Of a DNA stretch of 32,000 nucleotides, positions 1 through 32,000 are shown one piece after another (position 1 is the first letter of the stretch; every line of letters starts with the position of its first letter). The position numbers and the translations under genes are program-made. This stretch comes from Halalkalibacterium halodurans (lineage in GTDB: Bacteria; Bacillota; Bacilli; Bacillales; Bacillaceae_D), in assembly GCF_004376175.1 (NCBI RefSeq), contig NZ_SNUY01000018.1, positions 1 to 32,000 of the forward strand. The letters are read 5' to 3'. Under the pieces are notes generated by a model. It had not been told where the DNA came from, ran no database searches, and saw only the letters and a list, made by a program, of their open reading frames with translations.

Positions 1-169
1 TGGTTTTCGGCGTTATGATCGCTTGCGAAGCCGTATTCTCTTGCATCATCAATTCAAACATCAAACATTCGGGGTAGGATAAGAGGGGCTCGCCCTCCTA
101 TGCCACCCCAACATTTGACTAAGAACCTATAAAAATGAGGAGAGGGCATACGAAAGGGGAAATAATCAG

Positions 170-1423
170 ATGATTAAAGTTGGTGTGATCGGATTTGGCA
201 CCGTTGGGCAAGGTGTTGTCGAGAGTCTAGTTCAATTGGAGCGAGGATTAAGGAAAGAAGTTACTCTCGAAATGTTGCTTGTGACCAATCGGAGAAAGCA
301 TGAACATAGTGAACAGTACGCCCTTGTAACAGACGATTGGAAGACATTTGCTGCTCGTCATTATGATGTGGTATTTGAGGCGGCTGGTGGAATTGAGCCA
401 GTGTATGATTATGTCCGCTTCTTTTTGAAAAAAGGCGTACCCGTCGTGACCGCAAACAAAAAACTCGTTGCTGAAAGAGGAGAGGAACTGGAACGGCTAG
501 CTGCCGAAAACGACACGTACCTTTGTTACGAGGCAGCGGTAGCCGGAGGAATCCCGATTTTAAATGCCATTAAAGGTACGCTAGCGACGACTTCCTTTAC
601 ATCAGTAGCGGGGATTTTAAATGGAACGACAAACTATATTTTAACAGGGATGATTGAGCAAAACCGACCGTTTCAAGACATGCTGGAGGAAGCCCAGGCC
701 AAAGGGTATGCAGAGGCTGATCCAACGGACGACATTGAAGGATATGATGCATGGTATAAAATCCGAATATTAGCACGACTTTGTTTTGGGATTTGGTCAA
801 ACCGTGACGACATTTCGCGAAGCGGACTACATGACGTGCTCGACTGGCACGTCGAATTAGGTCAATCACTAGGGCTCACGTTAAAGCTTGACGGTAGAGC
901 CTCTGTAAAAAATAACACCATTATTGGGTCTGTTGCACCTGCCTTTTTTACAAACGATCATCCATTTAGTACAGTCTATGGCGTTACGAACGCTGTTGTC
1001 TTGGAAGGGAAAGCGATCGAGCGACTGCTGTTCACTGGACCTGGTGCAGGGAAGGAGGCGACGGCCAACAGCATGGTCGAAGATTACTTGTTCCATGAAC
1101 GATACAAAGGAGAACGTCAACCGATGCTCATAAAAGAAAAAGAGCAAAACAGGATCGCGAACGTCCTTGTCATGGTTGCTGCTCATGAAAAAAAGGAAGC
1201 AGAAAAGGTGGTAGAGCACTTACCGTGTCAACGGATCAATACATTTGCGGCGGGCGAAGGCGAAGCGTGGTGGCTGAAGGTATATGAGGATGTTATCCCA
1301 TTCATTTCGAAGCAGCTAGGATTAAGTCTCTATCGTGTTTATGGGGCGTTTGAAAAACAGCTAGTTACGACAAATATGCATCACCCTTCGTCAATCGATG
1401 AAACGCTTGAACAAAAGGCTTAG
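170..1423 (+). CDS. hom: Homoserine dehydrogenase (stand-alone paralogue type)
   Basis: 417-aa ORF. Rossmann motif VGVIGFGTVGQGV at the N-terminus. Catalytic-domain motifs YEAAVAGGIPIL, NGTTNYIL and AEADPTDDIEGYDA are typical of Hom. RBS aagggga lies about 9 nt before the ATG. The C-terminus runs about 25 aa past the usual YRV.G end. Confidence 0.8.
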   Translation: MIKVGVIGFGTVGQGVVESLVQLERGLRKEVTLEMLLVTNRRKHEHSEQYALVTDDWKTFAARHYDVVFEAAGGIEPVYDYVRFFLKKGVPVVTANKKLVAERGEELERLAAENDTYLCYEAAVAGGIPILNAIKGTLATTSFTSVAGILNGTTNYILTGMIEQNRPFQDMLEEAQAKGYAEADPTDDIEGYDAWYKIRILARLCFGIWSNRDDISRSGLHDVLDWHVELGQSLGLTLKLDGRASVKNNTIIGSVAPAFFTNDHPFSTVYGVTNAVVLEGKAIERLLFTGPGAGKEATANSMVEDYLFHERYKGERQPMLIKEKEQNRIANVLVMVAAHEKKEAEKVVEHLPCQRINTFAAGEGEAWWLKVYEDVIPFISKQLGLSLYRVYGAFEKQLVTTNMHHPSSIDETLEQKA

Positions 1424-1664
1424 GGTCATCTTTAATAATAAACGTGCGTACACCGCTGGTCGTATGAAGATAAAGATAGCCCATATCCTCTTCAGACTTA
1501 CGGTAAGAAATATCTAAAATCTGCTTGAGCGGAAAGGTTTCTGATGATGTTACTAATTGATCAGGAAACAGGTGCATTTCAAACGTTTCCTCGATCGTTC
1601 GTTTTTCGATCCATCCTATTTCTTGCCGGATGAGAACATAGCGTTGACTTGCAAGACAGTCCAT
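1365..1664 (-). CDS. Hypothetical 99-aa protein, family not recognised
   Basis: ORF with a strong SD (ggaggg, 5 nt spacer) before the ATG at 1664. It converges on hom and overlaps its last 59 nt. No motif recognised by eye. Confidence 0.5.
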   Translation of the reverse strand: MDCLASQRYVLIRQEIGWIEKRTIEETFEMHLFPDQLVTSSETFPLKQILDISYRKSEEDMGYLYLHTTSGVRTFIIKDDPKPFVQAFHRLTKGDAYLS

Positions 1665-1773
1665 GTAAACCCTCCATAATCAGTAATGGATTTGCTATTT
1701 ATCGTATCACAGTTACAAGGTGAGCGACAAAAGAAAACAATGACTGAAAATTGCGAAAAAAGATGGTGCACCC

Positions 1774-1803
1774 TTGCATTAGATGAGGTCTTTATGCTAG
1801 AAT
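1774..1803 (+). promoter_or_regulatory. SigmaA-type promoter for the 6S RNA
   Basis: -35 ttgcat (1774-1779), 18-nt spacer ending in an extended -10 tg, -10 tagaat (1798-1803). Confidence 0.55.
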
Positions 1804-1820
1804 AAGGTCAGAAATTGAAC

Positions 1821-2013
1821 AAAGAGTCCTGAGGTGTACGTGCATAACTGTACGTTTTGAGCCAACACTTTTGAATAAGGGAGCTTGTTGTCTCCTCATG
1901 GATTACATGCCCTTTCTCATAGATGAGGGACGTAAGAAGTGATGAGCAGAGCACCCACCTGCCGAGGGCAGGTTCAAAACCAAAGTTTTCGACGGCACAT
2001 TTGGGACTCTTTC
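1821..2013 (+). ncRNA. ssrS: 6S RNA (6S-1/BsrA-like)
   Basis: About 190-nt non-coding stretch. The 5' end aaagagtcctgaggtgt pairs with the 3' end acatttgggactcttt to form a long closing stem. It contains gcacccacc, which I recall from the B. subtilis 6S-1 sequence. It has its own promoter and terminator. The position just upstream of tcdA (yrvM) matches bsrA in B. subtilis. Ends are +/-10 nt. Confidence 0.7.
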
Positions 2014-2030
2014 ACACACTGTATTTTGAG

Positions 2031-2060
2031 CCTAAGGGGGACACACCCTTAGGTTTTTTT
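2031..2060 (+). terminator. Rho-independent terminator of the 6S RNA
   Basis: Stem cctaaggg / cccttagg with a 7-nt loop, followed by ttttttt. Confidence 0.8.
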
Positions 2061-2235
2061 ACGCTTAAGAGAGTAAAGCGATCGCTTCCGCCATACATAA
2101 GGCTAACCTCAATGAACCTCTTTTTAACTCATACTCGTTTCCCCAGAATCAAGCGTTGAGGTCTTTGTTTTTTCGATCTGTTATGATATAGTCATTTCCG
2201 TAAAAGGATTGACGCATGTGGAAGGAGAAGAAGGA

Positions 2236-2997
2236 ATGTTGCACCAATTTTCAAGAAATGAACTTGCCATCGGACACGATGGATTAGAGCGCTTAAAGCA
2301 ATCGACGGTTGCGGTTTTAGGAGTTGGCGGAGTGGGCTCGTTTTCCGTAGAGGCATTAGCCCGTTCCGGTGTCGGCCGCATCGTCATCGTTGATAAAGAT
2401 GATGTGGATATTACAAATGTGAATCGTCAAATTCACGCATTGCTATCGACGGTCGGAAGGCCAAAAGTAGACTTGATGAAAGAGCGAATTTCCGACATAA
2501 ATCCAGAGTGTGAAGTCATTGCCTTAAAAATGTTTTACACAGAAGAGACATATGAGCAGTTTTTCAGCTACGAGCCAGACTACGTCATTGACGCCAGTGA
2601 CACGATTACGTACAAGATTCATCTTATGAAAGAATGTCTCAAGCGGAACATTCCGATCATCTCGAGTATGGGTGTTGCTAATAAGATGGATCCGACTCGT
2701 CTGCGAATTGCGGATATCTCGAAAACGAGCTATGATCCGATTGCAAAGGTGATTCGCACCCGCTTACGCAAAGAGGGGATTCATAAAGGGATCGAAGTCG
2801 TTTATTCCGATGAGCAGCCAATTCGAATCAGAGAAGACATTCGCAAAGAAATTGTCCCAGAGGCTGCCGAAAGTGGAAAGATACGAAAGGCGAAAATGCC
2901 ACCATCCTCTAATGCATTCGTTCCGTCGGTTTCTGGATTATTCATGGCCGGTCACGTCATCAGCAAACTTCTCGATGGCATTGAAATCCAGCGTTAA
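2236..2997 (+). CDS. tcdA: tRNA threonylcarbamoyladenosine dehydratase (ThiF/E1-like, YrvM)
   Basis: MLHQFSRNELAIG N-terminus and the nucleotide-binding motif VAVLGVGGVGS...IVIVDKDDVDITNVNRQ. RBS gaaggag lies 8 nt before the ATG at 2236. The track start at 2209 is a TTG with no RBS. Confidence 0.85.
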   Translation: MLHQFSRNELAIGHDGLERLKQSTVAVLGVGGVGSFSVEALARSGVGRIVIVDKDDVDITNVNRQIHALLSTVGRPKVDLMKERISDINPECEVIALKMFYTEETYEQFFSYEPDYVIDASDTITYKIHLMKECLKRNIPIISSMGVANKMDPTRLRIADISKTSYDPIAKVIRTRLRKEGIHKGIEVVYSDEQPIRIREDIRKEIVPEAAESGKIRKAKMPPSSNAFVPSVSGLFMAGHVISKLLDGIEIQR

Positions 2998-3005
2998 TAC
3001 AACAC

Positions 3006-3041
3006 AAAGCCCACTCAGTCACTCATGACCGAATGGGTTTT
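3006..3041. terminator. Imperfect hairpin between convergent tcdA and the RsfA-like gene
   Basis: Stem aaagcccactcagtc / gaccgaatgggttt with mismatches. T-rich tail on the + strand. Confidence 0.45.
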
Positions 3042-3047
3042 GTTTCG

Positions 3048-3659
3048 TTATTTTGCGATTTTTTCCAAATTACCGTTTTTATCCATCTTGAATGCTTGCG
3101 TCGAGGCTGGTTCGTCGTCTTGTAAAATCGCCATCCGCCGCGCACGATTCATAATTTGGATCATTGATTGATAATCTTCTTCGATGATACTATGCTCTTG
3201 TTTGATTTTTTGTAGTTCTTTTTCAAGCTCTTTGTTTCGTTCTTGAAGCTGTTCATTTTGTTTCATCAGCTCTTCTTGCTCTTTACGCGTTTGTCCGTCT
3301 GCTACTTTATGGGTTGCTAACTGCTGTAAAAATTCAATTACCATCGGTAGTGTAAGAGATGTAGCCTCACCAGTTAACACAACTGGTTGTTGGCTCGCTG
3401 TAGGATATAGCTGATAGGCATAAGATGCTGCACGTTTTCGGCGCTTTCGTTCCTTTTTCGCTTCCGCAATTTGTTTTACATAACGCTGACGGACAACAGC
3501 ATTCCAGCGGAATCCGCAGGCTGCAGATGTCCGGTTTAATACGTCACCTACTTCATCAAAGGCACGTAATTGGGTGCTTCCTTCTTCAATATGTTTTAGT
3601 ACGGTTTCCGCTAAGAAAACATCATCTTCATGAGACCATGCATCTTGTCTTACTTTCAT
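3048..3659 (-). CDS. RsfA-family (Myb/SANT-like) transcription regulator with a C-terminal coiled coil
   Basis: N-terminus RQDAWSHEDDVFLAETVLKHIEEGSTQLRAFDEVGDVLNRTSAACGFRWN matches the RsfA/GerR-type domain. The C-terminal half is E/K/Q-rich heptad-like. RBS aggaga lies upstream. Confidence 0.7.
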   Translation of the reverse strand: MKVRQDAWSHEDDVFLAETVLKHIEEGSTQLRAFDEVGDVLNRTSAACGFRWNAVVRQRYVKQIAEAKKERKRRKRAASYAYQLYPTASQQPVVLTGEATSLTLPMVIEFLQQLATHKVADGQTRKEQEELMKQNEQLQERNKELEKELQKIKQEHSIIEEDYQSMIQIMNRARRMAILQDDEPASTQAFKMDKNGNLEKIAK

Positions 3660-3743
3660 TCTGGATCATCTCCTCATTAAATCATTGTCTAGTTGTATCG
3701 TTTCCAAGAATATGAAGAGATATACCAGTATGATAGAAAAATG

Positions 3744-5030
3744 CTAGCTTTCTTTTGAAAATGTTGATTTTCTAAGCTTCTCATAGACATCTGCTAAGGC
3801 ATCTTCAAACTTGCCTGTTCGCTTGGGCTCATAGTATGCTCGACTTTTTAAGGAATCAGGTAAATATTGTTGTTTAACCCAACCACGTTCATAATCGTGT
3901 GGATATTTATAGCCAATTCCTCGTCCGAGTTGTTCAGCCCCTTTATAGTGGGCATCTTTTAAATGGGCTGGAACGCTTCCGACATGACCTTTACGAATAT
4001 CGGCAATCGCTGCATCTAAAGCAACATAAGCAGAATTCGACTTAGGGGAGAGGCAAAGTTCAACCACAGCATTTGCCAGCGGGATGCGGCCTTCTGGGAA
4101 GCCGAGGCGCTCTGCTGCTTCAATGGCCGCAAGGGTCCGCGGCCCTGCCTGTGGGCTGGCGAGCCCAATATCTTCGTATGCAATCACAAGTAAACGACGG
4201 CCAATGCTTACTAAATCTCCCGCTTCAATGAGTCTTGCAAGGTAGTGAAGAGCTGCATTGACATCACTGCCGCGAATCGATTTTTGAAAAGCGGATAAAA
4301 CATCATAATGGGCATCACCATCTTTATCATGATGAAAGCTTTTTCGTTGAATGCACTCCTCTGCAACAGATAATGTAATTTCCTTCTCTCCCTTAACATT
4401 CGGTTGGGTCGAGCGTACGGCAAGCTCTAGTCCATTTAAAGCAGAGCGTACATCTCCGCCACAAGCGAAGGCAAAATGCGCCAACGCCTCGTCGGAAATG
4501 ACAACAGGCTCCTCCCCAAGTCCGTGTGTTTTATCCGTCAAGGCTCTTGTTAAGGCAACTTTAATCTCATCCGTCGTTAGTGGAGTGAGTTCAAAAATTT
4601 GGCAGCGGCTACGGATCGCAGGATTGATGGAGTGGAACGGATTGGCTGTTGTCGCTCCAATTAAAATAAGCAGCCCTTTTTCTAGGTGAGGCAAGAGAAA
4701 GTCTTGCTTCCCTTTGTCGAGGCGGTGGACTTCATCTAAAATAAGAATAAGTTGGCCAGACATTTTTGCTTCCTCAACGACAATTTCCATATCTTTTTTA
4801 TTGTTGACGACTGCATTCAACAACTTATAATGAGTATCTGTACTGCCGGCGATGGCTTGAGCGATCGATGTTTTTCCGACTCCCGGAGGTCCGTATAAAA
4901 TCATCGATGAAAGCTGCCCAGCATCCACCATGCGACGGATAATTTTTCCTTCACCAACTAAATGTTGTTGACCAATCACTTCATCAATGTTCGATGGCCG
5001 CATTCGATAGGCTAGTGGCTGTTTTTTCAT
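3744..5030 (-). CDS. rarA: Replication-associated recombination protein A (MgsA/RarA AAA+ ATPase, YrvN)
   Basis: LAYRMRPSNIDEVIGQQHL, Walker A GPPGVGKTS, Walker B LILDEVHR, and a C-terminal MgsA domain (HYDVLSAFQKSIRGSD). RBS aggtga. Confidence 0.9.
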   Translation of the reverse strand: MKKQPLAYRMRPSNIDEVIGQQHLVGEGKIIRRMVDAGQLSSMILYGPPGVGKTSIAQAIAGSTDTHYKLLNAVVNNKKDMEIVVEEAKMSGQLILILDEVHRLDKGKQDFLLPHLEKGLLILIGATTANPFHSINPAIRSRCQIFELTPLTTDEIKVALTRALTDKTHGLGEEPVVISDEALAHFAFACGGDVRSALNGLELAVRSTQPNVKGEKEITLSVAEECIQRKSFHHDKDGDAHYDVLSAFQKSIRGSDVNAALHYLARLIEAGDLVSIGRRLLVIAYEDIGLASPQAGPRTLAAIEAAERLGFPEGRIPLANAVVELCLSPKSNSAYVALDAAIADIRKGHVGSVPAHLKDAHYKGAEQLGRGIGYKYPHDYERGWVKQQYLPDSLKSRAYYEPKRTGKFEDALADVYEKLRKSTFSKES

Positions 5031-5181
5031 GTAACGTCACCTACAATGTTTAAGTCTGTCTCAAGTGTAAAACATCTTGAAGAAAAAACCAATGCAAACG
5101 CAAACCGTGTGAGATGATACCAATTTGAAAACAATTCATGCTATAATGGCAAGGACTTCAAGAGAGAGAAGGGTATTCAGA

Positions 5182-5886
5182 ATGTTATCTGAAACGGAGT
5201 GGAGAACGAAACGCTTACTTTTACGTTGGCTTATTTTCATGATCGGCCTGATCGTCATGTCCTTTGGGATTGCTTTGATGATTCGTGCCAATTTAGGAAG
5301 TGCTCCATGGGATGTCCTACATATCGGTTTAACGATGCAGTTTGGCTTAACGGTCGGATCGTGGTCGATTATTATGGGTTTTTGTATCATTGGTCTGACT
5401 GCTTGGTTAACGAAGGAATGGCCGCAGCTAGGAGCGTTTGTAAACATGCTTTTAGTTGGTGTGTTCATCGATATCTTTTTATGGATGATCCCTCCATTTG
5501 AAGGGTTTGTCGTCCAACTGATCGCTTTGATCGTTAGTATTATAATTATCGGATATGGTATCGGTTTATATATCGCACCGAATTGTGGGGCAGGTCCACG
5601 GGACAGTTTAATGCTAGCCATCGCTGAAAAAACGGGATGGAAGGTGCAGTATGCAAGGGGCGGGATGGAAATACTCGTACTCACAGCAGGCTGGCTATTG
5701 GGTGGACCGGTATTTCTCGGGACGGTTCTGTTTTGTTTCGGGATCGGAACGATTGTCGGGTTTACGCTACCCCAATGCAAAGCGTTCGTAGATTACTTAT
5801 TAGAAAGAGGGATTCGTTATGAAAATATCCACGAAAGGGCGTTACGGACTTACCATCATGATGGCGCTCGCGAAAAAATCAGGTGA
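5182..5886 (+). CDS. YczE/YitT-like integral membrane protein
   Basis: Multi-pass hydrophobic ORF (WLIFMIGLIVMSFGIALMIRANLGSAPWDVL, then further helices). ATG at 5182 is preferred over the TTG at 5125. The 3' end overlaps cymR by 68 nt. Confidence 0.6.
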   Translation: MLSETEWRTKRLLLRWLIFMIGLIVMSFGIALMIRANLGSAPWDVLHIGLTMQFGLTVGSWSIIMGFCIIGLTAWLTKEWPQLGAFVNMLLVGVFIDIFLWMIPPFEGFVVQLIALIVSIIIIGYGIGLYIAPNCGAGPRDSLMLAIAEKTGWKVQYARGGMEILVLTAGWLLGGPVFLGTVLFCFGIGTIVGFTLPQCKAFVDYLLERGIRYENIHERALRTYHHDGAREKIR

Positions 5887-6238
5887 GGGTCCAATTTCGC
5901 TAAAATCGATCGCGAAAGAGCATGACTTATCAGAACATTATTTAGAGCAATTAATAGCACCGTTACGTAACGCTATGCTTGTAAAAAGCGTTCGGGGTGC
6001 TTACGGAGGATATATGTTAGCAAAAGAGGCATCAGAAATTACCGCTGGGGATATCATTCGCGTGCTTGAGGGGCCGATTAGCCCGGTGGAAGTGATGGAG
6101 AACGAAGAACCGGCCAAAAGAGATCTATGGATTAAAATTCGCGATGCGGTCAAGGAAGTGTTGGATAGTACCACATTGGAAGATTTAGCGAATTATGAAG
6201 ATAAAGGTGACCAAGAATATTATATGTTCTATATTTAG
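5819..6238 (+). CDS. cymR: Rrf2-family cysteine metabolism repressor CymR
   Basis: MKISTKGRYGLTIM...SLKSIA...LSEHYLEQL...GAYGGY..ITAGDIIRVLEGPISPVE closely matches my recollection of B. subtilis CymR. RBS aagaggg. Conserved position before the cysteine desulfurase gene. Confidence 0.9.
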   Translation: MKISTKGRYGLTIMMALAKKSGEGPISLKSIAKEHDLSEHYLEQLIAPLRNAMLVKSVRGAYGGYMLAKEASEITAGDIIRVLEGPISPVEVMENEEPAKRDLWIKIRDAVKEVLDSTTLEDLANYEDKGDQEYYMFYI

Positions 6239-6262
6239 CATTTGAAGAGGGTGTGTGTAACT

Positions 6263-7423
6263 ATGGAGCCGATTTATTTAGATCACGCGGCAACATCACC
6301 GGTTCATCCAGAAGTGATCCAAGCGATGCTCCCCTATTATGAGGAGCAATTCGGGAATCCATCTAGCATTCATCAGTTTGGGCGCAGAGCGCGTCAAGGA
6401 GTGGATGAGGCGAGAGGGACGATCGCGAGGCTCCTTCAGGCGGACCCTTCTGAATTCATTTTTACGAGTGGTGGTACAGAAGCCGATAATTTAGCGATTT
6501 TTGGCTATGCTTATCAACATCGGGGAAAAGGAAATCATATTATTACGAGTCAAGTAGAACACCATGCGGTTCTTCATGCATGTCAAGAGTTGGAACATCA
6601 AGGTTTCGAAGTGACGTACGTACCAGTCGATCAAACGGGACGCGTTTCGGTAGAAGACGTTAGGCAAGCGTTACGCGATGACACCATTCTCGTAACACTC
6701 ATGTATGGGAATAATGAAGTTGGGACGATTCAACCGATTGCTGAGATCGGTGCCTTGCTTCAAGACCATCAAGCGGTGCTTCATACAGATGCTGTTCAAG
6801 CGTTTGGCGCAATCTCAATTGAGCTTGACCATCTTCCTGTCGATATGCTGTCAGTATCTGCACACAAAATTAACGGCCCAAAAGGTGTTGGTCTTTTGTA
6901 TGTTCGAGATGGGGTTGTCCTGAAGCCGGCTTTATATGGCGGGGAGCAAGAACGGAAGAAGCGAGCAGGTACGGAAAATGTTGCAGCGATTATCGGTTTT
7001 GCTAAGGCGGTGGAAATAGCCATTGCCAATCGGGAAGAGCGGCAAAAAGCTTATTTCGATTATTGTCAAACATTCTTTGACCAGTTCCAACAAGAGGGCG
7101 TACAATTTGTCATGAATGGACACCAGACATGGCGCTTACCTCACATTTTTAATGTCAGCTTTCCTGGTGTTCATGTGGAAGCGCTACTCGTTAATCTTGA
7201 CCTCGCGGGAATTGCTGCTTCAAGTGGCTCTGCATGTACGGCAGGATCGATCGAGCCTTCCCACGTCCTTGTGGCGATGCATGGAAGCGACTCAGAGCTT
7301 GTCACATCAGGTGTGCGCTTTAGCTTTGGTTTAGGCAATACGAAAGAGCATGTGCAATGGGCGGCAAAAGAAACAGCGAAGATTGTCAAACGACTTCAGG
7401 ACCAAGAGGCGTTTATTCGATAA
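6263..7423 (+). CDS. yrvO: Class V aminotransferase cysteine desulfurase (NifS/IscS type; YrvO/NifZ orthologue position)
   Basis: IYLDHAATSP, SGGTEADN, the PLP-lysine motif SVSAHKINGPKG and the active-site region SSGSACTAG. ATG at 6263 is preferred over the TTG at 6242. Confidence 0.9.
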   Translation: MEPIYLDHAATSPVHPEVIQAMLPYYEEQFGNPSSIHQFGRRARQGVDEARGTIARLLQADPSEFIFTSGGTEADNLAIFGYAYQHRGKGNHIITSQVEHHAVLHACQELEHQGFEVTYVPVDQTGRVSVEDVRQALRDDTILVTLMYGNNEVGTIQPIAEIGALLQDHQAVLHTDAVQAFGAISIELDHLPVDMLSVSAHKINGPKGVGLLYVRDGVVLKPALYGGEQERKKRAGTENVAAIIGFAKAVEIAIANREERQKAYFDYCQTFFDQFQQEGVQFVMNGHQTWRLPHIFNVSFPGVHVEALLVNLDLAGIAASSGSACTAGSIEPSHVLVAMHGSDSELVTSGVRFSFGLGNTKEHVQWAAKETAKIVKRLQDQEAFIR

Positions 7424-8586
<1,163 letters not shown>

Positions 8587-8705
8587 TGAACATTGAACTA
8601 CACAAAATGGACAGGAGAATGATGGGCTGGGCATGGCGTATGTGCTCGGCTTGCTTTTCATCTTTTGGAACCGTGAGGAAAAACCATGAGTAAGGGGGAA
8701 ACGAA

Positions 8706-9380
8706 ATGAACTTTCATGAGCAAGGAGTTCGCTACATGCGAGAAGAGAACTATGAAGAGGCGGCGAAGGCATTTAATGCAGCAATTGAAGCCAATCCGAG
8801 TGATCCAATTGGGTTTGTGAACTTTGGGAACCTTCTTGGAATGGTAGGAGAACTGGACAAGGCGCTTATCTTTTTTGATAAAGCCATTGGCCTTCAAGAA
8901 GATTGCGCTCCTGCCTACTATGGGGCTGGGACGATTTATTATAAGCAAGAAAAGTTCGAGGATGGGGCAAAAATGTTTAAGCAGGCGATTGCCCACAAAT
9001 TAAACGAGACTGATGTTTATTTCATGCTCGGTATGTGCTATTACCAATTAGGTGCGCTTCCCCATGCCCAGGCTAATTTCCAGCGCACACTTGAGCTTGA
9101 TTCGAATGATGTGGAAGCCCGTTTCCAGCTTGGGCTTTGTCTTGCTCAACTGGAACAGGTTGACGAAGCGATTAAACATTTGCAACTTGTCGTTGAACAT
9201 GTCCCTGATCATGCGGATGCTCACTTTAATCTTGGAGTAGCTTTTGCATACAAAGATCGACTGGAAGAAGCTTTGGCTCATTTTGAACGAGCGATACATA
9301 TTCAGCCGGAGCATATTCTAGCCCATAACGGTAAAAAAACGGTGGAAGAAGCGTTAAATAAAGGAGCGAACGAAGCATGA
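8706..9380 (+). CDS. yrrB: TPR-repeat protein (YrrB-like)
   Basis: Repeated 34-aa A..F..AI...P motifs throughout. RBS aaggggga. Conserved position before recD2. Its stop overlaps the recD2 start (ATGA). Confidence 0.8.
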   Translation: MNFHEQGVRYMREENYEEAAKAFNAAIEANPSDPIGFVNFGNLLGMVGELDKALIFFDKAIGLQEDCAPAYYGAGTIYYKQEKFEDGAKMFKQAIAHKLNETDVYFMLGMCYYQLGALPHAQANFQRTLELDSNDVEARFQLGLCLAQLEQVDEAIKHLQLVVEHVPDHADAHFNLGVAFAYKDRLEEALAHFERAIHIQPEHILAHNGKKTVEEALNKGANEA

Positions 9381-11698
9381 CGGATGGGCGCTCATTGACC
9401 AATGAAAATGAGCACCTCGAGAAAAGCTATCTCAAAGGGGAAGTCGTTCAGATCATCTTTCGGAACGAAGAGAACCAGTACACGGTTGCGCTAGTTCGTG
9501 TCCACGAGTCGTCTGATGATGTGAAAGAGAAAACGATGACCGTGGTTGGTTTGCTACCGAAGCTAGAAGTTCATGATACGTTTACCTTTTATGGTTCTTT
9601 CAAAGAGCACCCTCGTTTCGGTGAACAGTACGTTGTGGACGACTTGCGCCGCGAAGTACCGAAAACGTCACAAGGGATCATTCGTTATTTGTCGAGCGAC
9701 AGATTTCCAGGCATCGGAAAAAAGACAGCTCAGCAAATTGTAGATACACTTGGAGAACAAGCGTTGTCACGAATTGTAGAGGATGAATCGGCCCTTGATG
9801 CCGTACCAAAGCTTTCAAAAGAGAAAGCGAAACTGCTTCGAGAACAGCTTTTAGAGCAGCAAGGTTTTGAACAAGTTTTGACCGCTTTATCCGATTACGG
9901 GTTTGGGGTGGAGTTGTCGATGAAAGTATTTAATGTCTACAAGCTTCACGCCCTTGAAATCATTCGCACGAATCCATACCAACTCATCTATGATGTGGAG
10001 GGAATAGGATTCCGTCGTGCAGATCGTCTTGGAGCAGCCATTGGCATTAAAGGCAACCATCCCGACCGAATTCAAGCCGGCTGTCACTTCGTTTTACAAG
10101 AGTGGTGCTTACAAGAAGGGCACATTTTTTTGACGAAGGAAGCGCTCATTCCTAAGATTATTCAGCTTTTATCATCACCAGCTGAGTCGATTGAGGAGCA
10201 GGACGTATTAGAGCAAATGCAAATGATGGAAGAAGAAGGAGCTCTCATAGTTGAAGAGGAGCGCGTGTATATAAAATCGTTATACTTTGCAGAAAAAGGA
10301 ATTGTATCAAGCATCGTTTCGCTACTTCATCAGGAAGTACAAGAGGAGTTCCCTGCTTCAGAATTTTTGCAAAAGCTTGGAGAGTTGGAGGAAGAGCTGA
10401 AAATTGAATATGCCCCGTCTCAACGGGAGGCGATTGAAACAGCCCTTTCTTCACCGTTTATGATTTTAACCGGAGGGCCTGGGACGGGGAAAACGACGGT
10501 CATAAAAGGGATTGTGGAGCTGTATGCCCGCCTTCACGGACTTTCGCTTAATGTCGCTGATTATCCGAAAGGGACTTCCTTCCCAATATTACTCGTGGCC
10601 CCGACTGGCCGGGCAGCCAAACGGATGAGTGAAGCGACAGAGCTGCCAGCCACGACAATCCACCGTTTATTAGGATGGAAAGGTGCCAATAGTGGCTTTG
10701 ACAAAAATGAACACGATCCCCTAGAAGGTGAGCTCCTAATTGTGGATGAAGTGTCGATGATGGACGTGTGGATTGCTAACCAGCTGCTAAAATCCGTACC
10801 GAAAGGGATGCAAGTCATTTTTGTTGGCGACCAAGATCAGCTTCCTTCTGTTGGTCCAGGCCAGGTGATGAGAGATTTGCTTACCTCGGGTGTCGTTCCT
10901 ACGGTGGAGTTAACGGATATCTATAGGCAAGCGGAAGGGTCCTCAATCATTGATCTAGCGCATGCCATAAAATCAGGTTCATTACCAAATAACATTGTAG
11001 AGCCAATGAAGGACAGGCGCTTTTTTCCGTGCACACCGGAACAAGTAAAGGAAGTGATTGGGCAAATTTGTCGTGGGGCAAAAAGCAAAGGCTATACTGC
11101 TAAAGACATCCAAGTGCTCGCGCCAATGTATAAAGGAAATGCTGGAATTAATGAATTGAATGCCATGCTTCAAGAATTGTTCAATCCAGCGAGTGAGCAG
11201 CGGAGAGAGTTACGGTTCGGGGATATCGTATACCGCACAGGGGATGTTGTCTTACAGCTTGTAAACAATCCTGATGAGAATGTCTATAATGGGGACCGAG
11301 GGGAAATTGTGGCCATCTTATTTGCCAAGGAAACGGTGGAAAAACAAGACCAAGTCGTCATTTCTTTCGATGGCGTGGAAGTGATTTATTATCGTAAAGA
11401 TTTATCACAGATTACTCATGCGTATTGTACATCCATTCATAAAGCACAAGGAAGTGAATTTCCTACGGTCGTCATGCCGATCATCCGCAACTATTCACGG
11501 ATGCTAAAGCGGAACCTTTTGTACACAGGAATAACGAGAGCGAAGCAATATTTATTAATGTGCGGGGAAGTTTCAGCGATGGAACGAGCGATTCAAGAAT
11601 TAGATGAAGACGGCCGGAATTCTATGCTGAAGGAGAAGCTTCAGGCAGTACTGGGAAAAGACAACGGACATGACCTAAAGGACGATTGCTTACACTAA
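9377..11698 (+). CDS. recD2: ATP-dependent RecD-like DNA helicase RecD2 (YrrC)
   Basis: 773 aa. Walker A GGPGTGKTT, LLVAPTGRAAKRM, Walker B LLIVDEVSM, FVGDQDQLPSVGPG, and C-terminal SIHKAQGSEF and YTGITRAK motifs. Confidence 0.9.
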   Translation: MTDGRSLTNENEHLEKSYLKGEVVQIIFRNEENQYTVALVRVHESSDDVKEKTMTVVGLLPKLEVHDTFTFYGSFKEHPRFGEQYVVDDLRREVPKTSQGIIRYLSSDRFPGIGKKTAQQIVDTLGEQALSRIVEDESALDAVPKLSKEKAKLLREQLLEQQGFEQVLTALSDYGFGVELSMKVFNVYKLHALEIIRTNPYQLIYDVEGIGFRRADRLGAAIGIKGNHPDRIQAGCHFVLQEWCLQEGHIFLTKEALIPKIIQLLSSPAESIEEQDVLEQMQMMEEEGALIVEEERVYIKSLYFAEKGIVSSIVSLLHQEVQEEFPASEFLQKLGELEEELKIEYAPSQREAIETALSSPFMILTGGPGTGKTTVIKGIVELYARLHGLSLNVADYPKGTSFPILLVAPTGRAAKRMSEATELPATTIHRLLGWKGANSGFDKNEHDPLEGELLIVDEVSMMDVWIANQLLKSVPKGMQVIFVGDQDQLPSVGPGQVMRDLLTSGVVPTVELTDIYRQAEGSSIIDLAHAIKSGSLPNNIVEPMKDRRFFPCTPEQVKEVIGQICRGAKSKGYTAKDIQVLAPMYKGNAGINELNAMLQELFNPASEQRRELRFGDIVYRTGDVVLQLVNNPDENVYNGDRGEIVAILFAKETVEKQDQVVISFDGVEVIYYRKDLSQITHAYCTSIHKAQGSEFPTVVMPIIRNYSRMLKRNLLYTGITRAKQYLLMCGEVSAMERAIQELDEDGRNSMLKEKLQAVLGKDNGHDLKDDCLH

Positions 11699-11724
11699 AA
11701 AATGTTCGGGAAGGTGGCGATACT

Positions 11725-12198
11725 TTGCGAACATTTGCCTCACTTGAAGGATTACCAGTCATCGACAGGCAGACAGGCAATGAGCTCGGATCGGTGATGG
11801 ATGGGATCATCGCTCCAGATCGGATGATGGGTTTTCTCGTCAACAAAAACGGTTGGTTCCATCGCCATCAATGGCTCCCGCTTGATCATATTATTAGTCT
11901 TGGTACAGACGGAGTAATGATTGAAGCAAAAGGCCTTTCCAAAGAAATTTCGACAAATGGGGGAGCGGCTTATCCGCTCATGCATGGACAGCATAAATTG
12001 CAAGGGAAACCTCTCATTACAGAGGAGGGGGAACGGCTCGGCTTAGTGCAAGATGTATATTTTCTGGAAAAAGCGGGCAAGATCGTAGCGTATGAAGTTA
12101 CCGAAGGTCTGCTTGCTGATATAACAGAAGGGCGAAAAGTCGTGCGCAGCAATGGACCTGTAACGGTAGGCAAAGATGTTTTGATTGTGTCTATGTAG
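11725..12198 (+). CDS. yrrD: PRC-barrel domain protein (YrrD-like)
   Basis: Two PRC-barrel-like segments (L.GLPVID..TG..LG.V.D and L.GKPLITEEGERLG.VQDVYF). TTG at 11725 has RBS aaggtgg 7 nt upstream. The track start at 11686 would overlap recD2 and has no RBS. Confidence 0.65.
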   Translation: MRTFASLEGLPVIDRQTGNELGSVMDGIIAPDRMMGFLVNKNGWFHRHQWLPLDHIISLGTDGVMIEAKGLSKEISTNGGAAYPLMHGQHKLQGKPLITEEGERLGLVQDVYFLEKAGKIVAYEVTEGLLADITEGRKVVRSNGPVTVGKDVLIVSM

Positions 12199-12212
12199 AG
12201 GAGGTCCAGTCC

Positions 12213-12401
12213 ATGCAATGCCCCAACTGTCAGTCGAAAGATATTGGAAAGATCGGTACGCACCAATATTATTGCTGGAATTGTTTTGTTGAAATGACGT
12301 TAACGAAGGGAAAGCTATCCCTTCATCAGGTGGAAGAAGATGGGACGTTGAGCTCGTTGGATGATCTGTTTGAGGATCACGATTTGCAAATCGGGTCGTA
12401 G
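12213..12401 (+). CDS. Small zinc-ribbon protein (CxxC...CxxC), 62 aa
   Basis: MQCPNCQS...YYCWNCF motif pair. Strong RBS aggagg upstream. Conserved small-ORF position after yrrD. Confidence 0.55.
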   Translation: MQCPNCQSKDIGKIGTHQYYCWNCFVEMTLTKGKLSLHQVEEDGTLSSLDDLFEDHDLQIGS

Positions 12402-12448
12402 CAGATGATTGGAAAGTCGCCAAATGAAGACGTGGAGGTGACGTGCTA

Positions 12449-12625
12449 ATGCGTACAGCAGCTTGGACATCACTTGTTGCTCTTGGAGTAGGAGCAGCTG
12501 CGTATTCGATGAGCGACCGTAGAACTAAAAGACGAATTCAGCGATATATCCAACCTATTACCCAAATGAACATGGGAAGTGGTTGGAGATCGATTCGTCG
12601 CCAGATTTCAAGAACTTGGTCTTAG
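12449..12625 (+). CDS. Small basic protein with an N-terminal hydrophobic helix, 58 aa
   Basis: RBS ggaggtg lies 8 nt before the ATG at 12449. A hydrophobic N-terminus is followed by an R/K-rich tail. A strong terminator follows. Confidence 0.45.
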   Translation: MRTAAWTSLVALGVGAAAYSMSDRRTKRRIQRYIQPITQMNMGSGWRSIRRQISRTWS

Positions 12626-12636
12626 TGTTGTGTTAA

Positions 12637-12670
12637 GGACTGAGCCGTATTTTCGGTTCAGTCTTTTTTT
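12637..12670 (+). terminator. Rho-independent terminator ending the recD2-yrrD small-gene unit
   Basis: Stem ggactgagccg / cggttcagtc (one G-U pair), 6-nt loop, then ttttttt. Confidence 0.8.
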
Positions 12671-12848
12671 GCTTTAAAAGGACTGAACCTTTTATCAGGA
12701 GTGTAAGAAAGCAGCCGAAAAACTATTTAACGTTAAAAAGATACGTTTTGCAAAAATGAGATCTGACCAAGGGAATTTGCGTAAATTTAAATGATTCGAT
12801 GCACACTAACAAATAAATCGATGACGGGGTTTACGCGAGAGGTGTGGC

Positions 12849-13925
12849 ATGGAACGAGATCAACACATTCGAATCATTTACAAATTAATAATCGTTCTCC
12901 TGGTTCTTCTCATCATTTACGTTGTCGTGCAACTAGCCGATCTCTGGGTACCGTTTGTATACGTACTGAAACGGCTCTTAATCCCCCTTGGTCTCGCTGC
13001 AATCATTACCTATTTATTTCACCCGCTAATTGAAGCCATGCATCGCCGCGGAATGGGTAGAGGCTTAGCCGTATTACTCGTGTTCGGTGCAATGATTGCC
13101 TTGCTTGTTTGTTTTGCTGTCGTTGGCGCCCCATACGTACTTCAGCAAATAGAGGAGCTGACGACATCCTTTCCTACGGTCATGAAAGATGTGGAGGGAA
13201 CGGTGTCAAAAATGGAATGGCAAATTCAGCAACTCCCACATCCTTTCCACAATCAGGCGGAAAATTGGCTTAACCACCTTGGGAAAAAAGCAGGTAACCT
13301 TTTAGGACAAATGGAGCGGGTGATCGTCGTTTTGATTCAATCGATGGTGTTATTGATTACAGTCCCTTTTCTTGTTCTATATTTTCTAAAGGATTTCGAT
13401 CTGATTGAACGAGCGGCATGGTATGTGACTCCTCGAAAATGGCGTCCTAGTTTAAAACGGTATGTCCGCGACGTGGATCGCTCATTCGGTCGGTATATTC
13501 GCGGGCAATTGCTCGTGGCACTGTCTGTTGCCGTTGTTTCAATGATGGCGCTTTGGCTGATCGGGGTTCCTTATCCGATCCTTCTCGGTGGCTTTATTGG
13601 TGCGACAAATATTATTCCTTATTTTGGTGCATTTATCGGGGCTGTCCCCGCCCTCGTATTCGCGTATTTTGAGTCATGGCCTGTCCTTTTAGCAACAGCG
13701 ATTGCCCTGTTTCTCCTCCAGCAATTAGAAGGGAACGTGTTATCCCCGCTCATTGTTGGTCATTCCCTTCACCTCCATCCGATCACGATTATCTTAGCGT
13801 TGCTTGTAGGCGTTGAAGTCGGCGGGGTAATCGGCTTAATTTTAGCGGTTCCGATTCTCGCAGTTTTAAAGGTAACGTTTATTCATTTGCGTCTTCACGT
13901 TAGTAAAGTTGACAGGGAGGTGTAA
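12849..13925 (+). CDS. yrrI: AI-2E family transporter (PerM/UPF0118, YrrI-like)
   Basis: 358-aa polytopic membrane protein with the characteristic C-terminal IPY.G..IG..P and LEGN.L.P...G motifs. Confidence 0.85.
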   Translation: MERDQHIRIIYKLIIVLLVLLIIYVVVQLADLWVPFVYVLKRLLIPLGLAAIITYLFHPLIEAMHRRGMGRGLAVLLVFGAMIALLVCFAVVGAPYVLQQIEELTTSFPTVMKDVEGTVSKMEWQIQQLPHPFHNQAENWLNHLGKKAGNLLGQMERVIVVLIQSMVLLITVPFLVLYFLKDFDLIERAAWYVTPRKWRPSLKRYVRDVDRSFGRYIRGQLLVALSVAVVSMMALWLIGVPYPILLGGFIGATNIIPYFGAFIGAVPALVFAYFESWPVLLATAIALFLLQQLEGNVLSPLIVGHSLHLHPITIILALLVGVEVGGVIGLILAVPILAVLKVTFIHLRLHVSKVDREV

Positions 13926-13937
13926 CGTTTTTTATAA
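13909..13937 (+). promoter_or_regulatory. Consensus sigmaA promoter for the alaS leader
   Basis: ttgaca (13909-13914), exactly 17 nt, then tataat (13932-13937). The -35 box lies inside the last codons of the transporter gene. Confidence 0.75.
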
Positions 13938-13943
13938 TATAGG

Positions 13944-14207
13944 TGCAAAATGGAAAACAGGTAATACGTTGATGGAACGAGTACGTTGCAGACCATCCAA
14001 AAACGCCTACATAGCTAGTGCGTAATCAGAGAGGTTGTTCCTTGGCTGAAAGAACAACTGGATGAAGGGTAACGGAAGGCTACTCCGAAGTGCAGGAAAA
14101 CCCTGCCGTTTGCTGCGTTAAGGCTTAAAGTGATGGACCTATGTCCATAATTAGGGTGGTACCGCGTGACTTCAGCTCTCGTCCCTTCATAAGGGAGAGG
14201 GCTTTTT
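13944..14207 (+). promoter_or_regulatory. T-box riboswitch leader, alanine specifier (GCU)
   Basis: agagag stem I start near 14027. Specifier-loop context ggaaGGCTAc with GCT at 14088-14090. Conserved T-box sequence aattagggtggtaccgcg at 14148-14165. Terminator stem gctctcgtccctt / aagggagagggc plus ttttt at 14174-14207. Located directly upstream of alaS. Confidence 0.85.
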
Positions 14208-14255
14208 CTTATGGAACCAAAGCCCACATATAGGAGATAAAGGAGTGTACCTGAA

Positions 14256-16895
14256 ATGAAATATCTTACGTCAGCACAAGTTCGACAAATGTTTCTCGAC
14301 TTTTTTAAAGAAAAAGGACATGATGTAGAACCGAGTGCTTCTCTTGTACCCCACGACGACCCATCTTTGCTCTGGATCAATAGTGGGGTGGCCACATTAA
14401 AAAAATATTTTGACGGGCGAGTGATTCCTGAAAACCCACGCATTACAAATGCGCAAAAATCGATTCGGACGAACGACATTGAAAACGTAGGAAAAACAGC
14501 GAGACACCATACGTTCTTTGAAATGCTCGGAAACTTTTCGATCGGAGATTACTTTAAAGAAGAAGCGATCGAGTGGGCATGGGAATTTCTCACGAGCGAA
14601 AAGTGGATCGGTTTCGATAAGGAGAAATTATCGGTAACCGTCCATCCGGAAGATGACGAGGCTTACTCGTATTGGAAAGAAAAAATCGGCATTCCAGAAG
14701 AGCGGATCATTCGATTGGAAGGGAACTTCTGGGATATTGGTGAAGGCCCAAGCGGTCCTAATACTGAAATATTTTACGATCGTGGACCGGAATATGGTGA
14801 TCAGCCGAACGATCCTGAATTGTATCCAGGTGGAGAGAATGATCGTTACCTCGAAGTGTGGAATCTTGTCTTTTCACAGTTCAACCATAATCCGGATGGA
14901 AGCTACACCCCATTACCGAAAAAGAACATCGATACAGGAATGGGGCTTGAACGAATGGTATCGGTGATTCAGAATGTGCCAACGAACTTTGAAACCGATT
15001 TGTTCATGCCGATCATCCGTGCGACTGAAAAAATTTCTGGAACGGAATACGGAAGCCATCACGAAGCGGACGTCTCGTTTAAGGTCATTGCCGACCATAT
15101 TCGTACCGTAACTTTTGCCATTGGGGACGGTGCGCTCCCTTCCAACGAAGGGCGTGGGTATGTATTGCGCCGATTGCTACGCCGTGCGGTTCGTTATGCG
15201 AAGCAGATCGGGATTGATCGTCCGTTCATGTACGAGCTCGTCCCAGTTGTTGGTGACATCATGGTTGATTTCTATCCAGAAGTGAAAGAGAAAGCGGCTT
15301 TTATTCAAAAAGTGGTAAAAACAGAAGAAGAGCGATTCCATGAAACGTTAAATGAAGGGCTGTCTATCCTTGAAAAGGTGATTGATAAGGCCAAAAGCGA
15401 AGGGGCGTCGACGATTTCAGGATCTGACGTATTCCGTTTATACGATACGTACGGCTTCCCGGTTGACTTAACGGAAGAGTATGTAGAAGAGCAAGGTCTA
15501 CAAGTGGATCTTGATGGATTTGAAGCGGAGATGGAACGTCAGCGGGAGCGGGCCCGTACCGCAAGACAGCAAGCGGGCTCCATGCAAGTTCAGGACGAGG
15601 TGCTTGGCCAAATTACGGTAGATAGTACGTTTATTGGTTATAAGCAGCTGTCAACCGAGACGACGATTGAAACGATCGTTCTTGATAAAACAGTGGCAGA
15701 CTACGTTGGAGCCGGTCAAGAGGCGAAAGTGATCTTGAAGGAAACGCCTTTCTATGCAGAAAGCGGTGGACAAGTAGCAGACAAGGGGATCATTCGTGGA
15801 GCGAATGGCTTTGCAGTTGTAAGTGATGTACAAAAAGCACCAAATGGGCAACACTTGCATACAGTTATCGTAAAGGAAGGGACTTTACAAGTAAACGATC
15901 AAGTGCAAGCTATCGTAGAAGAAACGGAACGTAGCGGGATTGTGAAAAACCATACCGCCACGCACTTGCTCCACCGAGCGTTAAAGGATGTTCTTGGTGA
16001 GCACGTAAACCAAGCAGGTTCCCTCGTATCAGAGGAACGGCTCCGTTTTGACTTCTCCCACTTTGGACAAGTAACAGACGAAGAAAAAGAGAAAATCGAG
16101 CGGATCGTAAACGAGAAAATTTGGCAAGCCATCAAAGTGAACATTTCGACAAAGACCCTTGACGAAGCGAAAGCGATTGGCGCGATGGCCTTGTTCGGCG
16201 AAAAATACGGTGACATTGTACGCGTGGTTGAAGTGGGTGACTATAGCATAGAGCTTTGCGGAGGCTGCCACGTTACAAACACGTCAGAGATCGGTTTATT
16301 TAAAATCGTCTCTGAATCAGGGATCGGGGCAGGTGTTCGTCGGATCGAGGCGGTGACAGGAAAAGAAGCCTTTTTGTTTATGGCAAAACAGCTTGATTTA
16401 TTAAAAGAAACAGCCGCAACCGTGAAAGCGAAAAACGTAAAAGATGTCCCTGTCCGTGTAGAAGCATTGCAACAACAAATTCGAGAATTACAACGGGAAA
16501 ATGAATCACTCAACGCAAAATTGGGTAACATGGAAGCTGGAAGCCTTGTAAACGAAGTCCAGGAAATCGAAGGGGTCCCTGTATTAGCAAAAGCGATTAG
16601 AGGTGCGGACATGGATGGCTTGCGGTCGATCGTTGACAAATTAAAGCAAGAGATACCGTCTGTGGTGATCGTTCTGGGAACAGCAAGTGAAGGGAAAGTA
16701 AATATTGTGGCAGGGGTCACAAAGGACTTGATCAACAAAGGCTATCATGCAGGGAAGCTCGTAAAAGAAGTGGCGACTCGCTGCGGTGGCGGCGGTGGTG
16801 GAAGGCCAGATATGGCGCAAGCAGGAGGGAAGCAACCAGAAAAGTTACAAGATGCCCTCAGCTTTGTTTATGAATATGTGAAATCAATTTCCTAA
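14256..16895 (+). CDS. alaS: Alanine--tRNA ligase
   Basis: 879 aa. FFKEKGH, NAGM-equivalent region, [12 protein letters not shown], the editing-domain motif HTATHLLH...CGGCH and the C-terminal DHHA1 [12 protein letters not shown] motif. Confidence 0.97.
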
Positions 16896-16975
16896 ATGAA
16901 TCAATTTATTGTACAATAAAGGAAACGAGGAAGTACGACCTAACGCAGTCGGTTGGTCAGAAAGAGGTGTTTGTG

Positions 16976-17248
16976 ATGAGCTCTATGGACAACACGATGA
17001 AGTTTAATGTGAACGAAGAACCGGTCAGTGTCGACGTCCAAGAGGTTTTAATGTCAGTCTATGAGGCTCTTGAAGAAAAGGGGTACAATCCAATTAATCA
17101 GATTGTCGGCTACCTGCTTTCGGGAGATCCAGCTTACATCCCGCGCCATAAAGACGCGCGGACGCTCATTCGCAAGCTTGAGCGTGATGAATTAATTGAA
17201 GAGCTTGTCAAATCCTATTTATCACAGCACCGCAAGAGCTTAGAATGA
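16976..17248 (+). CDS. yrzL: IreB-family regulatory phosphoprotein (UPF0297, YrzL)
   Basis: TMKFNV......[35 protein letters not shown] motif. RBS aaagagg lies 8 nt before the ATG at 16976. Confidence 0.85.
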
Positions 17249-17667
17249 GAACGTTAGGACTGGATGTTGGGACGAAGACAATCGGAATTGCTGTTAGCGA
17301 TGCCCTCGGGTGGACGGCTCAAGGCTTGGAAACATGGAGACGATCTGACGCAAATGAACAGGCAGATTTTGAACATATTGCTTCTTTGGTAAAGGAGTAC
17401 GAAGTAACAACGATTGTCATCGGATTGCCGAAAAACATGGATGGCTCCATTGGTCCAAGCGGTGAACGAAACGAGACGTTTGCCGCTGAGCTTAGACGCT
17501 ATGTACCATGTGAGATTGTTATGTGGGATGAGCGACTTACGACCACGGCAGCTGAAAGGATGCTCATTTCCGCTGATGTGAGCCGGAAAAAGCGTAAAAG
17601 CGTCATTGATAAAATGGCAGCCGTAATGATTCTTCAAGGATACTTAGACCGACAACAATTAAAATGA
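17245..17667 (+). CDS. ruvX: Putative pre-16S rRNA nuclease / Holliday-junction-resolvase-like RuvX (YrrK)
   Basis: [17 protein letters not shown]-terminus and WDERLTT motif. 4-nt overlap with yrzL. Confidence 0.9.
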
Positions 17668-17680
17668 AAAGAGGTGCCGT

Positions 17681-17962
17681 ATGGCTCAAGAAGAAAAAGA
17701 ACGGATTGTTATCCCTGATGAAAATGGGGATGAACATCTATTTGATGAACTATTCAAATTTACAGTAGACGAAACAGGAAAATCCTATATCCTTCTTACA
17801 CCAGTTGGTGAAGAGGAGGGAGAAGAGGAAGAAGCAGAAGTCTTTGCCTTCCGTTTTGAGGATCGTGAAGGAGAAGAGAACGACATCGCCTTGTTTCCAA
17901 TCGAAACGGATGAAGAATGGGACATGGTGGAAGAAATGCTCAACACGTTTAGCGAAGAGTAA
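17681..17962 (+). CDS. yrzB: DUF1292/UPF0473 acidic protein (YrzB)
   Basis: I.IPDENGDEHLF..LF.F.V.ETG.SYILLTP motif, a very acidic C-terminal half, RBS aagaggtg. Confidence 0.8.
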   Translation: MAQEEKERIVIPDENGDEHLFDELFKFTVDETGKSYILLTPVGEEEGEEEEAEVFAFRFEDREGEENDIALFPIETDEEWDMVEEMLNTFSEE

Positions 17963-17973
17963 TATTGATCGAA

Positions 17974-17998
17974 AGCAGGCCTTCATGGTCTGCTTTTT
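17974..17998 (+). terminator. Rho-independent terminator after yrzB
   Basis: Stem aaagcaggcc / ggtctgcttt, 5-nt loop, T-run. Confidence 0.7.
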
Positions 17999-18136
17999 CC
18001 ATTTGTACTGTTCATTCTCGAAAACCTAGAGCAATATTTAATCATGAAGTTTTTCTTAAATTTGGACATTCCTCGGAAAAGCTTGTCAAAAAAGGAGGGA
18101 AGTATAGTATAATGGATCGGTGGAAGGAGGAGAACC

Positions 18137-19285
18137 ATGTCTGATTCCAACGAAAAGGCTCGAAATTCTGTTTTCGAAGAGCGGCTCGCTCAAGCGAAAA
18201 TGGCTCGAAAGATCGTGTTATTTTCTGTTCTAGGATTGGTGCTTATATTATTAATTGTGATAGGTAGTGGGTACCTATATGTGAAAAATGCGTTAAGTCC
18301 TATGGATCAAGAAAATAATGAAGAAATTGAAGTTACGATTCCTATCGGATCAACAACCACTCAAATTGGGTCAATTCTTGAAGATTCAGGACTCATTCGA
18401 AATTCGACATTTTTCCGCTATTATGTAAGGTATAAAAATGAATCTGGATTTCAAGCAGGGGAATATGTTCTGTCGCCGTCGATGACGATGGATGAAATAA
18501 TCTATGAATTGAAGGATGGACGTATGCTTGAAGATCCTGCGCTCGTTTTTACAATTCCAGAAGGATTATGGTTAGAACAAGTCGTTAAGCTGATTGCGGA
18601 GCATACAGATCATGAAGTGGATGATATTATGGAAACGATCAATGATCGTGACTATTTAAACCAACTGATTGATCAATATACGATTTTAACAGATGACATT
18701 CTCGATGAAAGGGTTCGTCATCCGCTGGAAGGGTATCTTTTCCCAGCACGATACGATTTTATAGAGGAAAAGCCTGAGATAGAGACGATTATTGAAGGGA
18801 TGATTTCACGAATGGAAAATGTACTCATGAAACATTCCGACATGCTAGAGGATAGTGAATATTCGGTGCATGAGATTTTAACTTTGGCCTCGATCATTGA
18901 GCGTGAAGCGCAAAAATCAGAGGATCGATACCTTATTTCAGGCGTCCTATATAATCGACTTGAGGAAGACATGATGTTACAAGTAGACCCAACGGTAGCG
19001 TATGCTTTAGGTGAACATCGCTACATGACTTCACATGCAGATCTTGAGGTCGATTCCCCTTACAACACATATCGATATAAAGGTATTCCTGTTGGACCAA
19101 TTGGGAATCCTGGGGAAGACTCGATCGTAGCAGCTCTAGATCCAGAGGACACAAATTATTTATTCTTCTATGCTCGTTATAATGGCGAGGTCATTTACAA
19201 TGAAACCTATGAGGCTCATAATGAAACTCATCAAAAATACCGCCATGAATGGGTTGAAGCACAGGAAGAGCAAGAGGAATCGTAA
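18137..19285 (+). CDS. mltG: Endolytic murein transglycosylase MltG (YceG-like, YrrL)
   Basis: N-terminal TM helix, LysM-like segment, and YceG motifs ASIIEREA, YN.Y...GIPVGPIGNPG. RBS ggaaggagg. Confidence 0.9.
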   Translation: MSDSNEKARNSVFEERLAQAKMARKIVLFSVLGLVLILLIVIGSGYLYVKNALSPMDQENNEEIEVTIPIGSTTTQIGSILEDSGLIRNSTFFRYYVRYKNESGFQAGEYVLSPSMTMDEIIYELKDGRMLEDPALVFTIPEGLWLEQVVKLIAEHTDHEVDDIMETINDRDYLNQLIDQYTILTDDILDERVRHPLEGYLFPARYDFIEEKPEIETIIEGMISRMENVLMKHSDMLEDSEYSVHEILTLASIIEREAQKSEDRYLISGVLYNRLEEDMMLQVDPTVAYALGEHRYMTSHADLEVDSPYNTYRYKGIPVGPIGNPGEDSIVAALDPEDTNYLFFYARYNGEVIYNETYEAHNETHQKYRHEWVEAQEEQEES

Positions 19286-19330
19286 TGGTGCAGGCATGAG
19301 ACTTGGAACATGAGGGAAATACTTGACTTG

Positions 19331-19358
19331 AAAACTCGCCAACTGGCGAGTTTTCTTT
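19331..19358 (+). terminator. Rho-independent terminator after mltG
   Basis: Perfect stem aaaactcgcc / ggcgagtttt, 4-nt loop, then c-ttt. Confidence 0.75.
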
Positions 19359-19458
19359 GCAGGGATCGTCTAAAAGGACACACGACATGAAGATGAAAAC
19401 ATCCAATACAGCCATCCTGTCACTTGGGGTGTTGGCAAGTACAAGGGAGTGGAACATA

Positions 19459-20130
19459 ATGATAGAAGAACGTCTGAAGCACTATTTAGAAAAACAAATA
19501 CCTGCACGGGATCAGTATATTGAGCAAATGGAGCGAGAGGCCCACGAGCAGCAAGTGCCGATCATGGATTTACTTGGGATGGAGTCCCTTTTACATCTAT
19601 TAAAAATGGCCGCACCGGCACGGATTCTTGAAATTGGTACAGCGATCGGTTATTCTGCGATCCGCATGGCGCAAGCTTTGCCAGAAGCAACGATCGTATC
19701 CATTGAACGAGATGAACGGCGGTATGAAGAAGCGCATAAGCATGTGAAGGCTTTAGGACTCGAGTCAAGAATCGAATTGTTGTTTGGCGATGCGTTGCAG
19801 TTAGGTGAAAAACTTGAATTATATCCCCTTTTTGATGTATTATTTATTGATGCTGCAAAAGGTCAGTACCGCCGCTTTTTTGACATGTACAGTCCTATGG
19901 TTCGTCCTGGGGGCCTTATTTTATCAGATAATGTGTTGTTTCGCGGTCTTGTCGCTGAGACAGACATTGAACATAAGCGTCACAAGCAATTAGCAACAAA
20001 AATTGATACCTATAACCAATGGCTGTTAGAACATCCTCAATACGACACGAGGATTTTCCCTGTTGGTGATGGGATAGCGATTAGCATAAAGAGAGAAACG
20101 AAAGGGGATACGGACGATGAAAAAGCCTGA
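19459..20130 (+). CDS. trmR: SAM-dependent O-methyltransferase (YrrM/TrmR, tRNA 5-hydroxyuridine methyltransferase)
   Basis: Class I MTase motif ILEIGTAIGYSAIRMA and LFIDAAK. RBS aagggagtgg precedes the ATG at 19459. The longer track ORF starts inside the mltG terminator. Confidence 0.8.
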   Translation: MIEERLKHYLEKQIPARDQYIEQMEREAHEQQVPIMDLLGMESLLHLLKMAAPARILEIGTAIGYSAIRMAQALPEATIVSIERDERRYEEAHKHVKALGLESRIELLFGDALQLGEKLELYPLFDVLFIDAAKGQYRRFFDMYSPMVRPGGLILSDNVLFRGLVAETDIEHKRHKQLATKIDTYNQWLLEHPQYDTRIFPVGDGIAISIKRETKGDTDDEKA

Positions 20131-21046
20131 GCTACTCGTCACACCTACTGATGTGGCTGCAGTTGAGCCGCTCGTGAAGGCGGGAGCAGATGCCATTCTC
20201 ATTGGAGAGCAACGGTACGGCCTGCGCCTTGCGGGAGAATTTACGAAGCAGGATGTGCAAAAGGCAACCGTCATTGCTCAAGAGTTAGGGGCAAAAGTGT
20301 ATGTCGCGATGAATGCTATTTTTCATAATGAGAAAGTGGACATGCTTGCTGAGTATGTTCGTTTCTTACGGGATACAGGGATAGATGGGATTGTCTTCGG
20401 TGATCCTGCAGTCCTCATGACCGTGCGAGAAGTTGCCCCTAATATGAAGCTCCACTGGAACACGGAAACGACTGCTACGAATTGGTATACGGCTAATTAT
20501 TGGGGACGTAAGGGGGCCAAACGGGCCGTGCTTGCCCGTGAAATAAGCATGGATGCCATTGTAGAGATTAAAGAGCATGCAGAAGTGGAAATTGAAGTGC
20601 AAGTGCATGGTATGACAGCGATGTTCCAATCGAAACGGAAGCTTGTCGGCAACTACATGGAGTTCCAAGGGAAAAACTTAGAAGTGGAAAATCGCGATAA
20701 AAAACGTAACATGTTTTTGTACGACCCTGAACGAGAAGCGAAATATCCTATTTTTGAAGACGAAAATGGCACCCATATTATGAGTCCGAACGACATCTGT
20801 ATTATTGACGAGCTAGAGGATATGATCGATGCTGGGATTGACAGCTTTAAGATTGACGGGATTTTGAAAACGACGGAATATATGGAGAAAGTAACCTCTC
20901 TTTATCGACAGGCGATCGATTTATGTGCAGACGATCGGGAGGCATATGAAGAGAAGAAGGAAGATTTTATAGAGGAAATCGAAGCGATCCAACCGGTGAA
21001 CCGATCGATTGATACAGGTTTCTTCTTTAAAGAAACCGTTTATTAA
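20117..21046 (+). CDS. yrrN: Peptidase U32-family protein (YrrN/TrhP1-type)
   Basis: PELL.P......V......GADA...G, SRE motifs, and E.QVHG of the U32 family. 14-nt overlap with trmR. Confidence 0.85.
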   Translation: MKKPELLVTPTDVAAVEPLVKAGADAILIGEQRYGLRLAGEFTKQDVQKATVIAQELGAKVYVAMNAIFHNEKVDMLAEYVRFLRDTGIDGIVFGDPAVLMTVREVAPNMKLHWNTETTATNWYTANYWGRKGAKRAVLAREISMDAIVEIKEHAEVEIEVQVHGMTAMFQSKRKLVGNYMEFQGKNLEVENRDKKRNMFLYDPEREAKYPIFEDENGTHIMSPNDICIIDELEDMIDAGIDSFKIDGILKTTEYMEKVTSLYRQAIDLCADDREAYEEKKEDFIEEIEAIQPVNRSIDTGFFFKETVY

Positions 21047-21061
21047 AGGAGGGAAGAAAAC

Positions 21062-22324
21062 ATGCAAGCAATCGCGACAAAAACAGCAGAGGGGAAGCGG
21101 GTCATTACGAAGAAGCCAGAGCTTCTAGCTCCTGCTGGGAGTTTGGAAAAGTTAAAAGTTGCGATCCATTATGGAGCGGATGCTGTCTATATCGGGGGCC
21201 AAGAGTTTGGTCTTCGCTCCAATGCGGACAACTTTTCGATCGAAGAGATGCGTGAAGGCGTGGAATTTGCTAATAAATATGGGGCTAAAGTATATGTGAC
21301 GACGAACATTTACGCTCATAACGAAAACATGGATGGTTTGGAGGAATATCTCTCGGCCTTGCAGGAGGTCGGTGTGACAGGTATTATCGTAGCAGACCCG
21401 CTCATTATCGAAACATGTAAACGAGTCGCACCAAAGGTAGAAGTTCATTTAAGTACACAGCAGTCCTTGAGCAATTGGCTAGCGGTGAAGTTTTGGAAAG
21501 AAGAAGGTTTACACCGTGTCGTGCTTGCCCGTGAAGTGGGACTTGAAGAAATGCTCGAAATGAAAAAACATGTGGACATCGAAATCGAAACATTCGTCCA
21601 TGGCGCCATGTGTATATCCTATTCGGGACGCTGTGTATTAAGTAACCATATGACAGCCCGTGACTCGAACCGTGGAGGATGCTGTCAATCCTGTCGGTGG
21701 GATTATGATCTATACGAGCAACAAGATTCAGCGGAAATACCGTTATTTGCTGAGGGCGATGTACCATACACGATGAGTCCGAAAGATTTAAACTTAATTC
21801 AAGCGATCCCACAGCTTATTGAAGCAGGAATTGACAGCTTAAAAGTGGAGGGGCGCATGAAATCCATTCATTATGTCGCCACTGTCACGAGCGTGTATCG
21901 TAAAGTGATTGATGCGTACTGCAGCGATCCAGATAACTTTAAAATTAAACGTGAGTGGTTAGAAGAGCTTGAAAAATGTGCGAACCGTGATTTCGCACCG
22001 CAATTCTTTGAAGGAACACCAACCTACAAAGAACAGATGTATGGAATTCATCCAAAACGGACAAAGTATGATTTCGTTGGCCTTGTCTTAGACTACAACG
22101 AAAAAACAGGGATCGTCACCCTGCAGCAGAGAAACCATTTCAAACAGGGAGATGAAGTGGAATTCTTTGGACCTGAGATCAATCGGTTCACCCAAACAGT
22201 GGAGAAAATTTGGGATGAAGATGGAAATGAACTGGATGCCGCTCGTCATCCGTTACAAATTGTAAAATTTAAAGTGGATCAAAAAGTGTATCCGCAAAAC
22301 ATGATGCGTAAAGAGGTACGATAA
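21062..22324 (+). CDS. yrrO: Peptidase U32-family protein (YrrO/TrhP2-type)
   Basis: [44 protein letters not shown] and cysteine-rich GGCCQSCRW motifs. RBS aaaggaggg. Confidence 0.85.
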
Positions 22325-22959
22325 TGGGGAAAAGACCAATCATCATCGGCGTAGCCGGAGGGACTGGCTCTGGAAAAACAACCGTAGCGAAGGAAATATT
22401 TTATCAATTTAATGAAAAATCGATCGTATTAATTGAGCAAGATGCATATTATAAAGATCAATCACAGTTAAGTTTTGAAGAACGCTTGCAGACGAACTAT
22501 GACCATCCTCTTGCATTTGACAATGATTTGTTAATTGAACATCTGCATAGCTTATTAAATGGTCAATCGATTGAAAAGCCAGTATATGACTACAAGCTGC
22601 ATACACGTTCAAATGAAGTGATCCTAGTGGAACCGAAAGACGTGATCATTCTTGAGGGGATCTTACTACTTGAAGATGAACGGTTACGCGAGCTAATGGA
22701 CATTAAACTGTTTGTTGATACAGATGCAGATATCCGCATCATTCGCCGAATGGTGCGCGATATTCGTGAGCGTGGGCGAACGTTGGAATCGGTCATCGAA
22801 CAGTATACAAAGGTGGTCCGGCCAATGCATATGCAATTTATCGAACCGACAAAGCGTTATGCAGATGTAATCATCCCTGAAGGGGGACAAAATCGGGTAG
22901 CCATTGATTTAATGGTGACAAAAATTCGCGCAATTATTGAAGAAAAAGCCGTTTTATAA
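22324..22959 (+). CDS. udk: Uridine kinase
   Basis: P-loop [21 protein letters not shown] and RRM.RD..ERGR motifs. 1-nt overlap (TAATG) with yrrO. Confidence 0.93.
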
Positions 22960-22970
22960 TAGCATAGAGG

Positions 22971-23002
22971 GAAGCGAGGGTGAATCACCCCTTGCTTCTT
23001 TT
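22971..23002 (+). terminator. Rho-independent terminator after udk
   Basis: Stem gaagcgagggtg / caccccttgcttc with one bulge, then tttt. Confidence 0.65.
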
Positions 23003-23123
23003 CTACATAAGCTCCTTGTATAAGGGGTAAATAAAGGATTTCAGCAATGATTGTAGAAGTAACTTAAGAAGATTTATGAATGTGAATCTGTTTATTTTGT
23101 AAGGAATTGAGGAGTGAAAGGAC

Positions 23124-23600
23124 ATGGCAGAAGAAAAAAAGCATTACATGACACTTGAAGGGAAGAAAAAGCTAGAGGAAGAATTGGAATATTTAAAAAC
23201 GGAACGACGTAAAGAAGTCGTTGAACGTATAAAAATCGCTCGTAGCTTTGGCGACCTTTCCGAAAACTCAGAGTACGACTCCGCGAAAGAAGAGCAAGCT
23301 TTTGTTGAAGGGCGTATTTCACAAATTGAGAAAATGATTCGCAATGCTGAGATTATTGAAGAAAGTGAAGGGGATGCAAACGTTGTATCCTTAGGGAAAA
23401 CCGTTAAGTTTGTAGAAATCCCTGACGGTGAGGAAGAAGAGTATACGATCGTTGGAAGTGCAGAATCAGACCCGTTTGAGGGAAAAATCTCCAATGACTC
23501 ACCGATGGCACAAAGTCTCCTTGGTCATACGATTGATGACGTTGTAATCGTCAATACTCCAGGCGGGGAAATGGAAGTAAAAATCTTAGAAATTCGATAA
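23124..23600 (+). CDS. greA: Transcription elongation factor GreA
   Basis: LT.EG...L..EL.YL....R.E....[23 protein letters not shown] coiled-coil domain plus a C-terminal FKBP-like domain. Confidence 0.95.
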
Positions 23601-23609
23601 CGTGAAGAG

Positions 23610-23638
23610 GAGGCGTTGCACAAGTGACGTCTCTTTTT
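23610..23638 (+). terminator. Probable terminator after greA
   Basis: 7-bp stem gaggcgt / acgtctc (one G-U pair), 10-nt loop, then ttttt. Confidence 0.5.
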
Positions 23639-23787
23639 CGTGGGATAAAGGAAAGAATAAGTCTCATGTATAAGCGAGTTTTCTTTCAGTTTGTTAAAAG
23701 TTGATCAAAAAGACGGATTCGCTTCCCGACTTAAAGGTTGTTATAATAAAAGAGAAGCTTGACTGACGGATATGGGGGAGTGAGGAA

Positions 23788-24339
23788 ATGCCACGATCTC
23801 GATTAGAAGCACGCAAAAAACGCAGAGTAAACACGTTTTTAAATGTAGCCATTGGTATTGTGGCATTGCTAATTATCTACTACACTGCCCAGCTTTTCAT
23901 CAACCCAGGGGCAGACGAAACAACAGCAGATGTAGAAGAGACGAACGAACAAGAACAGAATGGAGCGAATTCTGATTCTGCAACTGACGGAGATTCAAAC
24001 GATCCAGACGGTCAAGAGGTGGAGGAGCAAGAAGAAGAGACGGTCGAAGCTGGAGTGGAGGATGGAGAATGGGAGCCAATTGGTACTCAACAAACAGGAG
24101 AGTTTTCACATGACTTCACAAGAGGTAGCGTAAACTGGAACGAAATGGTGCGGGCTATTGAGTATGCGACAGGGTTAAGCGGGGACGAGTATATCTTGGA
24201 ACGACTCGAAAATGGTGGCACAGCGACAACCGCTAGAGGAATTGTCAGCCTTAAAGGTGATCGAGCTACTCAATACCAAGTGACGATTGAATTTATTGAA
24301 GGAGAAGGCTGGATGCCGATTGAACTAATTGAACCTTAG
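23788..24339 (+). CDS. yrrS: YrrS-like membrane-anchored protein (DUF1510-type C-terminal domain)
   Basis: Basic N-terminus, one TM helix (LNVAIGIVALLIIYY), a D/E/Q-rich linker and a conserved C-terminal globular part. Syntenic position between greA and mtnN. Confidence 0.7.
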   Translation: MPRSRLEARKKRRVNTFLNVAIGIVALLIIYYTAQLFINPGADETTADVEETNEQEQNGANSDSATDGDSNDPDGQEVEEQEEETVEAGVEDGEWEPIGTQQTGEFSHDFTRGSVNWNEMVRAIEYATGLSGDEYILERLENGGTATTARGIVSLKGDRATQYQVTIEFIEGEGWMPIELIEP

Positions 24340-24341
24340 GG

Positions 24342-24380
24342 AATAACCGATCTCTTAAGATGGAGATCGGTTATTTTTTC
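24342..24380. terminator. Strong hairpin terminator shared by convergent yrrS and the small - strand ORF
   Basis: 13-bp perfect stem aataaccgatctc / gagatcggttatt, then ttttt on the + strand. Overlaps the stop of the - strand ORF. Confidence 0.75.
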
Positions 24381-24580
24381 GCTCTAAAGTGAACGGTAGC
24401 TGTATAAACAGGCTGTGAGGTCTTTGGGTCCAAATGGACATAATGGTGGACATTTGCTACTTCAAGTAGCAGCGCTTGGTTATGTTCAATTTGCTCGTTC
24501 ATTGCTTTTTCCAATGCTTTAAAATCTCTCGCTTCGAAGCATTCGACTTTATCTTGAATCATCTCTAGTTTTAGTTCCAT
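24371..24580 (-). CDS. Small conserved hypothetical protein (possibly YrzA/DUF2536-like), 69 aa
   Basis: RBS aaggagg lies 9 nt before the second ATG (24580); the first ATG (24589) directly abuts the SD. Family assignment is from memory of synteny only. Confidence 0.5.
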   Translation of the reverse strand: MELKLEMIQDKVECFEARDFKALEKAMNEQIEHNQALLLEVANVHHYVHLDPKTSQPVYTATVHFRAKK

Positions 24581-24714
24581 GACATTCATCCTCCTTGAAC
24601 GATTCTAACGTTTCTTACTATAGCAGAAAACCGATACACGAGAAAGAAACTCGTGCGTTTCTCGTAGAGGGTGTGTATACTTATCAATGGATGTTTAGAA
24701 AAGAGGTGTAGAGG

Positions 24715-25410
24715 ATGACAAAAATAGGGATCATTGGTGCGATGGACGAAGAAGTAGAGCTTTTAAAAAGCAAACTAAGCAATTGTTCAGAGCGAACGAT
24801 CGCCGAATGTGAATTTTATACAGGAACGATTGAAGGAAAGGAGATCGTTCTCCTTAAATCGGGGATTGGAAAGGTCAATGCAGCGATAGGGACTACATTG
24901 CTTATTCAGCTATTTCAACCGACGGCTATTATTAACACAGGGTCTGCAGGTGGATTAGATTCTTCACTCCATGTTGGTGACTTAGCGATCTCAACCGAGG
25001 TTCGTTACAATGACGTGGATGCAACTGTATTTGGTTACGAGTTTGGACAAGTTCCACAAATGCCCGCTTTTTATCAACCGGATGACATGTTAATTGATAT
25101 CGCGATAGAAGCAGCAAAAACCGTCGGTATTCCATCAAAGAAAGGGCTTATTCTCTCAGGCGATTCGTTCATGAGTGATGCGGCCCTTGTGGAGCAATTA
25201 AAAAGACGGTTTAACTACCCGCTATGCTCAGAGATGGAGGCTGGTGCTATCGCTCAAGTGTGTCATCGCTTTGGCGTGCCGTTTGTAATCATTCGATCGC
25301 TCTCGGATATTGCAGGAGCAGAAGCGAAAGTTTCTTACGATGAATTCCTAGAAACGGCTTCAGTGAACTCTGCTAACCTTGTTCTAGCAATAGTCGGGCG
25401 ATTGGGATAA
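24715..25410 (+). CDS. mtnN: 5'-methylthioadenosine/S-adenosylhomocysteine nucleosidase
   Basis: [28 protein letters not shown] and RS.SD.A motifs. RBS aagaggtg. Confidence 0.92.
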
Positions 25411-25490
25411 TCTCACTCCATTGCTGACAATTGCTTCCCCTTTTAAGGCATAGATGATGTTATACTAGTCTCGTCTGGAGGGGAAAACGG

Positions 25491-25736
25491 ATGGAAGAAA
25501 AAAAGATTGTTGAATTGGAGAAACAAGTAGAAGACTATCGACAGTTCAGTTTTGTTCTACTTTCGTTGAGTATCTTTTTGTTTATCGGGCTAGTCCTCCC
25601 ACCAAGCTATGCACCTCAAGTGGCGGCAGAATGGCTGATTGCAGGTATAGGGGGAGCGTTAACATTCGCTTGGCTCTTTAATCGAAAAGTCGTTCAATGT
25701 CAACAAAAACTGTTTGAAGAAGAAGATCAACAATAA
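25491..25736 (+). CDS. Small membrane protein, two predicted helices, 81 aa
   Basis: RBS ggagggg lies 7 nt before the ATG. Two hydrophobic segments. A terminator follows. Confidence 0.5.
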   Translation: MEEKKIVELEKQVEDYRQFSFVLLSLSIFLFIGLVLPPSYAPQVAAEWLIAGIGGALTFAWLFNRKVVQCQQKLFEEEDQQ

Positions 25737-25739
25737 CAT

Positions 25740-25771
25740 GCCAACCTCAGAATGAACGAGGTTGGCTTTTC
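25740..25771. terminator. Hairpin terminator between the small membrane gene and the convergent Nudix gene
   Basis: Perfect 9-bp stem gccaacctc / gaggttggc, 9-nt loop, then tttt. Confidence 0.75.
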
Positions 25772-26452
25772 TTAAGATGGTTTGAGAATCGTAATGACGT
25801 GCCGAAGAATTTTCGCAGTTAGTCCCCAAATGACATACGATTGATAGTAATAAAAGGATTCGGTGATTTGACGTGTACTTTTTTGATAGGCGCTTTGATT
25901 GGCAATTCGCTCAATGGGAAACCCTGCTCCAGGCTCGAAATGAACATTTATCCGATATTGTTCAGGAGGGTGACTGATAAAATGGTCAATGGGAACCGTG
26001 AAAACGTGGTCTACCTCCGCTTGATTCAATGGATAATCGTTCTTGTGCGGAATAGAGCCTATGACTGGATAAATTATCCCTCTGAATGGTGTGACTAGCA
26101 CATCTAATGAAGTAATCGGTGCGATGACTGACGAAGGAATTCCAAGTTCCTCGCTCGTTTCGCGGATCGCAGCTTCTTCAGGTGAAGCATCCTCAGGATC
26201 AATGCGTCCTCCAGGGAAGCAAATTTCTCCCGGCTGTTGCTTTAACGTGTGTGCCCTTACTTCAAATAAAACATGCACCCCGTCGTCTTTTTCAACAAGG
26301 GGAATGAAGACGGCAGACTTTTTGACGTACTCCTCCCCAAGAATACCAGCATGATAGCTTAACAATTGGGATTTCAGCTGTTGTAGAGAATGCAATACGA
26401 AGTCCTCCTCACGTTTTCCACTAGCAAATCTCTCCTCCTTTGAGTATAACAT
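25772..26452 (-). CDS. Nudix hydrolase, CoA pyrophosphatase type
   Basis: Nudix box GGRIDPEDASPEEAAIRETSEELGI, preceded by VLFEVRAHTLKQQPGEICFPGG (NudL/Nudt7-type signature). The ATG at 26452 has no SD. An in-frame TTG at 26395 has gaggagga 7 nt upstream and may be the true start. Confidence 0.8.
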   Translation of the reverse strand: MLYSKEERFASGKREEDFVLHSLQQLKSQLLSYHAGILGEEYVKKSAVFIPLVEKDDGVHVLFEVRAHTLKQQPGEICFPGGRIDPEDASPEEAAIRETSEELGIPSSVIAPITSLDVLVTPFRGIIYPVIGSIPHKNDYPLNQAEVDHVFTVPIDHFISHPPEQYRINVHFEPGAGFPIERIANQSAYQKSTRQITESFYYYQSYVIWGLTAKILRHVITILKPS

Positions 26453-26578
26453 ACCGTATTTAAGAAAAACTGTGATATTATCTAACGAAAATGCTGAAAC
26501 ATCAAGAGAGGTTGGGTATTCTAGAATCAGGAACGGTCACTGACCTAGCTCCAATTGTTCTCTCTACTCTCCCCCATG

Positions 26579-26611
26579 GACTATCCGCAATCCGCGGATA
26601 GTCATTTTTTT
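26579..26611 (+). terminator. Orphan + strand rho-independent terminator with no annotated gene upstream
   Basis: Perfect 10-bp stem gactatccgc / gcggatagtc, 5-nt loop, then a-ttttttt. Only about 125 nt separate it from the divergent Nudix start. Confidence 0.6.
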
Positions 26612-26625
26612 ACTTTAAGGCGTCA
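26612..26625 (+). repeat. End-motif copy S0 (actttaaggcgtca)
   Basis: Direct repeat of 29940-29955 actttatatggcgtca. The 13 shared bases are identical; the two copies differ by a 2-nt indel and one substitution. Confidence 0.55.
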
Positions 26626-26630
26626 ATTGC

Positions 26631-26653
26631 TCTTTCATTATATCGATTAAACC
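26631..26653 (+). repeat. End-motif copy S1 (tctttcattatatcgattaaacc)
   Basis: The core tcattatatcg (26635-26645) is a perfect 11-bp inverted repeat of 26772-26782, with flanking similarity (..aacc / ggtt..). Confidence 0.65.
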
Positions 26654-26763
26654 ATCCTAATTTTGTAAATGTGTAGCTCGGAAATACATATTGCCTTCAT
26701 CTGAGAGACATAGTGTTTAAGCTGATCTAAATATTCCGAAAGTTGATGCTAATGCCTGGCCGA

Positions 26764-26785
26764 AGGTTGACCGATATAATGACCA
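26764..26785 (-). repeat. End-motif copy S2 (reverse complement ggtcattatatcggtcaacc); candidate left terminal repeat overlapping the promoter
   Basis: Contains cgatataatga (inverted copy of S1) and gatataatgacc (26773-26784), a perfect 12-bp inverted copy of 26881-26892. Begins with TG at 26768. Confidence 0.65.
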
Positions 26786-26795
26786 GAAGTATAAA
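26767..26795 (+). promoter_or_regulatory. Candidate promoter of the transposon operon
   Basis: ttgacc (26767-26772), 17 nt, then tataaa (26790-26795). The -35 box and spacer are covered by end-motif S2, which would allow autoregulation. Confidence 0.5.
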
Positions 26796-26827
26796 ATCTG
26801 GAGAAAGGAAAAGACGTCCCCCATAAA

Positions 26828-26853
26828 TGTGAAACTACGCCAACAGTTTCACA
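26828..26853 (+). promoter_or_regulatory. Perfect 9-bp hairpin covering the GTG start of the first transposon ORF
   Basis: tgtgaaact - acgccaac - agtttcaca. Flanked by two agacgtcc boxes (26812-26819 and 26856-26863), each containing the palindrome gacgtc. Confidence 0.5.
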
Positions 26854-27437
26854 GGAGACGTCCACCCCAAAAAAGATTATGGTCATTATATCAAATTATT
26901 CCTTGGTTGAGAAGCAATCTGGCGTTTTTTGTTAGAAGTACGGAACGAATCCCCTGCCCTTGTTGTGGAGGAACACTTTCAGTGGCAGGAAGCCGGAAAC
27001 GTGCATGGTATAAAAGCAGTGGCGAGCGCTCCAGGCTTGTGATTCGAAGGCTATATTGTGAGGCATGCGATAAGATTCATCATGAACTCCCTGATATTCT
27101 TGTGCCTTATAAAAGGTATGATGCGGAGAGTATAGAAGGTACCGTTTCTACACCACCACGTACAGAGGCAGCGGTGGATGAAGCAACCATCTTTCGATGG
27201 AAGAACTGGTTTCAGGTGTGGGTGGCGTATGCCATCGGCTGCCTCCGGTCTATCGCGATACGTTTTGATCTGCCTGTGGAGGAATTGTCCGAATCTCCAC
27301 AAACCGTACTTCACTCCCTGGGACAATATGTAGGTATGGAGGAGGGATGGCTGAAGAGAGCTGTCCGTTCCATGACAAATTTAAATCTTTGGGTCACAGA
27401 CCCGTTCCGCATTTCTGGCCGGACTGCTCTGGAGTAA
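26829..27437 (+). CDS. Zinc-ribbon protein, DUF6431-like (transposon accessory protein)
   Basis: CPCCGG-x29-CEAC cysteine pairs, then IHHELPDILVPYKRY, which I recall as the DUF6431 signature. First gene of the operon. The GTG start has no convincing SD, so the start is uncertain. Confidence 0.65.
   Translation: MKLRQQFHRRRPPQKRLWSLYQIIPWLRSNLAFFVRSTERIPCPCCGGTLSVAGSRKRAWYKSSGERSRLVIRRLYCEACDKIHHELPDILVPYKRYDAESIEGTVSTPPRTEAAVDEATIFRWKNWFQVWVAYAIGCLRSIAIRFDLPVEELSESPQTVLHSLGQYVGMEEGWLKRAVRSMTNLNLWVTDPFRISGRTALE
26881..26892 (+). repeat. End-motif copy S5 (ggtcattatatc) inside the first ORF
   Basis: Perfect 12-bp inverted repeat of 26773-26784. Its last 10 nt (26883-26892, tcattatatc) are a direct copy of S1 positions 26635-26644. 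Confidence 0.6.
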
Positions 27438-27473
27438 ACTCATGCTATACCAATGAATGGGAGGCATGAGAAG

Positions 27474-28826
27474 ATGAAAAGTCAACGGAAAGCGGAAGAA
27501 ACAGCCGCGGAACGTATGCAGTTAATCTCCCCTCTTTTGGCGGAGGGGTTGGATGCTGGCAAAGCAAGGAAAATCAAGGCTGATATCTGTGAAAGAGCAG
27601 GTGTTTCGGAAAGGACCATCCGCCGGTATCTTTCCCAGTACCGTAACGAAGGGTTCGAAGGCTTAAAGCCGAAGGAAAAAGGAAGAAAACCTGCCAGGAC
27701 AGGGATCCCTCCTGCTTTACTGGAGGAGGCTATCCTTTTGAGGAGGGAGGTTCCGGGGCGGAGTGTCAGCCAGATCATTCAGATTCTTGAGTGGGAAGGA
27801 AAGGCAGAGCCGGGAGAATTAAAAAGGAGTACGCTCCAGGAAAAACTGGCTGAACGGGGCTACAGTTCCCGGCAAATGCGGATGTATACAAGCAGTGGAG
27901 TTGCCGCAAGAAGATTTCAAAGAAGGTACCGGAACAGCCTTTGGCAGTCTGATATCAAGTATGGCCCCTTTCTACCGATTGGTCCCAACGGGACCAATAA
28001 GCAGGTATACCTAGTCTTGTTTATTGATGACGCCACAAGATATGTTCTTCATGGTGAGTGGTATCCCACACTGGATCAGTCCATTGTCGAAGACTGCTTC
28101 CGTAAAGCGATACAAAAGGCGGGACTGCCTGAGGCCGTCTACTTTGATAACGGAAAACAGTACCGGACGAAGTGGATGGGGCGAACCTGTTCTAAACTGG
28201 GTATCCGTTTATTATACGCAAAGCCGTACTCACCTGATTCGAAAGGGAAGGTGGAAAAGTTTAATAGGAACGTTCAGGCCTTTATGGATGAAGCAATGTT
28301 GGAAAAACCGAAAACATTGGATCAGTTTAACCATCTCTTCCAGGCCTGGCTGAGTGAATGTTATCAGAATAAACCCCACTCTGCTTTGGACGCAGCCAGT
28401 CCTGAAGCTGCGTTCCGGTCCGATTCCAAAACGCTTCGTTTCCCTGAGGTGGATGTACTGGCCAATGCCTTTTTGCATTGCGAAGAAAGAAAAGTAGATA
28501 AAGCAGGCTGTATCAGCTTTATGGGCAAGAAATACGAAGTGGGTCTCTTGTTTATTGGCAGGAAGGTACAAGTGGTTTATGACCTGGCGGACATTTCAGA
28601 AGTAACCATTGAATATGAAGGGCATTCTCCGTGGAAAGCAAGAGAACTGGAGATCGGAGAGCGCGCAGGCAAAAGACCAGTTCTGCCGGATCACCTTCTG
28701 ATCCAGGAAACAGACCACTCCCGATTACTACAGGGAGCTGAACAAAAACTGGAAGAACGGAAACAGATTCAAGCCCCTGCCGTCTCCTACCGGAGAGTAA
28801 GGAAGGAGGAAAACGGCTATGTTTGA
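27474..28826 (+). CDS. DDE transposase, Mu/TnsB/TniA-like (HTH + rve core + C-terminal barrel)
   Basis: HTH ICERAGVSERTIRRYLSQY. DDE candidates are D in LWQSDIKY, D in AVYFDNGKQY and E in SKGKVEKFNRN (35 residues after the second D). The C-terminal segment RKVDKAGCISFMGKKYEV...GRKVQVVYD resembles the Mu transposase C-terminal domain. RBS gggagg lies 9 nt before the ATG at 27474 (the track start at 27453 lacks an SD). Confidence 0.85.
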   Translation: MKSQRKAEETAAERMQLISPLLAEGLDAGKARKIKADICERAGVSERTIRRYLSQYRNEGFEGLKPKEKGRKPARTGIPPALLEEAILLRREVPGRSVSQIIQILEWEGKAEPGELKRSTLQEKLAERGYSSRQMRMYTSSGVAARRFQRRYRNSLWQSDIKYGPFLPIGPNGTNKQVYLVLFIDDATRYVLHGEWYPTLDQSIVEDCFRKAIQKAGLPEAVYFDNGKQYRTKWMGRTCSKLGIRLLYAKPYSPDSKGKVEKFNRNVQAFMDEAMLEKPKTLDQFNHLFQAWLSECYQNKPHSALDAASPEAAFRSDSKTLRFPEVDVLANAFLHCEERKVDKAGCISFMGKKYEVGLLFIGRKVQVVYDLADISEVTIEYEGHSPWKARELEIGERAGKRPVLPDHLLIQETDHSRLLQGAEQKLEERKQIQAPAVSYRRVRKEENGYV

Positions 28827-29619
28827 AGCTTTTTATGAATTAACTCATACACCCTTTTCCCGGGCTATTCCAACGGAAGAGCTATATAATTCCTACCTGC
28901 TGGAAGAGACACTGGGCAGATTGGAATACGCTGCGGAACGCCAGCTATTTGGAGTCGTTACAGGGGATTGCGGCACAGGAAAAACAACCACGATTCGTCG
29001 GTTTATGGATGGGCTGGATCCTTCCAAGTTCTCGCTTTTATATATTTCCGATTCGAAGCTGACGCCCAGGAACTTTTACAGAGGCGTTCTTGAACAGCTC
29101 GGCTGCGAATCTAAGTTTTATCGAGGAGATGCGAAGAGGCAGCTCCACAAAGAGATTGAACTGATGCGTGGAATCCATGGTATTCAGCCGATTGTAGTAG
29201 TGGATGAAGCCCATTTACTGGACCGTGAAATGCTTGAAGAGGTTCGGTTCTTATTGAATTTTAAAATGGATGCTCAAAGCCCGATGGCCCTTATACTGGT
29301 CGGCCAAAACGAACTTTGGGACCGCCTGAAGCTCCAGTCTTATTCGGCGATCCGCCAGCGAATTGACTTACAGTGCAAGCTGGTTCATTACGACCGTTCA
29401 GAGACAAAGGAATACATGAAGCGCCATCTGTCCTATTCCGGTGCGAAGCAGGAGATTTTTTCGGATGGGGCAGTAGATTGTATTTATAATTTTTCTAGTG
29501 GTTCCGCCCGGCTGATTAACAAAGTGTGTACCCATAGTCTTTTATACGGGGCACAGAATAAGCGCAGGATTATCGATGATCATATGGTGAAACAGGTGAT
29601 AGAAGGAGAACTATCTTGA
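28819..29619 (+). CDS. AAA+ ATPase, ExeA/TniB/MuB-type transposition helper
   Basis: F..L...PFS N-terminus typical of ExeA-like proteins. Walker A GDCGTGKTT, Walker B VVVDEAHLL. RBS aaggagg. 8-nt overlap with the transposase gene. Confidence 0.85.
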   Translation: MFEAFYELTHTPFSRAIPTEELYNSYLLEETLGRLEYAAERQLFGVVTGDCGTGKTTTIRRFMDGLDPSKFSLLYISDSKLTPRNFYRGVLEQLGCESKFYRGDAKRQLHKEIELMRGIHGIQPIVVVDEAHLLDREMLEEVRFLLNFKMDAQSPMALILVGQNELWDRLKLQSYSAIRQRIDLQCKLVHYDRSETKEYMKRHLSYSGAKQEIFSDGAVDCIYNFSSGSARLINKVCTHSLLYGAQNKRRIIDDHMVKQVIEGELS

Positions 29620-29849
29620 TGTGGGAATGTCGGTTTATCGCCTATTCTAAGCTTATGAAGTGTTGGCTTTTGGTAAAAGGGGAATATGGCCGCTTCCTGT
29701 ATGAGGGAACCCGATTTTATATGCGTTTTGATGAAGGAGTCTTCCTTCCTTGTCAGCTCGAATTCGATAGACAGTGGTATGTGACCATCGGTGATGAGGG
29801 CATACGACTTAATTTGAGAAAGAACGAAGAATACCAAGTTTATATGTAA
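29619..29849 (+). CDS. Small protein, DUF5348-like, 76 aa
   Basis: The start overlaps the ATPase stop (TGATG). RBS aaggag lies upstream. The pattern G.Y.RF......F.....LPC....EF....WY.T.G resembles DUF5348 as I recall it. An alternative TTG start lies at 29616. Confidence 0.55.
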   Translation: MWECRFIAYSKLMKCWLLVKGEYGRFLYEGTRFYMRFDEGVFLPCQLEFDRQWYVTIGDEGIRLNLRKNEEYQVYM

Positions 29850-29855
29850 TTAATA

Positions 29856-29890
29856 GGGAAGCGATGCACAACCAAGCTTCCCTTTCATTT
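29856..29890 (+). terminator. Terminator of the transposon operon
   Basis: Stem gggaagc / gcttccc, 13-nt loop, tail tttcattt. Confidence 0.55.
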
Positions 29891-29903
29891 GGACAAAATA
29901 GGG

Positions 29904-29918
29904 AGCAATATCGGGACA
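29904..29918 (+). repeat. End-motif copy S4 (agcaatatcgggaca)
   Basis: Shares atatcgg and a ..aca tip with the S2 reverse complement (cattatatcggtca). An alternative right terminus would end at CA 29918. Confidence 0.4.
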
Positions 29919-29939
29919 AAGTTTCCCGTCTTCCGCATG

Positions 29940-29955
29940 ACTTTATATGGCGTCA
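29940..29955 (+). repeat. End-motif copy S3 (actttatatggcgtca); candidate right terminal repeat
   Basis: Inverted match to 26768-26785 (13 of 18, one gap) and a direct match to S0 at 26612-26625. Ends in CA. Confidence 0.55.
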
Positions 29956-30006
29956 GTAACAACATAGTAATCATGAGGTTCGTTACAAAAAAGGAGTTGA
30001 ATCAAA

Positions 30007-30675
30007 ATGATCAAGAGAGGATTCGTTGTCCTAGTACTTATGGCGGCTATGTTTTCAAACCCTGCCTTTGTCCAAGCCCAGCAGCAGGCTCATGTCAGAG
30101 TGTTACATGCTTCGCCTGATGCTCCACCAGTAGATGTGTATATTGATGGAAAAAAACAGATGGAGGGCGTGCCATTTAAGCAAACGAGCAGCTATTTCAA
30201 CGTCCCTGCTGGGGATCATATGATCACTATTTTTGCAGCAGGGGATGATCCGGCAGAAACCCCTGTGATTGAAGAAACTTTATTAGTCGAGGCTGGGAAA
30301 AATTACACAGCAGCTGTCGTAGATGAAGTAGATGCGATCCACTTAGTTGTTTTAGAAGATGAACAAGAGGTGAATCGAGGAGGAGCGGCTAAGCTTCGAG
30401 CGGTTCACCTATCTCCAGATACACCAGCTGTTCAACTACACCTCTCAGCAGCCAATGTTGACATGCCATCCCTTTCTTTTGAGAATGCGTCCCGTTATAT
30501 CGATCTACCCGCGGGTGCATATGACCTCGACATTCGAATGATTGAAACGGATGATGTGGCAACAGAGGGGAACAGACTGCAGGTGAAAGAAGGAACAGCA
30601 TACACGGCTATTGTTGTCGGACTTCAACGGGGTGAACCTGAGTTTGAAGTGGTTTTACTTACAGACACTAAATAA
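30007..30675 (+). CDS. Secreted DUF4397-like protein (two repeats)
   Basis: Signal peptide MIKRGFVVLVLMAAMFSNPAFVQA. Two repeats begin VRVLHASPDAPPVDVYIDG and LRAVHLSPDTPAVQLHL. RBS aaggag. Confidence 0.7.
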   Translation: MIKRGFVVLVLMAAMFSNPAFVQAQQQAHVRVLHASPDAPPVDVYIDGKKQMEGVPFKQTSSYFNVPAGDHMITIFAAGDDPAETPVIEETLLVEAGKNYTAAVVDEVDAIHLVVLEDEQEVNRGGAAKLRAVHLSPDTPAVQLHLSAANVDMPSLSFENASRYIDLPAGAYDLDIRMIETDDVATEGNRLQVKEGTAYTAIVVGLQRGEPEFEVVLLTDTK

Positions 30676-30692
30676 GAACGTACGTCCTTACC

Positions 30693-30721
30693 AAGCAGCA
30701 AGTCGACTCGGCTTGCTGCTT
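30693..30721 (+). terminator. Hairpin after the DUF4397-like gene (weak T tail)
   Basis: Stem aagcagcaagtcg / cggcttgctgctt with a 3-nt loop. The tail agttat is not T-rich, so termination efficiency is uncertain. Confidence 0.4.
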
Positions 30722-30915
30722 AGTTATGCGAGTTAGGAAGGATTCATCTCATGTGTTAGTACAGCTTAAAATGGTGGAAATAGTAAAACCATAGAACCTG
30801 CCAAAGGAAAAATGACAGGTTGCTCGCTTTTTTTTAAAATAGATTGTTTTCCTTACTCCATAACCGATCATTTGTTATCATATGAAGGGGAAGAAAGAGA
30901 GGTTGATTAAGACGT

Positions 30916-31131
30916 ATGTTTGAAACGTGGAATAAATATGGGGCAAAAAGTGCGATTGTTTTTGCTGGTGGTATCATTCTGATTGGAATATTTCAGATCA
31001 TGATAAGTATCGATGTAGCTATGTGGGAACGGCTAGGCATTAGCGTTCTCTTTATCCTGATCATTTCAGGCTTTATGTACGGCTATTACAAGCTCATCAC
31101 GTTTCTGGTTAAACATTTATCGAGCAGGTGA
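30916..31131 (+). CDS. Small two-helix membrane protein, 71 aa
   Basis: Two long hydrophobic segments. Weak SD agagagg 13 nt upstream. A strong bidirectional terminator follows. Confidence 0.4.
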   Translation: MFETWNKYGAKSAIVFAGGIILIGIFQIMISIDVAMWERLGISVLFILIISGFMYGYYKLITFLVKHLSSR

Positions 31132-31178
31132 CCTACTGATGGGGGTCTTGATAAAAGAGGGGACGGAATGTACGTAAC

Positions 31179-31217
31179 ATGCAAAAAAGCGGACTCTACT
31201 GATCCGCTTTTTTGCAT
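31179..31217. terminator. Bidirectional rho-independent terminator
   Basis: Perfect palindrome atgcaaaaaagcgga - 9 nt - tccgcttttttgcat. This gives a U-tract on both strands between the convergent genes. Confidence 0.85.
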
Positions 31218-31221
31218 ACTT

Positions 31222-32000
31222 TTATCCAACTTGACGTTCTTCAGACGTGTCTTCATCCCAGCATTCCGTGTTTTCAATGCCTAATTTGGATGGAGAGAAT
31301 GTCGGATCGAGTCCTTGTTTACGCTGAGTCTCATAGTCTTTTAATACCTTGAAGGCCACCCGTCCTAAAAGGGCGATACCTACGAGGTTAATAACGGTCA
31401 TCAAAGCCATGAAGACGTCGGCTAAATCCCACACAAGGCCGAGGCTTGCATTGGCGCCAAACATGACAAGACCCATCGTAGCAAGACGATAAAATAAAAC
31501 CCCAGTTTGACTCTTTTTAATAAATTCAATATTCGTTTCCCCATAGTAATAGCTTCCGATAATGGAGCTAAAGGCAAATAGGAAGATCGCGATCGCGACA
31601 AAAATGGACGCCCATGGACCAATATGAGAACTTAAAGAATCTTGCAAGAGTGTAATTCCGGCAGCTTCAGTAGATGTGCCAAACCCTTCAGCCATAATGA
31701 TAATAAAGGCAGTTGCCGTACAAACAATCAACGTGTCAACAAATACTCCGAGAGTTTGAATAAATCCTTGCTTCGCTGGATGTGTAACGTCAGCTACAGC
31801 AGCAGCGTTTGGTGCACTACCCATCCCTGCTTCATTGGAAAATAGGCCACGGCGCACCCCTTGCATGATGGCAGCCCCAATTCCTCCACCGATCGCCTGC
31901 TCTAATCCAAAAGCGCTTTGAATAATTAAAGAAATGGCAGCAGGAACTTGAGAGATGTTCATGATGACCACAATAGCGGCGATTGTAATATATAACAGAG
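31222..32000 (-). CDS. Alanine/glycine:cation symporter (AGCS family), C-terminal part; the gene continues beyond the window
   Basis: GLFSNEAGMGSAPNAAA motif and several hydrophobic helices. The reading frame is open to the window edge, so the ATG at 31971 is internal. Confidence 0.85.
   Translation of the reverse strand, partial: LLYITIAAIVVIMNISQVPAAISLIIQSAFGLEQAIGGGIGAAIMQGVRRGLFSNEAGMGSAPNAAAVADVTHPAKQGFIQTLGVFVDTLIVCTATAFIIIMAEGFGTSTEAAGITLLQDSLSSHIGPWASIFVAIAIFLFAFSSIIGSYYYGETNIEFIKKSQTGVLFYRLATMGLVMFGANASLGLVWDLADVFMALMTVINLVGIALLGRVAFKVLKDYETQRKQGLDPTFSPSKLGIENTECWDEDTSEERQVG

What the first reader, a model, noticed from the sequence alone, without database searches (positions are those of the whole stretch)
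26612..29955. Compact four-gene Mu/Tn552-type transposon with two uncharacterised accessory genes and no resolvase or TnsA
Seen in sequence:
- Four same-strand ORFs run from a promoter-like site (26767-26795) to a terminator (29856-29890). The overlaps are 8 nt (transposase/ATPase) and 1 nt (ATPase/small ORF, TGATG).
- The transposase has an HTH, a DDE core and a Mu-like C-terminal segment.
- The ATPase has Walker A GDCGTGKTT and Walker B VVVDEAHLL, with an ExeA/TniB-like N-terminus.
- AGA/AGG/CGG arginine codons are common here, whereas the flanking housekeeping genes use CGN almost exclusively.
- The block sits where the yrr synteny ends.
Established knowledge: a DDE transposase paired with an AAA+ regulator defines Mu (A/B), Tn552 (p480/p271), Tn5053 (TniA/TniB) and Tn7 (TnsB/TnsC). 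Those elements also carry a resolvase (BinL, TniR), a second nuclease (TnsA), or a target selector (TniQ/TnsD).
Inference: none of those extra functions is recognisable here. In their place there is a zinc-ribbon DUF6431-like protein upstream and a DUF5348-like protein downstream. The module may therefore be an undescribed minimal variant of this superfamily, in which the two small proteins handle target choice, regulation or cointegrate processing.
Basis: partly seen in the sequence, partly recalled or inferred. Interest (0 to 1): 0.75.

Follow-up and report, generated by a model that had tools for sequence, protein, structure and literature searches.

The report
Compact Mu-like insertion sequence, unnamed family
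This is a complete, recently inserted 3.2-kb jumping gene of a widespread but unnamed family in Gram-positive bacteria, built from a Mu/IS21-type transposase, its ATPase helper and a zinc-ribbon protein, with an interchangeable fourth small gene and a conserved hairpin that looks like an antisense RNA brake.

Summary
Four co-oriented, overlapping genes (DUF6431, DDE transposase with a Mu C-terminal barrel, AAA_22 ATPase, DUF5348-like) form a discrete mobile element. Its true limits are 26714-29961 (3,248 bp), with 5'-TGT...ACA-3' termini and a perfect 6-bp duplication, ACATAG. Seven other Halalkalibacterium halodurans assemblies, including C-125, have the empty site.

The element belongs to a large multi-copy family in Bacillota, with relatives in Actinomycetota. 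Each end has three ~25-bp repeats. The left end has a promoter inside those repeats. A strongly covarying hairpin with its own promoter and U-tract on the opposite strand looks like an antisense RNA.

The "four-gene" reading is only partly right. DUF6431 is the near-constant third partner. The fourth slot holds at least four unrelated small proteins or nothing, and elements without it (Tumebacillus, at least 13 copies, six identical) are clearly active.

No resolvase, TnsA or TniQ is present. All ISfinder-derived NCBIfam models score below cut-off, and I found no published description beyond "repetitive gene cassette". I could not query ISfinder or TnCentral.

Verdict: a new variant of a known kind, namely DDE plus AAA+ transposons. 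The roles of the small proteins are inferred, not shown.

The parts
26708..26713 (.). Left copy of the 6-bp target-site duplication (ACATAG)
   Evidence: It is identical to 29962-29967. The empty sites in C-125 and six other assemblies carry one ACATAG.
26714..26785 (+). Left end. It starts at the terminus 5'-TGTTTAAGC and holds three ~25-bp repeat units: L1 26714-26738, L2 core 26743-26761 and L3 core 26767-26784. These are presumed transposase-binding sites.
   Evidence: Seventeen bounded elements aligned in register give a unit consensus of about TTGACGG-N8-TGTCC, three per end, inverted between the two ends. That the transposase binds them is an inference.
26752..26780 (+). Operon promoter inside L2/L3: -35 ATGCCT (family consensus TTGCCT), a 17-nt spacer, and -10 TATAAT (26775-26780)
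   Evidence: TTGCCT-17-TATAAT is conserved in the left ends but not in the right ends of family members. That it is functional is an inference.
26800..26893 (-). Candidate antisense RNA gene: extended -10 TGATATAAT (complement of 26885-26893), hairpin (26813-26862) and U-tract (complement of 26800-26812). The predicted RNA is about 80 nt and lies opposite the operon's 5' leader.
   Evidence: RNAalifold finds 15 pairs, 14 of them with compensatory changes. 87.7% of cells pair, against 71.8% in shuffles (0/500) and 29-43% when partners are slid. The minus strand has 33 G-U pairs against 9 and a mean MFE of -25.5 against -21.4 kcal/mol. An extended -10 is present in 43 of 49 elements. The window fold is -31.6 kcal/mol, z -5.1. 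Rfam has no match. Transcription has not been shown.
26879..26935 (+). Conserved short upstream ORF (MVIISNYSLVEKQSGVFC in the window) that overlaps the start of gene 1 in another frame
   Evidence: The ATG and the peptide pattern M-V/I-I-V/I-S-D/N-Y recur across the family. Its function is unknown, and the conservation may come from the overlapping antisense promoter.
26907..27437 (+). Gene 1: a DUF6431 protein with a zinc ribbon followed by a helical, HTH-like part. It is 176 aa from TTG 26907. The longest ORF, from GTG 26829, gives 202 aa.
   Evidence: Pfam DUF6431 scores 7.8e-29. The motif IRRLxCxxCxxIHHELPDxLVPYKRY is invariant. dN/dS is 0.17, and the frame is closed upstream of the TTG in relatives. 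Weak hits are to zinc ribbons of recombinases and transposases only. Distant homologues show HTH_23 and sigma-70 region 4 hints.
27453..28826 (+). DDE transposase: HTH, RNase-H-like core with D167/D232/E268, and a Mu-type C-terminal beta-barrel. The likely start is ATG 27474 (450 aa).
   Evidence: Pfam finds rve, HTH_28 and Mu-transpos_C. The PHROG Mu-type transposase family scores 5.8e-53. NCBIfam IS481 scores 186 bits, below its 224 cut-off. The best PDB sequence hit is the IS21-family IstA. dN/dS is 0.06.
28819..29619 (+). AAA+ ATPase of MuB/TniB/ExeA type, with Walker A at 28963-28989 and Walker B at 29194-29220. It overlaps the transposase gene by 8 nt.
   Evidence: AAA_22 scores 1.8e-24 and TniB 1e-4. 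TIGR03015 (ExeA-like) scores 161 bits, below cut-off. The PHROG 'DNA transposition protein' family scores 1.8e-23. MuB is the only PDB sequence hit. dN/dS is 0.02.
29616..29849 (+). Gene 4: a DUF5348-like, all-beta protein of 77 aa whose start overlaps the ATPase stop codon. It occupies a variable accessory slot.
   Evidence: The AlphaFold model has pLDDT 88.6 and pTM 0.75, with eight strands. The best fold match is 3NRL, a R. gnavus protein of unknown function, at TM 0.71/0.78, followed by tandem-Tudor-like folds. dN/dS is 0.10. The slot is variable or empty in relatives.
29855..29890 (+). Terminator-like hairpin at the end of the operon
   Evidence: An 8-bp G+C-rich stem followed by a T-rich tail folds at -13 kcal/mol, z -2.9. 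Similar hairpins occur in other four-gene members.
29891..29961 (-). Right end, with three repeat units (R3 29891-29908, R2 29914-29932, R1 29937-29961) and the terminus ...GTCAGTAACA-3'
   Evidence: It has the same three-unit register as the left end and as the other family members. The stand-alone contig L092 stops exactly at 29961.
29962..29967 (.). Right copy of the 6-bp target-site duplication (ACATAG)

Best explanation
Window 26714-29961 is an intact, autonomous, cargo-free transposable element, in effect a 3.2-kb insertion sequence. It belongs to a distinct family whose core is three genes in one operon: a DUF6431 zinc-ribbon/HTH protein, a MuA/TnsB/IstA-type DDE transposase, and a MuB/TniB/ExeA-type AAA+ ATPase.

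Shown:
- It inserted precisely into an intergenic site of one H. halodurans lineage and duplicated 6 bp.
- Relatives are multi-copy and recently active.
- Each end carries three phased repeats.
- All four genes are under purifying selection.
- The fourth gene is dispensable and exchangeable.

Inferred mechanism:
- The transposase binds the three sites at each end and pairs the ends.
- The ATPase coats target DNA and activates strand transfer with a 6-bp stagger at weakly symmetric N-Y-N-N-R-N sites, as MuB, TnsC and IstB do for their transposases.
- With neither a 5'-strand nuclease (TnsA) nor a resolvase, the element probably moves by a replicative route. This could be copy-out/paste-in, as proposed for IS21, or Mu-like nick-join with host repair and recombination.
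- Expression is held down in two ways. The operon promoter lies inside left-end binding sites L2/L3, giving autorepression by the transposase. A roughly 80-nt antisense RNA pairs with the mRNA leader, in the manner of IS10 RNA-OUT.
- DUF6431 is most likely a DNA-binding accessory subunit or regulator of the transpososome.
- The small proteins of the fourth slot, translationally coupled to the ATPase, are most likely optional modulators or adaptors of the ATPase.
For: Boundaries and mobility:
- Duplication and termini.
- Empty site in seven assemblies, with flanks 99.2-99.6% identical.
- L092, a collapsed repeat contig, is 100% identical and ends at 29961.
- Four accessions of the same gene 1 protein in one strain.
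- 152 relatives in genomes.
- Tumebacillus copies with distinct 6-bp duplications, six of them 100% identical.
- 23 bounded insertions in 15 genomes.
- 15 copies in Clostridium sp. JS66 (bioRxiv 10.64898/2026.08.16.744336).

Protein identities.

End repeats and promoter.

Antisense hairpin.

Selection.

Variable fourth slot.

Deep linkage of DUF6431.

Role of AAA+ helpers and the beta-barrel next to the DDE core in IstA, MuA and TnsB: PMC11208146.

Subterminal repeat arrays as a hallmark of Tn7, Tn5053 and Tn552: PMC8649781.
Against: - No experiment or transcript data support any mechanistic step.
- The gene 1 model is weak (pLDDT 59.6), has no significant fold match, and gives no PDB profile hit. 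Its role is a guess from zinc-ribbon and HTH hints.
- The window's -35 box (ATGCCT) is poorer than the family consensus.
- The hairpin also folds on the sense strand (z -4.5), so a leader structure in the mRNA cannot be excluded. The strand call rests mainly on 33 against 9 wobble pairs.
- The replicative route is deduced only from missing genes.
- ISfinder and TnCentral could not be searched, so the family may already carry a name there.
Confidence: 0.8

Rival explanations
1. One reading: an obligate four-gene module in which both small proteins (DUF6431 and DUF5348) are needed, replacing the resolvase, TnsA or TniQ in target choice or cointegrate processing.
For: All four genes are intact, overlapping and under purifying selection here. 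The same four-gene order occurs in Alicyclobacillus, Neobacillus, Mesobacillus and others.
Against: Three-gene elements of about 3.0 kb, with only about 100 bp after the ATPase, have perfect duplications in six or more genera. They multiply in Tumebacillus, with at least 13 copies, six of them identical. The slot holds unrelated proteins in other lineages. The JS66 cassette has three genes.
Confidence: 0.08
2. It is an ordinary member of an already curated family, for example an IS481-family or ISNCY entry in ISfinder, or a Tn552-family entry in TnCentral, so nothing here is new.
For: The best IS-family model is IS481, at 186 bits and E 1e-54 over residues 42-318. TGT...ACA termini and short duplications are typical of IS481/IS3-like elements (my own knowledge). 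Pfam already holds DUF6431 and DUF5348. RefSeq annotates the genes routinely.
Against: Every ISfinder-derived NCBIfam model is below its cut-off: IS481 186<224, ISNCY 95<250, IS3 79<160, IS21 60<160. RefSeq names the transposases only 'DDE-type integrase/transposase/recombinase'. The open literature has only two mentions of DUF6431, and neither classifies the element. IS481 members have no ATPase partner or Mu-type barrel, to my knowledge.
Confidence: 0.2
3. DUF6431 is a second nuclease (an HNH-like beta-beta-alpha-metal finger built on CxxCxxxHH) that cuts the non-transferred strand. It would make this a cut-and-paste element and a functional replacement for TnsA.
For: CxxC-x3-HHELP is invariant and lies on a predicted strand-strand-helix segment. 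The element lacks both TnsA and a resolvase.
Against: No HNH family appears even at E<=10 in any of 33 members; only zinc ribbons do. There is no PDB profile hit and no nuclease among the fold matches. Distant homologues show HTH hints instead. The model is of low confidence.
Confidence: 0.05
4. The covarying hairpin acts in the sense mRNA, as a leader structure controlling translation of gene 1 or the upstream ORF, or as a DNA cruciform or protein-binding site. It would not be an antisense RNA.
For: The hairpin also folds on the plus strand (z -4.5), with 87.7% of cells paired. The longest gene 1 ORF start (GTG 26829) and the upstream ORF lie in or next to it.
Against: The minus strand pairs better: 92.8% against 87.7%, with 33 against 9 G-U pairs. 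It has a conserved extended -10 box upstream and a U-tract directly downstream of the hairpin. That is the anatomy of a promoter-hairpin-terminator RNA gene.
Confidence: 0.2

Closest known systems
IS21 family (IstA transposase plus IstB AAA+ helper)
   Same: Both are compact and cargo-free. Both pair a DDE transposase (HTH, RNase H core, beta-barrel) with an overlapping downstream AAA+ gene. Both have several subterminal repeats and TG...CA-type termini. Neither has a resolvase or TnsA. IstA is the best PDB sequence hit. The helper's role is as in PMC11208146.
   Different: The ATPase is of AAA_22/MuB/ExeA type, not DnaC-like IstB, and there is no IstB_IS21 hit. The IS21 model scores 60 bits against a cut-off of 160. 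This element has an extra upstream DUF6431 gene, an optional fourth gene and a candidate antisense RNA.
Tn552 (p480 transposase, p271 ATPase, BinL resolvase) of Staphylococcus
   Same: Both come from Gram-positive hosts. Both pair a Mu-C-terminal-domain DDE transposase with an overlapping ATPase gene. Both have repeat arrays at the ends (PMC8649781). Tn552 makes a 6-7 bp duplication (my own knowledge).
   Different: Transposase identity is only 22-24% over the core, at E about 1e-6. Tn552 has a serine resolvase upstream of the transposase and carries bla cargo. Here DUF6431 sits in that position and there is no cargo.
Phage Mu A/B
   Same: The best PHROG families are the Mu-type transposase (5.8e-53) and the 'DNA transposition protein' (1.8e-23). 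MuB is the only PDB sequence hit for the ATPase. Both have three transposase sites per end (my own knowledge for Mu).
   Different: This is not a phage: 3.2 kb with no structural genes. It makes a 6-bp rather than a 5-bp duplication (Mu's value is from my own knowledge). It has no enhancer or repressor module of Mu type.
Tn7-like / Tn5053 (TnsB/TniA, TnsC/TniB, TniQ/TnsD, with or without TnsA or a resolvase)
   Same: Both combine a DDE transposase, an AAA+ regulator and a third zinc-finger-containing DNA-binding protein. Both have arrays of roughly 20-25 bp subterminal repeats (PMC8649781).
   Different: No TniQ or TnsA domain is detectable. The third gene lies upstream rather than downstream. 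There is no resolvase, although lineages without TnsA typically have one. There is no cargo and no site-specific target. TniB scores just under its cut-off.
IS10 RNA-OUT and other IS antisense RNAs
   Same: Both have a short, stable stem-loop RNA transcribed from just inside the element, opposite the 5' end of the transposition-gene mRNA (my own knowledge for IS10).
   Different: There is no sequence or Rfam relationship. The element family and host are different. Here the RNA is only predicted.

Membership tests
Pfam DUF6431 (gene 1) | Score above the curated gathering threshold of PF20020 | tested here: met
   99.8 bits against a cut-off of 26.6, covering the full 82-position profile. All 33 aligned homologues match.
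Pfam DUF5348 (gene 4) | Score above the gathering threshold of PF17295 | tested here: inconclusive
   The window protein scores 18.5 bits against a cut-off of 22.8. However, 21 of 22 database proteins found with a profile that includes it carry PF17295. Its model also superposes on 3NRL at TM 0.71/0.78.
IS481 family | Transposase reaches the NCBIfam NF033577 cut-off | tested here: not met
   186.1 bits against a cut-off of 224.
IS481 family | Single-gene IS of about 1-1.3 kb without an ATPase partner (my own knowledge of the family) | tested here: not met
   The element is 3,248 bp with an obligatorily linked AAA+ gene and a DUF6431 gene.
IS21 family | IstA-type transposase reaching the NF033546 cut-off | tested here: not met
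   59.7 bits against a cut-off of 160.
IS21 family | IstB (DnaC-like, PF01695) helper ATPase | tested here: not met
   No IstB_IS21 hit at E<=0.01. The ATPase is AAA_22/TniB/ExeA-like.
Tn552 family | Close homology of the transposase to p480 | tested here: not met
   22-24% identity over residues 161-456, at E about 1e-6.
Tn552 family | Serine resolvase (BinL) and a res site within the element | tested here: not met
   None of the four proteins has a Resolvase domain, and the element has no room for another gene. pN315 shows the resolvase upstream of p480.
Tn7-like transposons | TnsB-type transposase, TnsC-type ATPase and subterminal arrays of binding sites | tested here: inconclusive
   The arrays are present, at 3+3. 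The DDE transposase has a Mu-type barrel, and the AAA+ protein has a sub-threshold TniB hit. No phylogeny against TnsB was made.
Tn7-like transposons | TniQ/TnsD target selector | tested here: not met
   No TniQ hit for gene 1 or for any of 33 homologues, even at E<=10. Insertion sites show no specific target.
Tn7-like transposons | TnsA endonuclease, or a resolvase in lineages that lack it | tested here: not met
   Neither is present. The expectation comes from PMC8649781.
Transposable phage Mu | MuA/MuB-like pair inside a phage genome | tested here: not met
   The pair matches Mu-type PHROGs, but the element is 3.2 kb, precisely bounded and has no phage genes.
The family described here (DUF6431 - DDE - AAA+ insertion sequences) | Gene order DUF6431, DDE transposase, AAA_22 ATPase; TGT...ACA termini; three ~25-bp units per end; 6-bp duplication | tested here: met
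   The window element meets all of these. So do 16 other bounded elements from 14 genomes.

The most novel reading that the evidence does not exclude
The DUF6431-DDE-AAA+ trio may be a self-contained, minimal relative of Mu and Tn7. In it, DUF6431 would be a new class of third subunit, acting as a transpososome or target cofactor that makes a resolvase or TnsA unnecessary. The exchangeable small proteins fused by translational coupling to the ATPase gene would be plug-in adaptors that retune target choice or host-factor use. This would be a small-scale analogue of the modular target selectors of Tn7-like elements, packed into 3 kb and governed by a new antisense RNA.
Probability: 0.2. Interest if true: 0.75.

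Novelty: new variant of a known kind. Interest (0 to 1): 0.5.

Why it matters
DDE transposases that need an AAA+ partner (Mu, Tn7 and CRISPR-associated transposons, IS21, Tn552, Tn5053) are the best-studied models of regulated target choice, and they are the basis of programmable DNA-insertion tools. This family would add several things:
- A very compact, abundant and evidently active member of that group. DUF6431 alone has 1,624 clusters at 50% identity.
- A different third subunit.
- No second nuclease and no resolvase.
- A natural "swap slot" next to the ATPase gene.
- A predicted antisense RNA brake.

It offers a simple system for asking what the minimal requirements of ATPase-coupled transposition are, and how such elements resolve or avoid cointegrates.

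Practically, these elements are mis-annotated as scattered hypothetical genes. They cause assembly breaks, seen as the many 3.0-3.3 kb orphan contigs. They also mediate large deletions, such as the 63-kb loss in Clostridium sp. JS66. Naming and delimiting them would improve genome annotation in Bacillota.

Tried and rejected
- A generic inverted-repeat search on the window alone did not reveal the ends. They became visible only through multi-copy relatives.
- A megablast of the block against plasmids found nothing.
- Exact-protein look-ups for the window transposase and for P0001 found nothing, because of differences in start-codon calls.
- The word-indexed search with gene 4 alone found one protein. 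It needed a profile built from locus-derived sequences.
- The fold search with the gene 1 model gave no meaningful match. The best was TM 0.19, to the zinc-ribbon/coiled-coil of a large serine integrase.
- The gene 1 profile had zero hits against PDB sequences.
- My idea that DUF6431 is an HNH-like nuclease found no support, and I keep it only as a low-probability rival.
- A TniQ relationship was not detectable.
- PADLOC shows no defence-system relationship for any small protein.
- I considered programmed frameshifting between the conserved upstream ORF and gene 1, which would need a +1 shift at the T-run. I dropped it because the ORF's stop is not conserved in all members, and because relatives have an in-frame TTG start right after a stop codon.
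- Literature searches combining Tn552, TniB, TnsC, MuB, ExeA, AAA_22 and Mu-transpos_C returned nothing that describes this element.
- tblastn with gene 1 is too insensitive to reach the actinobacterial homologues.
- The first dN/dS script timed out.

Full report
**1. The observation**

The four same-strand ORFs are real:
- Gene 1 (DUF6431): 26829 (longest ORF) or 26907 to 27437.
- Transposase: 27453 or 27474 to 28826.
- ATPase: 28819 to 29619.
- Gene 4: 29616 to 29849.

- DUF6431 at 7.8e-29.
- rve, HTH_28 and Mu-transpos_C for the transposase.
- AAA_22 at 1.8e-24, with TniB a hair under its cut-off.
- A sub-threshold DUF5348 hit (E 0.002).

The catalytic triad is D167/D232/E268, and the Walker motifs lie where stated. 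AGA/AGG make up 41% of arginine codons in the element against 14% in 11 flanking ORFs. G+C is 46.9% against 44.3%.

**2. True limits, and proof that it is a mobile element**

Neither the window alone nor plasmid megablast showed the ends. A genome-wide search with the transposase found 152 relatives, and 80 loci were kept, at 54-77% identity.

Tumebacillus avium carries at least 13 copies. Six are 100% identical over 3,017 bp. All start with TGTTAC and end with GTAACA, and each is flanked by a different 6-bp direct repeat, apart from one 5-bp case.

By homology the window element is 26714-29961 (3,248 bp). It reads 5'-TGTTTAAGC...GTCAGTAACA-3' and is flanked by ACATAG on both sides.

Gene 1's closest database relative is from Halalkalibacterium halodurans. 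Seven H. halodurans assemblies, including C-125 (BA000004.3), have the two flanking genes adjacent. They read ...GAGAGACATAGTAATCATG... with a single ACATAG, and their flanks are 99.2-99.6% identical to the window. This is a precise, strain-specific insertion.

Two further observations show several copies within the species:
- Another assembly has a 3,067-bp stand-alone contig that is 100% identical and ends exactly at 29961.
- One strain has four accessions of the same gene 1 protein.

**3. The family**

Bounded elements with perfect 6-bp duplications fall into two size classes:
- About 3.0 kb, with only about 100 bp after the ATPase: Tumebacillus, Planococcus, Aneurinibacillus and others.
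- 3.25-3.34 kb, with a fourth gene: the window, Neobacillus, Mesobacillus, Desulfosporosinus, Desulfitobacterium and Camelliibacillus.

Many draft genomes have orphan contigs of 3.0-3.3 kb, the signature of collapsed repeats.

DUF6431 is found wherever upstream sequence is available. The same layout recurs at about 30% transposase identity in Metabacillus and Streptomyces. Mycobacterium and Rhodococcus relatives have an upstream protein of about 200 aa with sub-threshold DUF6431 hits plus weak HTH hits. At 25% identity, a Novosphingobium relative has a serine resolvase there instead, as Tn552 does.

The DUF6431 profile finds 1,624 clusters at 50% identity, and the top 150 are all stand-alone small proteins.

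**4. The fourth gene is a variable slot**

In nearly all elements, the ORF after the ATPase starts on the ATPase stop codon. Its product, however, belongs to at least four unrelated families, or the ORF is absent:
- DUF5348-like, 73-81 aa, as in the window.
- An 80-92 aa 'GFYDLLP...QYPPTRNRTAWF' family.
- A 106-108 aa 'FHCSYQWD...GCHLSTL' family.
- Several singletons.

None of the alternatives reaches a Pfam cut-off or matches PADLOC.

The window's protein is real. It aligns with 19 relatives and has dN/dS of 0.10. Its model is confident, at pLDDT 88.6, and shows eight strands. The model superposes on 3NRL, an uncharacterised R. gnavus protein (TM 0.71/0.78), and more loosely on tandem Tudor domains.

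Because elements without it are demonstrably active, it cannot be required for transposition.

**5. Gene 1**

The conserved core starts at FFVRS. It includes a Cys-rich ribbon and the invariant IRRLxCxxCxxIHHELPDxLVPYKRY motif. dN/dS is 0.17.

Structure and profile searches were uninformative:
- The AlphaFold model is mediocre, at pLDDT 59.6.
- There is no significant fold match.
- There is no PDB profile hit.

Weak Pfam hits across 33 members are all zinc ribbons, several of them from recombinases and transposases. None is to HNH or TniQ. Together with the HTH hints in distant homologues, the best reading is a zinc-ribbon plus HTH DNA-binding protein.

In many relatives the frame is closed just upstream of a conserved TGATTG. 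The window's start is therefore most likely TTG 26907, giving 176 aa.

**6. Ends and regulation**

Seventeen bounded elements align in register. Each end has three units of about 25 bp, with a consensus of about TTGACGG-N8-TGTCC, and the outermost unit begins with TGTT. Such arrays are a hallmark of Tn7, Tn5053 and Tn552 (PMC8649781).

Only the left end additionally conserves TTGCCT-17 nt-TATAAT across units 2 and 3. In the window this is 26752-26757 and 26775-26780. It places a sigma-A-type promoter inside the presumed transposase sites.

Downstream lies a long hairpin (26813-26862) with strong covariation:
- 15 pairs, 14 of them with compensatory changes.
- 87.7% of cells paired, against 71.8% in shuffles (0/500) and 29-43% for slid partners.
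- 91 double-change cells, against 30 expected.

The hairpin pairs better on the minus strand, with 33 G-U pairs against 9 and a mean MFE of -25.5 against -21.4 kcal/mol. On that strand it is preceded by a conserved extended -10 box, present in 43 of 49 elements, and directly followed by a conserved U-tract. In the window the minus-strand fold is -31.6 kcal/mol, with z -5.1.

This is the anatomy of a small antisense RNA opposite the operon leader. Rfam has no match. Transcription has not been shown.

**7. Target choice**

Twenty-three insertion sites show only a symmetric N-Y-N-N-R-N preference. Position 2 is a pyrimidine in 22 of 23 sites, and position 5 is a purine in 21 of 23. The flanks are A+T-rich, at 64%. 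Nothing suggests a specific attachment site.

**8. Comparison with known systems**

The transposase and ATPase match Mu-type PHROGs (5.8e-53 and 1.8e-23). The best PDB sequence hits are IS21 IstA and MuB.

All ISfinder-derived NCBIfam models are below their cut-offs; IS481 is the best, at 186 against 224 bits. Tn552's transposase is only 22-24% identical.

There is no IstB-type ATPase, no resolvase, no TnsA and no TniQ. RefSeq calls the transposases only 'DDE-type integrase/transposase/recombinase'.

The open literature mentions DUF6431 twice:
- Once in a gene table.
- Once as a 15-copy 'repetitive gene cassette' flanking a 63-kb deletion in Clostridium sp. JS66. The element is not classified there.

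I could not query ISfinder or TnCentral.

**9. Verdict**

The element is a well-defined, active insertion sequence of a distinct DUF6431-DDE-AAA+ family. It works like Mu, IS21 and Tn552 in pairing a DDE transposase with an AAA+ target activator (inference, guided by PMC11208146). It fails the membership tests of each named family.

The roles of DUF6431, of the slot proteins and of the antisense hairpin are inferences that need experiments.

Noticed in passing
window 26800-26893 (minus strand): A candidate antisense RNA of about 80 nt: an extended -10 box, a strongly covarying hairpin and a U-tract, conserved across the family. Rfam has no match.
   Followed up: yes
window 26879-26935: A conserved 18-19 codon upstream ORF (M-V/I-I-V/I-S-D/N-Y-x-L-I/V-E...) overlaps the likely TTG start of gene 1 in another frame. 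No Shine-Dalgarno sequence is evident for either. The conservation may simply reflect the overlapping antisense promoter.
   Followed up: partly
window 26579-26603 (plus strand), host intergenic region left of the element: A strong terminator-like hairpin (10 pairs followed by a T-run) lies downstream of nothing obvious on the plus strand. The neighbouring NUDIX gene is on the minus strand. The hairpin is also present in empty-site strains. Rfam has no hit for 26300-30100.
   Followed up: partly
window 29962-30006: The element sits only 45 bp upstream of the DUF4397 gene start (30007). It therefore separates that gene from its native upstream region. The possible effect on its expression was not examined.
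   Followed up: no
L092 (GCA_036219485.1) versus window 29145-29250: The otherwise 100% identical stand-alone contig lacks 106 bp inside the ATPase gene, which splits it into two ORFs. This is either a deletion variant among the copies or an assembly artefact.
   Followed up: no
L074 7095-9593 (Tumebacillus avium CP021434): One Tumebacillus copy is interrupted inside the transposase gene by about 2.5 kb of foreign DNA, probably a nested insertion of another element.
   Followed up: no
L034, L044, L066, L082: Contigs carrying 63-68% identical elements sit in MAGs or genomes labelled Saccharibacteria, Bacteroidetes, Coxiellaceae and Salinimicrobium. This is probably binning contamination by Bacillota DNA, though horizontal transfer was not excluded.
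   Followed up: no
L094 4338-4616 (Streptomyces chartreusis plasmid): In the actinobacterial relative, an extra 92-aa ORF lies between the transposase and ATPase genes, and a 120-aa ORF follows the ATPase. Neither has a Pfam match. Small accessory slots therefore exist at more than one position in the wider family.
   Followed up: partly
L086, L088, L090 versus window about 31000-32000 and beyond: Downstream of the shared region, the H. halodurans strains differ. L088 has an IS4/IS5-type transposase gene (DDE_Tnp_1, DUF772) and L090 has phage-like Bro-N/ANT genes. This neighbourhood is a hotspot of strain variation.
   Followed up: no
bioRxiv 10.64898/2026.08.16.744336 (Clostridium sp. JS66): A 63.1-kb deletion selected during laboratory evolution is bounded by two copies of the three-gene form of this element. 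The authors attribute it to homologous recombination. Intramolecular replicative transposition would leave the same product.
   Followed up: no

Follow-up and report, generated by a model that had tools for sequence, protein, structure and literature searches.

Repeated ends, facing predicted promoters and a likely antisense RNA in an apparently recently inserted DDE transposon of Halalkalibacterium halodurans

The window, by which we mean the whole 32-kb stretch of DNA analysed, carries four plus-strand genes between a Nudix gene and a DUF4397 gene. We found that these genes lie within a single mobile unit, whose limits and contents are as follows.

26708-26713, no strand: target-site duplication ACATAG, left copy, 6 bp; a single copy in empty sites L005-L012
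26714-29961, plus strand: whole transposon, 3,248 bp, TGTT...AACA termini; absent from eight empty sites
26879-26935, plus strand: DUF6431 N-terminus, conserved ATG and 18 codons (MVIISNYSLVEKQSGVFC, then stop), out of frame with the remainder; T6 run at 26925-26930
26931-27437, plus strand: DUF6431 zinc-finger domain frame, +1 relative to ATG 26879 and open from 26829; Pfam PF20020, E = 7.8e-29
27474-28826, plus strand: transposase, 450 aa, with HTH domains, rve catalytic core and Mu-transposase C-terminal domain; Pfam rve 1.5e-13, Mu-transpos_C 1.6e-7, HTH_28
28819-29619, plus strand: AAA+ helper ATPase, TniB/MuB-like, 266 aa; Pfam AAA_22 1.8e-24
29616-29849, plus strand: small DUF5348-like ORF, 77 aa; Pfam PF17295, E = 0.002, below cutoff
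29855-29883, plus strand: post-operon hairpin GGGAAGCG...GCTTCCC followed by TTTCATTT, a weak candidate for a terminator; folds at -13 kcal/mol (z = -2.6)
29962-29967, no strand: target-site duplication ACATAG, right copy, 6 bp, from the empty-site comparison

The transposase and ATPase genes, which share 8 nt, are both contained in 26714-29961. The start given for the 450-aa transposase is that of the gene calls of identical copies, and this protein has 3,009 homologues. The ATPase matches TniB at 1e-4 with a score of 22.3 against a cutoff of 22.4, and its only solved relative is MuB (8xvb, E = 0.0035). PGAP calls the same small gene DUF5348 in a relative, while for the element as a whole it supplies generic names only and misplaces the start of the DUF6431 gene. 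The terminator scan left the post-operon hairpin out on account of its 13-nt loop. The ATG at 26879 is conserved among relatives, and the peptide that it opens corresponds in alignment to the N-terminus of DUF6431 proteins that are full-length and in frame in other clades. The DUF6431 gene is split at the T-run, where a +1 or -1 shift is required in 57 of 58 distinct relatives. Members of the family differ in the direction of the shift but not in its site, so that slippage of RNA polymerase would account for the frame change better than a ribosomal mechanism.

Eight uninterrupted Nudix/DUF4397 loci, including that of H. halodurans C-125, lack 26714-29961. Homology to these empty sites stops at 26714 and restarts at 29962; the two stretches overlap by 7 bp, of which the last T is part of the element. 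Copies L001 and L002 show 99.97% identity across exactly 26714-29961 with unrelated flanks, and the homology of copy L004 terminates at 29961. L001 and L002 are metagenome contigs that served solely for defining the homology limits; their flanks differ and show no duplication, probably due to the assembly joining different copies of the repeat. Among related insertions, 6-bp duplications surround at least 17 independent ones, all with TGTT...TAACA ends, and the left ends of relatives all begin with TGTT at the point where the flanks diverge. The 18 duplications collected have no consensus indicative of a target-sequence preference. In the window, 45 bp separate the insertion from the DUF4397 start codon downstream of it, and the DUF4397 gene is parted from its upstream region. 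An earlier note on this DNA had placed the left terminus at a motif called S2 (26768) and had seen no clean target-site duplication. Copies L001-L004 share homology over 26714-29961 only, and copy-to-copy homology beginning at 26714 rules out S2 as the terminus; at the true termini the duplication is perfect (ACATAG at 26708-13 and 29962-67). Both the alignment of copies and the comparison with empty sites, on which the earlier note had staked its reading of a mixed-orientation array of end motifs, went against that reading.

Elements of this family, which encode DUF6431, an rve/Mu-type transposase, a MuB/TniB-like ATPase and DUF5348, occur widely in Firmicutes and are present in many Bacillota genera, with at least 13 loci of the four-gene element in the complete genome of Tumebacillus avium. 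Short-read assemblies typically break at the element, giving contigs of about 3.2 kb. In the literature on DUF6431, DUF5348 and Mu-like/TniB elements of Firmicutes we found no name for the family and, one preprint and one gene table aside, no account of it. The preprint, from 2026, describes 15 copies in a Clostridium strain and a 63-kb deletion between two such cassettes, and left the element unidentified.

We compared about 20 related elements and found that each end is made of three tandem 24-bp repeats in inverted orientation, with the consensus ..AA.TTGACGG..T....TGTCC and with TGTT at the start of the outermost one. Fifteen distinct relatives have three repeats per end, at 19-24 bits each. 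In the window the repeats are placed as follows.

26714-26737, plus strand: L1, terminal 24-bp repeat TGTTTAAGCTGATCTAAATATTCC; terminal-site matrix score 19.0, second of 63,954 positions, behind R1
26738-26761, plus strand: L2, second 24-bp repeat GAAAGTTGATGCTAATGCCTGGCC, which holds the sense -35; the family's most conserved left-end block, consensus aAAAGtTGACGgtATTGCCTGTCC
26762-26785, plus strand: L3, third 24-bp repeat GAAGGTTGACCGATATAATGACCA, which holds the sense -10 and whose inner part is S2; the window's top match to the internal-site matrix
29890-29913, minus strand: R3, third right-end repeat CGATATTGCTCCCTATTTTGTCCA, degenerate here; in register with R3 of 15 relatives, a weak match placed mainly by position
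29914-29937, minus strand: R2, second right-end repeat TGCGGAAGACGGGAAACTTTGTCC; GACGG and TGTCC cores kept, in register
29938-29961, minus strand: R1, terminal right-end repeat TGTTACTGACGCCATATAAAGTCA, which contains S3 (29940-55); the window's best match to the terminal-site matrix

The site matrices were built from relatives only, with the window excluded, and 63,954 positions were scored. L1 and R1 are the top two positions with the terminal-site matrix, as are L2 and L3 with the internal-site matrix. The score of L3 is 18.2 with the internal-site matrix and 29.3 with the left-only matrix, and that of R1 is 22.4 with the terminal-site matrix and 26.2 with the right-only matrix. R2 (rank 24 of 63,954 with the right-only R2 matrix) and R3 (rank 21-131 of 63,954 with the relatives' matrices) are weak family matches in the present copy. 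Judged by their sequence, the six end repeats are very likely transposase sites. The earlier note had assigned this function to the motifs S0 to S5. It was right that each end has several repeats, and S2 does lie in L3 and S3 in R1, but S0, S1 and S5 fall outside the sites and there is no single array. The pairing of S2 with S3 as terminal inverted repeats likewise reflects a genuine site-to-site similarity, but the termini are 26714 and 29961. The right-side copies at 29904-29918 and 29940-29955 each have the terminal CA ascribed to them; the former, S4, spans the R3/R2 boundary and is out of the repeat register.

The motifs had been tied together by the 10-mer TCATTATATC, which indeed occurs exactly three times in the 32-kb window, at 26635 (plus), 26773-26782 (minus) and 26883 (plus), far above shuffled sequence (mean 0.07; three copies in 0 of 100 shuffles). 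The inverted repeats that join these copies are also real, S1/S2 at 26635-26650 and 26767-26782 (16 nt, 88% complementary) and S2/S5 at 26773-26788 and 26877-26892 (16 nt, 94% complementary). The 10-mer is not a binding-site core: it is two convergent -10 boxes with adjoining bases (S2 and S5) and one chance host copy (S1). We leave practically no probability to the earlier reading, in which S0 and S1 (26612-26645) represent either a solo right-type end from a previous copy or the outward portion of a long, bipartite left end, with S2 as the true terminus. S0 (ACTTTAAGGCGTCA) is similar to part of R1, S1 agrees with part of L3, taken as reverse complement, at 14 of 16 positions, and the 10-mer is seen three times where 0.07 copies are expected. 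However, S0 and S1 are host DNA because they are present, unchanged, in all eight of the empty sites, which refutes the bipartite version, and homology between copies begins at 26714. Nor are they a relic end: the 261-bp host flank reaches a best local score of 11 against the element ends, which was equalled or exceeded in 142 of 1000 dinucleotide shuffles and reached in 15 of 100 other chunks of the window, all real host DNA. With the 24-bp site matrix made from relatives only, S0, S1 and S5 are at background (ranks 165-1000 of 63,954 positions), and S0 has no accompanying second or third repeat and no AACA terminus. The likeness of S0 and S1 to the element ends is a chance resemblance of host DNA, and we are nearly certain of the limits 26714-29961 and of the host origin of both motifs. 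A regulatory use of the S5 region (26880-26903, minus strand) as a fourth transposase site, in inverted orientation, is also very unlikely. This region is the window's second-best match with the left-only L3 matrix (score 14.7) and is identical at 12 of 12 positions to the inner half of L3 in the present copy, but its score stems from the shared TATAAT, the TGACGG core is missing, and with pooled matrices it ranks 323-430. The terminal CC, the most conserved part of the real sites, is found at S5 in only 16 of 38 relatives because there it depends on whether the second codon is GTC or GTT.

The left end also contains two conserved promoter-like sites, convergent and about 100 bp apart, and a predicted RNA between them.

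26752-26780, plus strand: family-conserved sense (operon) promoter, predicted; ATGCCT (26752-57), 17 nt, TATAAT (26775-80), within L2/L3
26798-26879, minus strand: predicted antisense RNA of about 80 nt; 5' tail complementary to the stretch just upstream of the ATG, hairpin 26812-26863, tail UUUUCCUUUCUCC at 26799-26811
26885-26913, minus strand: antisense promoter, predicted; TTCTCA (26913-08), 17 nt, TG-extended TATAAT (26893-85), with S5 covering the -10

Across the family the operon promoter reads TTGCCT-17-TATAAT, with TTGCCT in 29 and TATAAT in 34 of 38 distinct relatives and a fixed spacing of 17 nt; the window's own -35, ATGCCT, agrees with consensus at 3 of 6 positions. The antisense promoter reads TTyTCA-17-TGnTAyAAT in relatives (TTyTCA 29/38, TAyAAT 35/38, TG 36/38), and in the promoter scan of the window it has 10 of 12 matches together with the TG. 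It overlies codons 2-5 of the first gene, and the TG is retained even where the Ser codon has changed to Thr or Ala. S5 is the start of the first gene plus the -10 box of the antisense promoter, and the S2/S5 inverted repeat is the two conserved convergent -10 boxes of the operon and antisense promoters. A different operon promoter had been proposed, with S2 starting at a TG. The TG (26768-69) and the hexamers TTGACC-17-TATAAA (26767-72 and 26790-95) read as claimed, but this is not the family promoter, as its second hexamer is unconserved among relatives; being specific to the present copy, it may be the actual or an extra promoter here.

A covariance model of the hairpin, made from 36 relatives, has a single match in the window, on the minus strand (81.5 bits). 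It matches 28 further loci, one per element and always on the minus strand at the same place, and its matches reach the clade with 54-57% identity; on the empty sites it has none. In the alignment 93.2% of cells are paired, as opposed to 42-57% in slid controls, and 15 of 17 pairs have compensatory changes, a result equalled in 0 of 500 shuffles. The minus strand fits the hairpin better in 35 of 38 sequences, with 92 G-U and 43 mismatched cells against 11 and 124 for the plus strand, and the consensus fold energy is -18.3 (minus) versus -12.2 (plus). The window's own hairpin folds at -31.6 kcal/mol (z = -5.1). Read on the minus strand, the hairpin has a conserved TG-extended -10 some 20 nt upstream and a conserved U/C-rich tail on its 3' side; in the window the U-tail is interrupted (UUUUCCUUUCUCC), and the terminator scan does not list it. 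Rfam gave no family at E <= 1 for either strand of 26300-30200. We consider it fairly likely that the element makes an antisense RNA of about 80 nt resembling RNA-OUT of IS10, as predicted from these patterns.

Since the hairpin pairs are mostly Watson-Crick, the sense 5' UTR can fold too, and one may ask whether the hairpin acts there, as a stabiliser or in translational control, or else as a DNA site, with no antisense RNA made. The hairpin does sit inside the predicted 5' UTR, 502 of 637 hairpin cells are Watson-Crick and so fit both strands, and the 3' arm includes GGAG. We nevertheless think this improbable: the balance of G-U against C-A favours the minus strand by about 8 to 1, and by 48 to 11 even with the two outermost pairs left out; the conserved -10 upstream and the conserved tail behind the hairpin are on that strand; and the plus strand offers no start codon at working distance from the purine-rich tract. 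That tract, GGAGAAAGGAAAA, was rejected as a ribosome-binding site, having no in-frame start downstream and, as its only nearby ATG, one at 26827 that is followed immediately by TGA. A reading that could coexist with the antisense RNA is that S2 pairs with S5 in RNA and hides the ATG in transcripts initiated in host DNA, as in IS10 and IS50; the element's own transcripts would be without S2, which is upstream of their start site. In the present copy S2 and S5 pair at 15 of 16 positions, with the predicted transcription start close to the end of the 5' arm and the ATG within the 3' arm; across 34-36 relatives 80% of cells pair, or 69% outside the -10 boxes, compared with 16-46% for a slid partner. 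Part of this is expected, as the six -10 positions are complementary because the two boxes face each other. The relatives' alignment gave no covariation support for S2:S5 pairing (column shuffling yields 68% against the observed 69%, which was reached in 52 of 1000 shuffles), and about half of the relatives have two central mismatches (TGTCC against ATGATT). We hold such a fold-back to be unlikely, if less so than a hairpin confined to the sense strand or a DNA site, and we retain the antisense RNA as the reading of the hairpin.

We conclude with high confidence that a DDE transposon of 3,248 bp, recently inserted in the H. halodurans chromosome, has its left end in this region, with end repeats, facing promoter-like sites and a likely antisense RNA. 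We propose that the HTH-rve-Mu_C transposase would bind the six repeats, pair the ends and cut at TG/CA, and that the MuB/TniB-like ATPase would pick and present the target, with a 6-bp stagger in strand transfer. Transposase bound at L2 and L3 should repress its own operon, as these repeats hold the operon promoter's -35 and -10. The antisense promoter over codons 2-5 would yield the RNA of about 80 nt, whose 5' tail could pair with the mRNA just upstream of the ATG and whose 3' part would be a terminator hairpin; such an RNA might lower translation, as RNA-OUT does in IS10. Our tentative suggestion, towards which the sequences point without our counting it as the probable outcome, is that this is a widespread Firmicutes transposon family, for which we found no name, kept quiet by three layered controls, none of them described for the superfamily: transposase sites overlying the promoter, the antisense RNA of about 80 nt, and an obligatory +1/-1 frame change at the T-run. 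In place of the proposed mixed-orientation array there are now exact coordinates for both ends, the duplication, the six repeats, a pair of predicted promoters and an RNA that may be regulatory. Copies could be annotated, and their rearrangements interpreted, with the help of the end consensus, the rule of a 6-bp duplication and the RNA model. Being compact, the element would also lend itself to tests of antisense control, and possibly of recoding, in a transposon related to Mu.

The element is of the same kind as Mu, Tn7, Tn552 and IS21, with which it shares a gene for an rve DDE transposase followed by an AAA+ ATPase gene in one mobile unit, TG...CA ends, target duplication and empty sites. 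The ends of Mu, Tn7 and Tn552 each carry several transposase-binding sites, and here the three conserved 24-bp repeats of each end are putative binding sites. With Tn552 of Staphylococcus aureus (p480 transposase and ATP-binding p271) the element has in common the order of DDE transposase and ATPase genes, TG...CA, Gram-positive hosts and long terminal inverted repeats of several transposase sites. The target duplication of Tn552 is 6 or 7 bp, and that of the element 6 bp. The element's transposase, however, has about 23% identity over residues 154-449, the catalytic half, to S. aureus plasmid transposases, which falls short of close homology. The element lacks a resolvase (BinL), a res site and cargo, none of its four genes being a recombinase, and it differs further in two extra small genes (DUF6431 and DUF5348) and in three contiguous 24-bp sites per end.

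IS21 (IstA/IstB, e.g. IS5376) provides the closest solved transposase structure (8q4d/8b4h, E about 1e-6) and shares a transposase gene followed by an overlapping AAA+ helper gene. Its ends have repeated elements, L1/L2 and R1/R2, with a catalytic CA (PMC11208146), and the ends here are likewise repeated; many IS21 members make a 5-bp duplication (PMC11208146), whereas the element makes one of 6 bp. The helper here is AAA_22/TniB/MuB-like and not a DnaC-like IstB, IstB (PF01695) being absent among the 12 Pfam matches of the ATPase, and a Mu-type C-terminal domain is present in the transposase. The NCBIfam model transpos_IS21 scores the transposase at 59.8 bits against a cutoff of 160, which places it outside IS21. 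The best NCBIfam match of the transposase is IS481, at 186.1 bits and again below the cutoff (224). Elements of the IS481 family measure about 1 kb and have one gene, with neither an ATPase nor a Mu C-terminal domain; the element here has 3.2 kb and four genes. Their ends begin with TGT and their duplications are about 6 bp.

Phage Mu (MuA/MuB) shares the Mu-transposase C-terminal domain, and MuB is the solved relative of the ATPase. Mu has three transposase sites per end and TG/CA ends; its duplications are of 5 bp, and gaps separate its L sites. The element, at 3.2 kb, has no enhancer or phage context, and its proteins are very distant. Tn7 and Tn5053/Tn402 (TnsB/TnsC, TniA/TniB) share an rve transposase with an AAA+ target selector and multiple end sites of about 20 bp. 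In Tn7 the TnsB sites overlap the transposase promoter and repress it. The target duplications of these transposons are of 5 bp, and their partners are TnsA, TniQ or TniR, or they show target specificity. The element has no such partner or specificity and makes a 6-bp duplication, and its ATPase scores under the TniB cutoff, which sets it apart from TniABQR elements.

For the predicted RNA the nearest likeness is RNA-IN/RNA-OUT of IS10. In IS10 (Tn10) convergent promoters lie inside the end, one promoter being in the terminal sequences, and a short, stable stem-loop RNA is antisense to the transposase mRNA around its start. Similarly, the element has convergent conserved promoter-like sites and, at the start region, a covarying structure that favours the minus strand, the RNA itself being a prediction. 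The transposases belong to unrelated families with no sequence similarity, and in the element the overlap is about 90 nt and the predicted antisense hairpin would double as the terminator.

We found that the element is a 3,248-bp transposon between the host Nudix and DUF4397 genes. It carries four genes in one operon, whose products contain the following domains:

Genes of the element
Gene 1: DUF6431 zinc-finger gene (PF20020, 7.8e-29), ATG at 26879
Gene 2: transposase, 450 aa, with HTH domains, rve and a Mu-transposase C-terminal domain
Gene 3: AAA_22 ATPase, 266 aa
Gene 4: DUF5348-like ORF, 77 aa

Halalkalibacterium (Bacillus) halodurans C-125 (BA000004.3), among other strains, encodes exactly the DUF4397 protein found in the window, and in eight loci with an identical DUF4397 protein the gap between the two host genes is approximately 300 bp (empty sites). 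Alignment of these eight loci to the window gave 99.4-100% matches up to 26714, resuming at 29962, with an overlap of 7 bp (ACATAGT) at the junctions. Contigs L001-L004, located via the ATPase, carry independent copies of the element that match the window at 99.97-100% identity across 26714-29961 and are unrelated outside it. Since T is the first position at all three left junctions, the element is TGTTTAAGC...GTCAGTAACA, and it is flanked by a 6-bp target duplication, ACATAG (26708-26713 and 29962-29967). An earlier note had placed the left terminus at 26768 (motif S2), had found no clean duplication, and had taken two motifs further out, S0 and S1, for a right-end-like pair. Our data contradict this model, since homology among copies spans 26714-29961, the duplication at the true termini is perfect, and the sequences of both S0 and S1 are found in every one of the eight empty sites and are thus host DNA. 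In the metagenome contigs L001 (flanks 1-280 and 3529-3880) and L002, the element is identical to that of the window while the 6-bp duplication does not match between flanks; these are probably assemblies joining flanks from different copies.

Of the candidates scored, 3,009 were transposase homologues at E ≤ 0.001; most come from Bacillota, and contigs of ~3.2 kb carry many of them. When species-representative genomes were scanned, 80 loci were returned, at least 13 of which are in the complete genome of Tumebacillus avium. The element's initial 220 bp show 62-76% identity among these loci, and TGTT begins every left end, exactly at the point of flank divergence. By searching for the left-flank hexamer ~3 kb downstream, we found perfect 6-bp duplications adjoining ...TAACA in at least 17 independent insertions, with no consensus among the duplication sequences of these insertions. 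When the ends were set in register, three tandem 24-bp repeats were found at each end (L1-L3 on the left, R1-R3 on the right), with 19-24 bits of information per site.

Consensus of the 24-bp repeats
Site 1: TGTTAcTG....tAaAATGtCC
Site 2:.aAAgTTGACGGtaTTgcCTGTCC
Site 3: aaAAaTTGACGGATATAaTGaCCa

Site matrices built from relatives only were used to score 63,954 positions; the top two terminal-site scores were window R1 (22.4) and L1 (19.0), and the top two internal-site scores were window L3 (18.2) and L2 (16.2). Window R2 and R3 are degenerate (ranks 24 and 21-131), with their GACGG / TGTCC cores kept in register. These comparisons indicate that the repeat architecture of the ends is conserved across the family. 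Two Ammoniphilus loci (L013 and L015) are without TGTT and L1-L3 and carry unrelated DNA upstream of the TATAAT -10 box, perhaps reflecting a truncated or replaced left end.

The motifs listed in the earlier note are real sequence, and its reading of both right-side copies, CA ends included, is correct; the flanks it quoted identify S3 and S4 as 29940-29955 and 29904-29918, respectively. It was the headline of an outside pair without a duplication that proved wrong.

End-like motifs and their assignment
26612-26625: S0, host DNA
26635-26645: S1, host DNA
26768-26784: S2, inner two-thirds of L3
29940-29955: S3, within R1
29904-29918: S4, across the R2 end and R3 start, out of register with the repeats
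26881-26892: S5, not a transposase site; predicted antisense -10 box with neighbouring bases

There are exactly three copies of the 10-mer TCATTATATC in the window, starting from 26635 (+), spanning 26773-26782 (-) and starting from 26883 (+), compared to a shuffle mean of 0.07, and 0 of 100 shuffles reached three. A repeat finder recovered the S2/S5 pair (26773-26788 / 26877-26892, 16 nt, 94%) and the S1/S2 pair (26635-26650 / 26767-26782, 16 nt, 88%). The similarity of S2 to S3 reflects a true likeness between sites but does not make them paired termini. When the 261-bp host flank was aligned locally to the element ends, the best match was 11 bp long (CGATATAATGA) and scored 11; dinucleotide-shuffled flanks reached that score in 142 of 1000 cases, and so did 15 of 100 further 261-bp segments taken from the window. 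With the site matrices, S0 and S1 rank 165-1000 of the 63,954 positions. We therefore rejected a resemblance of S0/S1 beyond chance. Since the host-flank similarity is within chance, the 10-mer triple consists of two copies within the element and one chance copy nearby.

In the family alignment, the invariant hexamer in L3 is TATAAT (34 of 38), and TTGCCT in L2 (29 of 38) lies exactly 17 nt upstream of it. This conservation suggests that TTGCCT-17-TATAAT is the operon promoter, and a promoter scan predicted a second promoter facing it.

Predicted facing promoters of the window copy
Sense: + strand, ATGCCT 26752-26757 and TATAAT 26775-26780, from family conservation
Antisense: 26913-26885, - strand, TTCTCA-17-TATAAT with upstream TG, from the promoter scan

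Both promoter-like sites are conserved among relatives; at the antisense site, 29 of 38 have TTyTCA as the -35, 35 of 38 have TAyAAT as the -10, and 36 of 38 keep the TG. The conserved antisense bases occupy third- and first-codon positions of codons 3-5 of the first gene (ATT GTA TCA), and the CA giving the antisense TG is kept even where Ser is changed to Thr (ACA) or Ala (GCA), which points to constraint on the DNA itself. Given these facing promoters, S2 and S5 would be the two -10 boxes plus neighbouring bases. The window copy also contains a second promoter-like pair, TTGACC-17-TATAAA (26767-26795), which the earlier note had taken for the promoter; it sits 15 bp further downstream than the family-conserved pair, and relatives do not conserve it. 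Its TATAAA at 26790 was rejected as part of the family promoter, the hexamer not being conserved.

Between the promoters lies a hairpin (26812-26863) in which 93.2% of cells are paired across 38 distinct sequences, compared to 42-57% in controls with slid partners. Both sides have changed in 15 of 17 pairs, and 0 of 500 shuffles reached any measure. Read on the minus strand the hairpin has 92 G-U cells and 43 mismatches, versus 11 and 124 on the plus strand; without the two outermost pairs the G-U counts are 48 versus 11. The minus strand fits better in 35 of 38 sequences, with a mean folding energy of -29.4 kcal/mol versus -22.9 (RNAalifold, -18.3 versus -12.2). The conserved UUUUCCUUUCUCC directly follows the hairpin on the minus strand, and the antisense -10 is ~20 nt upstream. 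Our data indicate that the hairpin is covarying and strand-biased. A covariance model built from 36 relatives, leaving out a distant clade (L084, L087, L088 and L092), gave one match per element in 28 further loci, including these four; each match is on the minus strand, some 80-185 nt in from the left end. The window contains one match (26798-26879, 81.5 bits) and the empty sites none. The window RNA has a fold of -31.6 kcal/mol (z = -5.1) and no Rfam match. These data suggest an antisense RNA of ~80 nt as a well-supported candidate, with a single-stranded 5' tail that would be complementary to the stretch of mRNA immediately preceding the ATG at 26879 and a hairpin that would double as its terminator. 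Eight relatives (L061, L057, L091, L078, L050, L022, L025 and L081) contain an extra insert of ~25-35 nt between the sense -10 and the hairpin; this 5'-UTR insert includes a small palindrome (ATTCGAAA.ATTTCGACA) and is missing from the window copy.

Since the predicted sense start (~26787) is downstream of S2 and the ATG falls within S5, the two motifs could also pair in read-through transcripts from the host and hide the ATG, as in IS10. At consensus level, S2 and S5 stay complementary (80% overall and 69% beyond the -10 boxes, compared to 16-46% with a slid partner), but the pairing does not covary, column shuffles giving 68% and 52 of 1000 reaching the observed value. We consider such fold-back an unlikely addition to the antisense RNA.

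The conserved ATG opens 18 codons only (MVIISNYSLVEKQSGVFC, then stop), with the zinc-finger domain following in the +1 frame after a break at a T6 run (26925-26930). Among 58 distinct relatives, 57 require a +1 or -1 shift at a run of T4-T7, L084 (T8) being the sole in-frame case; apart from L084, the conserved ATG plus 17-19 codons of the relatives (L013-L092) is out of frame with the domain. In-frame, full-length DUF6431 proteins of ~180 aa are common in other clades, and their N-termini (M[VI]I[IV]..Y.L....F[YF]V[RK]S) align with the two pieces of the window joined. Decay is unlikely, as the domain frame has stayed open and is conserved in elements that are present in multiple copies and evidently active. 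We reasoned that programmed recoding or transcriptional slippage may occur at the T-run, and slippage by RNA polymerase would account for both shift directions at one site; alternatively, the zinc-finger domain might be translated separately. Gene callers and PGAP place the DUF6431 start after the first CxxC, and its database entries in this clade are probably systematically too short. On an Alicyclobacillus dauci plasmid (NZ_CP104065.1, 2013-2486; L093), the PGAP start is a GTG past the first zinc-finger CxxC, and the proteins called in L001 (151 aa) and L002 (132 aa) are likewise shortened.

From knowledge of Mu, Tn7, IS21 and IS10, we hypothesize that the transposase would bind the six repeats and cleave at TG/CA, that the ATPase would direct target capture with a 6-bp stagger, and that expression would be limited by autorepression via L2 and L3 and by antisense inhibition of translation. 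The transposon lies 45 bp upstream of the DUF4397 start codon (29962-30006), in the same orientation, and separates the gene from its upstream region, so DUF4397 expression may depend on element read-through past a weak hairpin (29855-29883). The host DNA separating the two divergent genes, Nudix and DUF4397, also contains a strong terminator-like hairpin (26579-26610, + strand; GACTATCCGC..GCGGATAGTC plus T7), which the empty sites share; S0 starts directly after its T-run. This hairpin has no Rfam match and might end a small RNA or leader.

PGAP gave only generic names to a complete plasmid-borne copy while naming the neighbouring IS1380. In the searchable literature we found no family name or description besides a 2026 preprint noting a "DUF6431-DDE-AAA cassette" in 15 copies, two of which border a 63-kb deletion. 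Our data indicate a mobile element of an ordinary kind, from a family for which no name or description was found. By the membership tests, the element falls outside Tn552, IS21, IS481 and Tn5053. By NCBIfam its transposase is nearest IS481 (186 bits versus a cutoff of 224), with an IS21 score of 60 versus a cutoff of 160, and Tn552-type transposases of staphylococcal plasmids are ~23% identical to it. The nearest solved structures are IstA of IS5376 for the transposase (E about 1e-6) and MuB for the ATPase (E = 0.0035), and the element belongs to the transposase-plus-AAA+-helper kind.
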